Source: Rickettsiaceae bacterium
Lineage (GTDB): Bacteria; Pseudomonadota; Alphaproteobacteria; Rickettsiales; Rickettsiaceae
Assembly: GCA_045106955.1 (NCBI GenBank)
Contig: JBGCFO010000003.1
Location: 14,430-78,429, forward strand
Reading direction: 5' to 3'
DNA length: 64,000 bases
Translations under genes and position numbers: made by a program
Shown here: piece after piece, positions 1 to 64,000 of the stretch
Position numbering within the stretch: the first letter of the stretch is position 1
Layout: every line of letters starts with the position of its first letter
Notes under the pieces: model-generated
Databases searched by the model: none
The model's input: only the letters and a program-made list of their open reading frames with translations
Told to the model about the DNA's origin: nothing

Positions 1-303
<303 letters not shown>

Positions 304-324
304 TTACCTTTTATCTAAATCTTA

Positions 325-3300
325 TTAATTATTATTATCATCATCTGATTCAAACCTTAAATCCAATCCTAATGATAGCAATTCTTTCCACATCACATTA
401 AATGATTCTGGCACGCCATATTTTAATTCAGAATCTCCTCTTACAATATGCTCGTATAATTTAGTTCTACCAACAACATCGTCAGACTTAACTGTCAGCA
501 TTTCTTGCAAAGTATACGCTGCACCGTAAGCTTCTAGCGCCCAGGTTTCCATCTCGCCAAATCTCTGACCGCCAAAATAGGCTTTACCACCTAAAGGTTG
601 TTGAGTAACTAAACTATATGGACCGATAGAACGAGCATGTATTTTATCATCTACTAAATGGTGCAATTTTAAAAGATATTGGTAACCAATTGTAACTTTT
701 CTATCGAAATACTCTCCGGTTCTACCATCAATTAAACGAATTTGACCAGAATCGTCTTGACCAGCTAATTGCAGCATAGATTTAATATCATCAATTTTTG
801 CTCCATCAAAAACTGGAGTTGAAAAATATACGCCTTTCTTTAGATTTTTACATAATTCTAAAAATGCAATATCAGATAATTTAGTGATATTTTCACTCAT
901 TCCATCTTTAGATCCTGCGTAAATTTTATTTACAAATTCTCTTAATTCTTGAAGGTTTTCACCGTGATTATTATACTCATCTAGTAAATTATTAACCTTC
1001 CTTGTTAAATTAAATGAAGCATATCCCAAATGAGTTTCTAAGATTTGACCAACGTTCATACGAGAAGGAACGCCCAATGGATTTAAAATAACGTCTACTA
1101 CTGTACCATCTTCTAAAAATGGCATATCTTCTTCTGGAACTACTCTGGAAATCACGCCTTTATTACCGTGTCTTCCAGCCATCTTATCTCCCTGCTCTAA
1201 TTTACGCTTTGTTGCAACATAAACCTTGACCATTTGAAAAACTGCTGGAGGAAGATCATCTCCCGCTTGTATGGATTCTACCTTTTTAGTAAAACGATCA
1301 TCCATTAGTTTTTTCTTAGCAGTATAATGATCTTTAATTTGAATAATACGATCCATAGTCTCTATATCTTCTACTTCAATATCCCATATTTTATTATTAG
1401 GGATAGCTTTTAGTGTTTCATCGGTTAGAGATTCGCCAGATTTAACAAAATTATTAAGATTCTTAGATGCTTTTTGCTCTTTCAATAATTGACGAATACG
1501 TATACAGGCAAAATTTTCAATAATTGCCATTTCATCTTTCATATTCTGCATCAATTTTTCAATTTCTTGTTTCTCTATAGAAATAGAACGTTCATCTTTA
1601 TCTATACCTCTACGAGAAAAAACTGTAACGTCAATAACGACGCCGGAAACATCTGGAGGTACTCGCAATGATGTATCACGCACATCAGAAGCTTTTTCAC
1701 CAAAAATAGCGCGTAATAATTTTTCTTCTGATGTAACTGGCGATTCGCTCTTTGGAGTAACTTTGGCAACTAATACGTCCCCTTGCTCTACCCTAGAACC
1801 GATACAAACTATACCAGTTTCATCTAAATGTCTTAATTGCTCTTCGCTTACATTTGGTATATCGCGAGTAATTTCTTCTGGACCAAGCTTAGTATCGCGT
1901 GTAACAACTTCAAATTCTTCTATATGAATTGAAGTATATACATCGTCCTTCACTATTCTCTCTGAAATTACAATTGAATCTTCAAAATTATATCCATTCC
2001 AAGATAAAAATGAAACAAGCACATTAGCTCCTAATGCTATCTCTCCATTATCCGTACTAGATCCATCAGCAATAATATCTCCCTTATCAACATATTGACC
2101 AATTTTGACCATTGGTCTTTGATTAATACATGTATTGTGATTAGATTTTTGAAATTTCAATAAATTATATACATCAATATTTGGCACATCGCTATCATTT
2201 TCATCTGAAATACGTATAATAATACGCCTAGAATCTAGATATTCAACCACTCCAGAGTTTAAAGCTACAAGTGCAGCTCCAGAATCTTTTGCAACAATTT
2301 TTTCTACCCCAGTACCAACAAACGGAGCTTTACAACGAACTAATGGCACAGCTTGACGCTGCATATTTGAACCCATCAATGCTCGATTAGCATCATTATT
2401 CTCCAAAAATGGGATTAAAGACGCTGCAATTGAAACTACCTGCATAGGCGTAACATCAATAAAATGCACTTGAGATGGGGGTAGTAAAGCGAAGTTACCA
2501 TTTCCGATTCTGCAATTAATCATTGCATCTTGCAATTTACCAGATCTATCCATAGCAACATTGGCTTGTCCAACATTATATTTTTCTTCTTCTATCACAG
2601 ATAAATATACAACTTCATTTGTTACAATGCCATCAACTACTTTCCTATAAGGAGTTTCAATAAATCCATATTTATTAATTCTAGTATATGTCGCCATAGA
2701 ATTAATTAAACCAACATTACTACCTTCTGGAGTCTCAATAGGGCAAATCCTTCCATAATGAGTAGAGTGCACATCACGCACTTCAAAACCTGCACGATCA
2801 CGACTTAAACCACCAGGTCCTAATGCAGAAAGACGACGTTTATGAGTCACTTCTGATAAAGAATTAGTTTGATCCATAAATTGAGATAATTGGGATGATC
2901 CAAAAAATTCTTTCAATATAGATACAAGGGTCTTAAAATTCACTAAATCATTAGGCATTGCAGAATCGATATTTGTAGCAGACATTATCTCTGATGCTGT
3001 CCTAAATACCCTAATTAAACCAAGTTGAAATTGATTGTAAACCAACTCCCCTACTGACCTAATTCTTCTATTTCCTAAATGATCAATGTCATCAACCTGA
3101 GCATTCCCATCTTTAAGTTTTAAAAATTCTTTAACAATATATTTTATATCTTCTTGAGTTAAAGTGCATTGATTCTCTTCGTGCAAATCCAAGCCTAATT
3201 TAGCATTGATTTTGATACGTCCAACATTTGATAAATCATATCTTGCTGGATCAAAAAATGAATTATACAATAAAAATTTAGCTGCTTCTACTGTCGGCGG

Positions 3301-4443
3301 TTCTCCTGGGCGCAAAATTCTAAATATATCAACTAACGCTGAGTTTTGATCGGAATTTTTATCAAGAAATATTGTGTTTCTCATGTAAGCAACTTGCTGA
3401 GATTGAACATCCAACAACTTAATAGATTCAATTCCTAAAGTATTAATTAAATTTATTCTCTCCTCATTTAGCACATCGCCTATTTGCAATAATAATACAC
3501 CTTCATTATCAAATACATCCTGAGCCAAACATTGATCAATTAGTTGCATTGGATTAATAACAACATTCTTTAATCCTTGAGAAGCCAATTTTTTAGCTAT
3601 ACGAGTAGTAATTTTTTGCTTTTCTGATAACAGAACTTCTCCAGTCTCAGCATCAATTAAGTCGTATTTTAGCCTATTTGGAGTAATTTTTTCAGGATCA
3701 AAGGATACAATCCATTTATCATCTTTAATAAAATACTCTATAGAATCATAATAAAAAGAGAATATGTCATATTTCGACATACCAAGAGCATAAAGTAACG
3801 TCGTAGCGTATAATTTGCGTTTTCTATCAATTCTAAAATATACAATATCTTTTGCATCAAATTCAAAATCAAGCCAAGATCCTCTATAAGGTATTACTCG
3901 AGCAGAGTACAGCAATTTACCAGAGGAATGAGCCTTGCCATTATCATGATAAAAAAATACTCCAGGCGAACGGTGCATTTGAGATACAATCACCCTTTCT
4001 GTGCCATTAATAATAAATGTAGCATCATTAGTCATCAATGGTATATCACCTAAATATACTTCCTGTTCTTTAATGCCTTTTATTTCTTTTACTGATGTAT
4101 CTTCATCTACATCCCACACATTCAATCTTAAAGTAGCTTTTAAGGATGTAACATAACTCACCCCTCTCTTAATGCATTCTCTCACTTCATACTTAGGTTG
4201 ACTTAAAGTGTATCGTACAAATTCTAAACTTGCCATTCCAGATTGGTTATGTACAGGCAGAATAGAATTGAAAATTGACTGCAATCCGCTATCCTTACGC
4301 TCTCCATCTATAACGTCATATTGTAAAAATTGATTCATATAAGACTCAAGTTGCATATCTATCAAATTTGGTATCGATATAACTTGATCAATAGTTTGAA
4401 AACTTCTTCTAACTCGCTGTTTATAAAATAAAGGACGAACCAT
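325..4443 (-). CDS. rpoB: DNA-directed RNA polymerase subunit beta
   Basis: Full-length RpoB blocks are present ([59 protein letters not shown]). The ORF track begins at TTG 4470. The ATG at 4441-4443 (MVRPLFYK...) has GAGGG 5 nt upstream and fits usual RpoB starts, so the start is placed there. Confidence 0.95.
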
Positions 4444-4925
4444 TAAACCCTCTCGTTTGCTAAATAACAAAATCTAAACTATACGTATATAAGCTGGTGT
4501 ACACGTCATATAATCTAAATTAATTGGTAATAATATGAAATTAAACATTTATATATACTAAATAAATGAACGGTGTTTGATATTATATTTACGCAACTGA
4601 TTCATCAAACTCAAATGATAAGCAAATAACTTACATCGTTCAATAAAACCATTTAGATACATAATATAACTCATATATAGATTAATTAGAATAAAAAAAG
4701 CAAAAGACCCAAGGTATTTTCTTAGAAAAGACAAACATCTAATTAATAGAACCGTTAAAAACACATAAGATTAGAATATATACGTACATATATAATACAA
4801 AACAAATAGAAATGAAAGAGAAAATAAACAAAAAATCAAGATTTATTTCAAAAAAATCTAAACACATATAATTACAACATATCTATACCAAATTTTACTA
4901 AAAATATATATTATATATTTATTAT

Positions 4926-6308
4926 TTATTTTACTTTAAAACGATCAGTTATAAGTAAAAAATACGTAAATAAACATACGTTAATTACAACTCCAATAAA
5001 AACGCCTCTCAAGCTAGTATTAAACATACTGCTTATACATAATTCCCATAATAAAAATCCAAGAAATCCACAAATACTACAAAACAGCATATTTTTTTTG
5101 CTAATAACTAAATCAAATACGGCAAAAATAAATGGCACAAGAGCGAAAGAACTCCAAAATCCAGACATGAAAATCACTAAATCTATTACACTATCGAATA
5201 AAAGAGCGACGTATATCGATGCACTACCAATTGCAACATTGATAATACGAGCTGTCATTAGTAACTTTTTTTGATTTTTCCACTTATAGATTCCATAAAA
5301 AATATCCTTTGCACAAGTAATGGAGATTATATTTAAATCAGAATCTGCAGTTGACATCACCGCTGCAAAAAATCCAACAATTACTAACCCTTTAATCCCT
5401 AATGGCATAATATTGTCTATTAATGATAATAGAGCAATTTCTTTAGGTTGATCTGGATAAAAATGAAAAGCAAGTAATCCATTTAGTGTAACTAAAATCA
5501 AAAATAATAAATATATAGCTGATTTAATGTATATTGCCTTTATTGTAAAAGATGGATTTTTATTGATTAATATCCTCTTTATAAATGTTGGTTGAATAGA
5601 GATAACTGCAAATCCTAAAGCAATAGATATAGTATCGCTTATTAAATTTTTATTATCAAAAATATTATATTGATTGTGATCAATACTAGATATAAATTTA
5701 TACAACCCCAAACTTTGTATTCCAACAATTGTAAGAACTGGTATCGCAATTGTTATTGCAAAAAATTGTAATAAATTTGTAAAAATAACAGATCTAAAAC
5801 CACCTACTGTAGTATAAATTACTAATATACTATAACTAATCACTGTGCATAAAATATAATCTATATTTAAGGCATATTGAAAAATTCTAGCACTTACACT
5901 AATTTGCGCAGCTAAAAACCCAATAGAAATACAAATAACAGAAACACCAGAAATAATTCTGCCAGATATTCCATAATATTTGGCCATGATGTCCCCTATA
6001 GTATCAGTGCCATAATATTTTGCTATTCTTGGCACAATATATATTGCCACCAAAATATCTACAGGTATGGTTAAAATTAACCCATAACTATAAGATAAAT
6101 TACCAACAAAAACTTTTTCTGCTAAACCAAATACAGTTCCACCGCCTATCGATGCAACAAAAATAGTAGCGATCAAGATTAGCAGATTATTTTGCGAACT
6201 ATCAAAAACATTAGAGTAATATTTAAAATTACTTGAATTAGACCTTGAATATAATCCAACGAATAGGACTAGTAATAAATAAATACATAAAATAAAAACG
6301 TCAATCAA
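4926..6308 (-). CDS. sodium:solute symporter family (SSF) membrane transporter
   Basis: 460 aa and polytopic. It has SSF-like blocks (GGGTVFGLAEKVF; AAVMSTADSDLNIISITCAKDIFY). The TTG start overlaps the ampG stop (TTGA). The substrate is not inferable. Confidence 0.6.
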   Translation of the reverse strand: MIDVFILCIYLLLVLFVGLYSRSNSSNFKYYSNVFDSSQNNLLILIATIFVASIGGGTVFGLAEKVFVGNLSYSYGLILTIPVDILVAIYIVPRIAKYYGTDTIGDIMAKYYGISGRIISGVSVICISIGFLAAQISVSARIFQYALNIDYILCTVISYSILVIYTTVGGFRSVIFTNLLQFFAITIAIPVLTIVGIQSLGLYKFISSIDHNQYNIFDNKNLISDTISIALGFAVISIQPTFIKRILINKNPSFTIKAIYIKSAIYLLFLILVTLNGLLAFHFYPDQPKEIALLSLIDNIMPLGIKGLVIVGFFAAVMSTADSDLNIISITCAKDIFYGIYKWKNQKKLLMTARIINVAIGSASIYVALLFDSVIDLVIFMSGFWSSFALVPFIFAVFDLVISKKNMLFCSICGFLGFLLWELCISSMFNTSLRGVFIGVVINVCLFTYFLLITDRFKVK

Positions 6309-7585
6309 TTGAGTATTTTTCTAACATAATTAATCAACAACAAAGCTGGTATAGTTATAACAATCATTAGTAAGAAAAAGCTATACCAACCAAAATTATG
6401 TACTACATAGCCAGAAACACTAGGAAAAATAGATCTAGATAATCCCATCATAGAAGAAAAAAATGAGTACTGAGTTGCTCTAAAAGCACCATAACATAAA
6501 GAAGAAATAAATGCGATATAAACAGCCATTGTCATACCTCCAGTAATTCCTTCCGATGCAATTACTATACACAACAACCATAATGTTTTACCATGAGCTT
6601 CTTGAAATAGAAATAAAATATGAGCTATAGCATGTAAAGATCCAAAGATTAATAATCCACGATAAATACTTAATCTTTTCATAGCTAAGCTTGCAATAAA
6701 ACTTCCTATGATAGCAGAGATAATTCCAAAAAATTTTCCAACAATTGCAATATCAAAAGAATCATAGCCAAGATGCAGTAGAAATGGCTGAATCATAATA
6801 CCAATAAAATTATCTGGTAATCTATATAGAATTAAAAATATTAAAATTACTGCAACATGCTTATATAAGCCAATATGAGCTATAATTTGTCTAAAAAACT
6901 TACTAAATACTAAATTATTTACTGCTGTATCAAAATATTTAGTTTTAGAACTTTTAAATGAATAAAATAATAAAATTGGAAAAAAACTAACAATTAATGC
7001 AAATAGTAAATATATTTTTTGAAATCCTATATAATTAGATAACATGATTGCTCCAGAGCTAGCGATTAACATGCCAACACGATATCCAAGCACGTAAAAT
7101 CCAGATACTCTTCCTTGATCACTTCTGTTAATGATTTCTGTTTTAAACCCACCTAAAATACTGTCTTGAGTCGAGCTGCAAAATGAAATAAATAATGCAA
7201 TAATGCCAAATACAAGAAGATTATGAGATGGGTTAACTATACTTAATAATAATATCAATACAATCATTAGAGAATGAATAACAACTAACCATGATAACCT
7301 ATGGCCAAAAATATCAGCTAATTTACCTAGATAGATTGTATCTAATATTGGAGCCCAAATAAAATTAATGGCGTATGGGATAGAAATAATTGCAAACACT
7401 CCAATAGTTCGAATATCTATCTGATCTATAGCTAACCAGTAATTCAATGTGCTACCTGTTATAACCAGAGTAAAACCGCTAATAAAACCAAATAAACAAA
7501 TAATAAATTCTGAATTATAATCTGTATTATTCTTAGGAATGTTACGAAATTTTTTTAAGCCTTGAAATATGTCGACCACCTTCAA
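6305..7585 (-). CDS. ampG: AmpG-family muropeptide MFS permease (paralog 1)
   Basis: 426 aa and about 12 TM segments, with the AmpG signature near the N-terminus (IPYAINFIWAPILD). The start is uncertain: only a TTG at 7585 is available, and it overlaps the rpiB 3' end by 44 nt. Confidence 0.8.
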   Translation of the reverse strand: MKVVDIFQGLKKFRNIPKNNTDYNSEFIICLFGFISGFTLVITGSTLNYWLAIDQIDIRTIGVFAIISIPYAINFIWAPILDTIYLGKLADIFGHRLSWLVVIHSLMIVLILLLSIVNPSHNLLVFGIIALFISFCSSTQDSILGGFKTEIINRSDQGRVSGFYVLGYRVGMLIASSGAIMLSNYIGFQKIYLLFALIVSFFPILLFYSFKSSKTKYFDTAVNNLVFSKFFRQIIAHIGLYKHVAVILIFLILYRLPDNFIGIMIQPFLLHLGYDSFDIAIVGKFFGIISAIIGSFIASLAMKRLSIYRGLLIFGSLHAIAHILFLFQEAHGKTLWLLCIVIASEGITGGMTMAVYIAFISSLCYGAFRATQYSFFSSMMGLSRSIFPSVSGYVVHNFGWYSFFLLMIVITIPALLLINYVRKILN

Positions 7586-7979
7586 ATTTTGTTGATAAGA
7601 AAGATTCCACGATTTTTATCGCAAGATCATTATTAACTAATTTCGATCCAAGAACCAATACATTCGCATTATTATGCAAGCGAGATTTTTTTGCCATGAA
7701 TTCGTCTGTGCACAAAGCTGCACGAATAGTAGATCTCCTGTTTGCTGCAATCGACATACCTATTCCTGTATCGCAAATCAAAATTCCTAAATCAGCTTCA
7801 TCATTTTCTATAACATCAACAACAAAATCAGCGTAATCTGGATAATCAACAGAATCTTTATTATTATGAACACCTAAATCTCTTACTGAGATTTCAAGGT
7901 CCATTATATATTTTACAATTTCTTTTTTTAATAGATAACCTCTATGGTCACTCGCAATGGCAATGTGGTGAGCCTTCAT
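7542..7979 (-). CDS. rpiB: ribose-5-phosphate isomerase B
   Basis: 145 aa with the RpiB/LacAB pattern: IAIASDHRGYLLK, GILICDTGIGMSIAANR, RAALC, HNNANVLVLG. Confidence 0.9.
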   Translation of the reverse strand: MKAHHIAIASDHRGYLLKKEIVKYIMDLEISVRDLGVHNNKDSVDYPDYADFVVDVIENDEADLGILICDTGIGMSIAANRRSTIRAALCTDEFMAKKSRLHNNANVLVLGSKLVNNDLAIKIVESFLSTKFEGGRHISRLKKIS

Positions 7980-8068
7980 CTTATGACAAAACTTGCTTTA
8001 AATTAATTGATAACAGATGTATTATATATTAATAATAATCCATATCATAATGAAAATTACTAAATTTT

Positions 8069-8956
8069 ATGAATAAACCAAACAAAATTAAACTTTGCTT
8101 AATTTACACATTATTAATCAATAATTTAACAGGTTGTATCCAGCAAGATCCAGCTCCAATTCATTACAATCATAATAAAATTTATAGTAGATCTGGCGTT
8201 AAAGAAACAGGATCAATATCAATTCAGAACAACTCAGATCGAGAAGATGATGCAGACATCATATCAAAGGAAATATTAGTGCAAGAAAATGATTTGCAGG
8301 TAAATACTGAATATTTAACAAATTCACAACCTAATGTAAATTTTGTACTCCCAAATGAATATCAAGATCAACAAATCGTATATCACGAAGTTATGTTTGG
8401 AGAAACATTAGATCAGATAGCGAAAAATTATAACACCACTATCTCAGCGATACTTATATTAAATGACATAGATAGCCCATCTGATATTCATGAATCACAA
8501 ATTATAAAAATTAAAACAACAAAAGATGTTATTAATCAATTAAATCAAAAAATTAACACAGATAATCAATTAAAACATATATCATTGATTAAGCCAGTCA
8601 ATGGTAATGTCGTATCGCGCTTTGGCGAAAAAATGCCTGACGGATCAATTAATAAAGGCATAAATATTTCGACTGATGAAGGATCTGATGTTGTATCGGT
8701 AATCAATGGAAAGGTAATGCATGCAGGTTATGATGAAAAATTTGGAAATATTGTCATAATAGAATCAAAGCAATATAATTTAGCTATTGCGTACGCACAT
8801 CTAGAAGAAAATCTTGTAAATGTAGGAAATATAGTTAAGCAAGACGAAGTCATTGGGTATGTTGGAAATACTGGTAACGTTAATTCTCCACAATTACATT
8901 TTGCCATTAGACAAAATAATGTTCCTATTGATCCTTTAAAACTGTTACCAAAATGA
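8069..8956 (+). CDS. nlpD: LysM-domain M23 peptidase lipoprotein (NlpD-like)
   Basis: Lipobox LTGC after a signal peptide. LysM segment (YHEVMFGETLDQIAKNYNTTISAILILNDI). C-terminal M23 motifs (GINISTDEGSDVVSV, YAHL, GNTGNVNSPQLHF). Confidence 0.85.
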   Translation: MNKPNKIKLCLIYTLLINNLTGCIQQDPAPIHYNHNKIYSRSGVKETGSISIQNNSDREDDADIISKEILVQENDLQVNTEYLTNSQPNVNFVLPNEYQDQQIVYHEVMFGETLDQIAKNYNTTISAILILNDIDSPSDIHESQIIKIKTTKDVINQLNQKINTDNQLKHISLIKPVNGNVVSRFGEKMPDGSINKGINISTDEGSDVVSVINGKVMHAGYDEKFGNIVIIESKQYNLAIAYAHLEENLVNVGNIVKQDEVIGYVGNTGNVNSPQLHFAIRQNNVPIDPLKLLPK

Positions 8957-8994
8957 TTGCTTGGCTATAGTGATATAACTAAATATATTTTATA

Positions 8995-9483
8995 ATGACT
9001 AACTATTTTAATCTATTAAATTTAAAACAAACATACTCAATAGATAAAGATGAATTAGAGAATAATTATCTAAAAATGCAGGCGAAATATCACCCAGATA
9101 ATATTAACTACCAGGAAGATAGACTAGAGTTTTTAGAAAAATCTAGTATTCTTAATAATGCTTATGAAATATTAAAAAATGATATTCAACGAGCAGAATA
9201 TCTCCTAAAACTTAATAATGTAAATGTAGAAAATGCATGCATATCAAAAAATATCGATTTGAATGAAATATACAAGCAATTTGAATTAATAGACAACACA
9301 AATAACTTGGAAGATTTAAAGAATATGTACGATAAAAAAATCCTTGTAAAGAATCAGTTAATTGCTAATATCAAAAACAGTTTGGATGATAAAAATGATA
9401 TTCAATCCGCATTAACGCATTTTGTTCATCTTAAATACATAAATAGGTTAATTAAAGCTATAAAAGGCAAAAATATAATATGA
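8995..9483 (+). CDS. hscB: Fe-S cluster co-chaperone HscB (J-domain)
   Basis: 162 aa with an N-terminal J-domain containing the HPD motif (YLKMQAKYHPD). It lies directly upstream of hscA and overlaps it by 4 nt. Confidence 0.85.
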   Translation: MTNYFNLLNLKQTYSIDKDELENNYLKMQAKYHPDNINYQEDRLEFLEKSSILNNAYEILKNDIQRAEYLLKLNNVNVENACISKNIDLNEIYKQFELIDNTNNLEDLKNMYDKKILVKNQLIANIKNSLDDKNDIQSALTHFVHLKYINRLIKAIKGKNII

Positions 9484-11315
9484 AAATATTTAATATTGCA
9501 GAACCAGATTCTCATAAAAACAAATCTATTGCAATTGGAATTGATTTTGGTACCACCAATTCTTTAGTGGCTTTTTCCGAAAATCGTTCGCCTAGAATTA
9601 TTCCAGACGATAATTCAAGAGGGTTAATTCCCTCTACTATTTCTTTTGAAAATAATCAAGTTTTGATTGGGAAAGATAGGTTTGAAAATGATCAAATAAT
9701 ACATTCAATAAAGCGTATATTAGGCAAATCTAAGGAAGAGCTTTTAAATTCCACTACAACAAATTTTATTCAAAAATATTTAGATAAAAATTCATCTAGG
9801 CCTTTGATAAATATTGGCGATAATAAATTTACCTCATCAGAGCTAGTTGCGCAAATCCTGTCATCATTAAAAAATCAAGCTGAAAGAGCCTTGAATAAAG
9901 AAATATCCGATGTTGTACTTACTGTACCAGCTTATTTTGATGATACAGCAAAAGGAGAGATAATGTTTGCTGCAAAAATTGCTCAACTTAATGTGTTACG
10001 CTTAATTTCAGAACCAACTGCTGCTGCTTATGCATACGGCATAGAAAAAAAAGCACATGCAACATACCTAGTGTTCGATCTTGGCGGTGGCACATTTGAT
10101 GTATCACTAATTAAGCTGAATCATGGAATTTTAAAAGTTATCGCTGCAAATGGTGATAATAATTTAGGAGGAAATGATATCGATTATTTAATCGCAAAGC
10201 ATTTATCAGAAAAACACAATATTCACGATATTAATTCTATTATATATATCGCAAAAACAATAAAACATGAACTAACATATCAAGACTCAGTAAGCATAAA
10301 ACATAATAATACTTTATTTTCCTTGGATAGAACAACATTATCTCAATTAATCGAGCCGATAATGCGATCTATGATTAATATAGTAAAAAATACCTTATCT
10401 ACATTAGAAAATGAACAAAAATTAGATGGAATCATTTTAGTGGGAGGTTCGACTCGTATGTTACTGATAAAAGAACGATTACAACAAGAATTTATGACAC
10501 AAATTTTATCTGATATTGATCCAGATAAAATAGTTGCGTTTGGAGCAGCGCTACAAGCTGAAAATTTAACTAAATCATCAGATCAATCAAAAGATATAAT
10601 TATAGATGCTCTTCCTCTATCTTTAGGAATAGAACTATATGGATCTATGGTAGAAAAGATTATTTTGCGCAATACATCAATCCCAATTTCTGTAAAAAAG
10701 GAATTTACAACATATGTTGATAATCAAAATGCTATAATGTTTCATATAGTTCAAGGAGAGCGTGAAATGGCCCAAGATTGCAGGTCTATAGCTAAATTTG
10801 AATTATCAAATCTTCCAAAAGCTAAAGCTGGTCAAATTAAAGTTGAAGTAATATTTTCAATTGACTCAGATGGTATCTTATCTGTTAGTGCATTCGAAAA
10901 AATTAGCGGCAATTCTCATACAATTGAAGTTAAGCCAACTTATGGTTTAAGCAAGGATGAAATAGATCAAATATTAGAAAAAGCTTACAGATACTCCAGA
11001 GCAGATCATGAGAGTCGATTATTATCCGAAGTAAAATTCAATGCAAATAAATTGATAAAATCAACGCAAGAAAATCAACATACTATTAAAGAAGTTATGA
11101 GCTCAGCAGAACGTCAGAAATTAAAGAATATGTTGCATAAATTAAATCTAGCAATACAAGAAGATGATTACGATAAAATTATATATAATACAGAATCGTT
11201 ATCTTCTTGGTATGAAAAATTTAGCGAAATTATGCTCAATCTAGCCATTTCAGACAAGTTAGAAGGTAAAAATATTGACAAAATACAAAATCAAATAAAT
11301 AGCATACGAAAATGA
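9480..11315 (+). CDS. hscA: Fe-S cluster chaperone HscA (Hsp70 family)
   Basis: 611 aa with Hsp70 motifs [19 protein letters not shown] and LVGGSTRM. It sits in the conserved hscB-hscA-fdx order. Confidence 0.9.
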
Positions 11316-11653
11316 ATATGAAGACAGTAAAAATCACTTTTATTTCAGATGGTAATCACGAGCAAGAAGTCGATGCTCCAATTGGATTATCCGTTTTAGA
11401 GGTAGCTCATGCTCATGATATTGATCTAGAAGGAGCTTGCGAAGGATCTCTAGCATGTGCAACATGTCATGTGATATTGGAAAAAGATTTTTATGAAACA
11501 CTAGAAGAACCATCTGAAGAAGAGGAAGATATGCTAGATTTAGCATTTGGATTAACCGAGACATCAAGACTTGGTTGTCAAATTATTATAGATGAAAATT
11601 GCCAGGGAAAAAAATTTCTCTTACCATCTGCAACGCGTAATATTAAAATATAG
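11312..11653 (+). CDS. fdx: 2Fe-2S ferredoxin, adrenodoxin type
   Basis: 113 aa with the cluster ligand pattern [12 protein letters not shown] ... LGCQI. An ATGA overlap joins it to the hscA stop. Confidence 0.9.
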
Positions 11654-11661
11654 GTATAAAA

Positions 11662-12243
11662 ATGAAAAATATTCAAGAAGTATTTAATGAAAAAACATGC
11701 TATGCATTTTCAGATAAAGCTGTAGATCTAAAATTACTACGTCGAATATATGACGTCATGAAGCTTGGTCCTACTTCAGCCAATTCTTGTCCCCTAAGGA
11801 TGGTATTTGTACATAGTAAAGAAGAAAAGGAGAAATTATATCAATGTCTTTCTCCTGGAAACATCGAAAAAACAAAATCTGCGCCCATTACTACGATTCT
11901 TGCCCACGATGATGAATTTTATAAAAAAATGACAAAATTATTTCCTCATTCAAGCGATTTAATGAATAAATTTGCTCAATCTAAAGAACTAGCGCACAAT
12001 ATAGCAATGCAAAATTCTTTATTACAAGCTGCGTATTTTATGATTACAGCTAGAGGATTTGGTTTGCAAATAGGGCCAATGGGAGGTTTTAATAAAGATG
12101 CGATAAATGAAAAATTCTTTAATGATGACTCAAATTGGCGTGTAAATTTTTTATGTAATTTAGGTTATGCCAAAAATCACGATAATGAAACTTCAACAAA
12201 AAGCCCAAGATTAGAATTTGATGAAACATGTAAAATAATATAA
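11662..12243 (+). CDS. nitroreductase-family NAD(P)H oxidoreductase (RutE/YdjA-like)
   Basis: 193 aa. The N-terminal RRIYDVMKLGPTSANSCPLR block and a C-terminal GPMGGF block are typical of the nitroreductase fold. Confidence 0.7.
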   Translation: MKNIQEVFNEKTCYAFSDKAVDLKLLRRIYDVMKLGPTSANSCPLRMVFVHSKEEKEKLYQCLSPGNIEKTKSAPITTILAHDDEFYKKMTKLFPHSSDLMNKFAQSKELAHNIAMQNSLLQAAYFMITARGFGLQIGPMGGFNKDAINEKFFNDDSNWRVNFLCNLGYAKNHDNETSTKSPRLEFDETCKII

Positions 12244-12250
12244 ATATATA

Positions 12251-23621: not shown

Positions 23622-24219
23622 TTATCTTTTTTTAACGAAAAAACAAGTAGCAATGAAAATAAATTTCACCATGTTAATGATTTTATTAGAAGGATTTAAC
23701 TGAATTGTTTTGTCAATGATTTTATTGAATTTTTAGATAAAAATACTCTGATAACTAATTTAATATTGCTATTCTTTCCTTAGAATTGAGTATTTTTTTA
23801 ACGTTATACGCACTGATGCATATTAAACACAGATGATTTTTCATATCTTTTCTGAGATTGGTAAATAATCTCAGGCCTTGATTGAACAGCTTTAAAAATA
23901 AATTACTTGAAATATAACCCTTATCACCATAGATTTTACCAGTCAAACCAAATGCTAAATTAGCTACTGGAAGTATATCGCTTCTATTTCCTTTTGTAAT
24001 TTTAACAGTCATAATTTCTCCTTTATTATTAATAATCATGTGTAATTTAAATCCCATGAACCAGCCATAGCTAGATTTGCCTACCTTAGCAATTCTAGCT
24101 AATACTCTATTGTTAGATGTGCGTTTATTATGACAAATTTGTAATTTGCTAGAATCGATAAAATATGTACCAGTATCCTCTCCATTGAACAATTGCATTA
24201 AACTAATAGAGCTCAGCAA
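23622..24219 (-). mobile_element. IS982-family transposase remnant (N-terminally truncated, 3' part frameshifted with stops)
   Basis: ORF 23755..24219 reads DSSKLQICHNKR...GKSSYGWFMGFKLHMIINNKGEIM...GNRSD...YGDKGYIS...LFTNLRKDMKN, the IS982 DDE core pattern. It covers only ~150 of the ~290 aa expected. A C-terminal-like piece (KIIDKTIQLN...) continues in another frame down to ~23622. No inverted repeats identified. Confidence 0.65.
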
Positions 24220-24330
24220 TTTGGAGCCAGTATTTTAAATAAAACATCTTAGATACTTAGTCCGACTAAGAAGTAGTTAGGATTAAATAAAATATACTGG
24301 AAAAACTTTTTGAATGTAAATCGATATATC

Positions 24331-24765
24331 TCACAACGTTCCTATTTTGAGATCAAATGATAACAAACAATTTGCTAAATCTAATAGTTGGTAACGCAAT
24401 GTATGATCTAGTATCTCATTAAAAACTGACATTAGCTGCGCTTTATCTTCTTTTGCGTAATTATCATACTTGTAAGTCTTATACTCTATGCCAGGCTCTG
24501 CAATGACCGAATGATCAGCCCGCAAACCATTGAAGAAATAATCAGAGGAAACTTTAAAAAAACAGGCGATACAGTATAAATAAGAACAAGACACTCTATT
24601 TACACCAGTCTCGTACTTCTGTACCTGCTGCAAACTTAAATTCAATGCCTTTGCTAAATCTTTTTGAGTATATTTTAACGATACTCTTAAAGCTTTAATA
24701 TTTCTACCAACTACATCATCGATCCTTCGTAAATCATTACTTGGAAAAAAGTTATAATTTATCAT
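24331..24765 (-). CDS. XRE-family helix-turn-helix transcriptional regulator
   Basis: HTH_3 pattern IGRNIKALRVSLKYTQKDLAKALNLSLQQVQKYETGVNRVS. The ORF track starts at TTG 24777, and the first ATG is at 24765. The ~65-aa C-terminal extension has unknown function. Confidence 0.8.
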   Translation of the reverse strand: MINYNFFPSNDLRRIDDVVGRNIKALRVSLKYTQKDLAKALNLSLQQVQKYETGVNRVSCSYLYCIACFFKVSSDYFFNGLRADHSVIAEPGIEYKTYKYDNYAKEDKAQLMSVFNEILDHTLRYQLLDLANCLLSFDLKIGTL

Positions 24766-24850
24766 CTGGCAACTCAAAATTTTAAAAAGCTATCTTAACA
24801 AGACGAATGGTTATTATTTATACCAAAAATTGCAATAAGTCAAGTACTTT

Positions 24851-26119
24851 TTATTGATTATTATATGAATTTGATTTTTTATACACCTCTAGTTTATTTT
24901 CTAGCATTGCGATAGAGATACCTAGTATTTCAGATGCTTTATTTAAATCTCCTAAACAATAATTCATTGTATTTGTTACCAACTCTTTTTCTGCTTCAGA
25001 TATTTTTTTACCAACAAATTGCTTAGTAGGCATTTGTATATCGCCTTCTACTATCACATCACCTGATGATAACAAAACTGCTCTATGCATTACATTTTCA
25101 AGTTCTCTAATATTGCCAGGCCATGGATGCATTTGTAATTTGCTTAACGCCTCTTTTGATAGAGCTTTAGGCTTCATTTGATTATTCATAACGTATTTTG
25201 ATATGAAGTGATTGCTAAGTTCTTCTATATCTTCAATTCTTTGATTAAGATTTGGCAACTCTATCGTGATCGTATTCAAACGAAAATACAAATCTTCTCT
25301 AAAATTATTTTTTGCAATTTCTTCTTGTAAGTCTCGATTAGAAGTGGCGATAATACGCAAATCAATTTTAACTGGGCTATTACCACCAACGCGATCAATT
25401 TCCTTTTCTTGTATAGCGCGTAATAACTTTGCCTGTAAACGCGTATCCATCTCGCTAATTTCGTCTAGAAGCAATGTGCCTCCACTCGACTCCTCAAATT
25501 TACCTATCCTACGTGTAAGCGCTCCTGTAAAAGCTCCCTTTTCATGACCAAATAATTCTGATTCCAATAAATGCTCTGGTATTGCAGCGCAATTTACTCG
25601 CACAAATGATGAATTAGCTCGTTCGCTATTGTTATGAATATAATTAGCAAGCATTTCTTTTCCAGTTCCTGATTTGCCAGTTAACAGGATATTAGCATTA
25701 GATTTAGCGATCTTATCAGATATTTGCATTACAGATTTCATCGGATTTGAATTACCCGTAATCATGCTTGATTTATTTGAGATCGTATTCAATATTGCTA
25801 CGATTAATTTTTTATCTGGAGGAAGCGAAATAAACTCTTTAGCTCCAGCTTTAATTGAATTAATCGCATCTTTAGGGTCGCATTTTATGCCATAGGACAC
25901 TACTGGAACAGAAATCCTCTCATTTGATAGAGATTGAACTAAAGATGATATATCCATTTTTGCATCAATTAAAATTAAATCAGATCCTTTACCATTGCGC
26001 AAAAATTGTAATGCATCTTCTATATTATCTGCCATTATCACCTTACAACCATGTGATTTTGCAGTTTCTACAGCAGAAGTTACATCACTATTGGTAGTCT
26101 TGACTATCAATAATCTCAT
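24851..26119 (-). CDS. flbD: sigma-54-dependent transcriptional activator, FlbD-like (atypical receiver + AAA+ + Fis-type HTH)
   Basis: 422 aa. Walker A LLTGKSGTGKE, intact GAFTGA (HEKGAFTGAL), GGTLLLDEISEM, FREDLYFRLN, and WPGNIRELEN are present. The N-terminus MRLLIVKTTNSD lacks the usual DD acidic pocket. KAGAKEFISLPPD resembles Caulobacter FlbD as I remember it. Confidence 0.75.
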   Translation of the reverse strand: MRLLIVKTTNSDVTSAVETAKSHGCKVIMADNIEDALQFLRNGKGSDLILIDAKMDISSLVQSLSNERISVPVVSYGIKCDPKDAINSIKAGAKEFISLPPDKKLIVAILNTISNKSSMITGNSNPMKSVMQISDKIAKSNANILLTGKSGTGKEMLANYIHNNSERANSSFVRVNCAAIPEHLLESELFGHEKGAFTGALTRRIGKFEESSGGTLLLDEISEMDTRLQAKLLRAIQEKEIDRVGGNSPVKIDLRIIATSNRDLQEEIAKNNFREDLYFRLNTITIELPNLNQRIEDIEELSNHFISKYVMNNQMKPKALSKEALSKLQMHPWPGNIRELENVMHRAVLLSSGDVIVEGDIQMPTKQFVGKKISEAEKELVTNTMNYCLGDLNKASEILGISIAMLENKLEVYKKSNSYNNQ

Positions 26120-26146
26120 AATAATATATATTCTTACTTCATTTCG

Positions 26147-27004
26147 TTAATCACGGCAACTTGTCCATTGCGGTCTAGATATATCTAGAGTCATATTATC
26201 AATGCAAATTTGCTTTGTTGATAGTTTTTCATATTCTTCATTCTTAATTAAAGCAAGTGCTTGATTTTGATAACTAGATAATAATATACCTAATTTTGTA
26301 TCTCCAATCATAATATCGTTATTTTTTGTTAAATGATCAAGTTCTTCTCTAGACGTAAGCTTAAATATGCTTTTCCTTAAAACACCTTGATAGGTTGTTC
26401 TTGACATCACCTCTTGCCCCACATAACATCCTTTGCTATAGCTAATTGCATTTAGATCTTTTGCGCCATATTCTAGAGGTATTGATTTATTTTGTATTAA
26501 GTCACAATATCCATCCACAATGGCATATCGATATTTATCTTGTAAATACAAGTCATCGATATTATTAAACTCATTCATTGTATTAGATAAGTTGAGTAAT
26601 GTATTATTCATGCATTCTTTACTACCATGTACGATGAACCTATACCCTAAAGCCTTGTAACGTGGATCAATAGCCCTTATTACAATATTAGGTATAACCA
26701 ACGCTTCCTTGGCATACAAAACTGTGTAATTAGAATCAAGCTCTATATCAACTTTAGCATTTAGCTTGTACATCATTAGCTTCTTAATCAATTCTTGAGA
26801 TTGATTAAGATTAACATCAAGTAAAAATCGCCCTTCGTCTTTTAAAATAAAAAAATCAAACAAATATCTTCCACGATTAGTAATCATATAGCTGTAACAA
26901 TAGTCATTGTTCTTTACGTCGTTAGTAACTAAGTTTTGTAAAAAATCACATGCATCCTTCCCTGAGATTTTGACTATCACTCTATCCTTCAATATATTAT
27001 ACAT
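26147..27004 (-). CDS. ygfZ: folate-binding YgfZ/GcvT-like protein (Fe-S cluster repair / tRNA modification)
   Basis: 285 aa with the signature KGCYVGQEVMSRTTYQGVLRK near the C-terminal third. Confidence 0.8.
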   Translation of the reverse strand: MYNILKDRVIVKISGKDACDFLQNLVTNDVKNNDYCYSYMITNRGRYLFDFFILKDEGRFLLDVNLNQSQELIKKLMMYKLNAKVDIELDSNYTVLYAKEALVIPNIVIRAIDPRYKALGYRFIVHGSKECMNNTLLNLSNTMNEFNNIDDLYLQDKYRYAIVDGYCDLIQNKSIPLEYGAKDLNAISYSKGCYVGQEVMSRTTYQGVLRKSIFKLTSREELDHLTKNNDIMIGDTKLGILLSSYQNQALALIKNEEYEKLSTKQICIDNMTLDISRPQWTSCRD

Positions 27005-27142
27005 AGCTGATATTAATAATTTAGATATCTCTTATTAATCATTTCAATAACAAATAACTAATGATCGAAACGATAATAATTATTATTTCATCGAGATTGT
27101 AATTAGTCAATCTCCTTAAACACAATATATCTTGATGTTATT

Positions 27143-27682
27143 TTATATATCTCTGACTTTAAAAAAACTATAAGATAATGTGATGGTTGTTACATCATTC
27201 ATTGCTGGATCACTTTCAAATCCTGAATCAATTAAAAAAGATACTGGCATGATCAATTTTTCGTGAGCTCTGATTATCTGCTCCTCAAAGCAAAAACAAT
27301 GTATTTTAATGAAGTATTTTCCAGCCTTATTTGGAGTGATATTATAAACTGCAGTTCCAATAATATCATGGTTACTTAAGTTCTCTGCTTCATAAAATAC
27401 TAATGTATTATATCCAACAATTGAACTAACCATACGCTGTTTTGGAGTAAAACGCCATGGTAATTTACTATCAAGATTTGCATCAAATTCAATATTAATT
27501 TTACGCGTACCTTTACTATAATGGGTTAAATAATCGTATTGTCTAATAGTTCCAGCAAAGCCTGTAGTTTTACAAAATAAATTATATAAAGGCACAGATG
27601 CAAATGCTAATAATACCATGCTTGCCAATAAACATATTAATGAAAATACTAGTTTATTATTATTGTTTAATTTGCTTTTCAT
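27143..27682 (-). CDS. ctaG: cytochrome c oxidase assembly protein CtaG/Cox11
   Basis: 179 aa with a single N-terminal TM segment followed by [14 protein letters not shown] and a Cox11 copper-site region (HCFCFEEQ). Confidence 0.9.
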
Positions 27683-27691
27683 TTTTTTAAC

Positions 27692-28435
27692 TTAGATCTT
27701 ATCAAAAATACTAGCTTTTGATATAGATATAATCTCGGATAAATTCTTTCCTTCGTCGCAAGCATTTGATATTTCGGTTGTAATTGGAATATTAAGTATA
27801 ATAGGTATATTAAATTTTTTAGAGATTTCTTCAGCGCTATTTCCAGTAAAAATATCTAGCTTATTACCAGATTGATCACAATAATAGCTCATGTTACTTA
27901 TAATACCTGCGATAGGTATGTCGAATTTTCTATACAAATCAATTGCTTTTATTACATCTAATTTTGCAATTTGTTGCGGTGTTGTGACAAATATAGCGCT
28001 ATTAATATGATAATTTTGTAATATATTTAAATGAATATCTCCTGTACCAGGTGGAGTGTCAATGATGAGATAATCTAAATTGTTCCAAACGCTTTTGGAA
28101 AGTATTTGATACACCATTTTGTTTGCCATTAAACCTCTCCATGCAATTGCACTATATTCATCTACGATAAGACCAATGGACATAATTTGCACATTACGTG
28201 ATATAACTGGAATAAATTCTTTATTGTATATTTCAGGAGCTTTTTTGACATTAAACATACGATGTATCGATGGTCCATATATATCTAAATCTGCCAATCC
28301 CACGTTGTATCCTTCTTTAGAAAGATTATCTGCGAGTAATGTTGCAAATGTAGATTTACCGACCCCTCCTTTTCCAGATGCAACTACTATTATATTGTTT
28401 ACATTGGAAATAAGATGTTTTTTTGACTTATTCAT
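27692..28435 (-). CDS. mrp: Mrp/ApbC-family Fe-S cluster carrier ATPase
   Basis: 247 aa with deviant Walker A VASGKGGVGKST and DTPPGTGD. This is a short form without the N-terminal DUF59 domain. Confidence 0.85.
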   Translation of the reverse strand: MNKSKKHLISNVNNIIVVASGKGGVGKSTFATLLADNLSKEGYNVGLADLDIYGPSIHRMFNVKKAPEIYNKEFIPVISRNVQIMSIGLIVDEYSAIAWRGLMANKMVYQILSKSVWNNLDYLIIDTPPGTGDIHLNILQNYHINSAIFVTTPQQIAKLDVIKAIDLYRKFDIPIAGIISNMSYYCDQSGNKLDIFTGNSAEEISKKFNIPIILNIPITTEISNACDEGKNLSEIISISKASIFDKI

Positions 28436-28505
28436 ACTTGCATTTGTTATTATTCGTTTATATAATCTTCTCTAATGTTAATATATCAATATTATAACTT
28501 TTTCT

Positions 28506-29543
28506 ATGACATACAAGGGTCAATTCTGTTCCGCTATATTTGCTAATTCTCCTTGGAATAATCCAAATCAAGATAATATCTTCAAAAAACCTCGTAAACC
28601 TCAATTTAATTACGGTGATTTTAATATCAAATTCAATGGAAAAATTTTTCTTTTAATATTAATTGTGATTGCTGGATTATGGCTTACTTCTGGAATTTAT
28701 GAAGTAAAAGAAGGAGAAGAGTCTGTTGTAATAAGATTTGGGAAATTTGTCAGAAAAGGACATCCTGGTTTGAATTATCATCTTCCTTCTCCAATAGAAA
28801 ATGTTATTATAGAAAAAATTAATCAATCACGCCGCATTGAAATTGGTTATCGTTCTGGCATGATATCTACTAACCGATCTAGTTCTAATAATAATATTTC
28901 ATCTGAAAGTTCAATGCTTACTGGAGATGAAAATATTGTAGAACTATATGCTGATATTATGTGGCATATAAATGATATAGAGAAATATGTTTTTGCTCTT
29001 GTTAATCCAGAAGATACAGTTAAAACTGTTTCTGAAAGTGCAATTCGGGAGGTAATAGGCAAGACGCCAATTTTGTCGATATTGTCCAACCAAAAACAAG
29101 AAATAACCGATAATGTTGAACAGTTAATACAAGAAATATTAGATATGTATGGAGTTGGAGTAACTATTGAAATGGTTCAACTGCTCAAAGCAGAGCCGCC
29201 AGCTGAGGTAATTGATTCTTATAGAGATGTGCAAACTGCAAAGGCAGATAAAGAACGAATTATTAATCAAGCTTATTCCTATAGTAATGATATATTACCC
29301 GCAGCTAGAGGTAAGGCAGAAAAAATAACTCAGGCTGCTGAAGCTTATAAAGAAAGTATTGTTGCTAAAGCTAAAGGAGATGCTCATAAATTTACAGCCA
29401 TATACACCCAATACTTAAAAAATAAGCAACTTACTAAAGACAGATTTTATCTCGATAGCATGCAATCAATATTACAAAATGTGAAGAAATTTGTAATAGG
29501 AAATCACAATAACTTCTTACCACATATGAATATACAACAATAG
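28506..29543 (+). CDS. hflK: FtsH protease modulator HflK (SPFH/band-7)
   Basis: 345 aa with one TM segment then an SPFH domain (YEVKEGEESVVIRFGKF...GLNYHLP). It is followed by hflC and htrA. Confidence 0.9.
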   Translation: MTYKGQFCSAIFANSPWNNPNQDNIFKKPRKPQFNYGDFNIKFNGKIFLLILIVIAGLWLTSGIYEVKEGEESVVIRFGKFVRKGHPGLNYHLPSPIENVIIEKINQSRRIEIGYRSGMISTNRSSSNNNISSESSMLTGDENIVELYADIMWHINDIEKYVFALVNPEDTVKTVSESAIREVIGKTPILSILSNQKQEITDNVEQLIQEILDMYGVGVTIEMVQLLKAEPPAEVIDSYRDVQTAKADKERIINQAYSYSNDILPAARGKAEKITQAAEAYKESIVAKAKGDAHKFTAIYTQYLKNKQLTKDRFYLDSMQSILQNVKKFVIGNHNNFLPHMNIQQ

Positions 29544-29552
29544 AATTATACA

Positions 29553-30410
29553 ATGCATAGATTACATTACATATTAATTGGACTAATATTACTAGCTGGA
29601 TTATTTATTTCACTATCGTGTTTTGTTGTAAACCAAAAACAATATGTGGTTGTTTTTCAATTCGGGGAGGCAATGAGGACTATTAAAAACCCTGGTTTAT
29701 ATTTTAAAATACCATTTATTCAAAACACTGTATTTTTTGACAAAAGAATTTTACATGTCGATGCTGAAGCTAAAGAATTAACTGCTTCAGATGGAAAGAG
29801 AATAATTGTGAATACATTTGCAAAATTCATTATATCAGAGCCTGTAATATTTTATAAAACAGTTAACAATGACCATGGTGTTAAAGTTAGGCTAAATAGA
29901 ATACTAGAATCATCTATGCGTAAAGTAATAGGTAAAGTACCATTAACTGCTCTTTTGGATAAAAAAAGAACAAAAATTATGTCAGATACTTTGCGTAAAG
30001 TGAATGAGGAAACGGAAAATTTTGGAATTAAAGTAGTTGATGTACGTATTTTGAGAGCGGATTTGCCTAAAGAAAATAGCGCTGCAATTTATAAACGTAT
30101 GCAAACAGAACGTGAAAAGGAAGCTAAGCAAATTAGGGCAGAAGGAGAAGAAGAAGCTGTTCGCGTTCGCTCTAGAGCCGACAAAGAAAGTGAAATATTG
30201 GTAGCTAATGGACATATGCAAGCCGAAATAATTAAGGGCGATGGAGATGCTGAGTCTATTCAAATATACAATGAAGCTTATTCTCAGGATCAAGAATTTT
30301 ATAAATTCTATAAATCATTGTCTGTATATCAAAATATATTTGATTCTGATAATTCTTCTTTTGTATTATCGACACAATCTGAGTTTTTAAGATATTTGAA
30401 CATCAAATAA
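29553..30410 (+). CDS. hflC: FtsH protease modulator HflC (SPFH/band-7)
   Basis: 285 aa with an N-terminal TM segment and an SPFH domain (VVFQFGEAMRTIKNPGLYFKIPFIQ). It starts 9 nt after hflK. Confidence 0.9.
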   Translation: MHRLHYILIGLILLAGLFISLSCFVVNQKQYVVVFQFGEAMRTIKNPGLYFKIPFIQNTVFFDKRILHVDAEAKELTASDGKRIIVNTFAKFIISEPVIFYKTVNNDHGVKVRLNRILESSMRKVIGKVPLTALLDKKRTKIMSDTLRKVNEETENFGIKVVDVRILRADLPKENSAAIYKRMQTEREKEAKQIRAEGEEEAVRVRSRADKESEILVANGHMQAEIIKGDGDAESIQIYNEAYSQDQEFYKFYKSLSVYQNIFDSDNSSFVLSTQSEFLRYLNIK

Positions 30411-30432
30411 ACTTATTGCGATTTGAAAGAAC

Positions 30433-31938
30433 ATGATACAAAGATTGTTATATTGTTTAAATTTAATAATATTGGCATTTACTTATAGTAATGCCTTTGG
30501 AGTAAGTGAGGTTAAAGATGCATCTATTCAAGCAAAATCAAAATTATATAATAAGGCCTACCCTAGCTTTGCAGAGATTGTCGAGCCATTAATACCAACT
30601 GTTGTTAGTGTATATGTTACGAGGCAGCAAGAAGTAAGTTCTTCGAAGAAATCCTTGTATAACAATTTTCCACTTGAACATTTCGCGGATTTTTTTGATA
30701 ATATTCCTCCATTATTTGATAAGTCATTCGAATATAAATCTGAAGGATTTGGCTCTGGATTTATTATAAATCCTAATGGTCTTATCATTACAAATCATCA
30801 CGTGATACAAGGAGCTGAAGAAATTAAAGTAAAATTAAATAACGACAAAGAGGAAGAGTTTGTAGCTAGTTTAATCGGTAGCGATCAAAAAACTGATTTG
30901 GCCTTGATTAAAATCAATGCAAAAAATGATTTGCCGTTTGTAAGATTCGAAGATTCTGATAAATCAAGAATTGGCGATTGGGTCATTGCTATTGGCAATC
31001 CTCTTGGATTTAATGGGACAGTAACTACTGGCATTATTTCATCTAAAGGTCGAGATGCTTTATCTGATGATAATATCGTAGATAAAATGATACAGACGGA
31101 TGCAGCAATTAATATAGGTAATTCTGGGGGACCATTATTTGATGTTAATGGCTATGTTATAGGTATCAACACTGCAATTGCTACTCCTCGTAATATTGGT
31201 ATTGGCTTCGCTATACCTTCAAATATAGCTAAATACGTCATTAATGAATTGCAAAAACATGGTAAGATTGATCGTGGCTATCTTGGCGTTATTGTTCAAG
31301 ATATGACACAAGAGATTACTGAAGGTCTTGGTTTAGATAAAAATATTCAGGGCGTGCTAGTTGTGCAAGTTATAAAGAATAGCTGCGGTGAAAAAGCTGG
31401 ATTACTTGCTGGCGATATTATAACAAATTTTGGCAATTATGCAGTTAAAAATCGACGAAGCTTACAAGTGCTTGTTGCACAAGCTAATATTGGTCAAAAA
31501 ATTACTATTAAGATATTACGCAATAATGAACCGATGAAATTAATATGCAATATCACTTCAGATACAGATGGTGCGCTTGCATCATCCAATAATTCTGACA
31601 ATGCAAGTAATAAACATAGCAACGAGACGATTAAAGAAGGCGATATATTATACTCTAATTTAACAGATGATTTACGTAAAAAATTTAGAGTTAATAATAA
31701 AGATCGATGTGTATTAGTTTTGGAAAGATTTAACAATGACAATGCCAAACAAAATATTAATTTACATCCAGGTGATATCGTAATTGCTGCGAATCATGTG
31801 TATGTTCAAGATGTTGATCAGCTTAAATCTATTTATAAAAATGTTGTAAATAGCGGTCGTCATAACATCGTACTACTTATCAAGCGCAAAGAAAAAACAT
31901 TATTTATAGCAGTGCCAATAGAATCTGATCCATCTTAA
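30433..31938 (+). CDS. htrA: periplasmic serine endoprotease DegP/HtrA family (two PDZ-like regions)
   Basis: Signal peptide present. Catalytic triad context is HHV, TDLALIK and GNSGGPLF, with a GFGSGFII block. Confidence 0.9.
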   Translation: MIQRLLYCLNLIILAFTYSNAFGVSEVKDASIQAKSKLYNKAYPSFAEIVEPLIPTVVSVYVTRQQEVSSSKKSLYNNFPLEHFADFFDNIPPLFDKSFEYKSEGFGSGFIINPNGLIITNHHVIQGAEEIKVKLNNDKEEEFVASLIGSDQKTDLALIKINAKNDLPFVRFEDSDKSRIGDWVIAIGNPLGFNGTVTTGIISSKGRDALSDDNIVDKMIQTDAAINIGNSGGPLFDVNGYVIGINTAIATPRNIGIGFAIPSNIAKYVINELQKHGKIDRGYLGVIVQDMTQEITEGLGLDKNIQGVLVVQVIKNSCGEKAGLLAGDIITNFGNYAVKNRRSLQVLVAQANIGQKITIKILRNNEPMKLICNITSDTDGALASSNNSDNASNKHSNETIKEGDILYSNLTDDLRKKFRVNNKDRCVLVLERFNNDNAKQNINLHPGDIVIAANHVYVQDVDQLKSIYKNVVNSGRHNIVLLIKRKEKTLFIAVPIESDPS

Positions 31939-32028
31939 GAAATGGAGTGTAATGTTTTAGCGCAATCATCTGATAATTAGATAATTGTTTGAAGGTGCAC
32001 AACAAAGTTTGTTATAAATACCTACAAA

Positions 32029-32469
32029 TTAGATGGCAAATGGATTGTGAGGTATTATTTCGCATGTTCTTTGGCTACCTTGATTTATAGTTAAATTGAT
32101 CTCGATACATCCTTTTGGTAAGAGATTATTAATAATTGCTGGCCATTCTATGAGGCAAATATTTTGAGCGTTACAAGCATCTTCAAATGATAATCCGTAT
32201 ATCTCATTTTGGCATTTAAGACGATATAAATCATAATGATATATGTCGTAATTATCGATATTATATACTTGTAATATATTAAATGTTGGACTTGGGACTA
32301 TAATGTTATCATTAATTATATGTAAAATAATATTTCTGCACAAAAATGTTTTACCACTTCCCAAATCTCCATTGAACAGTAACATCGAACCTGGCGTCAA
32401 TGATTTAGCAATGAGAGAGCTAAGCTCTATAGAATCAGATTCATTATTGAGTAGATAAGAACCAAACAT
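32029..32469 (-). CDS. tsaE: tRNA t6A37 biosynthesis protein TsaE (YjeE ATPase)
   Basis: 146 aa with P-loop GDLGSGKTFLCR and the HYDLYRL motif. Confidence 0.85.
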   Translation of the reverse strand: MFGSYLLNNESDSIELSSLIAKSLTPGSMLLFNGDLGSGKTFLCRNIILHIINDNIIVPSPTFNILQVYNIDNYDIYHYDLYRLKCQNEIYGLSFEDACNAQNICLIEWPAIINNLLPKGCIEINLTINQGSQRTCEIIPHNPFAI

Positions 32470-32499
32470 AATAAGATCATTAATGAGAAAAGTACAAAA

Positions 32500-32576
<77 letters not shown>

Positions 32577-32793
32577 AATATACAATATTCAATTGCAGTA
32601 TTTAAGTTAAATACCATAATTTCGACTTAAGATCAATAGCTCTATTTTTGACAATCGATATCATGCATCTTACCTAACTCTTGTTTATAATATACTGAGA
32701 TAGTATAAGATATTTTCATTTTTCGCTTGTACCTATTCATAATAGTAATATAATATATGTGTAATATTGTCACTTAATCAAAGTACGATTTCT

Positions 32794-33315
32794 ATGAAAA
32801 CCATGTTAGAGATGCTTTCATTAGCTGCATTTTTTATTGGGTATAAATTCGGTGGAATTATGACAGCTACTGCGTGCATTGTTGCAGCCACCATTACTAC
32901 AACTACTATCTCATATATCAAAGAAAAGACAATCAATAAAATGCAGCTTGTTTCTGTAGCAATATTATTAGTCTTTTCTGGATTAACTCTGTTTAGCGGT
33001 AACACGATCTTTATTAAAATGAAACCAACTATAATTTTTTCTACGTTTGCAATCACCTTGTTATTTGGGCAGATGTTTAATAAACCATTAATTAAATATG
33101 TTTTTGGCGGCGGAATACAATTAGAACAACAAAATTGGCAAGTATTAAATTTTAGATTTGCAATTTTATTTGCCGTGCTTGCATTAACTAATGAGGTTAT
33201 TTGGAGGAATTTTGATGAAAATATTTGGGTTAATTTCAAAGTCTTTGGCACCATGGGAGTTATGTTTATTTTTATTATTTCTCAACTTCCATTTTTGATG
33301 AAGCACAAAATTTAA
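32794..33315 (+). CDS. yciB: inner-membrane septation/phospholipid-homeostasis protein YciB (IspZ)
   Basis: It aligns by eye along its length with E. coli YciB, including NIWVNFKVFG. The ORF track starts at TTG 32767. ATG 32794 (MKTMLEML...) matches the YciB N-terminus better. Confidence 0.85.
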   Translation: MKTMLEMLSLAAFFIGYKFGGIMTATACIVAATITTTTISYIKEKTINKMQLVSVAILLVFSGLTLFSGNTIFIKMKPTIIFSTFAITLLFGQMFNKPLIKYVFGGGIQLEQQNWQVLNFRFAILFAVLALTNEVIWRNFDENIWVNFKVFGTMGVMFIFIISQLPFLMKHKI

Positions 33316-33328
33316 TCATTATATCTAA

Positions 33329-34915
33329 ATGGATATATTATTACTTCAAATCAAACCACAAATTGGTAATCTGAAAAATAATTTTCAAATAATTCAACAT
33401 TATTACATCAGATCTCTCGAATTAGGATTGGATCTTTGTGTTTTACCAGAATTATTTACTACAGGTTATATTCCAGGCGATTTATTATTACGATCATCTT
33501 TTATCAAAGATTTAGAATACCAAATACAGCAATTATTACCTATTACGTCAAGCACTACCCTACTCCTTCCTTCTCCGATGATTATTCGCAAAAAATTATA
33601 CAATGGCGTATATGCATTGCAAAATGGAAAGATTATCGCTAAAACAACAAAGTTCCATTTGCCAAATTATGGCATCTTTGATGAACGAAGATATTTTGAA
33701 CAAGGTCAAGCTTCTATTATTAAAATCAATCGCAATATAATTGGTGTATTAATTTGCGAAGATATGTGGTTTGATGATGTAGTAAATAAATTAAAAAATG
33801 ATGGAGCTCAATTACTCATTGTTATTAATGCATCACCTTATTGGAAAGGCAAACCTCAGCAAAGATTAGAGATAATTAAGGATAGATTTGATCAAACCAA
33901 ATTACCAATTATTTATTGCAATCAAGTCCTTGGTCATGATGGAATTATATACGACGGAGGAAGCATGGTTTACGATGGAGTTACAAATCATACATTTAAT
34001 CATTGCCAAGAAGACATAGTAAAAATCTCAGTAAATACTACAACAGCTATTATTGATAAGGTTGATAAAATACAATCTTTTCATCCATATATTACATTTC
34101 GTCCAACTTGTATAGAAGAAGAATTATATCAAGCAATTATCCTGGGTCTAAAAGACTATATGCAAGATAATGAATTTACAACAATATTACTTGGATTATC
34201 AGGAGGAATAGATTCGGCCTTATCTTGTCATATTGCAGCAGATGCTGTTGGAGCTAAAAATGTGTATGCTGTTATGATGCCATTTTATGGAATCACTAGC
34301 AATGAGTCTATAGAGGACGCAACTAATTTAGCGCATTCTTTGAATGTTAATTACAAAATTATTTCAATCAATGAAGCTGTTGATAGCATATTAAATCAGG
34401 TTAATATCACCTTTAACATTACTCATCAAAATTTACAGTCTAGAGCTCGGGGTTTAACGTTAATGACTATTGCAAACGATGATAATCATTTATTGCTTAC
34501 AACTGGCAATAAAAGCGAATTGGCCGTAGGATATACTACAATTTATGGAGATATGTGCGGAGGGTTTAATCTGATCAAAGATTTGTATAAAACAGATGTC
34601 ATGAATCTCGCTAAGTTTCTAAAAATACCACAAAACATTATCTCTAAAGAGCCATCGCCCGAATTATCAACTAATCAAAAAGATTCTGATAATTTGCCTA
34701 AATATGAAATTCTTGACAAGATATTATATATGTATATCGAACAAAATCTAGGATTCAATGATATAATAAGGCGAGGTTTTAAAAAATCAGAAGTGGAGTT
34801 AGTATTAAAATTAGTAAAAAGCGCTGAATTTAAACGTAAGCAGTCAGCTTTAGGGATAAAATTATCTAGTCGAGATTTGGATAAAGATTGGCGATATCCG
34901 ATTACATGCAATTAA
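33329..34915 (+). CDS. nadE: glutamine-dependent NAD+ synthetase (CN-hydrolase + NadE domains)
   Basis: 528 aa. The N-terminal nitrilase-type domain has LCVLPELF and VLICEDMWF. The C-terminal domain has the PP-loop GLSGGIDSA and TTGNKSELAVGYTTIYGDMCGG. Confidence 0.9.
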   Translation: MDILLLQIKPQIGNLKNNFQIIQHYYIRSLELGLDLCVLPELFTTGYIPGDLLLRSSFIKDLEYQIQQLLPITSSTTLLLPSPMIIRKKLYNGVYALQNGKIIAKTTKFHLPNYGIFDERRYFEQGQASIIKINRNIIGVLICEDMWFDDVVNKLKNDGAQLLIVINASPYWKGKPQQRLEIIKDRFDQTKLPIIYCNQVLGHDGIIYDGGSMVYDGVTNHTFNHCQEDIVKISVNTTTAIIDKVDKIQSFHPYITFRPTCIEEELYQAIILGLKDYMQDNEFTTILLGLSGGIDSALSCHIAADAVGAKNVYAVMMPFYGITSNESIEDATNLAHSLNVNYKIISINEAVDSILNQVNITFNITHQNLQSRARGLTLMTIANDDNHLLLTTGNKSELAVGYTTIYGDMCGGFNLIKDLYKTDVMNLAKFLKIPQNIISKEPSPELSTNQKDSDNLPKYEILDKILYMYIEQNLGFNDIIRRGFKKSEVELVLKLVKSAEFKRKQSALGIKLSSRDLDKDWRYPITCN

Positions 34916-34924
34916 TATTACATT

Positions 34925-35941
34925 ATGTTGTTACTATATACAAAAATACCGAATCGGTGGTTATTTATGTGCTGCTTAATGGTCATTATGATGATTGCAA
35001 TAGGAGGCATTACTCGCTTATCTGGCTCTGGATTATCAATGGTTGATTGGAAACCAGTTACGGGTATTATCCCTCCTATCACTGAAGCTGCTTGGGCCCA
35101 AGAATATGCAAAATATCAAACTTTTCCAGAATATAGTCAATATCATTACAATCTATCTGAATTTAAGAAGATTTTTTATGTTGAATTTATTCATAGAATA
35201 TTAGCTAGATTAACTATCTTAGTATATGTCTTACCATTGTTATTTTTTATATCCATTGGCATCATTAAATTTAGATCGATTTTTTCGTATATATTTATAT
35301 TAATTCTATTTGCCTGCCAAGGGTTAATGGGATGGTATATGGTTAAGAGTGGGCTTGTAAATATTCCATCCGTTAGTCATTTTCGACTTAGCACTCATCT
35401 TATCATTGCAGTTATTATATATAGTCTTTTATTTTGGCAAATTATGGTCAATAGCTCCCAAGTTCTAATAATGCCTAGATCTTGCAAAATAAGATACACA
35501 AAGCTACTTTGTACAATCATATTAGCGCTAGTATATATTCAAATTTTTATAGGCGGAATGGTAGCAGGTCTCAATGCGGGATTAGTATATGATACATTTC
35601 CGTTGATGGGAGATAGTTGGATACCAAGCGAATTAATCCTGACTCATTTGAACGTGAATGATCTATATAATCCAGTGTTTGTGCATTTTATACATAGATT
35701 ATTTGCATTAAAAATATTAATTTGCGCAATAGCACTATCAGCAATGCTATTAAAATCTGGCAGTGTGCAATTGAGAAATTGTTGTTATTTAATTTTAAGC
35801 GCAATTGTATTACAAGTCATCACTGGAGCTTTTACAGTACTTTATCATGTGAACTTTATTCTTGCAATTTGCCATCAAATTAATGCTATTTTTGTATTGT
35901 CTTCTTTGCTATACTTGCATTACTTATTAAAGCACTCGTAG
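34925..35941 (+). CDS. ctaA: heme A synthase (COX15/CtaA)
   Basis: 338 aa and polytopic, with GGITRLSGSGLSMVDWKP and conserved His-containing helices (FIHR twice). The last 10 nt overlap the 5' end of tRNA-Arg. Confidence 0.9.
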   Translation: MLLLYTKIPNRWLFMCCLMVIMMIAIGGITRLSGSGLSMVDWKPVTGIIPPITEAAWAQEYAKYQTFPEYSQYHYNLSEFKKIFYVEFIHRILARLTILVYVLPLLFFISIGIIKFRSIFSYIFILILFACQGLMGWYMVKSGLVNIPSVSHFRLSTHLIIAVIIYSLLFWQIMVNSSQVLIMPRSCKIRYTKLLCTIILALVYIQIFIGGMVAGLNAGLVYDTFPLMGDSWIPSELILTHLNVNDLYNPVFVHFIHRLFALKILICAIALSAMLLKSGSVQLRNCCYLILSAIVLQVITGAFTVLYHVNFILAICHQINAIFVLSSLLYLHYLLKHS

Positions 35942-36008
35942 CTCAATTGGATAGAGCGTTGCCCTCCGAAGGCAAAGGCTGTTGGTTCGAATCCAATCGC
36001 GTGCGCCA
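35932..36008 (+). tRNA. tRNA-Arg (anticodon CCG)
   Basis: GCACTCGTAGCTCAATTGGATAGAGCGTTGCCCTCCGAAGGCAAAGGCTGTTGGTTCGAATCCAATCGCGTGCGCCA. Anticodon loop is CTCCGAA and T-loop is TTCGAAT. There is one mismatch in the acceptor stem (T5-C68). CCA is encoded. Confidence 0.85.
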
Positions 36009-36057
36009 CATCTTGAATAAAACTTTAAACAAAAAGCAGCGCCCCATTGCTAAAAAA

Positions 36058-37584
36058 TTAGCCTTGATCTCTTTCTACTTGCTTATGATTTTCTTCAAGC
36101 GCACTCTGATATTTAGTATTAAGCGCTCGTACATTTAAAATCCACAGGAGCATTACTATAACAAATATAGCGGCAAATACCGGAGCAGCATCAGTGAAAC
36201 CATAACTTGGGAACAATATGAAGAAAGTTGATTGAAAGATTGCTCCAGACATTTTACCTAATCTTCCGCCAATAACATCCACAGCAGCTTTACCCTTTGT
36301 TTGCAATTCATTATCAAGAGGTATGTATGACATTTCTTTTGTTGAATCAAACAAAGAATACTTGGTAGCTTTACTTAAAATATTTTGCAAAGCGCCAAGA
36401 TTAACAGCCATAACTAATGGAGTAGCAGAAAAAATAGCTACCATATAAGGTGATACGGTATTATCGAATATATCCATAAGGAAGAAAGTTGTTCCAGTGA
36501 TTAATATCATTAATGGAGTAAGTATTGCAGCTGTTCCCCACTTCACTTTACGCAGAATATTTGCGCCAATAATCATGAAAATGATGCTTGTAATCCCTTG
36601 CATAGTTTGAAAGTTAGCCATGTATAATGCTATCTGATCTTTTGATTGGTATAATGCACCAACTTTGGATTTCCAAACTCCTTCAACCAGATTAATAGAA
36701 AATCCATAAAATATAACTAAGCCAGCAATTAATCCAAGATATTTTGATGTAAAGATAATCTTCATACTTTCGGAGAAAGATATTTTAGATTTCTTTTTTG
36801 GTTTAGCATGATCTTGGTCAGATGGGTTATATAATTTAGGATCAGTCAATACATAAAGATTCATCCATCTATATATTGCGCATACTATTAAACCATTGGC
36901 TATGATGATAAAAAATAACTTAGAGAAATCTTGCGATGATCCACTGGAACCACCAACAGAATCCATATCAATATTTACTTTCAATACATTCATAATAGCG
37001 AAACCAGTAATGATTAATCCTACATTGCCTATTACGCCAAACATAGAATAGAATCTTTTTGCTTCTTGAGTAGTTGTAATTTTGTTAGCAAATTGCCAAA
37101 ATAATAAAGTTGTTACAACTACACCCCAAAGCTCAGACATCGTGTAGAAACTAACATACCCCCAATTGCCTGCAATACGAATAAACCATTTAATATTTGG
37201 ATAAGCAAGACTTAGTCTATCTATGGTATCGCGTGATAGATGCAAAGTATCATAAAAATTCTCTATTACTAGCGCAAAAGCTGCAAAATACGAAACAAAT
37301 GTTAATACTATAATATAAAAGACTGCTTGCTGCGTAAATTTATTGCATAATCTTGCGTAAATTATCATAACAGCTATAGCAGCAGGAAAAACAACATATG
37401 TTTTGATGAAACTAATCAATTCTGTGCCTATTGAAATTATATATCCATCTTTCATAGATCTTAGCATTGAATAATTCATTAAGATGCAAAGCATCATCAA
37501 TGCCATAGGTAAAAATTTCTTTATTTCATGAGACTCTATAGGCCATACTACTTTTCGTAGATCTGAGAATGAATAGTTAAACAT
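36058..37584 (-). CDS. tlc: ATP/ADP translocase (nucleotide transporter, NTT/Tlc family)
   Basis: 508 aa and collinear with Rickettsia Tlc1 as I remember it: WPIE.HE.KKFLPMA, LNYS.LRS.KDG, AKRFYSMFG, IFTSKY.G, NLVEGVWKSKV, KYSLFD.TKEM.YIPLD, and GGRLGK.GAI.QSTFFILFP. Confidence 0.95.
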   Translation of the reverse strand: MFNYSFSDLRKVVWPIESHEIKKFLPMALMMLCILMNYSMLRSMKDGYIISIGTELISFIKTYVVFPAAIAVMIIYARLCNKFTQQAVFYIIVLTFVSYFAAFALVIENFYDTLHLSRDTIDRLSLAYPNIKWFIRIAGNWGYVSFYTMSELWGVVVTTLLFWQFANKITTTQEAKRFYSMFGVIGNVGLIITGFAIMNVLKVNIDMDSVGGSSGSSQDFSKLFFIIIANGLIVCAIYRWMNLYVLTDPKLYNPSDQDHAKPKKKSKISFSESMKIIFTSKYLGLIAGLVIFYGFSINLVEGVWKSKVGALYQSKDQIALYMANFQTMQGITSIIFMIIGANILRKVKWGTAAILTPLMILITGTTFFLMDIFDNTVSPYMVAIFSATPLVMAVNLGALQNILSKATKYSLFDSTKEMSYIPLDNELQTKGKAAVDVIGGRLGKMSGAIFQSTFFILFPSYGFTDAAPVFAAIFVIVMLLWILNVRALNTKYQSALEENHKQVERDQG

Positions 37585-37826
37585 TATATATAATTTATTA
37601 TTAATTATTAATTTTGATATTTGTACAATTAATGATTACTGCTCAATAAAACATCTTGGATGTAAATGTATCATAATTATTAATTTTTGTCAATACTGAT
37701 CAGCTGCAACAAGTATTTATATAACTCTGATTATATATTATTAAGACGCATTTACAAATAAATTGTAGATGTATATTATATCACAATATAATTTTGTTAT
37801 TACTCATTGTTTTTAAGAGAATCATT

Positions 37827-38294
37827 ATGAAAAAACATTATACTCAATTTTATTTTCGATTTAAGTGTATCATGATATTTGTGATTATTTTATGTATAAA
37901 ATTACCTATATCAAATGCTGATAATTTAGGTGATACAAGCACAACAGATAATGATAACACGGGTGAAACCCCTCACGTACAACATCAGAACAAATTAGAT
38001 TCTCATACACAACAAATTATGTCTGAATATCAGGCGTATGTAAATAGTATTTCTCCAGAATTACGAAATGAGATTATCCAATATAGGCATGCCATTGATG
38101 TTTTAAACAAAGAAAAAATTATTTTATATAAACGCTTATCCCAGCAGGCTCAATCATATTTAAAAAAAACACAATATTACAAAGATCAACTACCGTTGAC
38201 TTGTAAGGGTTTGCAAAAGATTATTGATGCATTAGGAGATAAGTATTACAAAACTACAAATAATGACGATCACACAGAATCATCTTTGCCTTAA
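37827..38294 (+). CDS. hypothetical secreted/periplasmic protein
   Basis: From ATG 37827 it reads [33 protein letters not shown], a signal-peptide-like start. This is followed by a low-complexity D/N/T stretch and a helical, K/Q-rich part. The ORF track TTG 37794 start is less likely. Confidence 0.5.
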
Positions 38295-38296
38295 CG

Positions 38297-39361
38297 ATGA
38301 ACAAAAAAGACCAATATATTTTAGGCATAGAGTCTAGTTGCGATGATACAGCCGTAGCAGTTCTCGATAAAGATTGCAATATCTTATCTAATATTGTTTT
38401 ATCGCAACATAATTGTCATAAAATCTTCAAAGGCATAGTTCCTGAATTAGCTGCGCGTGCACACATAGACAACATTAACGCCGTTACTAAGAAAGCCTTA
38501 AATCAAGCAAAGGTTTCAATAGAAGATATAAATATAATTGCTGCTACATCTGGACCAGGATTAATCGGAGGTTTAATTGTTGGCTTGATATTTGCTAAAA
38601 CATTAGCTAGCGTTTTGCAAAAGCCATTTATAGCCGTTAATCATTTAGAAGGTCACGCATTAACTGCAAAACTTACTAATGGCATACAATATCCATACCT
38701 ATTATTGCTAATTTCTGGAGGGCATTGTCAATTTGTTATTATCCAAGAGCTAGGTAAATATAAAGTCATAGGGCAAACATTAGATGATGCATTGGGTGAG
38801 GCATTTGATAAAGTCGCCAAAATGCTAGATTTAGATTTTCCAGGAGGTCCTGAAATTGAAAAATATGCTAAAAATGGCGATGAAAATAAGTATATACTGC
38901 CCAAGCCAATGAAAGATTCTGGAGATTGTAATATGTCTTTCTCAGGCCTCAAAACTGCAATTATGCTTTTAATAAAAGAAAAAGGGTCTTTAAGCTTGCA
39001 AGATAAGTATGATATTGCAGCTAGCTTCCAAAAAACTGTTGCTGAAATTTTAATAATAAAAATCAGATTTGCCATATCTGTATATCAAATAACTAACTCT
39101 AATAGATCGTATAAAAAGAATATAGTAGTATCTGGAGGAGTTGCTTCTAACTCTTACTTAAGAGGAATAATTGCAAAAAATCTAGCTGAAATTGATTATA
39201 ATCTTGTATGTCCACCAAGTAATCTATGCACAGATAACGCAGCCATGATTGCTTACACTGGTTTACAAAGATTTAATGCTGGTATTAGAACAAATCTAGA
39301 CTTTGCTCCAAAAGCAAGATGGAGCTTAGATTCTATATCCGCAAATAATCTTTCATGTTAA
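38297..39361 (+). CDS. tsaD: tRNA N6-adenosine threonylcarbamoyltransferase TsaD (Kae1/Gcp)
   Basis: 354 aa with [30 protein letters not shown] and [10 protein letters not shown]. Confidence 0.95.
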
Positions 39362-39914
39362 TTACCTGAAATGGTTTTATGTTAGGTTTTGCATGAGATG
39401 CTATAATTACTACACCTCCAGAATTAGCTTTTGCAGTAATTAAGTTTTGAATTAATTGTGTAGTATTATCATCAAGATTCACAAATATTTCATCTAGTAA
39501 CCATATATCGGCCGGGCAACATATTAATCTAGTTAGAGCAATTTTTTTGCAATTTCCAGCAGATAATGTATAACATTTTTGATATAAAACGTTATTTAAA
39601 TTAAAATACTCTATCGCTATATCTACCGCATTTGGTGTATTATATAAATCAGCCCAAAATTTTATATTTTCATAAACACTTAAATCTGTTTTAATTCCTA
39701 GATTATGACCGATATAATTTAATTTAGAAGAAGATAAGATAATTTTTCCAGAAGTTGGTCTTTGTATACCAGCAATCAGTCTGAGTAATGATGTCTTACC
39801 TGAACCATTTAGACCTTCTAGATATGTTATAGAGGCAGATAAAATAGTTAGGCTTATGTTGCAAAAAACCTTTCTGTCATATATACAATAAGATACATCA
39901 TCAAATGATATCAT
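39333..39914 (-). CDS. ccmA: heme exporter ABC ATP-binding protein CcmA
   Basis: 193 aa with Walker [20 protein letters not shown] signature [11 protein letters not shown] and Walker B WLLDE. The small size is typical of CcmA. Its 3' end overlaps convergent tsaD by 29 nt. Confidence 0.75.
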
Positions 39915-39945
39915 TGCATTATAAAATTATTAAATAAATACACTT

Positions 39946-42603
39946 ATGTCGATATCGAAAAATATACAACAAAATCAATATATATCACAATTAAATTGTT
40001 CAGCAAAAAATTATACAATATTTGATATAAATAAACTATCGCAAAAGCTTGAATTGGACATACATAAATTACCATATTCATTAAGGATTCTCTTAGAAAA
40101 TCTGCTTAGAAATAACGCTGACGAAAGTAAGTTGTTATCATTTAAAACTTGGCTTATTGATAACAAATCAGATGCAGAAATACCATTTATGCCAACAAGA
40201 GTTTTAATGCAGGATTTTACAGGTATACCAGCTGTAGTAGATTTGGCGTCCATGAGAGATGCAATGCGTAAATTGAATCGCGATCCATTAAAGATCAATC
40301 CAGTTGTGCCAGTGGATTTAGTTATAGATCATTCTGTGCAAGTAGATTTTTCTAGCACAAACCAGGCATTTGCAAAAAATGTTCAACTTGAAATGCATCG
40401 TAATTTTGAGCGATATCAATTCTTAAAATGGGGACAGTTAACATTTGATAATTTTAGAGTGGTACCTCCAGGAACAGGAATTTGTCATCAAGTAAATTTG
40501 GAATATCTTGCAAAGATCATATGGACAAAGAAATTAGAGAATGGTTCGCTTTTAGCTTATCCAGATAGCATTGTAGGTACTGATAGTCATACAACAATGA
40601 TTAATGCGTTATCAATTCTTGGATGGGGAGTTGGAGGAATAGAAGCAGAATCTGCAATGCTTGGATATCCAATATCTATGATATTACCAGAAGTGGTAGG
40701 AGTAAAGCTTACAGGAACACTTAATCCATCTGTAAATGCAACAGATTTAGTGCTAACTATTACAGAAATTTTGAGACGTCAATCTGTTGTTGGTAAATTT
40801 GTAGAATTTTACGGTGATGCATTGCAACACATCTCCCTAGCTGACAGAGCAACTATAGCTAATATGGCTCCAGAATACGGTGCTACATGTGGCTTTTTCC
40901 CAATTGATGAGCAAATAATTAATTATCTCAAACTAACAGGACGTGATTCCGATACAATAGAATTAGTAGAAAAATACTCTAAGTCTCAATCTATTTGGTA
41001 TGACGGATCTAGAGATGCTCATTATAGTAATAATATTACAATTGATCTATCACAAATAGAAACTTGTCTAGCTGGACCAAAGCGCCCTCAGGATAGAGTT
41101 TCGTTAGGTAATGTTGGGATAAGTTTTCAATCAATGTTACCAAACAAATCATTTGATAAATATCAAGTACCAAATAAGGAGTATACTTTATCTCATGGGG
41201 ATGTTGTAATTGCTGCAATTACAAGTTGTACCAATACATCAAATCCCAAAGTTATGATTGCATCAGCATTGCTTGCAAAAAAAGCTTGCAATCTAGGGAT
41301 CAAAACAAAGCCATGGGTAAAGAAGTCATTAGCACCTGGATCTCAAGTAGTTACTCAGTACTTAAGGGAAAGTGGTTTAGATGTATATCTAGATGAGTTA
41401 GGTTTTAACCTTGTTGGTTATGGATGCACTACATGCATAGGCAATTCCGGCCCATTAGACAAAGACATAGAAAAAACAATTATAAGTAATGATTTAGTTG
41501 TCAATTCTGTTTTATCTGGCAATAGAAACTTTGAAGGACGAATCAATCCATTGGTCAAAGCAAATTATCTTGCATCTCCACCATTAGTTGTTGCATATGC
41601 TATTGCTGGAAATATGATCATTGATATATCAAAACAACCTATTGCTCAAGATGAAAAGGGATGTGATGTGTATTTACAAGATTTGTGGCCAACAAATGAT
41701 GAGATAGATTCTATATTATCCATTATCAACAAGAATATGTTTCTCGATAAATATAATAATGTATTTACAGGAGATCATGTTTGGCAAAATCTATCTGTAT
41801 CTAAAAGCGCTACTTATGATTGGAATGCAAATAGCACTTATATTAAAGAGCCTCCATATTTTCATGATATTCAAAAATCGGATGCTAATGCATTAAAAGA
41901 TATCATTTGCGCCAATGTGCTATTAAGTCTTGGAGATTCAGTTACAACTGATCATATTTCACCAGCTGGCAATATTTCTTTAAATAGCACGGCTGGTCAA
42001 TATTTATTAGAACATGGAGTATCGCAATCGGAATTCAATTCTTATGGAGCACGAAGAGGAAATCATGAAGTAATGATCAGGGGAACATTTGCAAATATTC
42101 GCATTCGTAATGAATTATGCCCAGGAACAGAAGGTGGAATTGCTCTTAATGCAATAACAAAAAAACAAGCATCTGTATATGATGTTGCGATGTCTTACAA
42201 GCAAAGATCAATTCCATCTGTAATATTTGCTGGCAAGGAATATGGCACTGGCTCATCCAGAGATTGGGCTGCAAAAGGCACTTTATTGCTTGGTATTAAG
42301 GTAGTAATTGCAGAAAGTTTTGAACGTATTCATAGATCAAATTTAGTAGGGATGGGAGTTCTACCTATGACATTTGCTAATAATATGACAAGAAAGGATT
42401 TAAATTTAACAGGTTACGAAAATTTAAGTATTTATGGAATTGATAATAATGTAACTCCTTATCAAAAGGTAAAAGCGCAACTTAAAAACCAAGATGGTCA
42501 GTTGCTAAAGGAATTTGAATTAAAATTACAGATATTTACTAACAATGAAATGCTTTATTTAAAACACGGCGGTATATTAAATAATGTTATTAAAAATTCT
42601 TAG
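39946..42603 (+). CDS. acnA: aconitate hydratase A
   Basis: 885 aa with Fe-S ligand blocks GTDSHTTM and CTTCIGNSG, plus SGNRNFEGR and GSSRDWAAKG. Confidence 0.95.
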   Translation: MSISKNIQQNQYISQLNCSAKNYTIFDINKLSQKLELDIHKLPYSLRILLENLLRNNADESKLLSFKTWLIDNKSDAEIPFMPTRVLMQDFTGIPAVVDLASMRDAMRKLNRDPLKINPVVPVDLVIDHSVQVDFSSTNQAFAKNVQLEMHRNFERYQFLKWGQLTFDNFRVVPPGTGICHQVNLEYLAKIIWTKKLENGSLLAYPDSIVGTDSHTTMINALSILGWGVGGIEAESAMLGYPISMILPEVVGVKLTGTLNPSVNATDLVLTITEILRRQSVVGKFVEFYGDALQHISLADRATIANMAPEYGATCGFFPIDEQIINYLKLTGRDSDTIELVEKYSKSQSIWYDGSRDAHYSNNITIDLSQIETCLAGPKRPQDRVSLGNVGISFQSMLPNKSFDKYQVPNKEYTLSHGDVVIAAITSCTNTSNPKVMIASALLAKKACNLGIKTKPWVKKSLAPGSQVVTQYLRESGLDVYLDELGFNLVGYGCTTCIGNSGPLDKDIEKTIISNDLVVNSVLSGNRNFEGRINPLVKANYLASPPLVVAYAIAGNMIIDISKQPIAQDEKGCDVYLQDLWPTNDEIDSILSIINKNMFLDKYNNVFTGDHVWQNLSVSKSATYDWNANSTYIKEPPYFHDIQKSDANALKDIICANVLLSLGDSVTTDHISPAGNISLNSTAGQYLLEHGVSQSEFNSYGARRGNHEVMIRGTFANIRIRNELCPGTEGGIALNAITKKQASVYDVAMSYKQRSIPSVIFAGKEYGTGSSRDWAAKGTLLLGIKVVIAESFERIHRSNLVGMGVLPMTFANNMTRKDLNLTGYENLSIYGIDNNVTPYQKVKAQLKNQDGQLLKEFELKLQIFTNNEMLYLKHGGILNNVIKNS

Positions 42604-42624
42604 ATATATAACAACTTTACGTTT

Positions 42625-43893
42625 ATGAGTTTATGGAAGGTTTTTTCAAACTATAAATTGTTTGAAATATTTGTACTTGGGATTATTAGCGGTATGCCTA
42701 TGTCTATTCTGATTGTAGCATTGAGCGCTTGGCTATATGAGTCTAATATTGCTGTATCAGTGATTACAACATTCGCAGTTGCTAAAATACCTTTTGCATT
42801 TAAACCATTATGGGCTCCCGTTGTTGATAATACATCTATACCTTATTTAAGTAGATTTGGCCAAAGAAAGAGCTGGATGATGATATGTCTACTTATAAAT
42901 ATTACTATATTATTTACAATTTCATCTTTAAATCCATCAGAACATTTGGCGCAATTATATTATTGGACAATATTACTAGGCATTTCAGCTGCAACTTTTG
43001 ATATTAATGCAGATGCTTTTAGGATAGAAAGATTTGACAACCATAAGCAATCCTTGGCTGCGGCTAGTATGGTTTTTGGCTATCGAATAGGCATGCTAAT
43101 GGCTGGAGCAGGTTCTCTATATTTTTCTGAATTAACAAGTTGGGGCGGTAATTTTCAAATGCTTAGTTTGATTTTTGCCATGGGGTTAGTTTTTGTGTAT
43201 TTCCTCAATGAGGAAAAAATATTTAGAAGCTTAGATGGGATTTCAATATCTTCATTCAAAATCATTATTTTAGAACCTTTTTTAGAATTTTTTCATAAGA
43301 ATCGATCTATTATTATAATATTAGGAGTGTTTTCGTTTAAGATTGGAGACGTGATGTTAGGATCTGTAGCAAATGTATTTTATCTAAAATTAGGGTTCTC
43401 TAAAAGTGAGATTGCATCTATTACAAAACTATGGGGTCTGTGCGCAACTATCGTTGGGTCTTATATAGGAGGAGTTATTATATATAAAATTGGCAATTTA
43501 AATGGATTAATTGTAACAGGCCTGATTCAGTCTGTAACTAATCTTGGCTTTCTATGGTTAAATTATCACCCTGGTGATTTATACGCTCTTACAATTTCTA
43601 TTACTCTTGAAAATATTGGGAATGGAATGGGAACGGTAGCTTTAGTTGGATACATTAGCTATTTGTGCAATAAGCGTTATTCAGCTACTCAATACGCTTT
43701 ATTTAGCAGTTGTTCTACATTTGCCAACGATACTGTATCTATCTACACTGGTCATTTAGTTGAATTGATTGGGTGGGAAATATTTTTACTTTCTACTGCG
43801 TTTTTTGGATTACCTAGCATCATGTTGTTTGTGTATTTACGATTTTATTTTCTAAATTCTGGAATTAACAAACCAGTAATAATTCAAAAATAA
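42625..43893 (+). CDS. ampG: AmpG-family muropeptide MFS permease (paralog 2)
   Basis: 422 aa and polytopic, with the AmpG signature KIPFAFKPLWAPVVD. It is clearly a paralog of 6305..7585. Confidence 0.8.
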   Translation: MSLWKVFSNYKLFEIFVLGIISGMPMSILIVALSAWLYESNIAVSVITTFAVAKIPFAFKPLWAPVVDNTSIPYLSRFGQRKSWMMICLLINITILFTISSLNPSEHLAQLYYWTILLGISAATFDINADAFRIERFDNHKQSLAAASMVFGYRIGMLMAGAGSLYFSELTSWGGNFQMLSLIFAMGLVFVYFLNEEKIFRSLDGISISSFKIIILEPFLEFFHKNRSIIIILGVFSFKIGDVMLGSVANVFYLKLGFSKSEIASITKLWGLCATIVGSYIGGVIIYKIGNLNGLIVTGLIQSVTNLGFLWLNYHPGDLYALTISITLENIGNGMGTVALVGYISYLCNKRYSATQYALFSSCSTFANDTVSIYTGHLVELIGWEIFLLSTAFFGLPSIMLFVYLRFYFLNSGINKPVIIQK

Positions 43894-43898
43894 GTAAT

Positions 43899-44645
43899 TT
43901 AAACAGTGATTTCAAAACCATCATATAAAGGAACAATATTACTTGGCAAATATTTTTGTATTTCAAAATAATCTATATTATGTCTCATGTTAGTGAGTAA
44001 TATTTTTTTTGGTTTATATTTTTCATTCCATTGAAGGACTTTGTCTAATCCTGCATGGCTAAAATTAGATTCATAACTAGCGCAGTCAAGAACCCATTGT
44101 TCTATGTTATGCAAAAATTCTTCTGACTCCTTCGGAAAACTAACTACATCCGTAGAATAAACAAAATTTCCAATTCTTATGCCTGCGCTATTTACAGATC
44201 CATGATGTTGTTTAAAAAATATCATGTCGATATTACCAATTGTCTTTTTATCTGGATATTTTATAATGTTGATATTCATCACATTATCCCTTAGTAAGTA
44301 ATGATATTTATTTGCAATTGATTTACCAGAATCGAAATCAGTGAAAATTTCTATTGGTTTTTTATGATAAAAAGAGAAAATACGTAATTCTTCAATACCA
44401 GCAACATGATCAGCATGATCATGAGTTAAAATAGCATAATCAACATTATCAATCTTAGCTCTTAGCAATTGCTGCTTTATATCGAATCCAAAATCAACCA
44501 ATATCTTTTTATTATTTTTAGCAATAATGATTGCGGATCTTGAGCGTTTATTATATGGTGAGTCTGATAAACATGTGTTACATTTGCAGCCTATTACTGG
44601 AGTTCCAAAAGAGGCTCCACAACCAAGTATTGTAATTTTAACCAT
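43899..44645 (-). CDS. MBL-fold metallo-hydrolase (PhnP-like)
   Basis: 248 aa with LGCGASFGTPVIGCKCNTC at the N-terminus and the metallo-beta-lactamase motif LTHDHADHVAG. Confidence 0.75.
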   Translation of the reverse strand: MVKITILGCGASFGTPVIGCKCNTCLSDSPYNKRSRSAIIIAKNNKKILVDFGFDIKQQLLRAKIDNVDYAILTHDHADHVAGIEELRIFSFYHKKPIEIFTDFDSGKSIANKYHYLLRDNVMNINIIKYPDKKTIGNIDMIFFKQHHGSVNSAGIRIGNFVYSTDVVSFPKESEEFLHNIEQWVLDCASYESNFSHAGLDKVLQWNEKYKPKKILLTNMRHNIDYFEIQKYLPSNIVPLYDGFEITV

Positions 44646-44687
44646 GATTATTTAATTATATTTTCGTCTAATTAATATATTTTGCTT

Positions 44688-45353
44688 ATGTTGCAATTAT
44701 ATGATGTAGCTTATAATTGGCTAGGATTAAATCAATATTTATTTTTAGAGATTAATAAAATAACCAATATTGGCATATTACCATCATTATTGCAATTTAC
44801 TTCTCATTTTTTTGATATATTTCATTTTTCAATATACTACATTATGATTTGTTTATATTACTATATAACATTCAGAAATAATCAAGCAAAACTTAGCCAA
44901 AAAGCATTAGAGAAGGTTTTTTGGTCTAAATATAATCATATGATACTGATTGGAACGACATATGTTATGTTAGGATGTACATATGCATTTTTAAAATTTT
45001 CTATCAATTTTCCAAGGCCGTTTTGTTCTATAAAAAGCTATTATACAGTTGCCAACATTGATGCAGAAAGATGTTTATCTGGCTTTCCTAGTGCTCATAT
45101 AGCTATTGCAGTTTTAATTTTATATTGTTTTAAACCTTGCCTATCAAAGATGCAGACAATATTTGGTATAATAATTATTGTATTAGTAGGACTATCTCGT
45201 ATTAGTCTAGCAATGCATTATCCAGCTGATCTATTATACAGTATATTGTTTATGATTTTTATAATATATCTTAGTAAAATTTTTGTTAGCATTTTTAAAA
45301 ACAATATTGTTAAATATATTGGAAATATGATATTAACAACTATAGTTAAATAG
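44688..45353 (+). CDS. PAP2-family lipid phosphatase
   Basis: Membrane protein with the three PAP2 motifs: KFSINFPRPF, SGFPSAH and SRISLAMHYPADL. ATG 44688 is preferred over the TTG 44682 of the ORF track. Confidence 0.8.
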   Translation: MLQLYDVAYNWLGLNQYLFLEINKITNIGILPSLLQFTSHFFDIFHFSIYYIMICLYYYITFRNNQAKLSQKALEKVFWSKYNHMILIGTTYVMLGCTYAFLKFSINFPRPFCSIKSYYTVANIDAERCLSGFPSAHIAIAVLILYCFKPCLSKMQTIFGIIIIVLVGLSRISLAMHYPADLLYSILFMIFIIYLSKIFVSIFKNNIVKYIGNMILTTIVK

Positions 45354-45396
45354 ATAAAATAGCAAAAATATTTAAATTAGTAACAAGAATTATAAC

Positions 45397-46344
45397 ATGG
45401 AAACGACAAAAAAAATTCAAACACAATTAATGATTATAGGCTCAGGGCCGGCAGGTTTAAGTGCGGCAATTTACTCTGCTAGAGCGGCTTTAAAGCCAAT
45501 ATTATTGCAAGGTATGGAGCCTGGAGGACAACTTACAATTACAACTGACGTTGAAAACTATCCAGGATTTGCTGATATTGTTCAAGGGCCTTGGCTGATG
45601 GAGCAAATGACAAAACAAGCAGAAAATGTTGGTACAAAATTATGCTTTGACTATGCAACAAGTGTTGATTTATCAACAAGGCCATTTATCATCAAAACTG
45701 GACTAGGAAAAACTTATGCAGCAGATAGTGTAATTATAAGTACAGGAGCGCAGGCTAAGTGGCTAGGGTTAGAATCTGAAACAAAATATCAGGGATTTGG
45801 TGTTTCTGGATGCGCGACATGCGATGGTGTATTTTTTAAAGATCAGGAAATAGTGGTTATAGGAGGCGGCAATACCGCCGTAGAGGAAGCTATGTATTTA
45901 ACTAATCATGCAAACAAGGTTCATTTAATACATAGAAGAGATAGTCTAAGAGCAGAAAAAATATTACAAGAGAGATTGTTTAAAAATAAGAAAATTAATG
46001 TAATATGGAATCATGTTTTGGAGGAAATTTTAGGCAATGAGAATCCAAAATCTGTAACTCACGTTAAGATCAAAAACGTTACAAATAATCAAGTGACAAG
46101 CATGCCATGCAGCGGAGTATTTATTGCGATTGGGCATAAGCCAAACACAGAGTTGTTTAAAGATCAATTAGAATTAGATGACGAAGGGTATATCATCACC
46201 AAATCAGATTCAACACAAACTAGCGTAGCAGGAGTATTTGCAGCTGGTGATGTGCAAGATAAGATTTTTAGACAAGCAGTGACCGCTGCCGGAACTGGTT
46301 GTATGGCAGCTTTAGAAGCAGAGAAGTTTTTAAATAATAAATAA
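45397..46344 (+). CDS. trxB: thioredoxin-disulfide reductase
   Basis: 315 aa with GSGPAGLSAAIY, redox centre CATCDG, GGGNTAVEEA and GVFAAGDV. Confidence 0.95.
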   Translation: METTKKIQTQLMIIGSGPAGLSAAIYSARAALKPILLQGMEPGGQLTITTDVENYPGFADIVQGPWLMEQMTKQAENVGTKLCFDYATSVDLSTRPFIIKTGLGKTYAADSVIISTGAQAKWLGLESETKYQGFGVSGCATCDGVFFKDQEIVVIGGGNTAVEEAMYLTNHANKVHLIHRRDSLRAEKILQERLFKNKKINVIWNHVLEEILGNENPKSVTHVKIKNVTNNQVTSMPCSGVFIAIGHKPNTELFKDQLELDDEGYIITKSDSTQTSVAGVFAAGDVQDKIFRQAVTAAGTGCMAALEAEKFLNNK

Positions 46345-46373
46345 TCATTATAGATAAAGACGGGTAAAATTCA

Positions 46374-47864
46374 ATGAAACAAGAGGTCAAAGAACAACAA
46401 AATCCTACTTTGCATAGAATATTGCCGTATAATATTCAAGCTGAGCAAACTTTACTTGGAGCAATTTTAATTAATATCGAATTGTTTTATCAAGTACATG
46501 AAGTACTTATACCAGATCATTTTTTTGACGTATTACATCAAAAAATATTTAACTCAATAATTAAGATTTTAGACAAAGATATGACGCCAACATCATTAAC
46601 TGTCTCTATGATGTTGAATCAAGAACCAAGTTTTATTAATGCTGGCGGCAGGGAATATCTCAACAAATTAACAACAATGTCTATGATGGTTATTAGCGTT
46701 AATGATTATTGCAAATTAGTCTATGACTTAGCTTTAAAACGTTATTTAATCAATCTTGGAGAAAATATAGTAAATAATGCTTATGATGTGTCTTTAGAAA
46801 AAGATGCAATGGAACAAATAGAGTATGCAGAAACATCTTTATATAATCTTGCTACTACCGGCAAAACTCAAAGCGGTTTTATCGCATTATCTGAAACATT
46901 ATCAGATTCTTTACTAAGCATAGATCGCATCATAAAGCACCCAAAACATGTTACCGGAATATCTACCGGATTCTATGACCTTGATCAAAAATTATCTGGT
47001 TTTCACAATTCCGATTTAATTATTATCGCGGCCAGGCCGTCAATGGGCAAGACAGCATTTGCAATTAATTTAGCTATAAATGCTTGCTATGCATTACAAG
47101 AACGAGATGAAAAAAAAGAAGGCGCAGTAGGATTTTTCTCCTTAGAGATGTCATCGGAAGAATTAGCCTATCGTATATTGTCTATGGAAGCAAATATTCC
47201 TGGAACGAAATTACGCTCTGGTAAAATCATAGAATCAGAATATAATCTTCTTTCTCAATCTTCCGATAAGCTTTCAAAGTTAAATTTATTTATTGATGAT
47301 ACTCCAGCCCTTTCAATATCGGCATTACGAAGTCGTGCAAGAAAATTAAAGCGTAAGCATAATTTATCAATCTTATTTATTGATTATTTGCAATTGATAA
47401 GAGCTAGTGGCCGCCATGACAATAGAAACTTAGAAATTACAGAAATTACACAATCTCTAAAAGCGATTGCAAAAGAATTGAAAATACCAGTGATAGTTCT
47501 TTCTCAGCTATCAAGAGCAGTCGAGGCAAGATCGGATAAAAGACCTATGTTATCAGATCTAAGGGAGTCAGGCTCAATTGAGCAGGATAGTGATATTGTA
47601 ATGTTTCTTTACCGTGAAGAATATTACGTTGTTCGATCTGAACCTGAAGGAGGTAGCGATAAACATAATAATTGGCAAACAAATATTGATGATGTGCATA
47701 ATAAAGCTGATATAATTGTTGCTAAACATAGAAATGGTCCAGTTGGGAGCGTGACATTATTTTATGATACAATGCACTCTAAATTTGGCAATGTATCAAA
47801 TCTCAAAAAAGGCGATGATGATCGTCTAGAAAGCTTATCTCAAGAAAATAAAATGGCAGAATAA
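46374..47864 (+). CDS. dnaB: replicative DNA helicase DnaB
   Basis: 496 aa with the N-terminal DnaB domain (PYNIQAEQTLLGAIL), Walker A ARPSMGKTAFAINLA, and LSQLSRAVE and SDLRESGSIEQDSD blocks. Confidence 0.95.
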   Translation: MKQEVKEQQNPTLHRILPYNIQAEQTLLGAILINIELFYQVHEVLIPDHFFDVLHQKIFNSIIKILDKDMTPTSLTVSMMLNQEPSFINAGGREYLNKLTTMSMMVISVNDYCKLVYDLALKRYLINLGENIVNNAYDVSLEKDAMEQIEYAETSLYNLATTGKTQSGFIALSETLSDSLLSIDRIIKHPKHVTGISTGFYDLDQKLSGFHNSDLIIIAARPSMGKTAFAINLAINACYALQERDEKKEGAVGFFSLEMSSEELAYRILSMEANIPGTKLRSGKIIESEYNLLSQSSDKLSKLNLFIDDTPALSISALRSRARKLKRKHNLSILFIDYLQLIRASGRHDNRNLEITEITQSLKAIAKELKIPVIVLSQLSRAVEARSDKRPMLSDLRESGSIEQDSDIVMFLYREEYYVVRSEPEGGSDKHNNWQTNIDDVHNKADIIVAKHRNGPVGSVTLFYDTMHSKFGNVSNLKKGDDDRLESLSQENKMAE

Positions 47865-48871
47865 TGAGTTATTTATGCCCAATCATTATTGGTATATCTG
47901 GTCCAAAACTTAATGCAAAAGAAATAGAGTTATTTAGCAAGCATATTGTTTTTGGGTTTATTTTATTTTCTAGGAATATAGAATCATCTGAGCAATTGAA
48001 GGATCTAGTGACAGATCTTAAATCTTTATATAATGGTAAGCATACTCCGTTAATTTTTATCGATCAAGAAGGTGGCAGGGTAAGAAGATTAAAACCACCG
48101 ATTATATCAAGAGATTACTCACCAGCAAAATATTTTTCAGATCTGTATAATCCTAGAGCAAAAGATATCGCAATTGATAAAGTACGCGCACATTACATTT
48201 CCATTATGAATGATCTAAACAGTTTTGGAATAGATTCTCCATGCGCTCCAGTTGCAGATTTACACTTCGAGCATACGCATGATGTAATAGGTGATCGTAG
48301 CTTTGGAGGAGATGTTGATCAAGTTGTTGATTTATGCAATGCATCGATAGATGCAATTGTTAGTACAAATGGCATTCCAATTATAAAGCATATCCCTGGA
48401 CACGGCAGAGCTCGATCTGATTCTCATTTATCCTTGCCAATTATTGATACAAATATAAAGGAGCTTAATAGAACTGATTTCGATGTATTTCGAAAGTTGG
48501 TGAAAAATCCAAATTTAGATTATGCAATGACTGCTCATATAGTTTATACTGCTCTTGACATAGATAATCCAATTACAACTTCTGTTGATGCAATTGAGTA
48601 TATTCGTCATAGTATAGGCTTTAAAGGCAAAATTATTTCGGACGATATAGGAATGCTTGCACTGCACGGAGGTATAGGTGCTAAATATTTTAATTCAAGA
48701 AATCCTATAAATCCAGTTGACCCATTAGTCATGCAAGGTAAAAAATGTCATTTTGAATTTATACAAAGCTTATGTAATATTGCTAGTCAGTCATTAAATG
48801 CTGGATGCGATATTCTATGTCATTGCAGTGGTAATATAGAAGAAATGCAAGCAATTTTAACTAATATTTGA
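47864..48871 (+). CDS. nagZ: beta-N-acetylhexosaminidase NagZ (GH3)
   Basis: 335 aa with FIDQEGGRVRRL, GDRSFG, KHIPGHGRARSDSH and ISDDIGM. The start overlaps the dnaB stop (TAATG). Confidence 0.85.
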   Translation: MSYLCPIIIGISGPKLNAKEIELFSKHIVFGFILFSRNIESSEQLKDLVTDLKSLYNGKHTPLIFIDQEGGRVRRLKPPIISRDYSPAKYFSDLYNPRAKDIAIDKVRAHYISIMNDLNSFGIDSPCAPVADLHFEHTHDVIGDRSFGGDVDQVVDLCNASIDAIVSTNGIPIIKHIPGHGRARSDSHLSLPIIDTNIKELNRTDFDVFRKLVKNPNLDYAMTAHIVYTALDIDNPITTSVDAIEYIRHSIGFKGKIISDDIGMLALHGGIGAKYFNSRNPINPVDPLVMQGKKCHFEFIQSLCNIASQSLNAGCDILCHCSGNIEEMQAILTNI

Positions 48872-48895
48872 TATTAGTTAACTATAAAATTTTAT

Positions 48896-50110
48896 TTATA
48901 GTAATTTGTTATGCAATAATTTAGTTACCTCCTCTGCTTGAGAATCGTGAATAATCATAGAAATTTTATTTTCTGTGATTTGCAATAAAAAAACATCTAT
49001 ATTGTTGAATTTTAAAATATCTGTAATGTGAATCAAAACATCATGATTATTTTTAAAACCACATCCAATAATAGCAATGGCAGCAATATGATCATTAAAA
49101 TCAGCAGAAATATTATTTTGAAGAAATAATTGCTCTAATCGAGATTTATCAATCAATTGGGCTATAAACTTATTTTTTTCATTGCACACCAAAAGTTCAA
49201 TATGAACTTGGTTGCGATTAAGTAACTCAATAATATTGATCACGTTAGAATCTTGAATTATCACTTCTAATAAATTTTTATTATATGTAATAGCTTTAAC
49301 AATAGAATCTTCCATAATATCTTTTTTATATTTTGTAATTAATGTGTAAGTAGATTTTGGATCAAAAGATGATAGAATTTTAATAGATATGTTATGCCTC
49401 ATTGCGATTTCTACACATCTTGAATGTAAAACTTTTGCTCCTGAGGTAGACAATTCCAACATTTCTTCAAAACTAATTTGATCTATCTTTTTTGCATTAA
49501 CAATTAACCTTGGATCTCCTGAGAATAGACCGTCAACATCAGTATAAATTTCACATAAATTTGCATTAATTTTAGCGGCTATAAGTGCAGCCGTGATATC
49601 AGAACCTCCTCTTCCCAATGTCACAATACGAGACTCACTATTAATCGCTTGAAACCCTGCAATAACCGGCACAACCTTATCAGATAAACATTGTTTTATC
49701 AAACTATCGTTTACATCCAGAACTCGTGCTTGGCCATATTGATTTTCATATGCTAGTATTGGCAATTGCCAAGCTAGGATAGATCTAGCTTTGACGCCTT
49801 TCCTTTGAAGGGCTAAAGCTAATAAACCAGCTGATACAACCTCACCACTAGATAGAACACTGTCAATTTCAAGTAAAGCCTCTTCATGATTATCCGAATT
49901 ATTCAAAGAAGAGATGGCACTACATAGACTAATAAGATTGTTTGTATCTCCAGCAATGGCAGACACAACTACTACAAGCTGATCATATTTTTGCAAAGAT
50001 GAAATGATGATATCAGAAACAGCATTAATTCGATCAATTCCCTCTAATGAAGTACCTCCAAATTTTTGTACTATTAATGACATATTATTTGAATTTGAAA
50101 TATTTCCCAT
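48896..50110 (-). CDS. lysC: aspartate kinase
   Basis: 404 aa with VQKFGGTSL, LGRGGSDITAA, YTDVDGLFSGDPR and C-terminal ACT-like repeats. Confidence 0.9.
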   Translation of the reverse strand: MGNISNSNNMSLIVQKFGGTSLEGIDRINAVSDIIISSLQKYDQLVVVVSAIAGDTNNLISLCSAISSLNNSDNHEEALLEIDSVLSSGEVVSAGLLALALQRKGVKARSILAWQLPILAYENQYGQARVLDVNDSLIKQCLSDKVVPVIAGFQAINSESRIVTLGRGGSDITAALIAAKINANLCEIYTDVDGLFSGDPRLIVNAKKIDQISFEEMLELSTSGAKVLHSRCVEIAMRHNISIKILSSFDPKSTYTLITKYKKDIMEDSIVKAITYNKNLLEVIIQDSNVINIIELLNRNQVHIELLVCNEKNKFIAQLIDKSRLEQLFLQNNISADFNDHIAAIAIIGCGFKNNHDVLIHITDILKFNNIDVFLLQITENKISMIIHDSQAEEVTKLLHNKLL

Positions 50111-50150
50111 CTAACAACATACTGATATACAGCTATATACCTCTAAATTC

Positions 50151-50720
50151 TCACTTGGAATAATCGTAATTTAATTGAATATCTTGAACTCTTTCGTTTA
50201 ACAAGGACAAAACTTCATCGGTAATATCTAGATTCTTTTTAGCAAATAAAATGTGCGAGCTAGGTATTGCAACAGAAAAATCATGTTTATTTGATAATTC
50301 AAGGATGATAGCTATCAATACATCATGAACACGATCAAAGGCCTCAGCATGAGATCGTTCTAAGCGTATTTTTTTATCTTGCACGTCCTTTTGCAAATTA
50401 TTGACACTTTTTTGGAATTCATTAGTTTCCTTTTCAAACTCATCAGTAGTAATCACATTACGCTTATTCTTGATAGATTCTTCTACGCTTTTCAATTTAG
50501 CTTCTTTTTCCGATATATCCTTCTGTATAGAAGCTGTAAGATTTGCAATAGATTTTTTAATGTTTTGCACAGCTAAAGATCTTTCCAAAACCAATTGCAC
50601 ATCAACTACAGCAATTTCAATTTTCGAGCAACTGTCATTTGCATCTACATTCCCTAAGAAACAAACAGAGGAAACATATATTACAAATAATAATAACCGT
50701 CTTATTTTACATAATGTCAT
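50151..50720 (-). CDS. skp: periplasmic chaperone Skp/OmpH family
   Basis: 189 aa with a signal peptide and a K/E-rich coiled-coil body. It lies immediately downstream of bamA with a 1-nt overlap (TAATG), the conserved bamA-skp arrangement. Confidence 0.75.
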   Translation of the reverse strand: MTLCKIRRLLLFVIYVSSVCFLGNVDANDSCSKIEIAVVDVQLVLERSLAVQNIKKSIANLTASIQKDISEKEAKLKSVEESIKNKRNVITTDEFEKETNEFQKSVNNLQKDVQDKKIRLERSHAEAFDRVHDVLIAIILELSNKHDFSVAIPSSHILFAKKNLDITDEVLSLLNERVQDIQLNYDYSK

Positions 50721-53002
50721 TAAAATTGAGTAGAAAATGTTATATTAAATGTTTTTTTCTCATCGTAATATTTCTTTTTTATTGGATAACCCCATGTTAA
50801 ACGTATAGGGCTCATGCGTGTAACGATCAGTACTCCAAACCCAACAGATGCTCTTGGACTATGAGGATCATAAATCTGTGATTTGTTATAAGAAGCATTC
50901 TTAGATAATTTAACCCCATATAAAGCTCCCATATCAGCAAAAATAAATCCACGAGCTTCTATTTCTTTTGGTAACCCAGTTGGGAAACTTAATTCTGAAA
51001 CTAGCTTGTAATATTCTTGACCGCCTAAAAATTCTTTTGTATTACGCATTCTAGGACCTACTCCACTAAAATCAAATCCACGCAACATTAAATTAAACCT
51101 TTCATTGATAGGCACTTGCTTTTTATCTCCAAAGCCAATTATATGACCAGCAGATCCTGATAAAGAAAAGGTAAAACTATCTTCTATGAAAGAATGATAT
51201 ATCCTCGCTTCAAGCTCATTCTTGAAATATTTACTATCACCTCCAACGCCGGCAACTTCTTGGCTGCCAATTATAATATAACCATGCTTTGGAGCAATTT
51301 TATTATCTGTTTTATCGTATATTAATGATTGGCCAATTGCAGAGGTAATTCTACTTCCTCTCTGCTCTTCTATAGCGAGAGAAAGTTTCCCAGATCTTGG
51401 CGTCATTTTAGTGCGTTTAATTGTGTAATCCAATTCATGCAACAAATCTTCTGTAATATCAGATCCAATAGTAACTTTATCACCTATTGTTCTTAAAGAG
51501 TAATTTTGATCACCAGTATCAAAGCCAGAGCCACGGCCAGAATACTGATTAAAAATAGAATTACTTAATGATAAATTACGATCAAACAAATATGGATCAT
51601 GAAAATCTAAACTATACCCATGATTACGCTTACCAATTTGAGTTGAAATACCAGCAGATTTACCAGAGCCAAGTAAATTTTCCTCATTAAACCCAAGTCT
51701 CATAAAAGGTCCGCGAATGGTATCGTATCCAATGCTACCATCAAAGGACGTAGTAGATTTTTCTTCTACTTTAATATCGAGATTGTATTTATCATAACTT
51801 TCTGTAGGTTGCAAACTAGTGCCGACATTGCTGAAAAAATTTAAATTATTAACAGAGCGAAGACCCTGTACTATGTAATTACGATCAAATAAATCACCTT
51901 CATTAATTCTAAATTCCCTACGAATCACCTTATCACGGGTTTTGACATTGCCAGAGATATTAATTTCAGACAAATATATTCTCTGTGCTTTTTCTATAAT
52001 AAATGTAATATTTGCTAATTGAGCCTGATGGTCAAGATCAAAAGATGGATATACAGAAACTTGAGGATATCCATTATTAGCAAGTTCAGTAGAAATATTT
52101 TGAGCTATTTTTTCTAGCTCTGACATATTAAATCTTGAACCTTGCTTAACTGTGATTAACTTTGCAAAATTAGCATCATTGATTTTATTATCAACATTAA
52201 TAGATCCAATGGTATATCTTTGCCCTTCATCTAAAGAATAAGTAACAGTAAAATATTCTTTAGTCTTTGAAAGCTCTGCTGATACTGAAATCACATGAAA
52301 ATCTGCAAAACCTACAGATTGATAAAAATCTTTTAATAAATCCTTATCATACTCTATACGGTCTGGATCATAGACGTCATTAGTGTCTAAAAACTTAAAC
52401 CACTTATATTCCTTTGTAACAATAATGGATCTTAATTTACTATTGCTATAATGCTCATTGCCAACAAAATATATGTATTTTACTGTAGTTTTTGGACCTT
52501 CTTCTATATTAAAAATAACCTTCACGCGGTCATTTGGTTGAGGATCTAGGCTGACATTAACTTTTGTTGCGAATCGACCTGAGCGCTTGTAAATTGATTT
52601 AATTTTTTCTATATCTGATGCAATTTTTGCATTACTTAAAGACTCGCCTGGTTGAGATAAAATTGCATTATTTAAAATATTCTGCTTAATCTTACCATTG
52701 CCTTTAAATTCAATTCCGCTAACAAACGGATTTTCTTTGACATCAATCAATAGCTCACCTTTATTGAAGGTAATTTTAATATCTTCAAATATAGAAAGTG
52801 TGTATAAGTTTTTAATTGCTTCTATTTTTTTTGCTTCAGTATACTCCTCTCCAACCTTAAACTCAGAATAATTCTCAATAGTAGAGCTTTCTATACGCTG
52901 ATTTCCTTCAACAGAAATCTGTTTAATTAAGTCAGCTGCAAAGGCAATGTTATTTAAATAAACAACAATTAAAATAAATCTTAGAAATTTCGACACGATC
53001 AA
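50720..53002 (-). CDS. bamA: outer membrane protein assembly factor BamA (Omp85)
   Basis: 760 aa with a signal peptide, POTRA-type repeats (ISVEGNQRIESSTIENY..., IYFVGNEHYS..., INISGNVKTRDKVIRREF), and a C-terminal beta-barrel ending ...FNITFSTQF. Only a TTG/GTG start is available. Confidence 0.9.
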   Translation of the reverse strand: MIVSKFLRFILIVVYLNNIAFAADLIKQISVEGNQRIESSTIENYSEFKVGEEYTEAKKIEAIKNLYTLSIFEDIKITFNKGELLIDVKENPFVSGIEFKGNGKIKQNILNNAILSQPGESLSNAKIASDIEKIKSIYKRSGRFATKVNVSLDPQPNDRVKVIFNIEEGPKTTVKYIYFVGNEHYSNSKLRSIIVTKEYKWFKFLDTNDVYDPDRIEYDKDLLKDFYQSVGFADFHVISVSAELSKTKEYFTVTYSLDEGQRYTIGSINVDNKINDANFAKLITVKQGSRFNMSELEKIAQNISTELANNGYPQVSVYPSFDLDHQAQLANITFIIEKAQRIYLSEINISGNVKTRDKVIRREFRINEGDLFDRNYIVQGLRSVNNLNFFSNVGTSLQPTESYDKYNLDIKVEEKSTTSFDGSIGYDTIRGPFMRLGFNEENLLGSGKSAGISTQIGKRNHGYSLDFHDPYLFDRNLSLSNSIFNQYSGRGSGFDTGDQNYSLRTIGDKVTIGSDITEDLLHELDYTIKRTKMTPRSGKLSLAIEEQRGSRITSAIGQSLIYDKTDNKIAPKHGYIIIGSQEVAGVGGDSKYFKNELEARIYHSFIEDSFTFSLSGSAGHIIGFGDKKQVPINERFNLMLRGFDFSGVGPRMRNTKEFLGGQEYYKLVSELSFPTGLPKEIEARGFIFADMGALYGVKLSKNASYNKSQIYDPHSPRASVGFGVLIVTRMSPIRLTWGYPIKKKYYDEKKTFNITFSTQF

Positions 53003-53198
53003 TGAAATGATAATTGATTAATAATATTTTTGCTTCTTTTTTTATATTATGTTCCATTAGAAAATACAAGTAGTAAAATTCATAAATTATCAATAGCTCT
53101 TGCAACAACTATTAAGAAGAAAGGCGTTACTAAGAAGATCTCATCAATTAAATTAGCATTTCACAACCTAATGATGGTGGATTAAAATTGCATCAATA

Positions 53199-53948
53199 CT
53201 AGCTTCGAGAGAGCAATGGTGTTAACAATGTATTAAATAATGTATCCAATCTCTTGCGATCTACCTTATCTATAGAAGATATGCTATCAAATGAAAACAT
53301 ACTATAATATGCTTGTGTAATGTTACTCCATAATATTTTGCCATTAATTATATCAACTATAGTCAATCTAATTGAGGTTGATTCTGCTGCGTAATCATCA
53401 TCTTTTACTCCTATAAAAAATGAAATAGCAAAATTCTTCATGCAAGCTCCAGATGTATTAATACGTCCATTATATTCAACTAATACGGCAATATCAGCTC
53501 TTGTTGTATCATGAATAACATTTATTCCTTTAGTTACAAGAGAATTTATATTAAACGCTTTTTTTTCTTCCCATAATATTGGCACATACAAAGGATTAAT
53601 TTGCTCTTGATATTGCTCTTTAAAACTTAATATATCTCTCGATATGGCATGATTGTGCACTTCCTTTTTACTAAAGAAACGTACATTGTAGCCTTTGTTT
53701 TTTAACTTTGGCAACAATACATCTATTATAGTATCTTCAACCTGATTTTCGTAATTATAATTACGAGTGGCTTTGCCTGCAATATCCACTGTACTTACCT
53801 CAACCATTGGAGATAATGCTATCATTCCATTGCTTTTGGCAAGGGCATTCGTATAATCAGAAGTTCTTCTTACAGTAGTAGTTCTTGTACATGATGCAAG
53901 AATCATTGACACGCAAAACAATAATACAATATTTTGTTTCATGCTCAC
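53199..53948 (-). CDS. hypothetical lipoprotein (possibly DUF799/LpoB-like alpha-beta fold)
   Basis: 249 aa with lipobox ILASC. It overlaps the upstream glycine-zipper lipoprotein gene by 4 nt. The family assignment is only pattern resemblance. Confidence 0.5.
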   Translation of the reverse strand: MSMKQNIVLLFCVSMILASCTRTTTVRRTSDYTNALAKSNGMIALSPMVEVSTVDIAGKATRNYNYENQVEDTIIDVLLPKLKNKGYNVRFFSKKEVHNHAISRDILSFKEQYQEQINPLYVPILWEEKKAFNINSLVTKGINVIHDTTRADIAVLVEYNGRINTSGACMKNFAISFFIGVKDDDYAAESTSIRLTIVDIINGKILWSNITQAYYSMFSFDSISSIDKVDRKRLDTLFNTLLTPLLSRS

Positions 53949-54511
53949 TTCGTAGTATCAGTTTGTTTAATATTATTAGGTATAACTCTTGTTCTTTTTT
54001 CTGAAATTATCACAAGTACGTTTTGTCCTGAAGAGATGCATGGAGTATTTTTGGCTTCTTTCGATTGCACAACTGTAATGATGCCATTGGCTTTAACGGC
54101 GGCCAACGCATTCCTCATCAACGCACTACCTTCATAATAATCTTGATTCATGGTTGATGTATCTACTTTAACAACATACTCAATTCCATGATTTGTACCT
54201 AGCGCTTGCTCAGTTACGGCGCCCAAAATACCTCCAACTAAAATACCGCCAACAATCACTGCATTATTGCCTCCTGAAGCTCCAGCTGCAACACCAGTGC
54301 CAGCCCCGCCAATCAATGCACCAGCGGTATTATCTCCTAATTTTTCAGATTCTTTAATCTGAACATTACGCACAGATAATACTTGACCTTCTAATACGAT
54401 ATTTAGCGTCGAATCGCTTGTGTAAGTAGAGCTAGACAAATCTCTAGCGCATCCAAATAAACAAAAAGAAGCAAGTATGACAACTGCAACTTGGATGAAG
54501 AAATTCTTCAT
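53945..54511 (-). CDS. glycine-zipper outer-membrane lipoprotein (SlyB / rickettsial 17-kDa-antigen-like)
   Basis: 188 aa with lipobox LFGC and a Gly-zipper segment GALIGGAGTGVAAGASGGNNAVIVGGILVGGILGAV. Confidence 0.7.
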   Translation of the reverse strand: MKNFFIQVAVVILASFCLFGCARDLSSSTYTSDSTLNIVLEGQVLSVRNVQIKESEKLGDNTAGALIGGAGTGVAAGASGGNNAVIVGGILVGGILGAVTEQALGTNHGIEYVVKVDTSTMNQDYYEGSALMRNALAAVKANGIITVVQSKEAKNTPCISSGQNVLVIISEKRTRVIPNNIKQTDTTK

Positions 54512-54587
54512 AATATAATTATTAATTAAATATTAAGAAAATATGTCGTATGTACTAACATTGATATTTACAAGAATCAATCACCAT

Positions 54588-55868
54588 TTATGAAAAGACA
54601 TTTATCCTATTAGAAAGATTTGAACGCATCTTTATAATGACAATCGAAGATATTAATCCAAAAAATGCAAAGTAAATCGCAATTGATATAGGCGCGTTTG
54701 TGACATACCATAACCACAAACAAAATGCAGAGGTAATTTTGCCAAAAAATCCATATCCAATGGAAGAACCAATCCCAATAATTAAATAATTAGATTGTGA
54801 GTTGCATAATTTTTTGTACCATATATTCAGTGGGCAAGCAAAGATTACGCCAAGAATAATAATCCATATTCTAATTGACATTACATATAGAATGCTTGCA
54901 TGAGGCAAAAAATACCATAAAGGAATTATTGTTAAACCTAAAATTAAGCTACTAGAAAATAAGATCAGTTTTATGTCAAAATTTGAAAATATAGATCTTA
55001 TGATAAATATTAATATCAAATCTAAGATCATTAGATATGCATTATATTCCATCATCTCAGGCAATGTAATATTGGTAATTAAAGGAATAAAACTATTCAT
55101 TACAATGAACGGTATAGCATAGGTCATGTATGAAAAACCACTTGTAATAGCAATGACATAAACAACGTAACGAGACTGGTAGATTTGCTTTAGAATTAGA
55201 GAAAGAGATAATTTATCTCGTAAAGAATTGATATTACATTCCTTTGCAGTTTGTCTTAAAAAATATCCAACAAAGCCTCCTGCGCCCCCGAATATGAAAC
55301 ATACACGCCATAAATGTTCTTTTAAAAATTGAGATTCACTCCAAGATTGATGTGCAATCACAGCCCAAGATGCAAAAGATGCTAATAATATGCCAAACAT
55401 TGTTGAGCCGTTATATAAGCTAGAAATACGGAAAGCTTGAGATCTAGACTCACCTTCTAATGATTTGCCTTCTAATATGTATAATGATGCAATTATAGAT
55501 TCCCCAGCTCCAAAAATACCAACCAATGAACGCAATGTAATCAATGCTAAAGTAGAGTTAAATCCAATTGATTGATAAGTTGGAAGAAGTCCTATTAATA
55601 ATGTACTAATAGACACGCCAAATAATGAATATGATAATGATTTAATCGCACCGATACGCTGAACCATCAAACCAAATATAATACTTCCTAGTGGCCTAGT
55701 AATAATAGAGCTGCTAATTACACTATAACCTAAAATCAAAGATACAATGTAATCAAATTCTGGAAAAAATAAAGGGGCTAAAATTGGCACTAATAAAGAA
55801 TAAATTGCAACATCAAAATGATCTAATATATTACCAATTAAAATAGAGCGATTTAATTTACTTAACAT
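54588..55868 (-). CDS. MFS transporter, ProP-like (proline/betaine transporter family)
   Basis: 426 aa and about 12 TM segments. The N-terminal block GNILDHFDVAIYSLLVPILAPLFFP is typical of the ProP-like paralogs abundant in Rickettsiales. Confidence 0.7.
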   Translation of the reverse strand: MLSKLNRSILIGNILDHFDVAIYSLLVPILAPLFFPEFDYIVSLILGYSVISSSIITRPLGSIIFGLMVQRIGAIKSLSYSLFGVSISTLLIGLLPTYQSIGFNSTLALITLRSLVGIFGAGESIIASLYILEGKSLEGESRSQAFRISSLYNGSTMFGILLASFASWAVIAHQSWSESQFLKEHLWRVCFIFGGAGGFVGYFLRQTAKECNINSLRDKLSLSLILKQIYQSRYVVYVIAITSGFSYMTYAIPFIVMNSFIPLITNITLPEMMEYNAYLMILDLILIFIIRSIFSNFDIKLILFSSSLILGLTIIPLWYFLPHASILYVMSIRIWIIILGVIFACPLNIWYKKLCNSQSNYLIIGIGSSIGYGFFGKITSAFCLWLWYVTNAPISIAIYFAFFGLISSIVIIKMRSNLSNRINVFS

Positions 55869-55876
55869 AGAGCCTT

Positions 55877-56485
55877 TTAAGCTTTAGTATCTCTAATTGC
55901 CTTACTAAGATAAGCTTTTAAACTTTGTATTTTGGATTTATTTTTAACACTTACACATATTAGATCTAAATTCACCTTAGAGCCAAATATTCCAGTTAAT
56001 TTACAATGCGCATCATTTAACAACAAATCAACATCAGCAGTTGGTATTTTATCTATTTTAGTAAAAACTATATGAAAATCATGTCGATAAGATAGTAACA
56101 ATTCTATGATAGCAATATCATTTTTTTGTAAACCCCTTCTAGCATCTATTAACAGATTGAGAATCTTTTTATTTTGAGTATTACTTAAATAATATATTAT
56201 TAACTTTTCCCATTTTTGCTTTATATCTAATGGCACATTTGCAAATCCATAACCAGGTAAATCAACCAATGCAACATTAGTAGCTAAAGAAAAAAAGTTT
56301 ATCTGTCTAGTGCGCCCTGGTGTTTTAGATGTTTTAGCTAAATGACCATTATTACACAAAGCATTAATCAAGCTAGATTTACCAACATTGGATTTACCAA
56401 TAAATACCAGATCAACAACATGAGGATTTTTTGGAATTTGTTTAGGGTCAGATGCGCTCAATAAAAATTTAGGATTATCAAACAT
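55877..56485 (-). CDS. engB: ribosome biogenesis GTP-binding protein YihA/EngB
   Basis: 202 aa with G1 GKSNVGKSSLINAL, G3 DLPGYGFA and G4 TKIDK. Confidence 0.9.
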   Translation of the reverse strand: MFDNPKFLLSASDPKQIPKNPHVVDLVFIGKSNVGKSSLINALCNNGHLAKTSKTPGRTRQINFFSLATNVALVDLPGYGFANVPLDIKQKWEKLIIYYLSNTQNKKILNLLIDARRGLQKNDIAIIELLLSYRHDFHIVFTKIDKIPTADVDLLLNDAHCKLTGIFGSKVNLDLICVSVKNKSKIQSLKAYLSKAIRDTKA

Positions 56486-56636
56486 ATAATAATTAGGATC
56501 TTTTTGTTATAGTTGCATAACATTTTTTATAGCGATATCAAAAAACTACAAATCGTTTTATCAAATGTTACGAGTGACTTGCCATTTAACTGAAAGACAC
56601 AGCATTTATTCAATGCTAGCAATAATTTCATTATCA

Positions 56637-56712
56637 TGGCGAGCCCGCCGGGACTCGAACCCGGGACACCCTGATTAAAAGTCAAGTGCTCTACCAACTG
56701 AGCTACGGGCTC
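56637..56712 (-). tRNA. tRNA-Lys (anticodon UUU)
   Basis: Reverse complement reads GAGCCCGTAGCTCAGTTGGTAGAGCACTTGACTTTTAATCAGGGTGTCCCGGGTTCGAGTCCCGGCGGGCTCGCCA. The acceptor stem is perfect, the anticodon loop is CTTTTAA, and CCA is encoded. ORF 56527..56790 is the spurious translation of this tRNA. Confidence 0.92.
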
Positions 56713-56860
56713 ATTTATATGTTTCAATACAAATGAAAAGAAGCTTGAAAATAAATGATCACACATCCAAGGATTAGACAAATAACTCAAGATCTTATAT
56801 TTACTTTATGACGAAAAAATACTAATCTGTCAACCTATAAATTCAAAAAATATAAATCAA

Positions 56861-57601
56861 ATGTTTAGAAAAATACATGATGACGTTGCCATAATCGTAC
56901 CATCTAGGATAGAATCAACTAGATTGTCAAGAAAGCCGCTGAAACTCATTGGTAAGACTTCCATGATAGAACATGTATTGTCTCAAATAAATAAAACAAA
57001 ATTACAACATGTGTATGTTGCGACCGATTCAAAGGATATAGCATCAATTGCTCAAGGGATCGGAGGTAAATATATTATGACAGATTCATCCTTAGCATCA
57101 GGTACAGATAGAGTATTCGCTGCTTTTAATAATTTACCAAATAAAACTCAATTTAAGTATGTCATTAACGTCCAGGGAGATATGCCTTTTATAGAACCAA
57201 GCACTATCCTTACTGTTATTGATAATTTGAAGAAAAATGAGTTTGAAATCATGACGCCAGCAGTAAAAGTAGATCTTAAAACGGCTCAAACTGCTAGCAA
57301 TGTTAAAATTGTAGTCAGCAAAACTAATAAAGCATTATATTTTTCCCGTAACATGATACCCCACTCTGGAGAGGAATTCTTATATCATATTGGCGTGTAT
57401 GGGTTTACCGTACAAGCATTAGCAAAATTTGTATCATTGCCAGTAACTAGCTTAGAAAAAACCGAGAATTTAGAACAACTCAGAGCTTTATACAATAATA
57501 TCGATATAGGAGTGTGTTATATAAATAACATTCCAATTTCAGTAGACACGCAGCATGATTTAGATATGGCTATCAATTTTTATAACAATCAATTAACATA
57601 A
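56861..57601 (+). CDS. kdsB: 3-deoxy-manno-octulosonate cytidylyltransferase (CMP-KDO synthetase)
   Basis: 246 aa with IIVPSRIESTRLSRKPL, GTDRV, NVQGDMPFI and HIGVYGF. Confidence 0.9.
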   Translation: MFRKIHDDVAIIVPSRIESTRLSRKPLKLIGKTSMIEHVLSQINKTKLQHVYVATDSKDIASIAQGIGGKYIMTDSSLASGTDRVFAAFNNLPNKTQFKYVINVQGDMPFIEPSTILTVIDNLKKNEFEIMTPAVKVDLKTAQTASNVKIVVSKTNKALYFSRNMIPHSGEEFLYHIGVYGFTVQALAKFVSLPVTSLEKTENLEQLRALYNNIDIGVCYINNIPISVDTQHDLDMAINFYNNQLT

Positions 57602-57682
57602 AATTTTATAAATAAGAAATAGAAATATCAATGCTAATATTATATCTAACATTAATTAACACTAATACCTGTATATAGCCAA

Positions 57683-60340
57683 ATGAGTACAAATACTATA
57701 TCCCAAATTCGAAATAAATTTATAGAATATTTCACACAAAATCAGCATGTACATGTTAAATCTAGCTCTTTAATTCCTCACAATGATCCAAGCTTAATGT
57801 TTGTAAATTCTGGAATGGTTCAGTTTAAGAATGTTTTTACCGATCAAGAGCGGAGAGAATATGTTAAAGCAACTAGTAGTCAAAAATGTTTGCGCGCTGG
57901 AGGCAAGCACAATGATTTAGAAAATGTAGGTTATACAGCTAGACATCATACATTTTTTGAAATGCTTGGCAATTTCTCCTTTGGCGATTATTTTAAGGAG
58001 GAAGCGATTTATCATGCGTGGAACTTGCTAACAAAAGATCTAGAGCTATCAAAAGACAAGTTATACATAACAATATATCATTCTGACCAAGAAGCTGCTC
58101 AATATTGGAAGAAAATTGCAAACTTATCTGATGATAGGATAATTAGAATTAAAACATCTGATAATTTTTGGTCCATGGGGCCAACTGGACCATGTGGGCC
58201 CTGCTCTGAAATTTTCTACGATCATGGCCCATCCATCGCAGGAGGACCCCCAGGAAGTCCAAACGAAGATGGCGATCGTTTTGTTGAAATCTGGAATTTA
58301 GTATTCATGGAATTTGAACAAATAGATGAAAAAACTCGCGTTTTATTACCAAAAAAATCTGTAGATACAGGTATGGGTTTAGAGCGAATTGCAACTGTAT
58401 TACAAGGTATTCACGATAATTACGACACAGATCTATTTAAAGAGCTAATAACAACATCTGAAGATGTAATTAAGGTCAAAAATATAGGTCAAGCTCAATT
58501 TAGTTACCGCATTATCACTGATCATTTGCGTGCAATGTCATTTTTAATTGCAGATGGGATAATGCCTTCTAATGAAGGTAGAGGTTATGTACTTAGGCGT
58601 ATTATGAGAAGAGCGATGAGACATGCGCATACACTTGGAGCTAGAAATCCAGTAATTTATAAAATATTACCAAAGCTTGTAGAGCTTATGGGATCATTCT
58701 ATCTAGAACTTGATAAATCATACGAATTTATCCAAAGTATTATACATCAAGAAGAGGAAAGATTTATTAAAACTCTTGGTAGGGGAATGAAATTATTGAC
58801 CGAAGAAATTGAAAATAAATTAGTTTCGAAACAATTAACTGGAGAAGCTGCATTTAAATTATACGATACATACGGCTTTCCCTTAGATCTTACTCAAGAT
58901 ATATTAAAAGAAAAAAATATTACAGTAGATACTGATGGATTTGATAAGGAAATGAAAGCTCAAAAGGATAGAGCTCGTAAAGCTTGGTCTGGATCTGGCG
59001 AAGGTAAGATTGATCAGACATGGTTTGATATCAAATCAAAATATGGTTCTACAGAATTTTTAGGATATACATTAAACAAAGCATATGGAAAGGTATTAGA
59101 GTTAATTCACAAGAATAAACAAATTAAAAATTTTGGTATATTAGATGTAGAATTTATTGTTATTGTTAATCAAACTCCGTTCTATGCTGAATCTGGTGGT
59201 CAAATGGGCGATATTGGCGCGATTAAATCTGATCATTGCGAAATTCAAGTAATAGATACTAAAAAATATCTTGGTCTACATGCGCATATTTGCAAATTAA
59301 AAAAAGGCAGTATCAACACTAATGATACTATCTATTTAGAAATAAATGATCAATATAGACAAAACTTAAAATTGCATCATTCTGCAACTCATTTACTGCA
59401 TAGCGCTTTAAGACAGAAATTAGGGGCTCATGTTACACAAAAAGGCTCGTTAGTTGCTCAAAACTACTTGAGATTTGATTTTAGCAATCCAAGCGCTATA
59501 ACTAATGACCAGCTATTGATGATAGAAAATGATATCAATCAAATCATAAGAAACAATCTAAAGCTCAATACACAAATAATGTCGATAGATGATGCGATTG
59601 ACAAAGGCGCTATGGCATTATTTGGAGAAAAATATGATAATGAAGTTCGCGTTGTAAGTGTTGGAGATGAAAAATACGATAATCTTTATTCCATAGAATT
59701 ATGCGGTGGAACGCATATAAATAATACTGGAGAGATTGGGTTATTTAAAATCGTAGGTGAACAGGCTATTGCCGCTGGTGTTAGACGCATTGAGGGTGTG
59801 TGCGGGCAATTTGCATTAGATTTTACTCGCAACTATCAAGATACAATAAATCAAATATCACAAACTCTTAAAGTTCCTAACAATGATATTCTATCGAAAA
59901 TTAGCTATTTAATTGATCATAGCAAATCATTAGAACAAGCATTGGTAAATGCATCTCTATCTAAATTAGATTTATCAACAGATGAAATCAATAAAACTGC
60001 TACAAAAATAAAGGATATTTCATTTGTATTTAAAATTATCGATAGCATTGACGATATTAAACTAATTAGAAATGCAGCAATTGCATCGGCAGGAAAAACA
60101 GATAACCTCATTATCTTGTACGCTGTTAATTTAAAGGGTAAAATATCAATAATAGTTGCAACATCTCAAAGCCTTAAAGATAAATTTAGCGCTAAAGATT
60201 TTGTAAATAATATTTCGTTGTTTTTAGATGGCAAAGGCGGTGGAGGTACAGCAACTCTTGCACAAGCTGGTGGAACAAATATCAAAAAATTATACGAATT
60301 ACAGCATTATGCTATTGATAATTTGACCAATATGCTTTAA
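57683..60340 (+). CDS. alaS: alanine--tRNA ligase
   Basis: 885 aa with FFEMLGNFSFGDYFK, the editing-domain Zn motif HSATHLLH ... CGGTH, and a C-terminal DHHA1 domain GGGG. Confidence 0.95.
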   Translation: MSTNTISQIRNKFIEYFTQNQHVHVKSSSLIPHNDPSLMFVNSGMVQFKNVFTDQERREYVKATSSQKCLRAGGKHNDLENVGYTARHHTFFEMLGNFSFGDYFKEEAIYHAWNLLTKDLELSKDKLYITIYHSDQEAAQYWKKIANLSDDRIIRIKTSDNFWSMGPTGPCGPCSEIFYDHGPSIAGGPPGSPNEDGDRFVEIWNLVFMEFEQIDEKTRVLLPKKSVDTGMGLERIATVLQGIHDNYDTDLFKELITTSEDVIKVKNIGQAQFSYRIITDHLRAMSFLIADGIMPSNEGRGYVLRRIMRRAMRHAHTLGARNPVIYKILPKLVELMGSFYLELDKSYEFIQSIIHQEEERFIKTLGRGMKLLTEEIENKLVSKQLTGEAAFKLYDTYGFPLDLTQDILKEKNITVDTDGFDKEMKAQKDRARKAWSGSGEGKIDQTWFDIKSKYGSTEFLGYTLNKAYGKVLELIHKNKQIKNFGILDVEFIVIVNQTPFYAESGGQMGDIGAIKSDHCEIQVIDTKKYLGLHAHICKLKKGSINTNDTIYLEINDQYRQNLKLHHSATHLLHSALRQKLGAHVTQKGSLVAQNYLRFDFSNPSAITNDQLLMIENDINQIIRNNLKLNTQIMSIDDAIDKGAMALFGEKYDNEVRVVSVGDEKYDNLYSIELCGGTHINNTGEIGLFKIVGEQAIAAGVRRIEGVCGQFALDFTRNYQDTINQISQTLKVPNNDILSKISYLIDHSKSLEQALVNASLSKLDLSTDEINKTATKIKDISFVFKIIDSIDDIKLIRNAAIASAGKTDNLIILYAVNLKGKISIIVATSQSLKDKFSAKDFVNNISLFLDGKGGGGTATLAQAGGTNIKKLYELQHYAIDNLTNML

Positions 60341-60355
60341 AACTCTTATATATAA

Positions 60356-60447
<92 letters not shown>

Positions 60448-60827
60448 GTTTTTAATGCTCGAAAAGTTTTCGCTGGATTTTCTGGGTTCATAAATACGCC
60501 TCTAAACCCCAGTATTCATGGGCTTTAGCGCATTTAAGTCACGCAACACATGCGTACCTAGAGAATCCAAAAATCACCAAAAACACCCCAAATTCTCCCT
60601 TTTTGTTCTCTGTTTCTCCGTTACATGCGAACGTCGGTCGTGAAGGTACGCATCTATCAACCCCTTGATTTTACTGGATTTTTGCGATTTCGGCATTTTG
60701 AGGTTCGTTTTTGGCGGATGGTGTGCGGGGTACTCAGAGTAAGAGAAACCTCTTGACTTCAGTACCTAACATTAGTAAACTTGCATATAATATGAGTGGC
60801 AGAATCAATTTTTAATGTAGGTAACTT

Positions 60828-61250
60828 ATGTGGATTAGAGAGCATAACAAATTTTATCCCGACGTATCCCCTGAGGAGATTTGGAAGATATGGATAGATA
60901 TTAACAACTGGCCCAGTTGGCATGGAGATTTGGATTATTGCAAGCTTGATGGCGACTTCAAGGTGGGAAATCATTTTATGCTGAAGCCTAAAGGCGCGCC
61001 AGCAGTTAAGATTATGCTGACTGAAATTAATGAGATGCAGAATTTTACCGACTGCACAAAGTTCTTCGGGGCTAAAATGTACGATACCCACAGCATGGAA
61101 GTGAAAGATGGTGGTGTTCTGCTTTCCAATAAATTAGTGGTTACAGGGCCCTTAAAATGGCTGTGGATCAAGCTTGTGGCAAAGCATGTTGCAGACACAG
61201 TTCCAGATGAGATGGACTCTTTGGTTAATCTGGCTAGGAATAAAGGCTGA
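60828..61250 (+). CDS. SRPBCC-superfamily (polyketide-cyclase/START-like) small-ligand-binding protein
   Basis: 140 aa. The N-terminal EEIWKIWIDINNWPSWHGDLDYCKLDG block and the size are typical of SRPBCC/polyketide_cyc2 proteins. It is the first gene of the higher-GC operon. Confidence 0.6.
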   Translation: MWIREHNKFYPDVSPEEIWKIWIDINNWPSWHGDLDYCKLDGDFKVGNHFMLKPKGAPAVKIMLTEINEMQNFTDCTKFFGAKMYDTHSMEVKDGGVLLSNKLVVTGPLKWLWIKLVAKHVADTVPDEMDSLVNLARNKG

Positions 61251-61255
61251 AAGAT

Positions 61256-61717
61256 ATGACAAATCCACCATTTGGTTTTGATGCACCTGAAGATAGCCCT
61301 GGTTTTTTGCTATGGCAAACAACTATTTCTTGGCAACGTATGATCAAAAAAGCATTAGAGCCACATGATATCTCCCATGCCCAATTTGTTATTATGGCTA
61401 TATTGCTTTGGTGGCATGGTCAGAAGAGAGAAGTAACTCAAATTGATATTGTCACAATGTCTAAACTAGATAAGATGACTGTTTCAAAATCATTAAAGAA
61501 ATTGGTTGGGATGGATTTAGTAGCAAGACATGAAAACCAAGAGGACACAAGAGCTAAATCCGTGGAATTAACAAAATTGGGGGTGGCTTTAGCCGGTAAG
61601 CTAGTACCTATTGTAGAAGGCGTAGATGAGGATTTTTTTGCCAAGCTTCCGAAAAAACAGGAAAAAGATTTGATAGTAATTTTACGAAAATTAACGGTGG
61701 CAGAAGATGTTAACTAA
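61256..61717 (+). CDS. MarR-family transcriptional regulator
   Basis: 153 aa with a winged-helix core (SHAQFVIMAILLW...TQIDIVTMSKLDKMTVSKSLKKLVGMDLVARHENQEDTRAKSVELTKLG). It starts 5 nt after the SRPBCC gene. Confidence 0.85.
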   Translation: MTNPPFGFDAPEDSPGFLLWQTTISWQRMIKKALEPHDISHAQFVIMAILLWWHGQKREVTQIDIVTMSKLDKMTVSKSLKKLVGMDLVARHENQEDTRAKSVELTKLGVALAGKLVPIVEGVDEDFFAKLPKKQEKDLIVILRKLTVAEDVN

Positions 61718-62726
61718 GCCTAACCTTAAAGATGAAAAAATTATCGCATGCTTGCACGATAACTATGATTTAGATATCGCTGAAATTTCTTTTCTACCAC
61801 TTGGTGCTGATTTTAATACTGCCGTGTACCGAGTTACGACAACAGATAAAACAGACTATTTTCTAAAGCTACGATCTGGAGATTTTTGTGAGCCCAGCGT
61901 ATTAGTTCCACATCACTTAAAACAAATTGGTCTGCAAAATATTATCCCTCCTATTGCAACTAAAACAGACGAATGTTGGACAAATTTAGATGCCTTTAAT
62001 GTGGCCTTGTATCCTTATATTGATGGGCGTAATGCTGTGGATAGTCAAATATCAGAACAACAATGGCAGCAATTTGGGGAGACAGTAAAAAAATTACATA
62101 CTGCTGATATTCCCGAGTCTATTATTAGCAATGTACCAAAAGAAACTTTCTCATTAAAGTGTTGCCAAACGGTAAGATTATTCCTTGAGCGTATAGAAAA
62201 TGAAGTCTTTGATGAAGCTGTAGCCACAAAGTTGGCTGCATTATTAAAGTCTAAAAATGATATCATTTTGGACTTGATAAAACGAACAGAAGAACTTGGC
62301 TCCATACTGCAAAATCAATCCCTTCAACATGTATTATGTCACGCTGATATGCACGGCTGGAATTTGTTGATCGATCAAGATGATCATTTGTATCTCATTG
62401 ACTGGGATACTCTGGTCTTAGCACCAAAGGAGCGTGATTTAATGTTTATTGGTGCAGGCATTTGGGATAGTTGCTACACACCAACTGAAGAAGAATCATT
62501 ATTTTATAAAGGCTATGGGCAAGCCAATATAAACCAAGATGCACTTTGTTACTATCGTTTTAGTCGCATATTACAAGATATTGCTGAATATTGTGAATAC
62601 ATCTTCTTGTCTGATGAAGGCGGTGATGATCGGATGCAGGCTCTTGAACATCTAAAACCTAATTTTTTGCCAAACGGCACAATAGAAAGAGCATATCATG
62701 CTGACAAAATGAGGAATGTTTCATGA
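61707..62726 (+). CDS. aminoglycoside/small-molecule phosphotransferase (APH family, APH(9)-like)
   Basis: 339 aa with catalytic loop LCHADMHGWNLLI and Mg-binding YLIDWD followed by LAPKERDLMFIG. From memory, this block and the overall length resemble Legionella APH(9)-Ia spectinomycin kinase. It overlaps marR by 11 nt. Confidence 0.75.
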   Translation: MLTKPNLKDEKIIACLHDNYDLDIAEISFLPLGADFNTAVYRVTTTDKTDYFLKLRSGDFCEPSVLVPHHLKQIGLQNIIPPIATKTDECWTNLDAFNVALYPYIDGRNAVDSQISEQQWQQFGETVKKLHTADIPESIISNVPKETFSLKCCQTVRLFLERIENEVFDEAVATKLAALLKSKNDIILDLIKRTEELGSILQNQSLQHVLCHADMHGWNLLIDQDDHLYLIDWDTLVLAPKERDLMFIGAGIWDSCYTPTEEESLFYKGYGQANINQDALCYYRFSRILQDIAEYCEYIFLSDEGGDDRMQALEHLKPNFLPNGTIERAYHADKMRNVS

Positions 62727-63778
62727 AGTTATATTTTATAGGCGGCGCCAGCGGTAGCGGCAAGACAGCGATTATGCCAGAACTGCAAAAAATATTAGGC
62801 AGCGAAATAAAGGTCTACGATTTTGATGATATTGGAGTACCTGAAGGTGCTGATAAAAAATGGCGCCAAGAATCTACAGAAAAGTGGTTGCAACAATTAC
62901 TTTCAGATGGCAAAGATGCCTGTTTGCTTGGCCAAATTGTTTTAGGCGAAATCATAGCATGTCCTTCTGCTAAAAAATTAGATTACATTAATTTTTGCTT
63001 GTTAGATGTAAGTGACTTTGAGCGAATCCAACGCTTGAAAAAACGCAATACCTACGGCGCTGATCAAAATATGTTGAACTGGTCTGCTTGGCTTCGTATG
63101 CACACCCGTGATCCGCAATGGACACAGCAAGTAATCAAAGATGCTTCTTGGGATGGTTTAGATTTTTCCTCTTGGGATCGGAGTCTAACCTGGCCAACCA
63201 ATGTCAGCACTAAAATTATCGATACAACTTCTCTAGATATTAAAGAAGTTGCTGAGCAAGTAGCTGCTTGGATTAATAACAACAAAATTGATACGGCTCG
63301 TCTAACAATTAGAGAAATTACAGCAAATGATTTAAATGCGCTATATGGTCTTCTTAGTAATGAAGATGTAATGCGCTACTCTGTGCATGGGCCATATTCC
63401 AAAAAGCAGACAGAAGATTGGATTAGCTTTATTACAGAGCATTATAAAAAGTATCCTCTTGGTATGTGGGCAGTTATAGAAAAAGATAATGATGTGTTAA
63501 TTGGCATATGTGGGTTAATGCCGTTAAGCGATGATGATTCAAAATATGAAATTGGATATAGAATATTACCTGATTTCCAAGGCAAAGGTTATGCGACTGA
63601 GGCCGCTATTGCTGTAAGAGATTACGCTATAAGCGTTGGGGTTAATCAGTTTATTGCTTACATTGAAAAAGAAAACAAACCTTCAGTAAAAATTTCCGAG
63701 AAAATTGGTATGAATTTTCTAAAGAATGGAACCTATAAAAACATACCGGTTCTCATATATGAGTACAAGGTGGAATAA
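62723..63778 (+). CDS. fusion protein: N-terminal P-loop NTPase/kinase-like domain + C-terminal GNAT N-acetyltransferase (RimJ/RimL-like)
   Basis: 351 aa. Walker A is at the extreme N-terminus (FIGGASGSGKTAI). From about residue 193 there is a GNAT domain (LTIREITANDLNALYGLL...IGYRILPDFQGKGYATEA...). An ATGA overlap joins it to the APH gene. Confidence 0.75.
   Translation: MKLYFIGGASGSGKTAIMPELQKILGSEIKVYDFDDIGVPEGADKKWRQESTEKWLQQLLSDGKDACLLGQIVLGEIIACPSAKKLDYINFCLLDVSDFERIQRLKKRNTYGADQNMLNWSAWLRMHTRDPQWTQQVIKDASWDGLDFSSWDRSLTWPTNVSTKIIDTTSLDIKEVAEQVAAWINNNKIDTARLTIREITANDLNALYGLLSNEDVMRYSVHGPYSKKQTEDWISFITEHYKKYPLGMWAVIEKDNDVLIGICGLMPLSDDDSKYEIGYRILPDFQGKGYATEAAIAVRDYAISVGVNQFIAYIEKENKPSVKISEKIGMNFLKNGTYKNIPVLIYEYKVE

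Positions 63779-64000: not shown

Follow-up and report, generated by a model that had tools for sequence, protein, structure and literature searches.

What is the function of a gene cluster that combines a MarR-family regulator, an APH-type kinase and a P-loop::GNAT fusion protein in a member of the Rickettsiaceae? The cluster lies near the end of the window, the whole stretch of 64,000 nucleotides that was analysed, which also encodes a TLC ATP/ADP translocase (557 bits), a finding that bears on the host lifestyle. An initial annotation had described the three genes as a candidate small-molecule or antibiotic modification module.

Organisation of the cassette

The ORF coordinates, overlaps and motifs given in the initial annotation were all exactly confirmed on the + strand. 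The reading frames of MarR and APH overlapped by 11 nt and those of APH and the P-loop protein by 4 nt (ATGA), which bears out an operon-like coupling of the three genes. The P-loop::GNAT fusion ORF comprised positions 62723-63778 of the + strand. However, the three coupled genes were only part of a larger unit that includes a putative promoter, an SRPBCC gene and a CPBP/Rce1-like gene. The five cassette genes were arranged in the order SRPBCC, MarR, APH(9)-like kinase, P-loop::GNAT and CPBP/Rce1-like. The latter gene, starting at 63779, had been overlooked, as had the direct contact of the cassette with the 3' end of tRNA-Ser(GCT) and the raised GC content of 36-44% in the cassette stretch, compared with about 31% in the rest of the window. 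An intrinsic terminator was not detected within 60300-64000. The following features were assigned:

60356-60447, + strand: intact tRNA-Ser(GCT) (ARAGORN; Rfam 60.5 bits)
60448-60750, + strand: conserved non-coding arm, ~44% GC (alignments)
60751-60827, + strand: promoter-proximal region, common to all cassette copies (promoter scan, alignments)
60828-61250, + strand: SRPBCC/Polyketide_cyc2-like ligand-binding protein, 140 aa (Pfam, PDB)
61256-61717, + strand: MarR-family winged-helix regulator, 153 aa (Pfam, PDB)
61707-62726, + strand: APH(9)-like ePK-fold small-molecule kinase, 339 aa (NCBIfam, PDB, Foldseek)
62723-63286, + strand: P-loop kinase-like domain, residues 1-188 of the fusion protein (AAA_18, Foldseek)
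63287-63778, + strand: GNAT domain (Acetyltransf_3, RimJ/RimL/SpeG-like), C-terminal in the fusion protein (Pfam, PDB)
63779-64000, + strand: start of the CPBP/Rce1-like intramembrane protease gene (sequence), cut by the window end

Exact look-ups of the APH and fusion proteins matched no contig, and the genomic context was taken from close homologs. The ATG of the CPBP/Rce1-like gene followed immediately 3' of the fusion stop codon. Its counterpart in locus L093 (positions 3245-3937, 230 aa) was annotated as PF02517 Rce1-like and matched the ORF of the window with E=3e-36 in phmmer. Nucleotide identity between the window and L093 was 92.7% up to position 63990. The domain calls made earlier for MarR, APH, P-loop and GNAT were borne out.

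The APH(9)-like kinase

The kinase showed an APH domain with 66.7 bits in Pfam. The NCBIfam model APH_9_Ia matched over the full length with 245 bits against a cutoff of 680 bits, and APH_9_Ib reached 28 bits against a cutoff of 675. In phmmer, residues 5-335 aligned with residues 4-332 of PDB 3i0o, the spectinomycin 9-O-phosphotransferase APH(9)-Ia of Legionella pneumophila (E=5e-60), at 32% identity. The best five Foldseek matches of the kinase model were all APH(9)-Ia. The AF2 models of the kinase and the P-loop protein had low confidence, with pLDDT values of 55 and 62, respectively, and the fold-search results were therefore taken as corroborative only. Matches to homoserine, choline and macrolide kinases were far weaker than those to APH(9)-Ia, with 31 bits for Choline_kinase in Pfam. 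A clustering with homoserine or choline kinases, which the initial annotation had named as evidence against its reading, was therefore not seen. APH(9)-Ia is the nearest solved or characterised relative by a wide margin.

The proposed APH(9) kinship held for this closest relative, but not in the sense of orthology, given the low identity and the score far below the cutoff. In the tree, from which a row for L090 with out-of-frame coordinates was left out, the whole kinase clade was 30-35% identical to APH(9)-Ia with all members equidistant. The kinase belongs to a sister clade and is not an APH(9) ortholog. An identity of 32% is nevertheless compatible with drug-kinase activity, because APH(9)-Ic, a verified spectinomycin kinase, has itself no more than 33.75% identity to APH(9)-Ia (PMC9868417). 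The catalytic residues were intact, as had been claimed. The kinase contained K54, the HxDxxxxN motif H212-A-D214-M-H-G-W-N219 and I231-D-W-D234, and K54, H212, D214, N219, D232 and D234 were invariant among 21 homologs. Fold, length, catalytic Lys, HxDxxxxN and IDWD were common to the kinase and APH(9)-Ia, as was the motif APKERDLMFIG. The dN/dS of the kinase gene was 0.14-0.21. The genes differed in their setting. In L. pneumophila, APH(9)-Ia is encoded by a stand-alone chromosomal gene without P-loop, MarR or GNAT neighbours and without an SRPBCC gene or tRNA-Ser island.

The sister clade was present in at least 574 species. The kinase family was enriched in Legionella, Coxiellaceae, Chlamydiota, Holospora and Rickettsiales, i.e. 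in protist-associated intracellular bacteria. Homologs with 47-55% identity were also found in free-living Chloroflexota, where the clade also occurs singly. The earlier view that such a cassette is unexpected in an obligate intracellular symbiont was not upheld, because of this intracellular enrichment and because APH and GNAT genes were already named in 2011 as transferred among amoeba-resisting bacteria, namely Legionella drancourtii, Parachlamydia and Rickettsiales (PMC3220658). One member of the kinase family, L032, comes from L. drancourtii. The cassette is nothing out of the ordinary in an intracellular bacterium.

The P-loop domain and its fusion partners

The N-terminal domain of the fusion protein contained the Walker A motif G8-ASGSGKT15 and a DxD motif, D33-F-D35, of which D33 and D35 were invariant in the close P-loop family. 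AAA_18 matched residues 5-110 with 26.6-28.2 bits, below the cutoff of 29.4. A PDB profile search with this domain yielded no relative, only grazes on Walker A, and Pfam and NCBIfam scans of distant family members gave no named family. The model resembled deoxyadenosine, shikimate and gluconate kinases (1knq) and hCINAP in Foldseek. The family comprised 804 representative clusters among 1.84e9 proteins, and G8, G13, K14, R48, G75, E76, R104, R108, H127 and D167 were invariant or at least 90% conserved. APH was followed by the P-loop gene with a 4-nt overlap in the seven loci checked (L009, L011, L012, L013, L016, L017 and L023), and among the 20 genome loci with an identity of 59% or more, 13 had the pair with the ATGA overlap. 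The domain represents an uncharacterised family and is the conserved partner of APH.

Two assignments were considered and dismissed. For a CPT or zeta-toxin kinase, PF07931 did not match and Zeta_toxin (PF06414) reached 15.8 bits over residues 2-25 only. CPT/zeta domains appeared solely as extra C-terminal domains in some P-loop homologs. Membership in Gar/GrdA by sequence was the other, and the P-loop protein of the window had no match to NF038208; a distant family member grazed this model on Walker A (E=0.009). For GAR, a P-loop protein specific for garosamine, a role in aminoglycoside resistance is proven, and it shares with the P-loop domain a Walker A close to the N terminus, a DxD soon after it, AAA_18 and gluconate-kinase-like similarity (PMC7085159). 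The DxD is located about 20 residues past Walker A, at D33-F-D35 in the window and at residues 31-33 in GAR (PMC7085159). Like the P-loop domain, GAR and TmrB/TmrD-type kinases are small P-loop proteins of about 170-190 aa, and both occur on mobile resistance platforms. In contrast to GAR, to which detectable sequence homology was absent, the domain of the window always has an APH(9)-like kinase as its partner, and fusion to a second enzyme is frequent.

The P-loop protein was stand-alone in some homologs and fused to varied modifiers in others, including two GNAT types, a methyltransferase, NUDIX, an ANT(2'')-like nucleotidyltransferase and a CPT/zeta-like kinase. Such modular fusions mirror known bifunctional resistance enzymes. 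In the window, the partner was an Acetyltransf_3 domain at residues 193-330 (120 bits against a cutoff of 25.4, E=1.2e-34) with the acetyl-CoA motif QGKGYA (Q/RxxGxG/A). Its PDB relatives were 3fbu (E=3.8e-13) and SpeG (about 1e-9). NCBIfam matches were far below their cutoffs, with 38.6 bits for SpeG, 27.6 for BlmB, and Pat and RimL-like models. None of the curated AAC(2'), AAC(3) and AAC(6') models matched at E<=0.01. The claim that both classic aminoglycoside chemistries are present was not substantiated, and with a GNAT that lacks a curated AAC match, this argument is therefore one of analogy only.

Nucleotide homology to L003, L005 and L009 stopped at 63275-63277, and that to L091 and L093 continued past this point. 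In P0220, a GNAT with 84% identity was joined to a nucleotidyltransferase instead. GNAT is one of several swappable C-terminal modules. Of the module proposed as MarR-APH-P-loop::GNAT, the pair of APH and P-loop stood as the conserved unit, but GNAT was not a fixed member. The fusion protein was found identical or at least 90% identical in the independent assemblies P0035 and P0039/L093 and 83% identical in L091, and it is therefore not an assembly artefact. In L091, it adjoined genes for NUDIX and a ThiM-like kinase. AAC(6')-Ie/APH(2'')-Ia likewise unites an acetyltransferase and a kinase-type domain in one polypeptide with modular partners. The order was reversed here, with the kinase-like domain N-terminal and GNAT C-terminal. 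Moreover, the kinase-like domain was of P-loop and not of ePK fold, and the GNAT, a predicted acetyltransferase, belonged to Acetyltransf_3 and not to the AAC(6') family.

Promoter region, SRPBCC protein and MarR regulator

Upstream of the SRPBCC gene, a promoter-like TTGACT (60753-60758) was separated by 17 nt from TAAACT (60776-60781), and a perfect TATAAT was located at 60786-60791. The number of sites in the promoter scan was not above chance. The promoter region was kept in L005 and L093 despite differing upstream DNA. A short AT-rich palindrome, CATAT-A-ATATG (60784-60794), overlapped TATAAT and is a candidate MarR operator. An exact inverted-repeat search for a longer MarR operator returned nothing.

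The assignment of 60828-61250 to SRPBCC was weak but plausible, with 25 bits for Polyketide_cyc2, below the Pfam cutoff of 27.4, and a match to PDB 3ijt with E=2e-11. The protein was 90-97% identical in L003, L005, L007 and L010, and the dN/dS of its gene was 0.06-0.17. The regulator matched the MarR domain PF01047 with 33 bits (cutoff 24.6) and Staph_reg_Sar_Rot (PF22381) with 40 bits. Its PDB relatives were MepR, OhrR and HosA with E values of about 1e-6 to 1e-7, and MexR was also near. The MarR gene showed a dN/dS of 0.07-0.19 and was confined to the closest cassette copies (at least 85% APH identity) and L023. As in the MarR-regulated resistance operons MepR-mepA and MarRAB, the proposed operon would place a wHTH gene of the MarR family in one transcript with putative detoxification genes. 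In contrast to these systems, MarR was the second gene of the operon and not divergently transcribed.

Insertion at tRNA-Ser and mobility

Homologous cassettes or arms had a tRNA-Ser gene on their upstream side in ten genome loci (L003, L007, L009, L011, L013, L016, L017, L018, L021 and L055) and in 23 of 30 metagenome contigs. tRNA-Ser is where islands of this family recurrently insert. An arm of ~300 bp was present 3' of tRNA-Ser genes, whichever of the four observed anticodon types they had. It carried the motif ACATGCGTACCT at 60548-60559, the variant ACATGCGAACGT at 60623-60634 and the inverted copy AGGTACGCAT at 60644-60653. The motif ACATGCGTACCT began 99 nt past the tRNA end in the window, and the offset was 98-100 nt past the end of tRNA-Ser in 19 metagenome contigs. 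Arm identity was 87-92% in alignments with L003, L005 and L007 and still 75-80% in loci with a protein identity of only about 63%. The arm is a candidate recombination or protein-binding region. Rfam at permissive thresholds assigned no family to it and returned only the tRNA and a sub-threshold antisense match on the tRNA. RNAalifold revealed no covariation in the arm, because both inverted-repeat arms were invariant. The arm was absent from the plasmids and viral contigs searched, and a description of an arm at a fixed offset of 98-100 nt after tRNA-Ser was not found in the literature.

With its place beside a tRNA gene, its atypical composition and its counterparts in unrelated genomes, the element has the marks of a tRNA-targeted island. 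Related islands L011, L111 and L118 encoded a large serine recombinase at their distal end; that of the island in the window lies beyond base 64000. A phmmer search with the integrase of the L. adelaidensis island detected no tyrosine integrase in the other loci, and direct repeats of the tRNA 3' end were not detected downstream of cassettes. The element resembles tRNA-gene-targeted genomic islands in tRNA adjacency, atypical GC and near-identical copies across phyla. It differs from them in that the likely recombinase is of the large serine type and not a tyrosine integrase, and in that a conserved 300-bp arm is present and a downstream tRNA-derived direct repeat is not.

DNA copies with ~90% identity were found in Chlamydiota, Megaira and other MAGs. 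The cassette was transferred horizontally across phyla in recent time. Between copies, dS was 0.2-0.4 and dN/dS 0.06-0.26; the cassette genes are therefore maintained by purifying selection. Some copies were plasmid-borne and some were flanked by IS elements. The Megaira plasmid copy adjoined an Abi gene and a RelE/ParE pair, AbiEii and Fic genes also occurred in sister islands, and ankyrin-repeat genes followed the cassette in L005. Further cargo of related islands comprised extra APHs, APH(6), GNATs, methyltransferases, beta-lactamases, an ABC exporter and additional MarRs. The P-loop gene was split in Chlamydiota L003/L004 and the APH of Megaira L010 was truncated. Some copies are decaying, and the benefit of the cassette is therefore not universal.

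Function of the cassette

The cassette is probably the cargo operon of a mobile islet at tRNA-Ser, and its function the MarR-controlled, multi-enzyme modification of a small molecule. An antibiotic-like natural product is the most likely substrate. This general reading of the initial annotation gained support from the closeness to APH(9)-Ia and from the resistance-type genes in related islands. MarR would keep a single promoter (about 60753-60791) repressed as long as its ligand is absent, and the SRPBCC protein may bind or sequester a ligand of hydrophobic nature. The APH(9)-like kinase would then O-phosphorylate the compound, the P-loop domain would perform a second ATP-dependent step on the same or a related compound, and the fused GNAT domain would acetylate an amine. 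The CPBP membrane protein might contribute an immunity-type function. Against this stand the kinase score below the APH(9)-Ia cutoff, the GNAT without AAC match and the P-loop domain without a curated family. APH-fold and GNAT enzymes act on metabolites and proteins too. A more specific proposal can be offered tentatively and is rather doubtful as a whole: the APH(9)-like kinase and its coupled P-loop partner may form an unrecognised two-kinase drug-modification system. The P-loop protein would represent a new class of antibiotic kinase analogous to GAR and a platform for interchangeable modifiers, spread among obligate intracellular bacteria of protists by a new family of tRNA-Ser-specific islands that use a large serine recombinase and bear the 300-bp arm.

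A narrower explanation takes the kinase for a genuine spectinomycin (aminocyclitol) 9-O-phosphotransferase and the cassette for a spectinomycin/aminoglycoside resistance operon. APH(9)-Ia was the only strong match, over the full length and with the common APKERDLMFIG, and APH(9)-Ic is about equally distant, yet phosphorylates spectinomycin (PMC9868417). This explanation is unlikely in view of the 32% identity within a clade that is equidistant from APH(9)-Ia as a whole, the 245 bits against a curated cutoff of 680, a GNAT that is not an AAC, and APH(9)-Ia acting alone, without a P-loop partner. The enzymes could instead salvage or process a host-derived metabolite, such as a sugar, amino-alcohol, nucleoside or polyamine, with no drug detoxification. 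Choline, homoserine, methylthioribose and fructosamine kinases all have the APH fold, and Choline_kinase did match weakly. Likewise, nucleoside, shikimate and gluconate kinases are similar in fold to the P-loop domain, the spermidine N-acetyltransferase SpeG is among the nearest named relatives of the GNAT, and the L091 fusion lies beside NUDIX and ThiM-like kinase genes. However, all metabolic kinases were far more distant from the cassette kinase than APH(9)-Ia was, and a metabolic role fits poorly with a patchy accessory distribution on islands, plasmids and IS-flanked segments, the linkage to MarR and arrays of other resistance-type genes, and the decay in some hosts. We regard it as improbable.

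A toxin-antitoxin, abortive-infection or other defence or addiction module, with GNAT or kinase as toxin and the regulator as antitoxin, would agree with the existence of GNAT and kinase toxins and with the Abi, RelE/ParE, AbiEii and Fic genes near related copies. PADLOC, run with four proteins, returned only a graze of the MarR wHTH on a CARF-associated model (E=1e-5) and nothing for the other three. Five same-strand, enzyme-rich genes with variable modifier domains are unlike known TA systems, and the APH clade occurs singly in free-living Chloroflexota, which makes such a module very unlikely. The lowest probability was given to host-directed effectors, i.e. a secreted kinase and acetyltransferase that modify host molecules. 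The family is enriched in intracellular lineages with many secreted kinases, and the ankyrin-repeat genes in L005 would suit this role. It is at odds with a bacterial-type operon under MarR with a cytosolic ligand-binding protein, with the homologs in free-living Chloroflexota and with a cytosolic drug kinase as the nearest characterised relative.

If the substrate is a metabolite, the cassette would be an ordinary accessory operon. If the enzymes inactivate a drug, the clade would constitute a large unrecognised reservoir of resistance-type genes, in which the kinase is present in at least 574 species and the P-loop family comprises about 800 representative clusters. This clade crosses phylum boundaries among intracellular bacteria with common protist hosts, Legionella included, and the tRNA-Ser arm together with the serine-recombinase islands provides a traceable marker of gene flow among reduced-genome symbionts. 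The P-loop proteins would be the second example, after GAR, of such proteins as antibiotic kinases, and their fusions a natural 'mix-and-match' series of bifunctional modifiers. Should the two-kinase system prove true, symbionts would be exposed to a specific natural product in their protist or co-symbiont environment and would exchange defences against it.

Gene content and host

The cassette and its flanking elements were arranged as follows.

60356-60447 (+), tRNA-Ser(GCT), just after alaS
61256-61717 (+), MarR (ORF list; Pfam MarR, 33 bits)
61707-62726 (+), APH-fold kinase (ORF list; Pfam APH, 66.7 bits)
62723-63778 (+), P-loop::GNAT protein of 351 aa (ORF list; Pfam Acetyltransf_3, 120 bits, residues 193-330)
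63779 to beyond the window end (+), start (ATG) of a CPBP/Rce1-like gene with a counterpart in L093

The ORF list and Pfam bore out the ORF positions, overlaps and motifs of the initial annotation. MarR and the kinase gene overlapped by 11 nt and the kinase and P-loop genes by 4 nt (ORF coordinates). HADMHGWN, IDWD and K54 were present in the kinase, the catalytic residues of which were invariant across 21 homologs, and GASGSGKT was present in the P-loop domain. MarR, APH and Acetyltransf_3 domains were recovered by Pfam, but two others gave weak matches only: AAA_18 in the P-loop::GNAT protein (26.6 bits, residues 5-110) and SRPBCC in a 140-aa protein upstream of MarR (25 bits against a cutoff of 27.4; PDB 3ijt, E=2e-11). 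The P-loop::GNAT fusion was genuine; independent assemblies contained proteins identical or at least 90% identical to it, and another genome encoded one at 83% identity.

The three-gene core of the annotated operon stood, but its end at 63778 did not, since the ATG at 63779 opens a further gene. Its counterpart in L093, a 92.7% identical contig, encoded a 230-aa Rce1-like CPBP protease. GC content climbed from about 31% to 36-44% from tRNA-Ser(GCT) onward. Because of this rise, the upstream tRNA-Ser and the ATG at 63779, the order of the unit is tRNA-Ser, an arm of about 300 bp, promoter and SRPBCC-MarR-APH-P-loop::GNAT-CPBP. Antisense to the tRNA, a match to the Plastid-psbl-rps4 3'UTR RNA (60391-60444, -) scored 45 bits against an Rfam gathering score of 68; most likely it stems from the family overlapping tRNA-like sequence and does not represent a real element.

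The contig, which spans 80,036 bp and includes MFK8039932.1, belonged to a MAG labelled Rickettsiaceae and carried a translocase gene.

36058-37584 (-), TLC ATP/ADP translocase (557 bits)

This translocase is a hallmark of energy-parasitic intracellular bacteria. Taken with the MAG label, its presence made an obligate intracellular host credible. Elsewhere in the window, two adjacent ORFs (15162-16733 and 17049-18455, both -) carried GTA_TIM and Phage-tail_3 domains, resembling gene transfer agents or phage tails, and may represent two parts of a single gene. The 565-aa ORF at 21827-23524 (-) had no Pfam match at E<=1e-5.

The kinase and its relatives

APH(9)-Ia, the spectinomycin kinase, was the only strong characterised relative of the window kinase (full-length NCBIfam match at 245 bits; PDB 3i0o, E=5e-60). 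The top five Foldseek hits, obtained with a poor model (pLDDT 55), were all APH(9)-Ia, and their E-values were better by some ten orders of magnitude than those of YihE and of macrolide and choline kinases. The kinase is not an APH(9)-Ia ortholog: it was 32% identical to that enzyme, its entire clade 30-35%, and its score of 245 bits was far below the curated cutoff of 680 bits. APH(9)-Ic, a verified spectinomycin kinase, is 33.75% identical to APH(9)-Ia (PMC9868417); by this analogy, drug-kinase activity would be possible at the distance of the window kinase, but is not implied by it.

The clade is large: the protein search gave 3965 matches, and data with one genome per species gave at least 574 loci. 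A tier at 57-91% identity was mainly from Legionella, Coxiellaceae, Holospora, Finniella, Jidaibacter, Megaira, Paracaedibacteraceae, Caedibacter and Chlamydiota. The labels of a small number of MAGs outside these groups may be binning errors. Chloroflexota formed a tier at 47-55%.

The P-loop partner

Of 20 genome loci with at least 59% identity, 13 had the P-loop gene next after APH, with a 4-nt ATGA overlap in each locus whose ORF ends were read. The P-loop protein was better conserved than APH, with 67-87% against 60-65% identity. It was absent next to the Chloroflexota APH homologs. In L091 (10001-12368), on a Rickettsiales-like chromosome, an 83% identical P-loop::GNAT(Acetyltransf_3) fusion stood without an APH gene, followed by NUDIX and hydroxyethylthiazole-kinase-like genes. 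The pairing is therefore not absolute.

The P-loop family was small: a search of 1.84e9 proteins returned 804 representative clusters at E<=1e-3. It matched no curated family in Pfam and NCBIfam, distant members included, or in a PDB profile search. Its AF2 model (pLDDT 62, pTM 0.62) resembled nucleoside, shikimate and gluconate kinases and hCINAP. Residues G8, G13, K14, R48, G75, E76, R104, R108, H127 and D167 were invariant or at least 90% conserved across the family, and D33-F-D35 was kept within the close family; together they make up a kinase-like constellation. The best functional analogy is GAR, a proven P-loop aminoglycoside-resistance protein, which has a feature set in common with the window domain, although homology between the two was undetectable (PMC7085159).

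The P-loop domain occurred alone (about 195 aa) or with varied C-terminal domains. GNATs of the Acetyltransf_10/7/1 type were commonest; Acetyltransf_3 was the version in the window, and SAM methyltransferase, NUDIX, CPT/zeta-like kinase, SnoaL-like and ANT(2'')-like nucleotidyltransferase domains were also found. Nucleotide homology with L003, L005 and L009 ended at the domain junction (63275-63277), so the GNAT is one swappable module. It was RimJ/RimL/SpeG-like and matched no curated AAC model in NCBIfam. One P-loop::GNAT homolog, P0199, was filed under the brown alga Ectocarpus as an 'unnamed protein product', and another copy came from a Megaira endosymbiont of Nemacystus, also a brown alga, which suggests symbiont sequence inside algal assemblies.

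The tRNA-Ser arm

Conservation of the non-coding arm of about 300 bp after the tRNA (60448-60750) extended across phyla and held in loci with proteins only about 63% identical. Within the arm lay the motif ACATGCGTACCT together with a variant and an inverted copy of it. A tRNA-Ser lay upstream in 23 of 30 motif-carrying metagenome contigs (L094-L123), with anticodons GGA, GCT, TGA and CGA, and the motif ACACATGCGTACYTAGAGAATC started 98-100 nt past the tRNA end in 19 of the 23 (99 nt in the window). Plasmids and viral contigs yielded no copy of the arm, which showed no Rfam family or covariation. No tyrosine integrase turned up in the other loci with the L. adelaidensis integrase as query, and no tRNA-derived direct repeats lay downstream of the cassettes. 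We infer that the arm holds candidate protein-binding or recombination sites.

Cargo after the arms varied, with mostly APH, GNAT, methyltransferase, beta-lactamase and multicopper-oxidase genes. A large serine recombinase lay at the far end of L011, L111 and L118. The full island of L118 ran tRNA-Ser, arm, APH, APH(9)-like, P-loop::GNAT, GNAT, methyltransferase and unknown, followed in reverse orientation by unknown, recombinase and DUF2924. Tandem arms or tRNA-end remnants were observed on single contigs (L101, 937 and 7215; L007, 33-122 and about 5650). In L005 (1-293 against 5452), 5 kb holding other genes, NUDIX, GFA, MarR_2 and SnoaL_2, separated the arm from the cassette promoter. Tandem arms and this spacing suggest that cargo was added stepwise at one site.

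Transfer and decay

The Chlamydiota MAG L003 and the Megaira genome L010 held copies with about 90% DNA identity, as did several metagenome contigs. In these copies every gene showed dS of 0.2-0.4 and dN/dS of 0.06-0.26, which indicates that transfer was recent and that purifying selection acts on the genes. Copies at 99.7-100% identity were present in SRR29999183 and SRR29999185. Related genes were also located on a Megaira polyxenophila plasmid and on the Legionella adelaidensis plasmid NZ_LR134433 (337442-352414), where metallophosphoesterase, GNAT, 416-aa phosphotransferase, AAA ATPase and APH homolog genes adjoin RepB primase, AlpA and a tyrosine integrase. The latter array gives this kinase family another kind of mobile platform. 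L005 and L093 were flanked by IS elements. A DDE_Tnp_1_3 transposase fragment in the window (154 aa, 23755-24219, -) was related to the L093 element (E=4e-33); the same IS family thus occurs elsewhere in this genome.

Some hosts carry a decaying cassette. In L003 (11030-11575) the P-loop gene was in two fragments, and APH in L010, from the Nemacystus symbiont (6001-6864), ended at about codon 288, followed by different sequence and masked Ns.

Predicted function and novelty

The cassette is probably a MarR-controlled, mobile, multi-enzyme unit predicted to modify small, antibiotic-like molecules. Spectinomycin resistance in the narrow sense is unlikely, as genuine APH(9)-Ia occurs without any of the partner genes. 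Metabolite salvage by these enzymes is quite improbable. PADLOC was negative, and a toxin-antitoxin or defence role is very improbable; secretion of the products as effectors is the least probable reading.

For the predicted modification cassette, the intracellular symbiont location, initially annotated as unexpected, is not the surprise, since a published study (PMC3220658) already describes APH and GNAT genes passing between amoeba-resisting bacteria, and resistance-type islands at tRNA genes are of a known kind. What appears new is the conserved pairing of an APH(9)-like kinase with a P-loop protein, the P-loop family itself, which is uncharacterised and forms modular fusions, and the tRNA-Ser arm.
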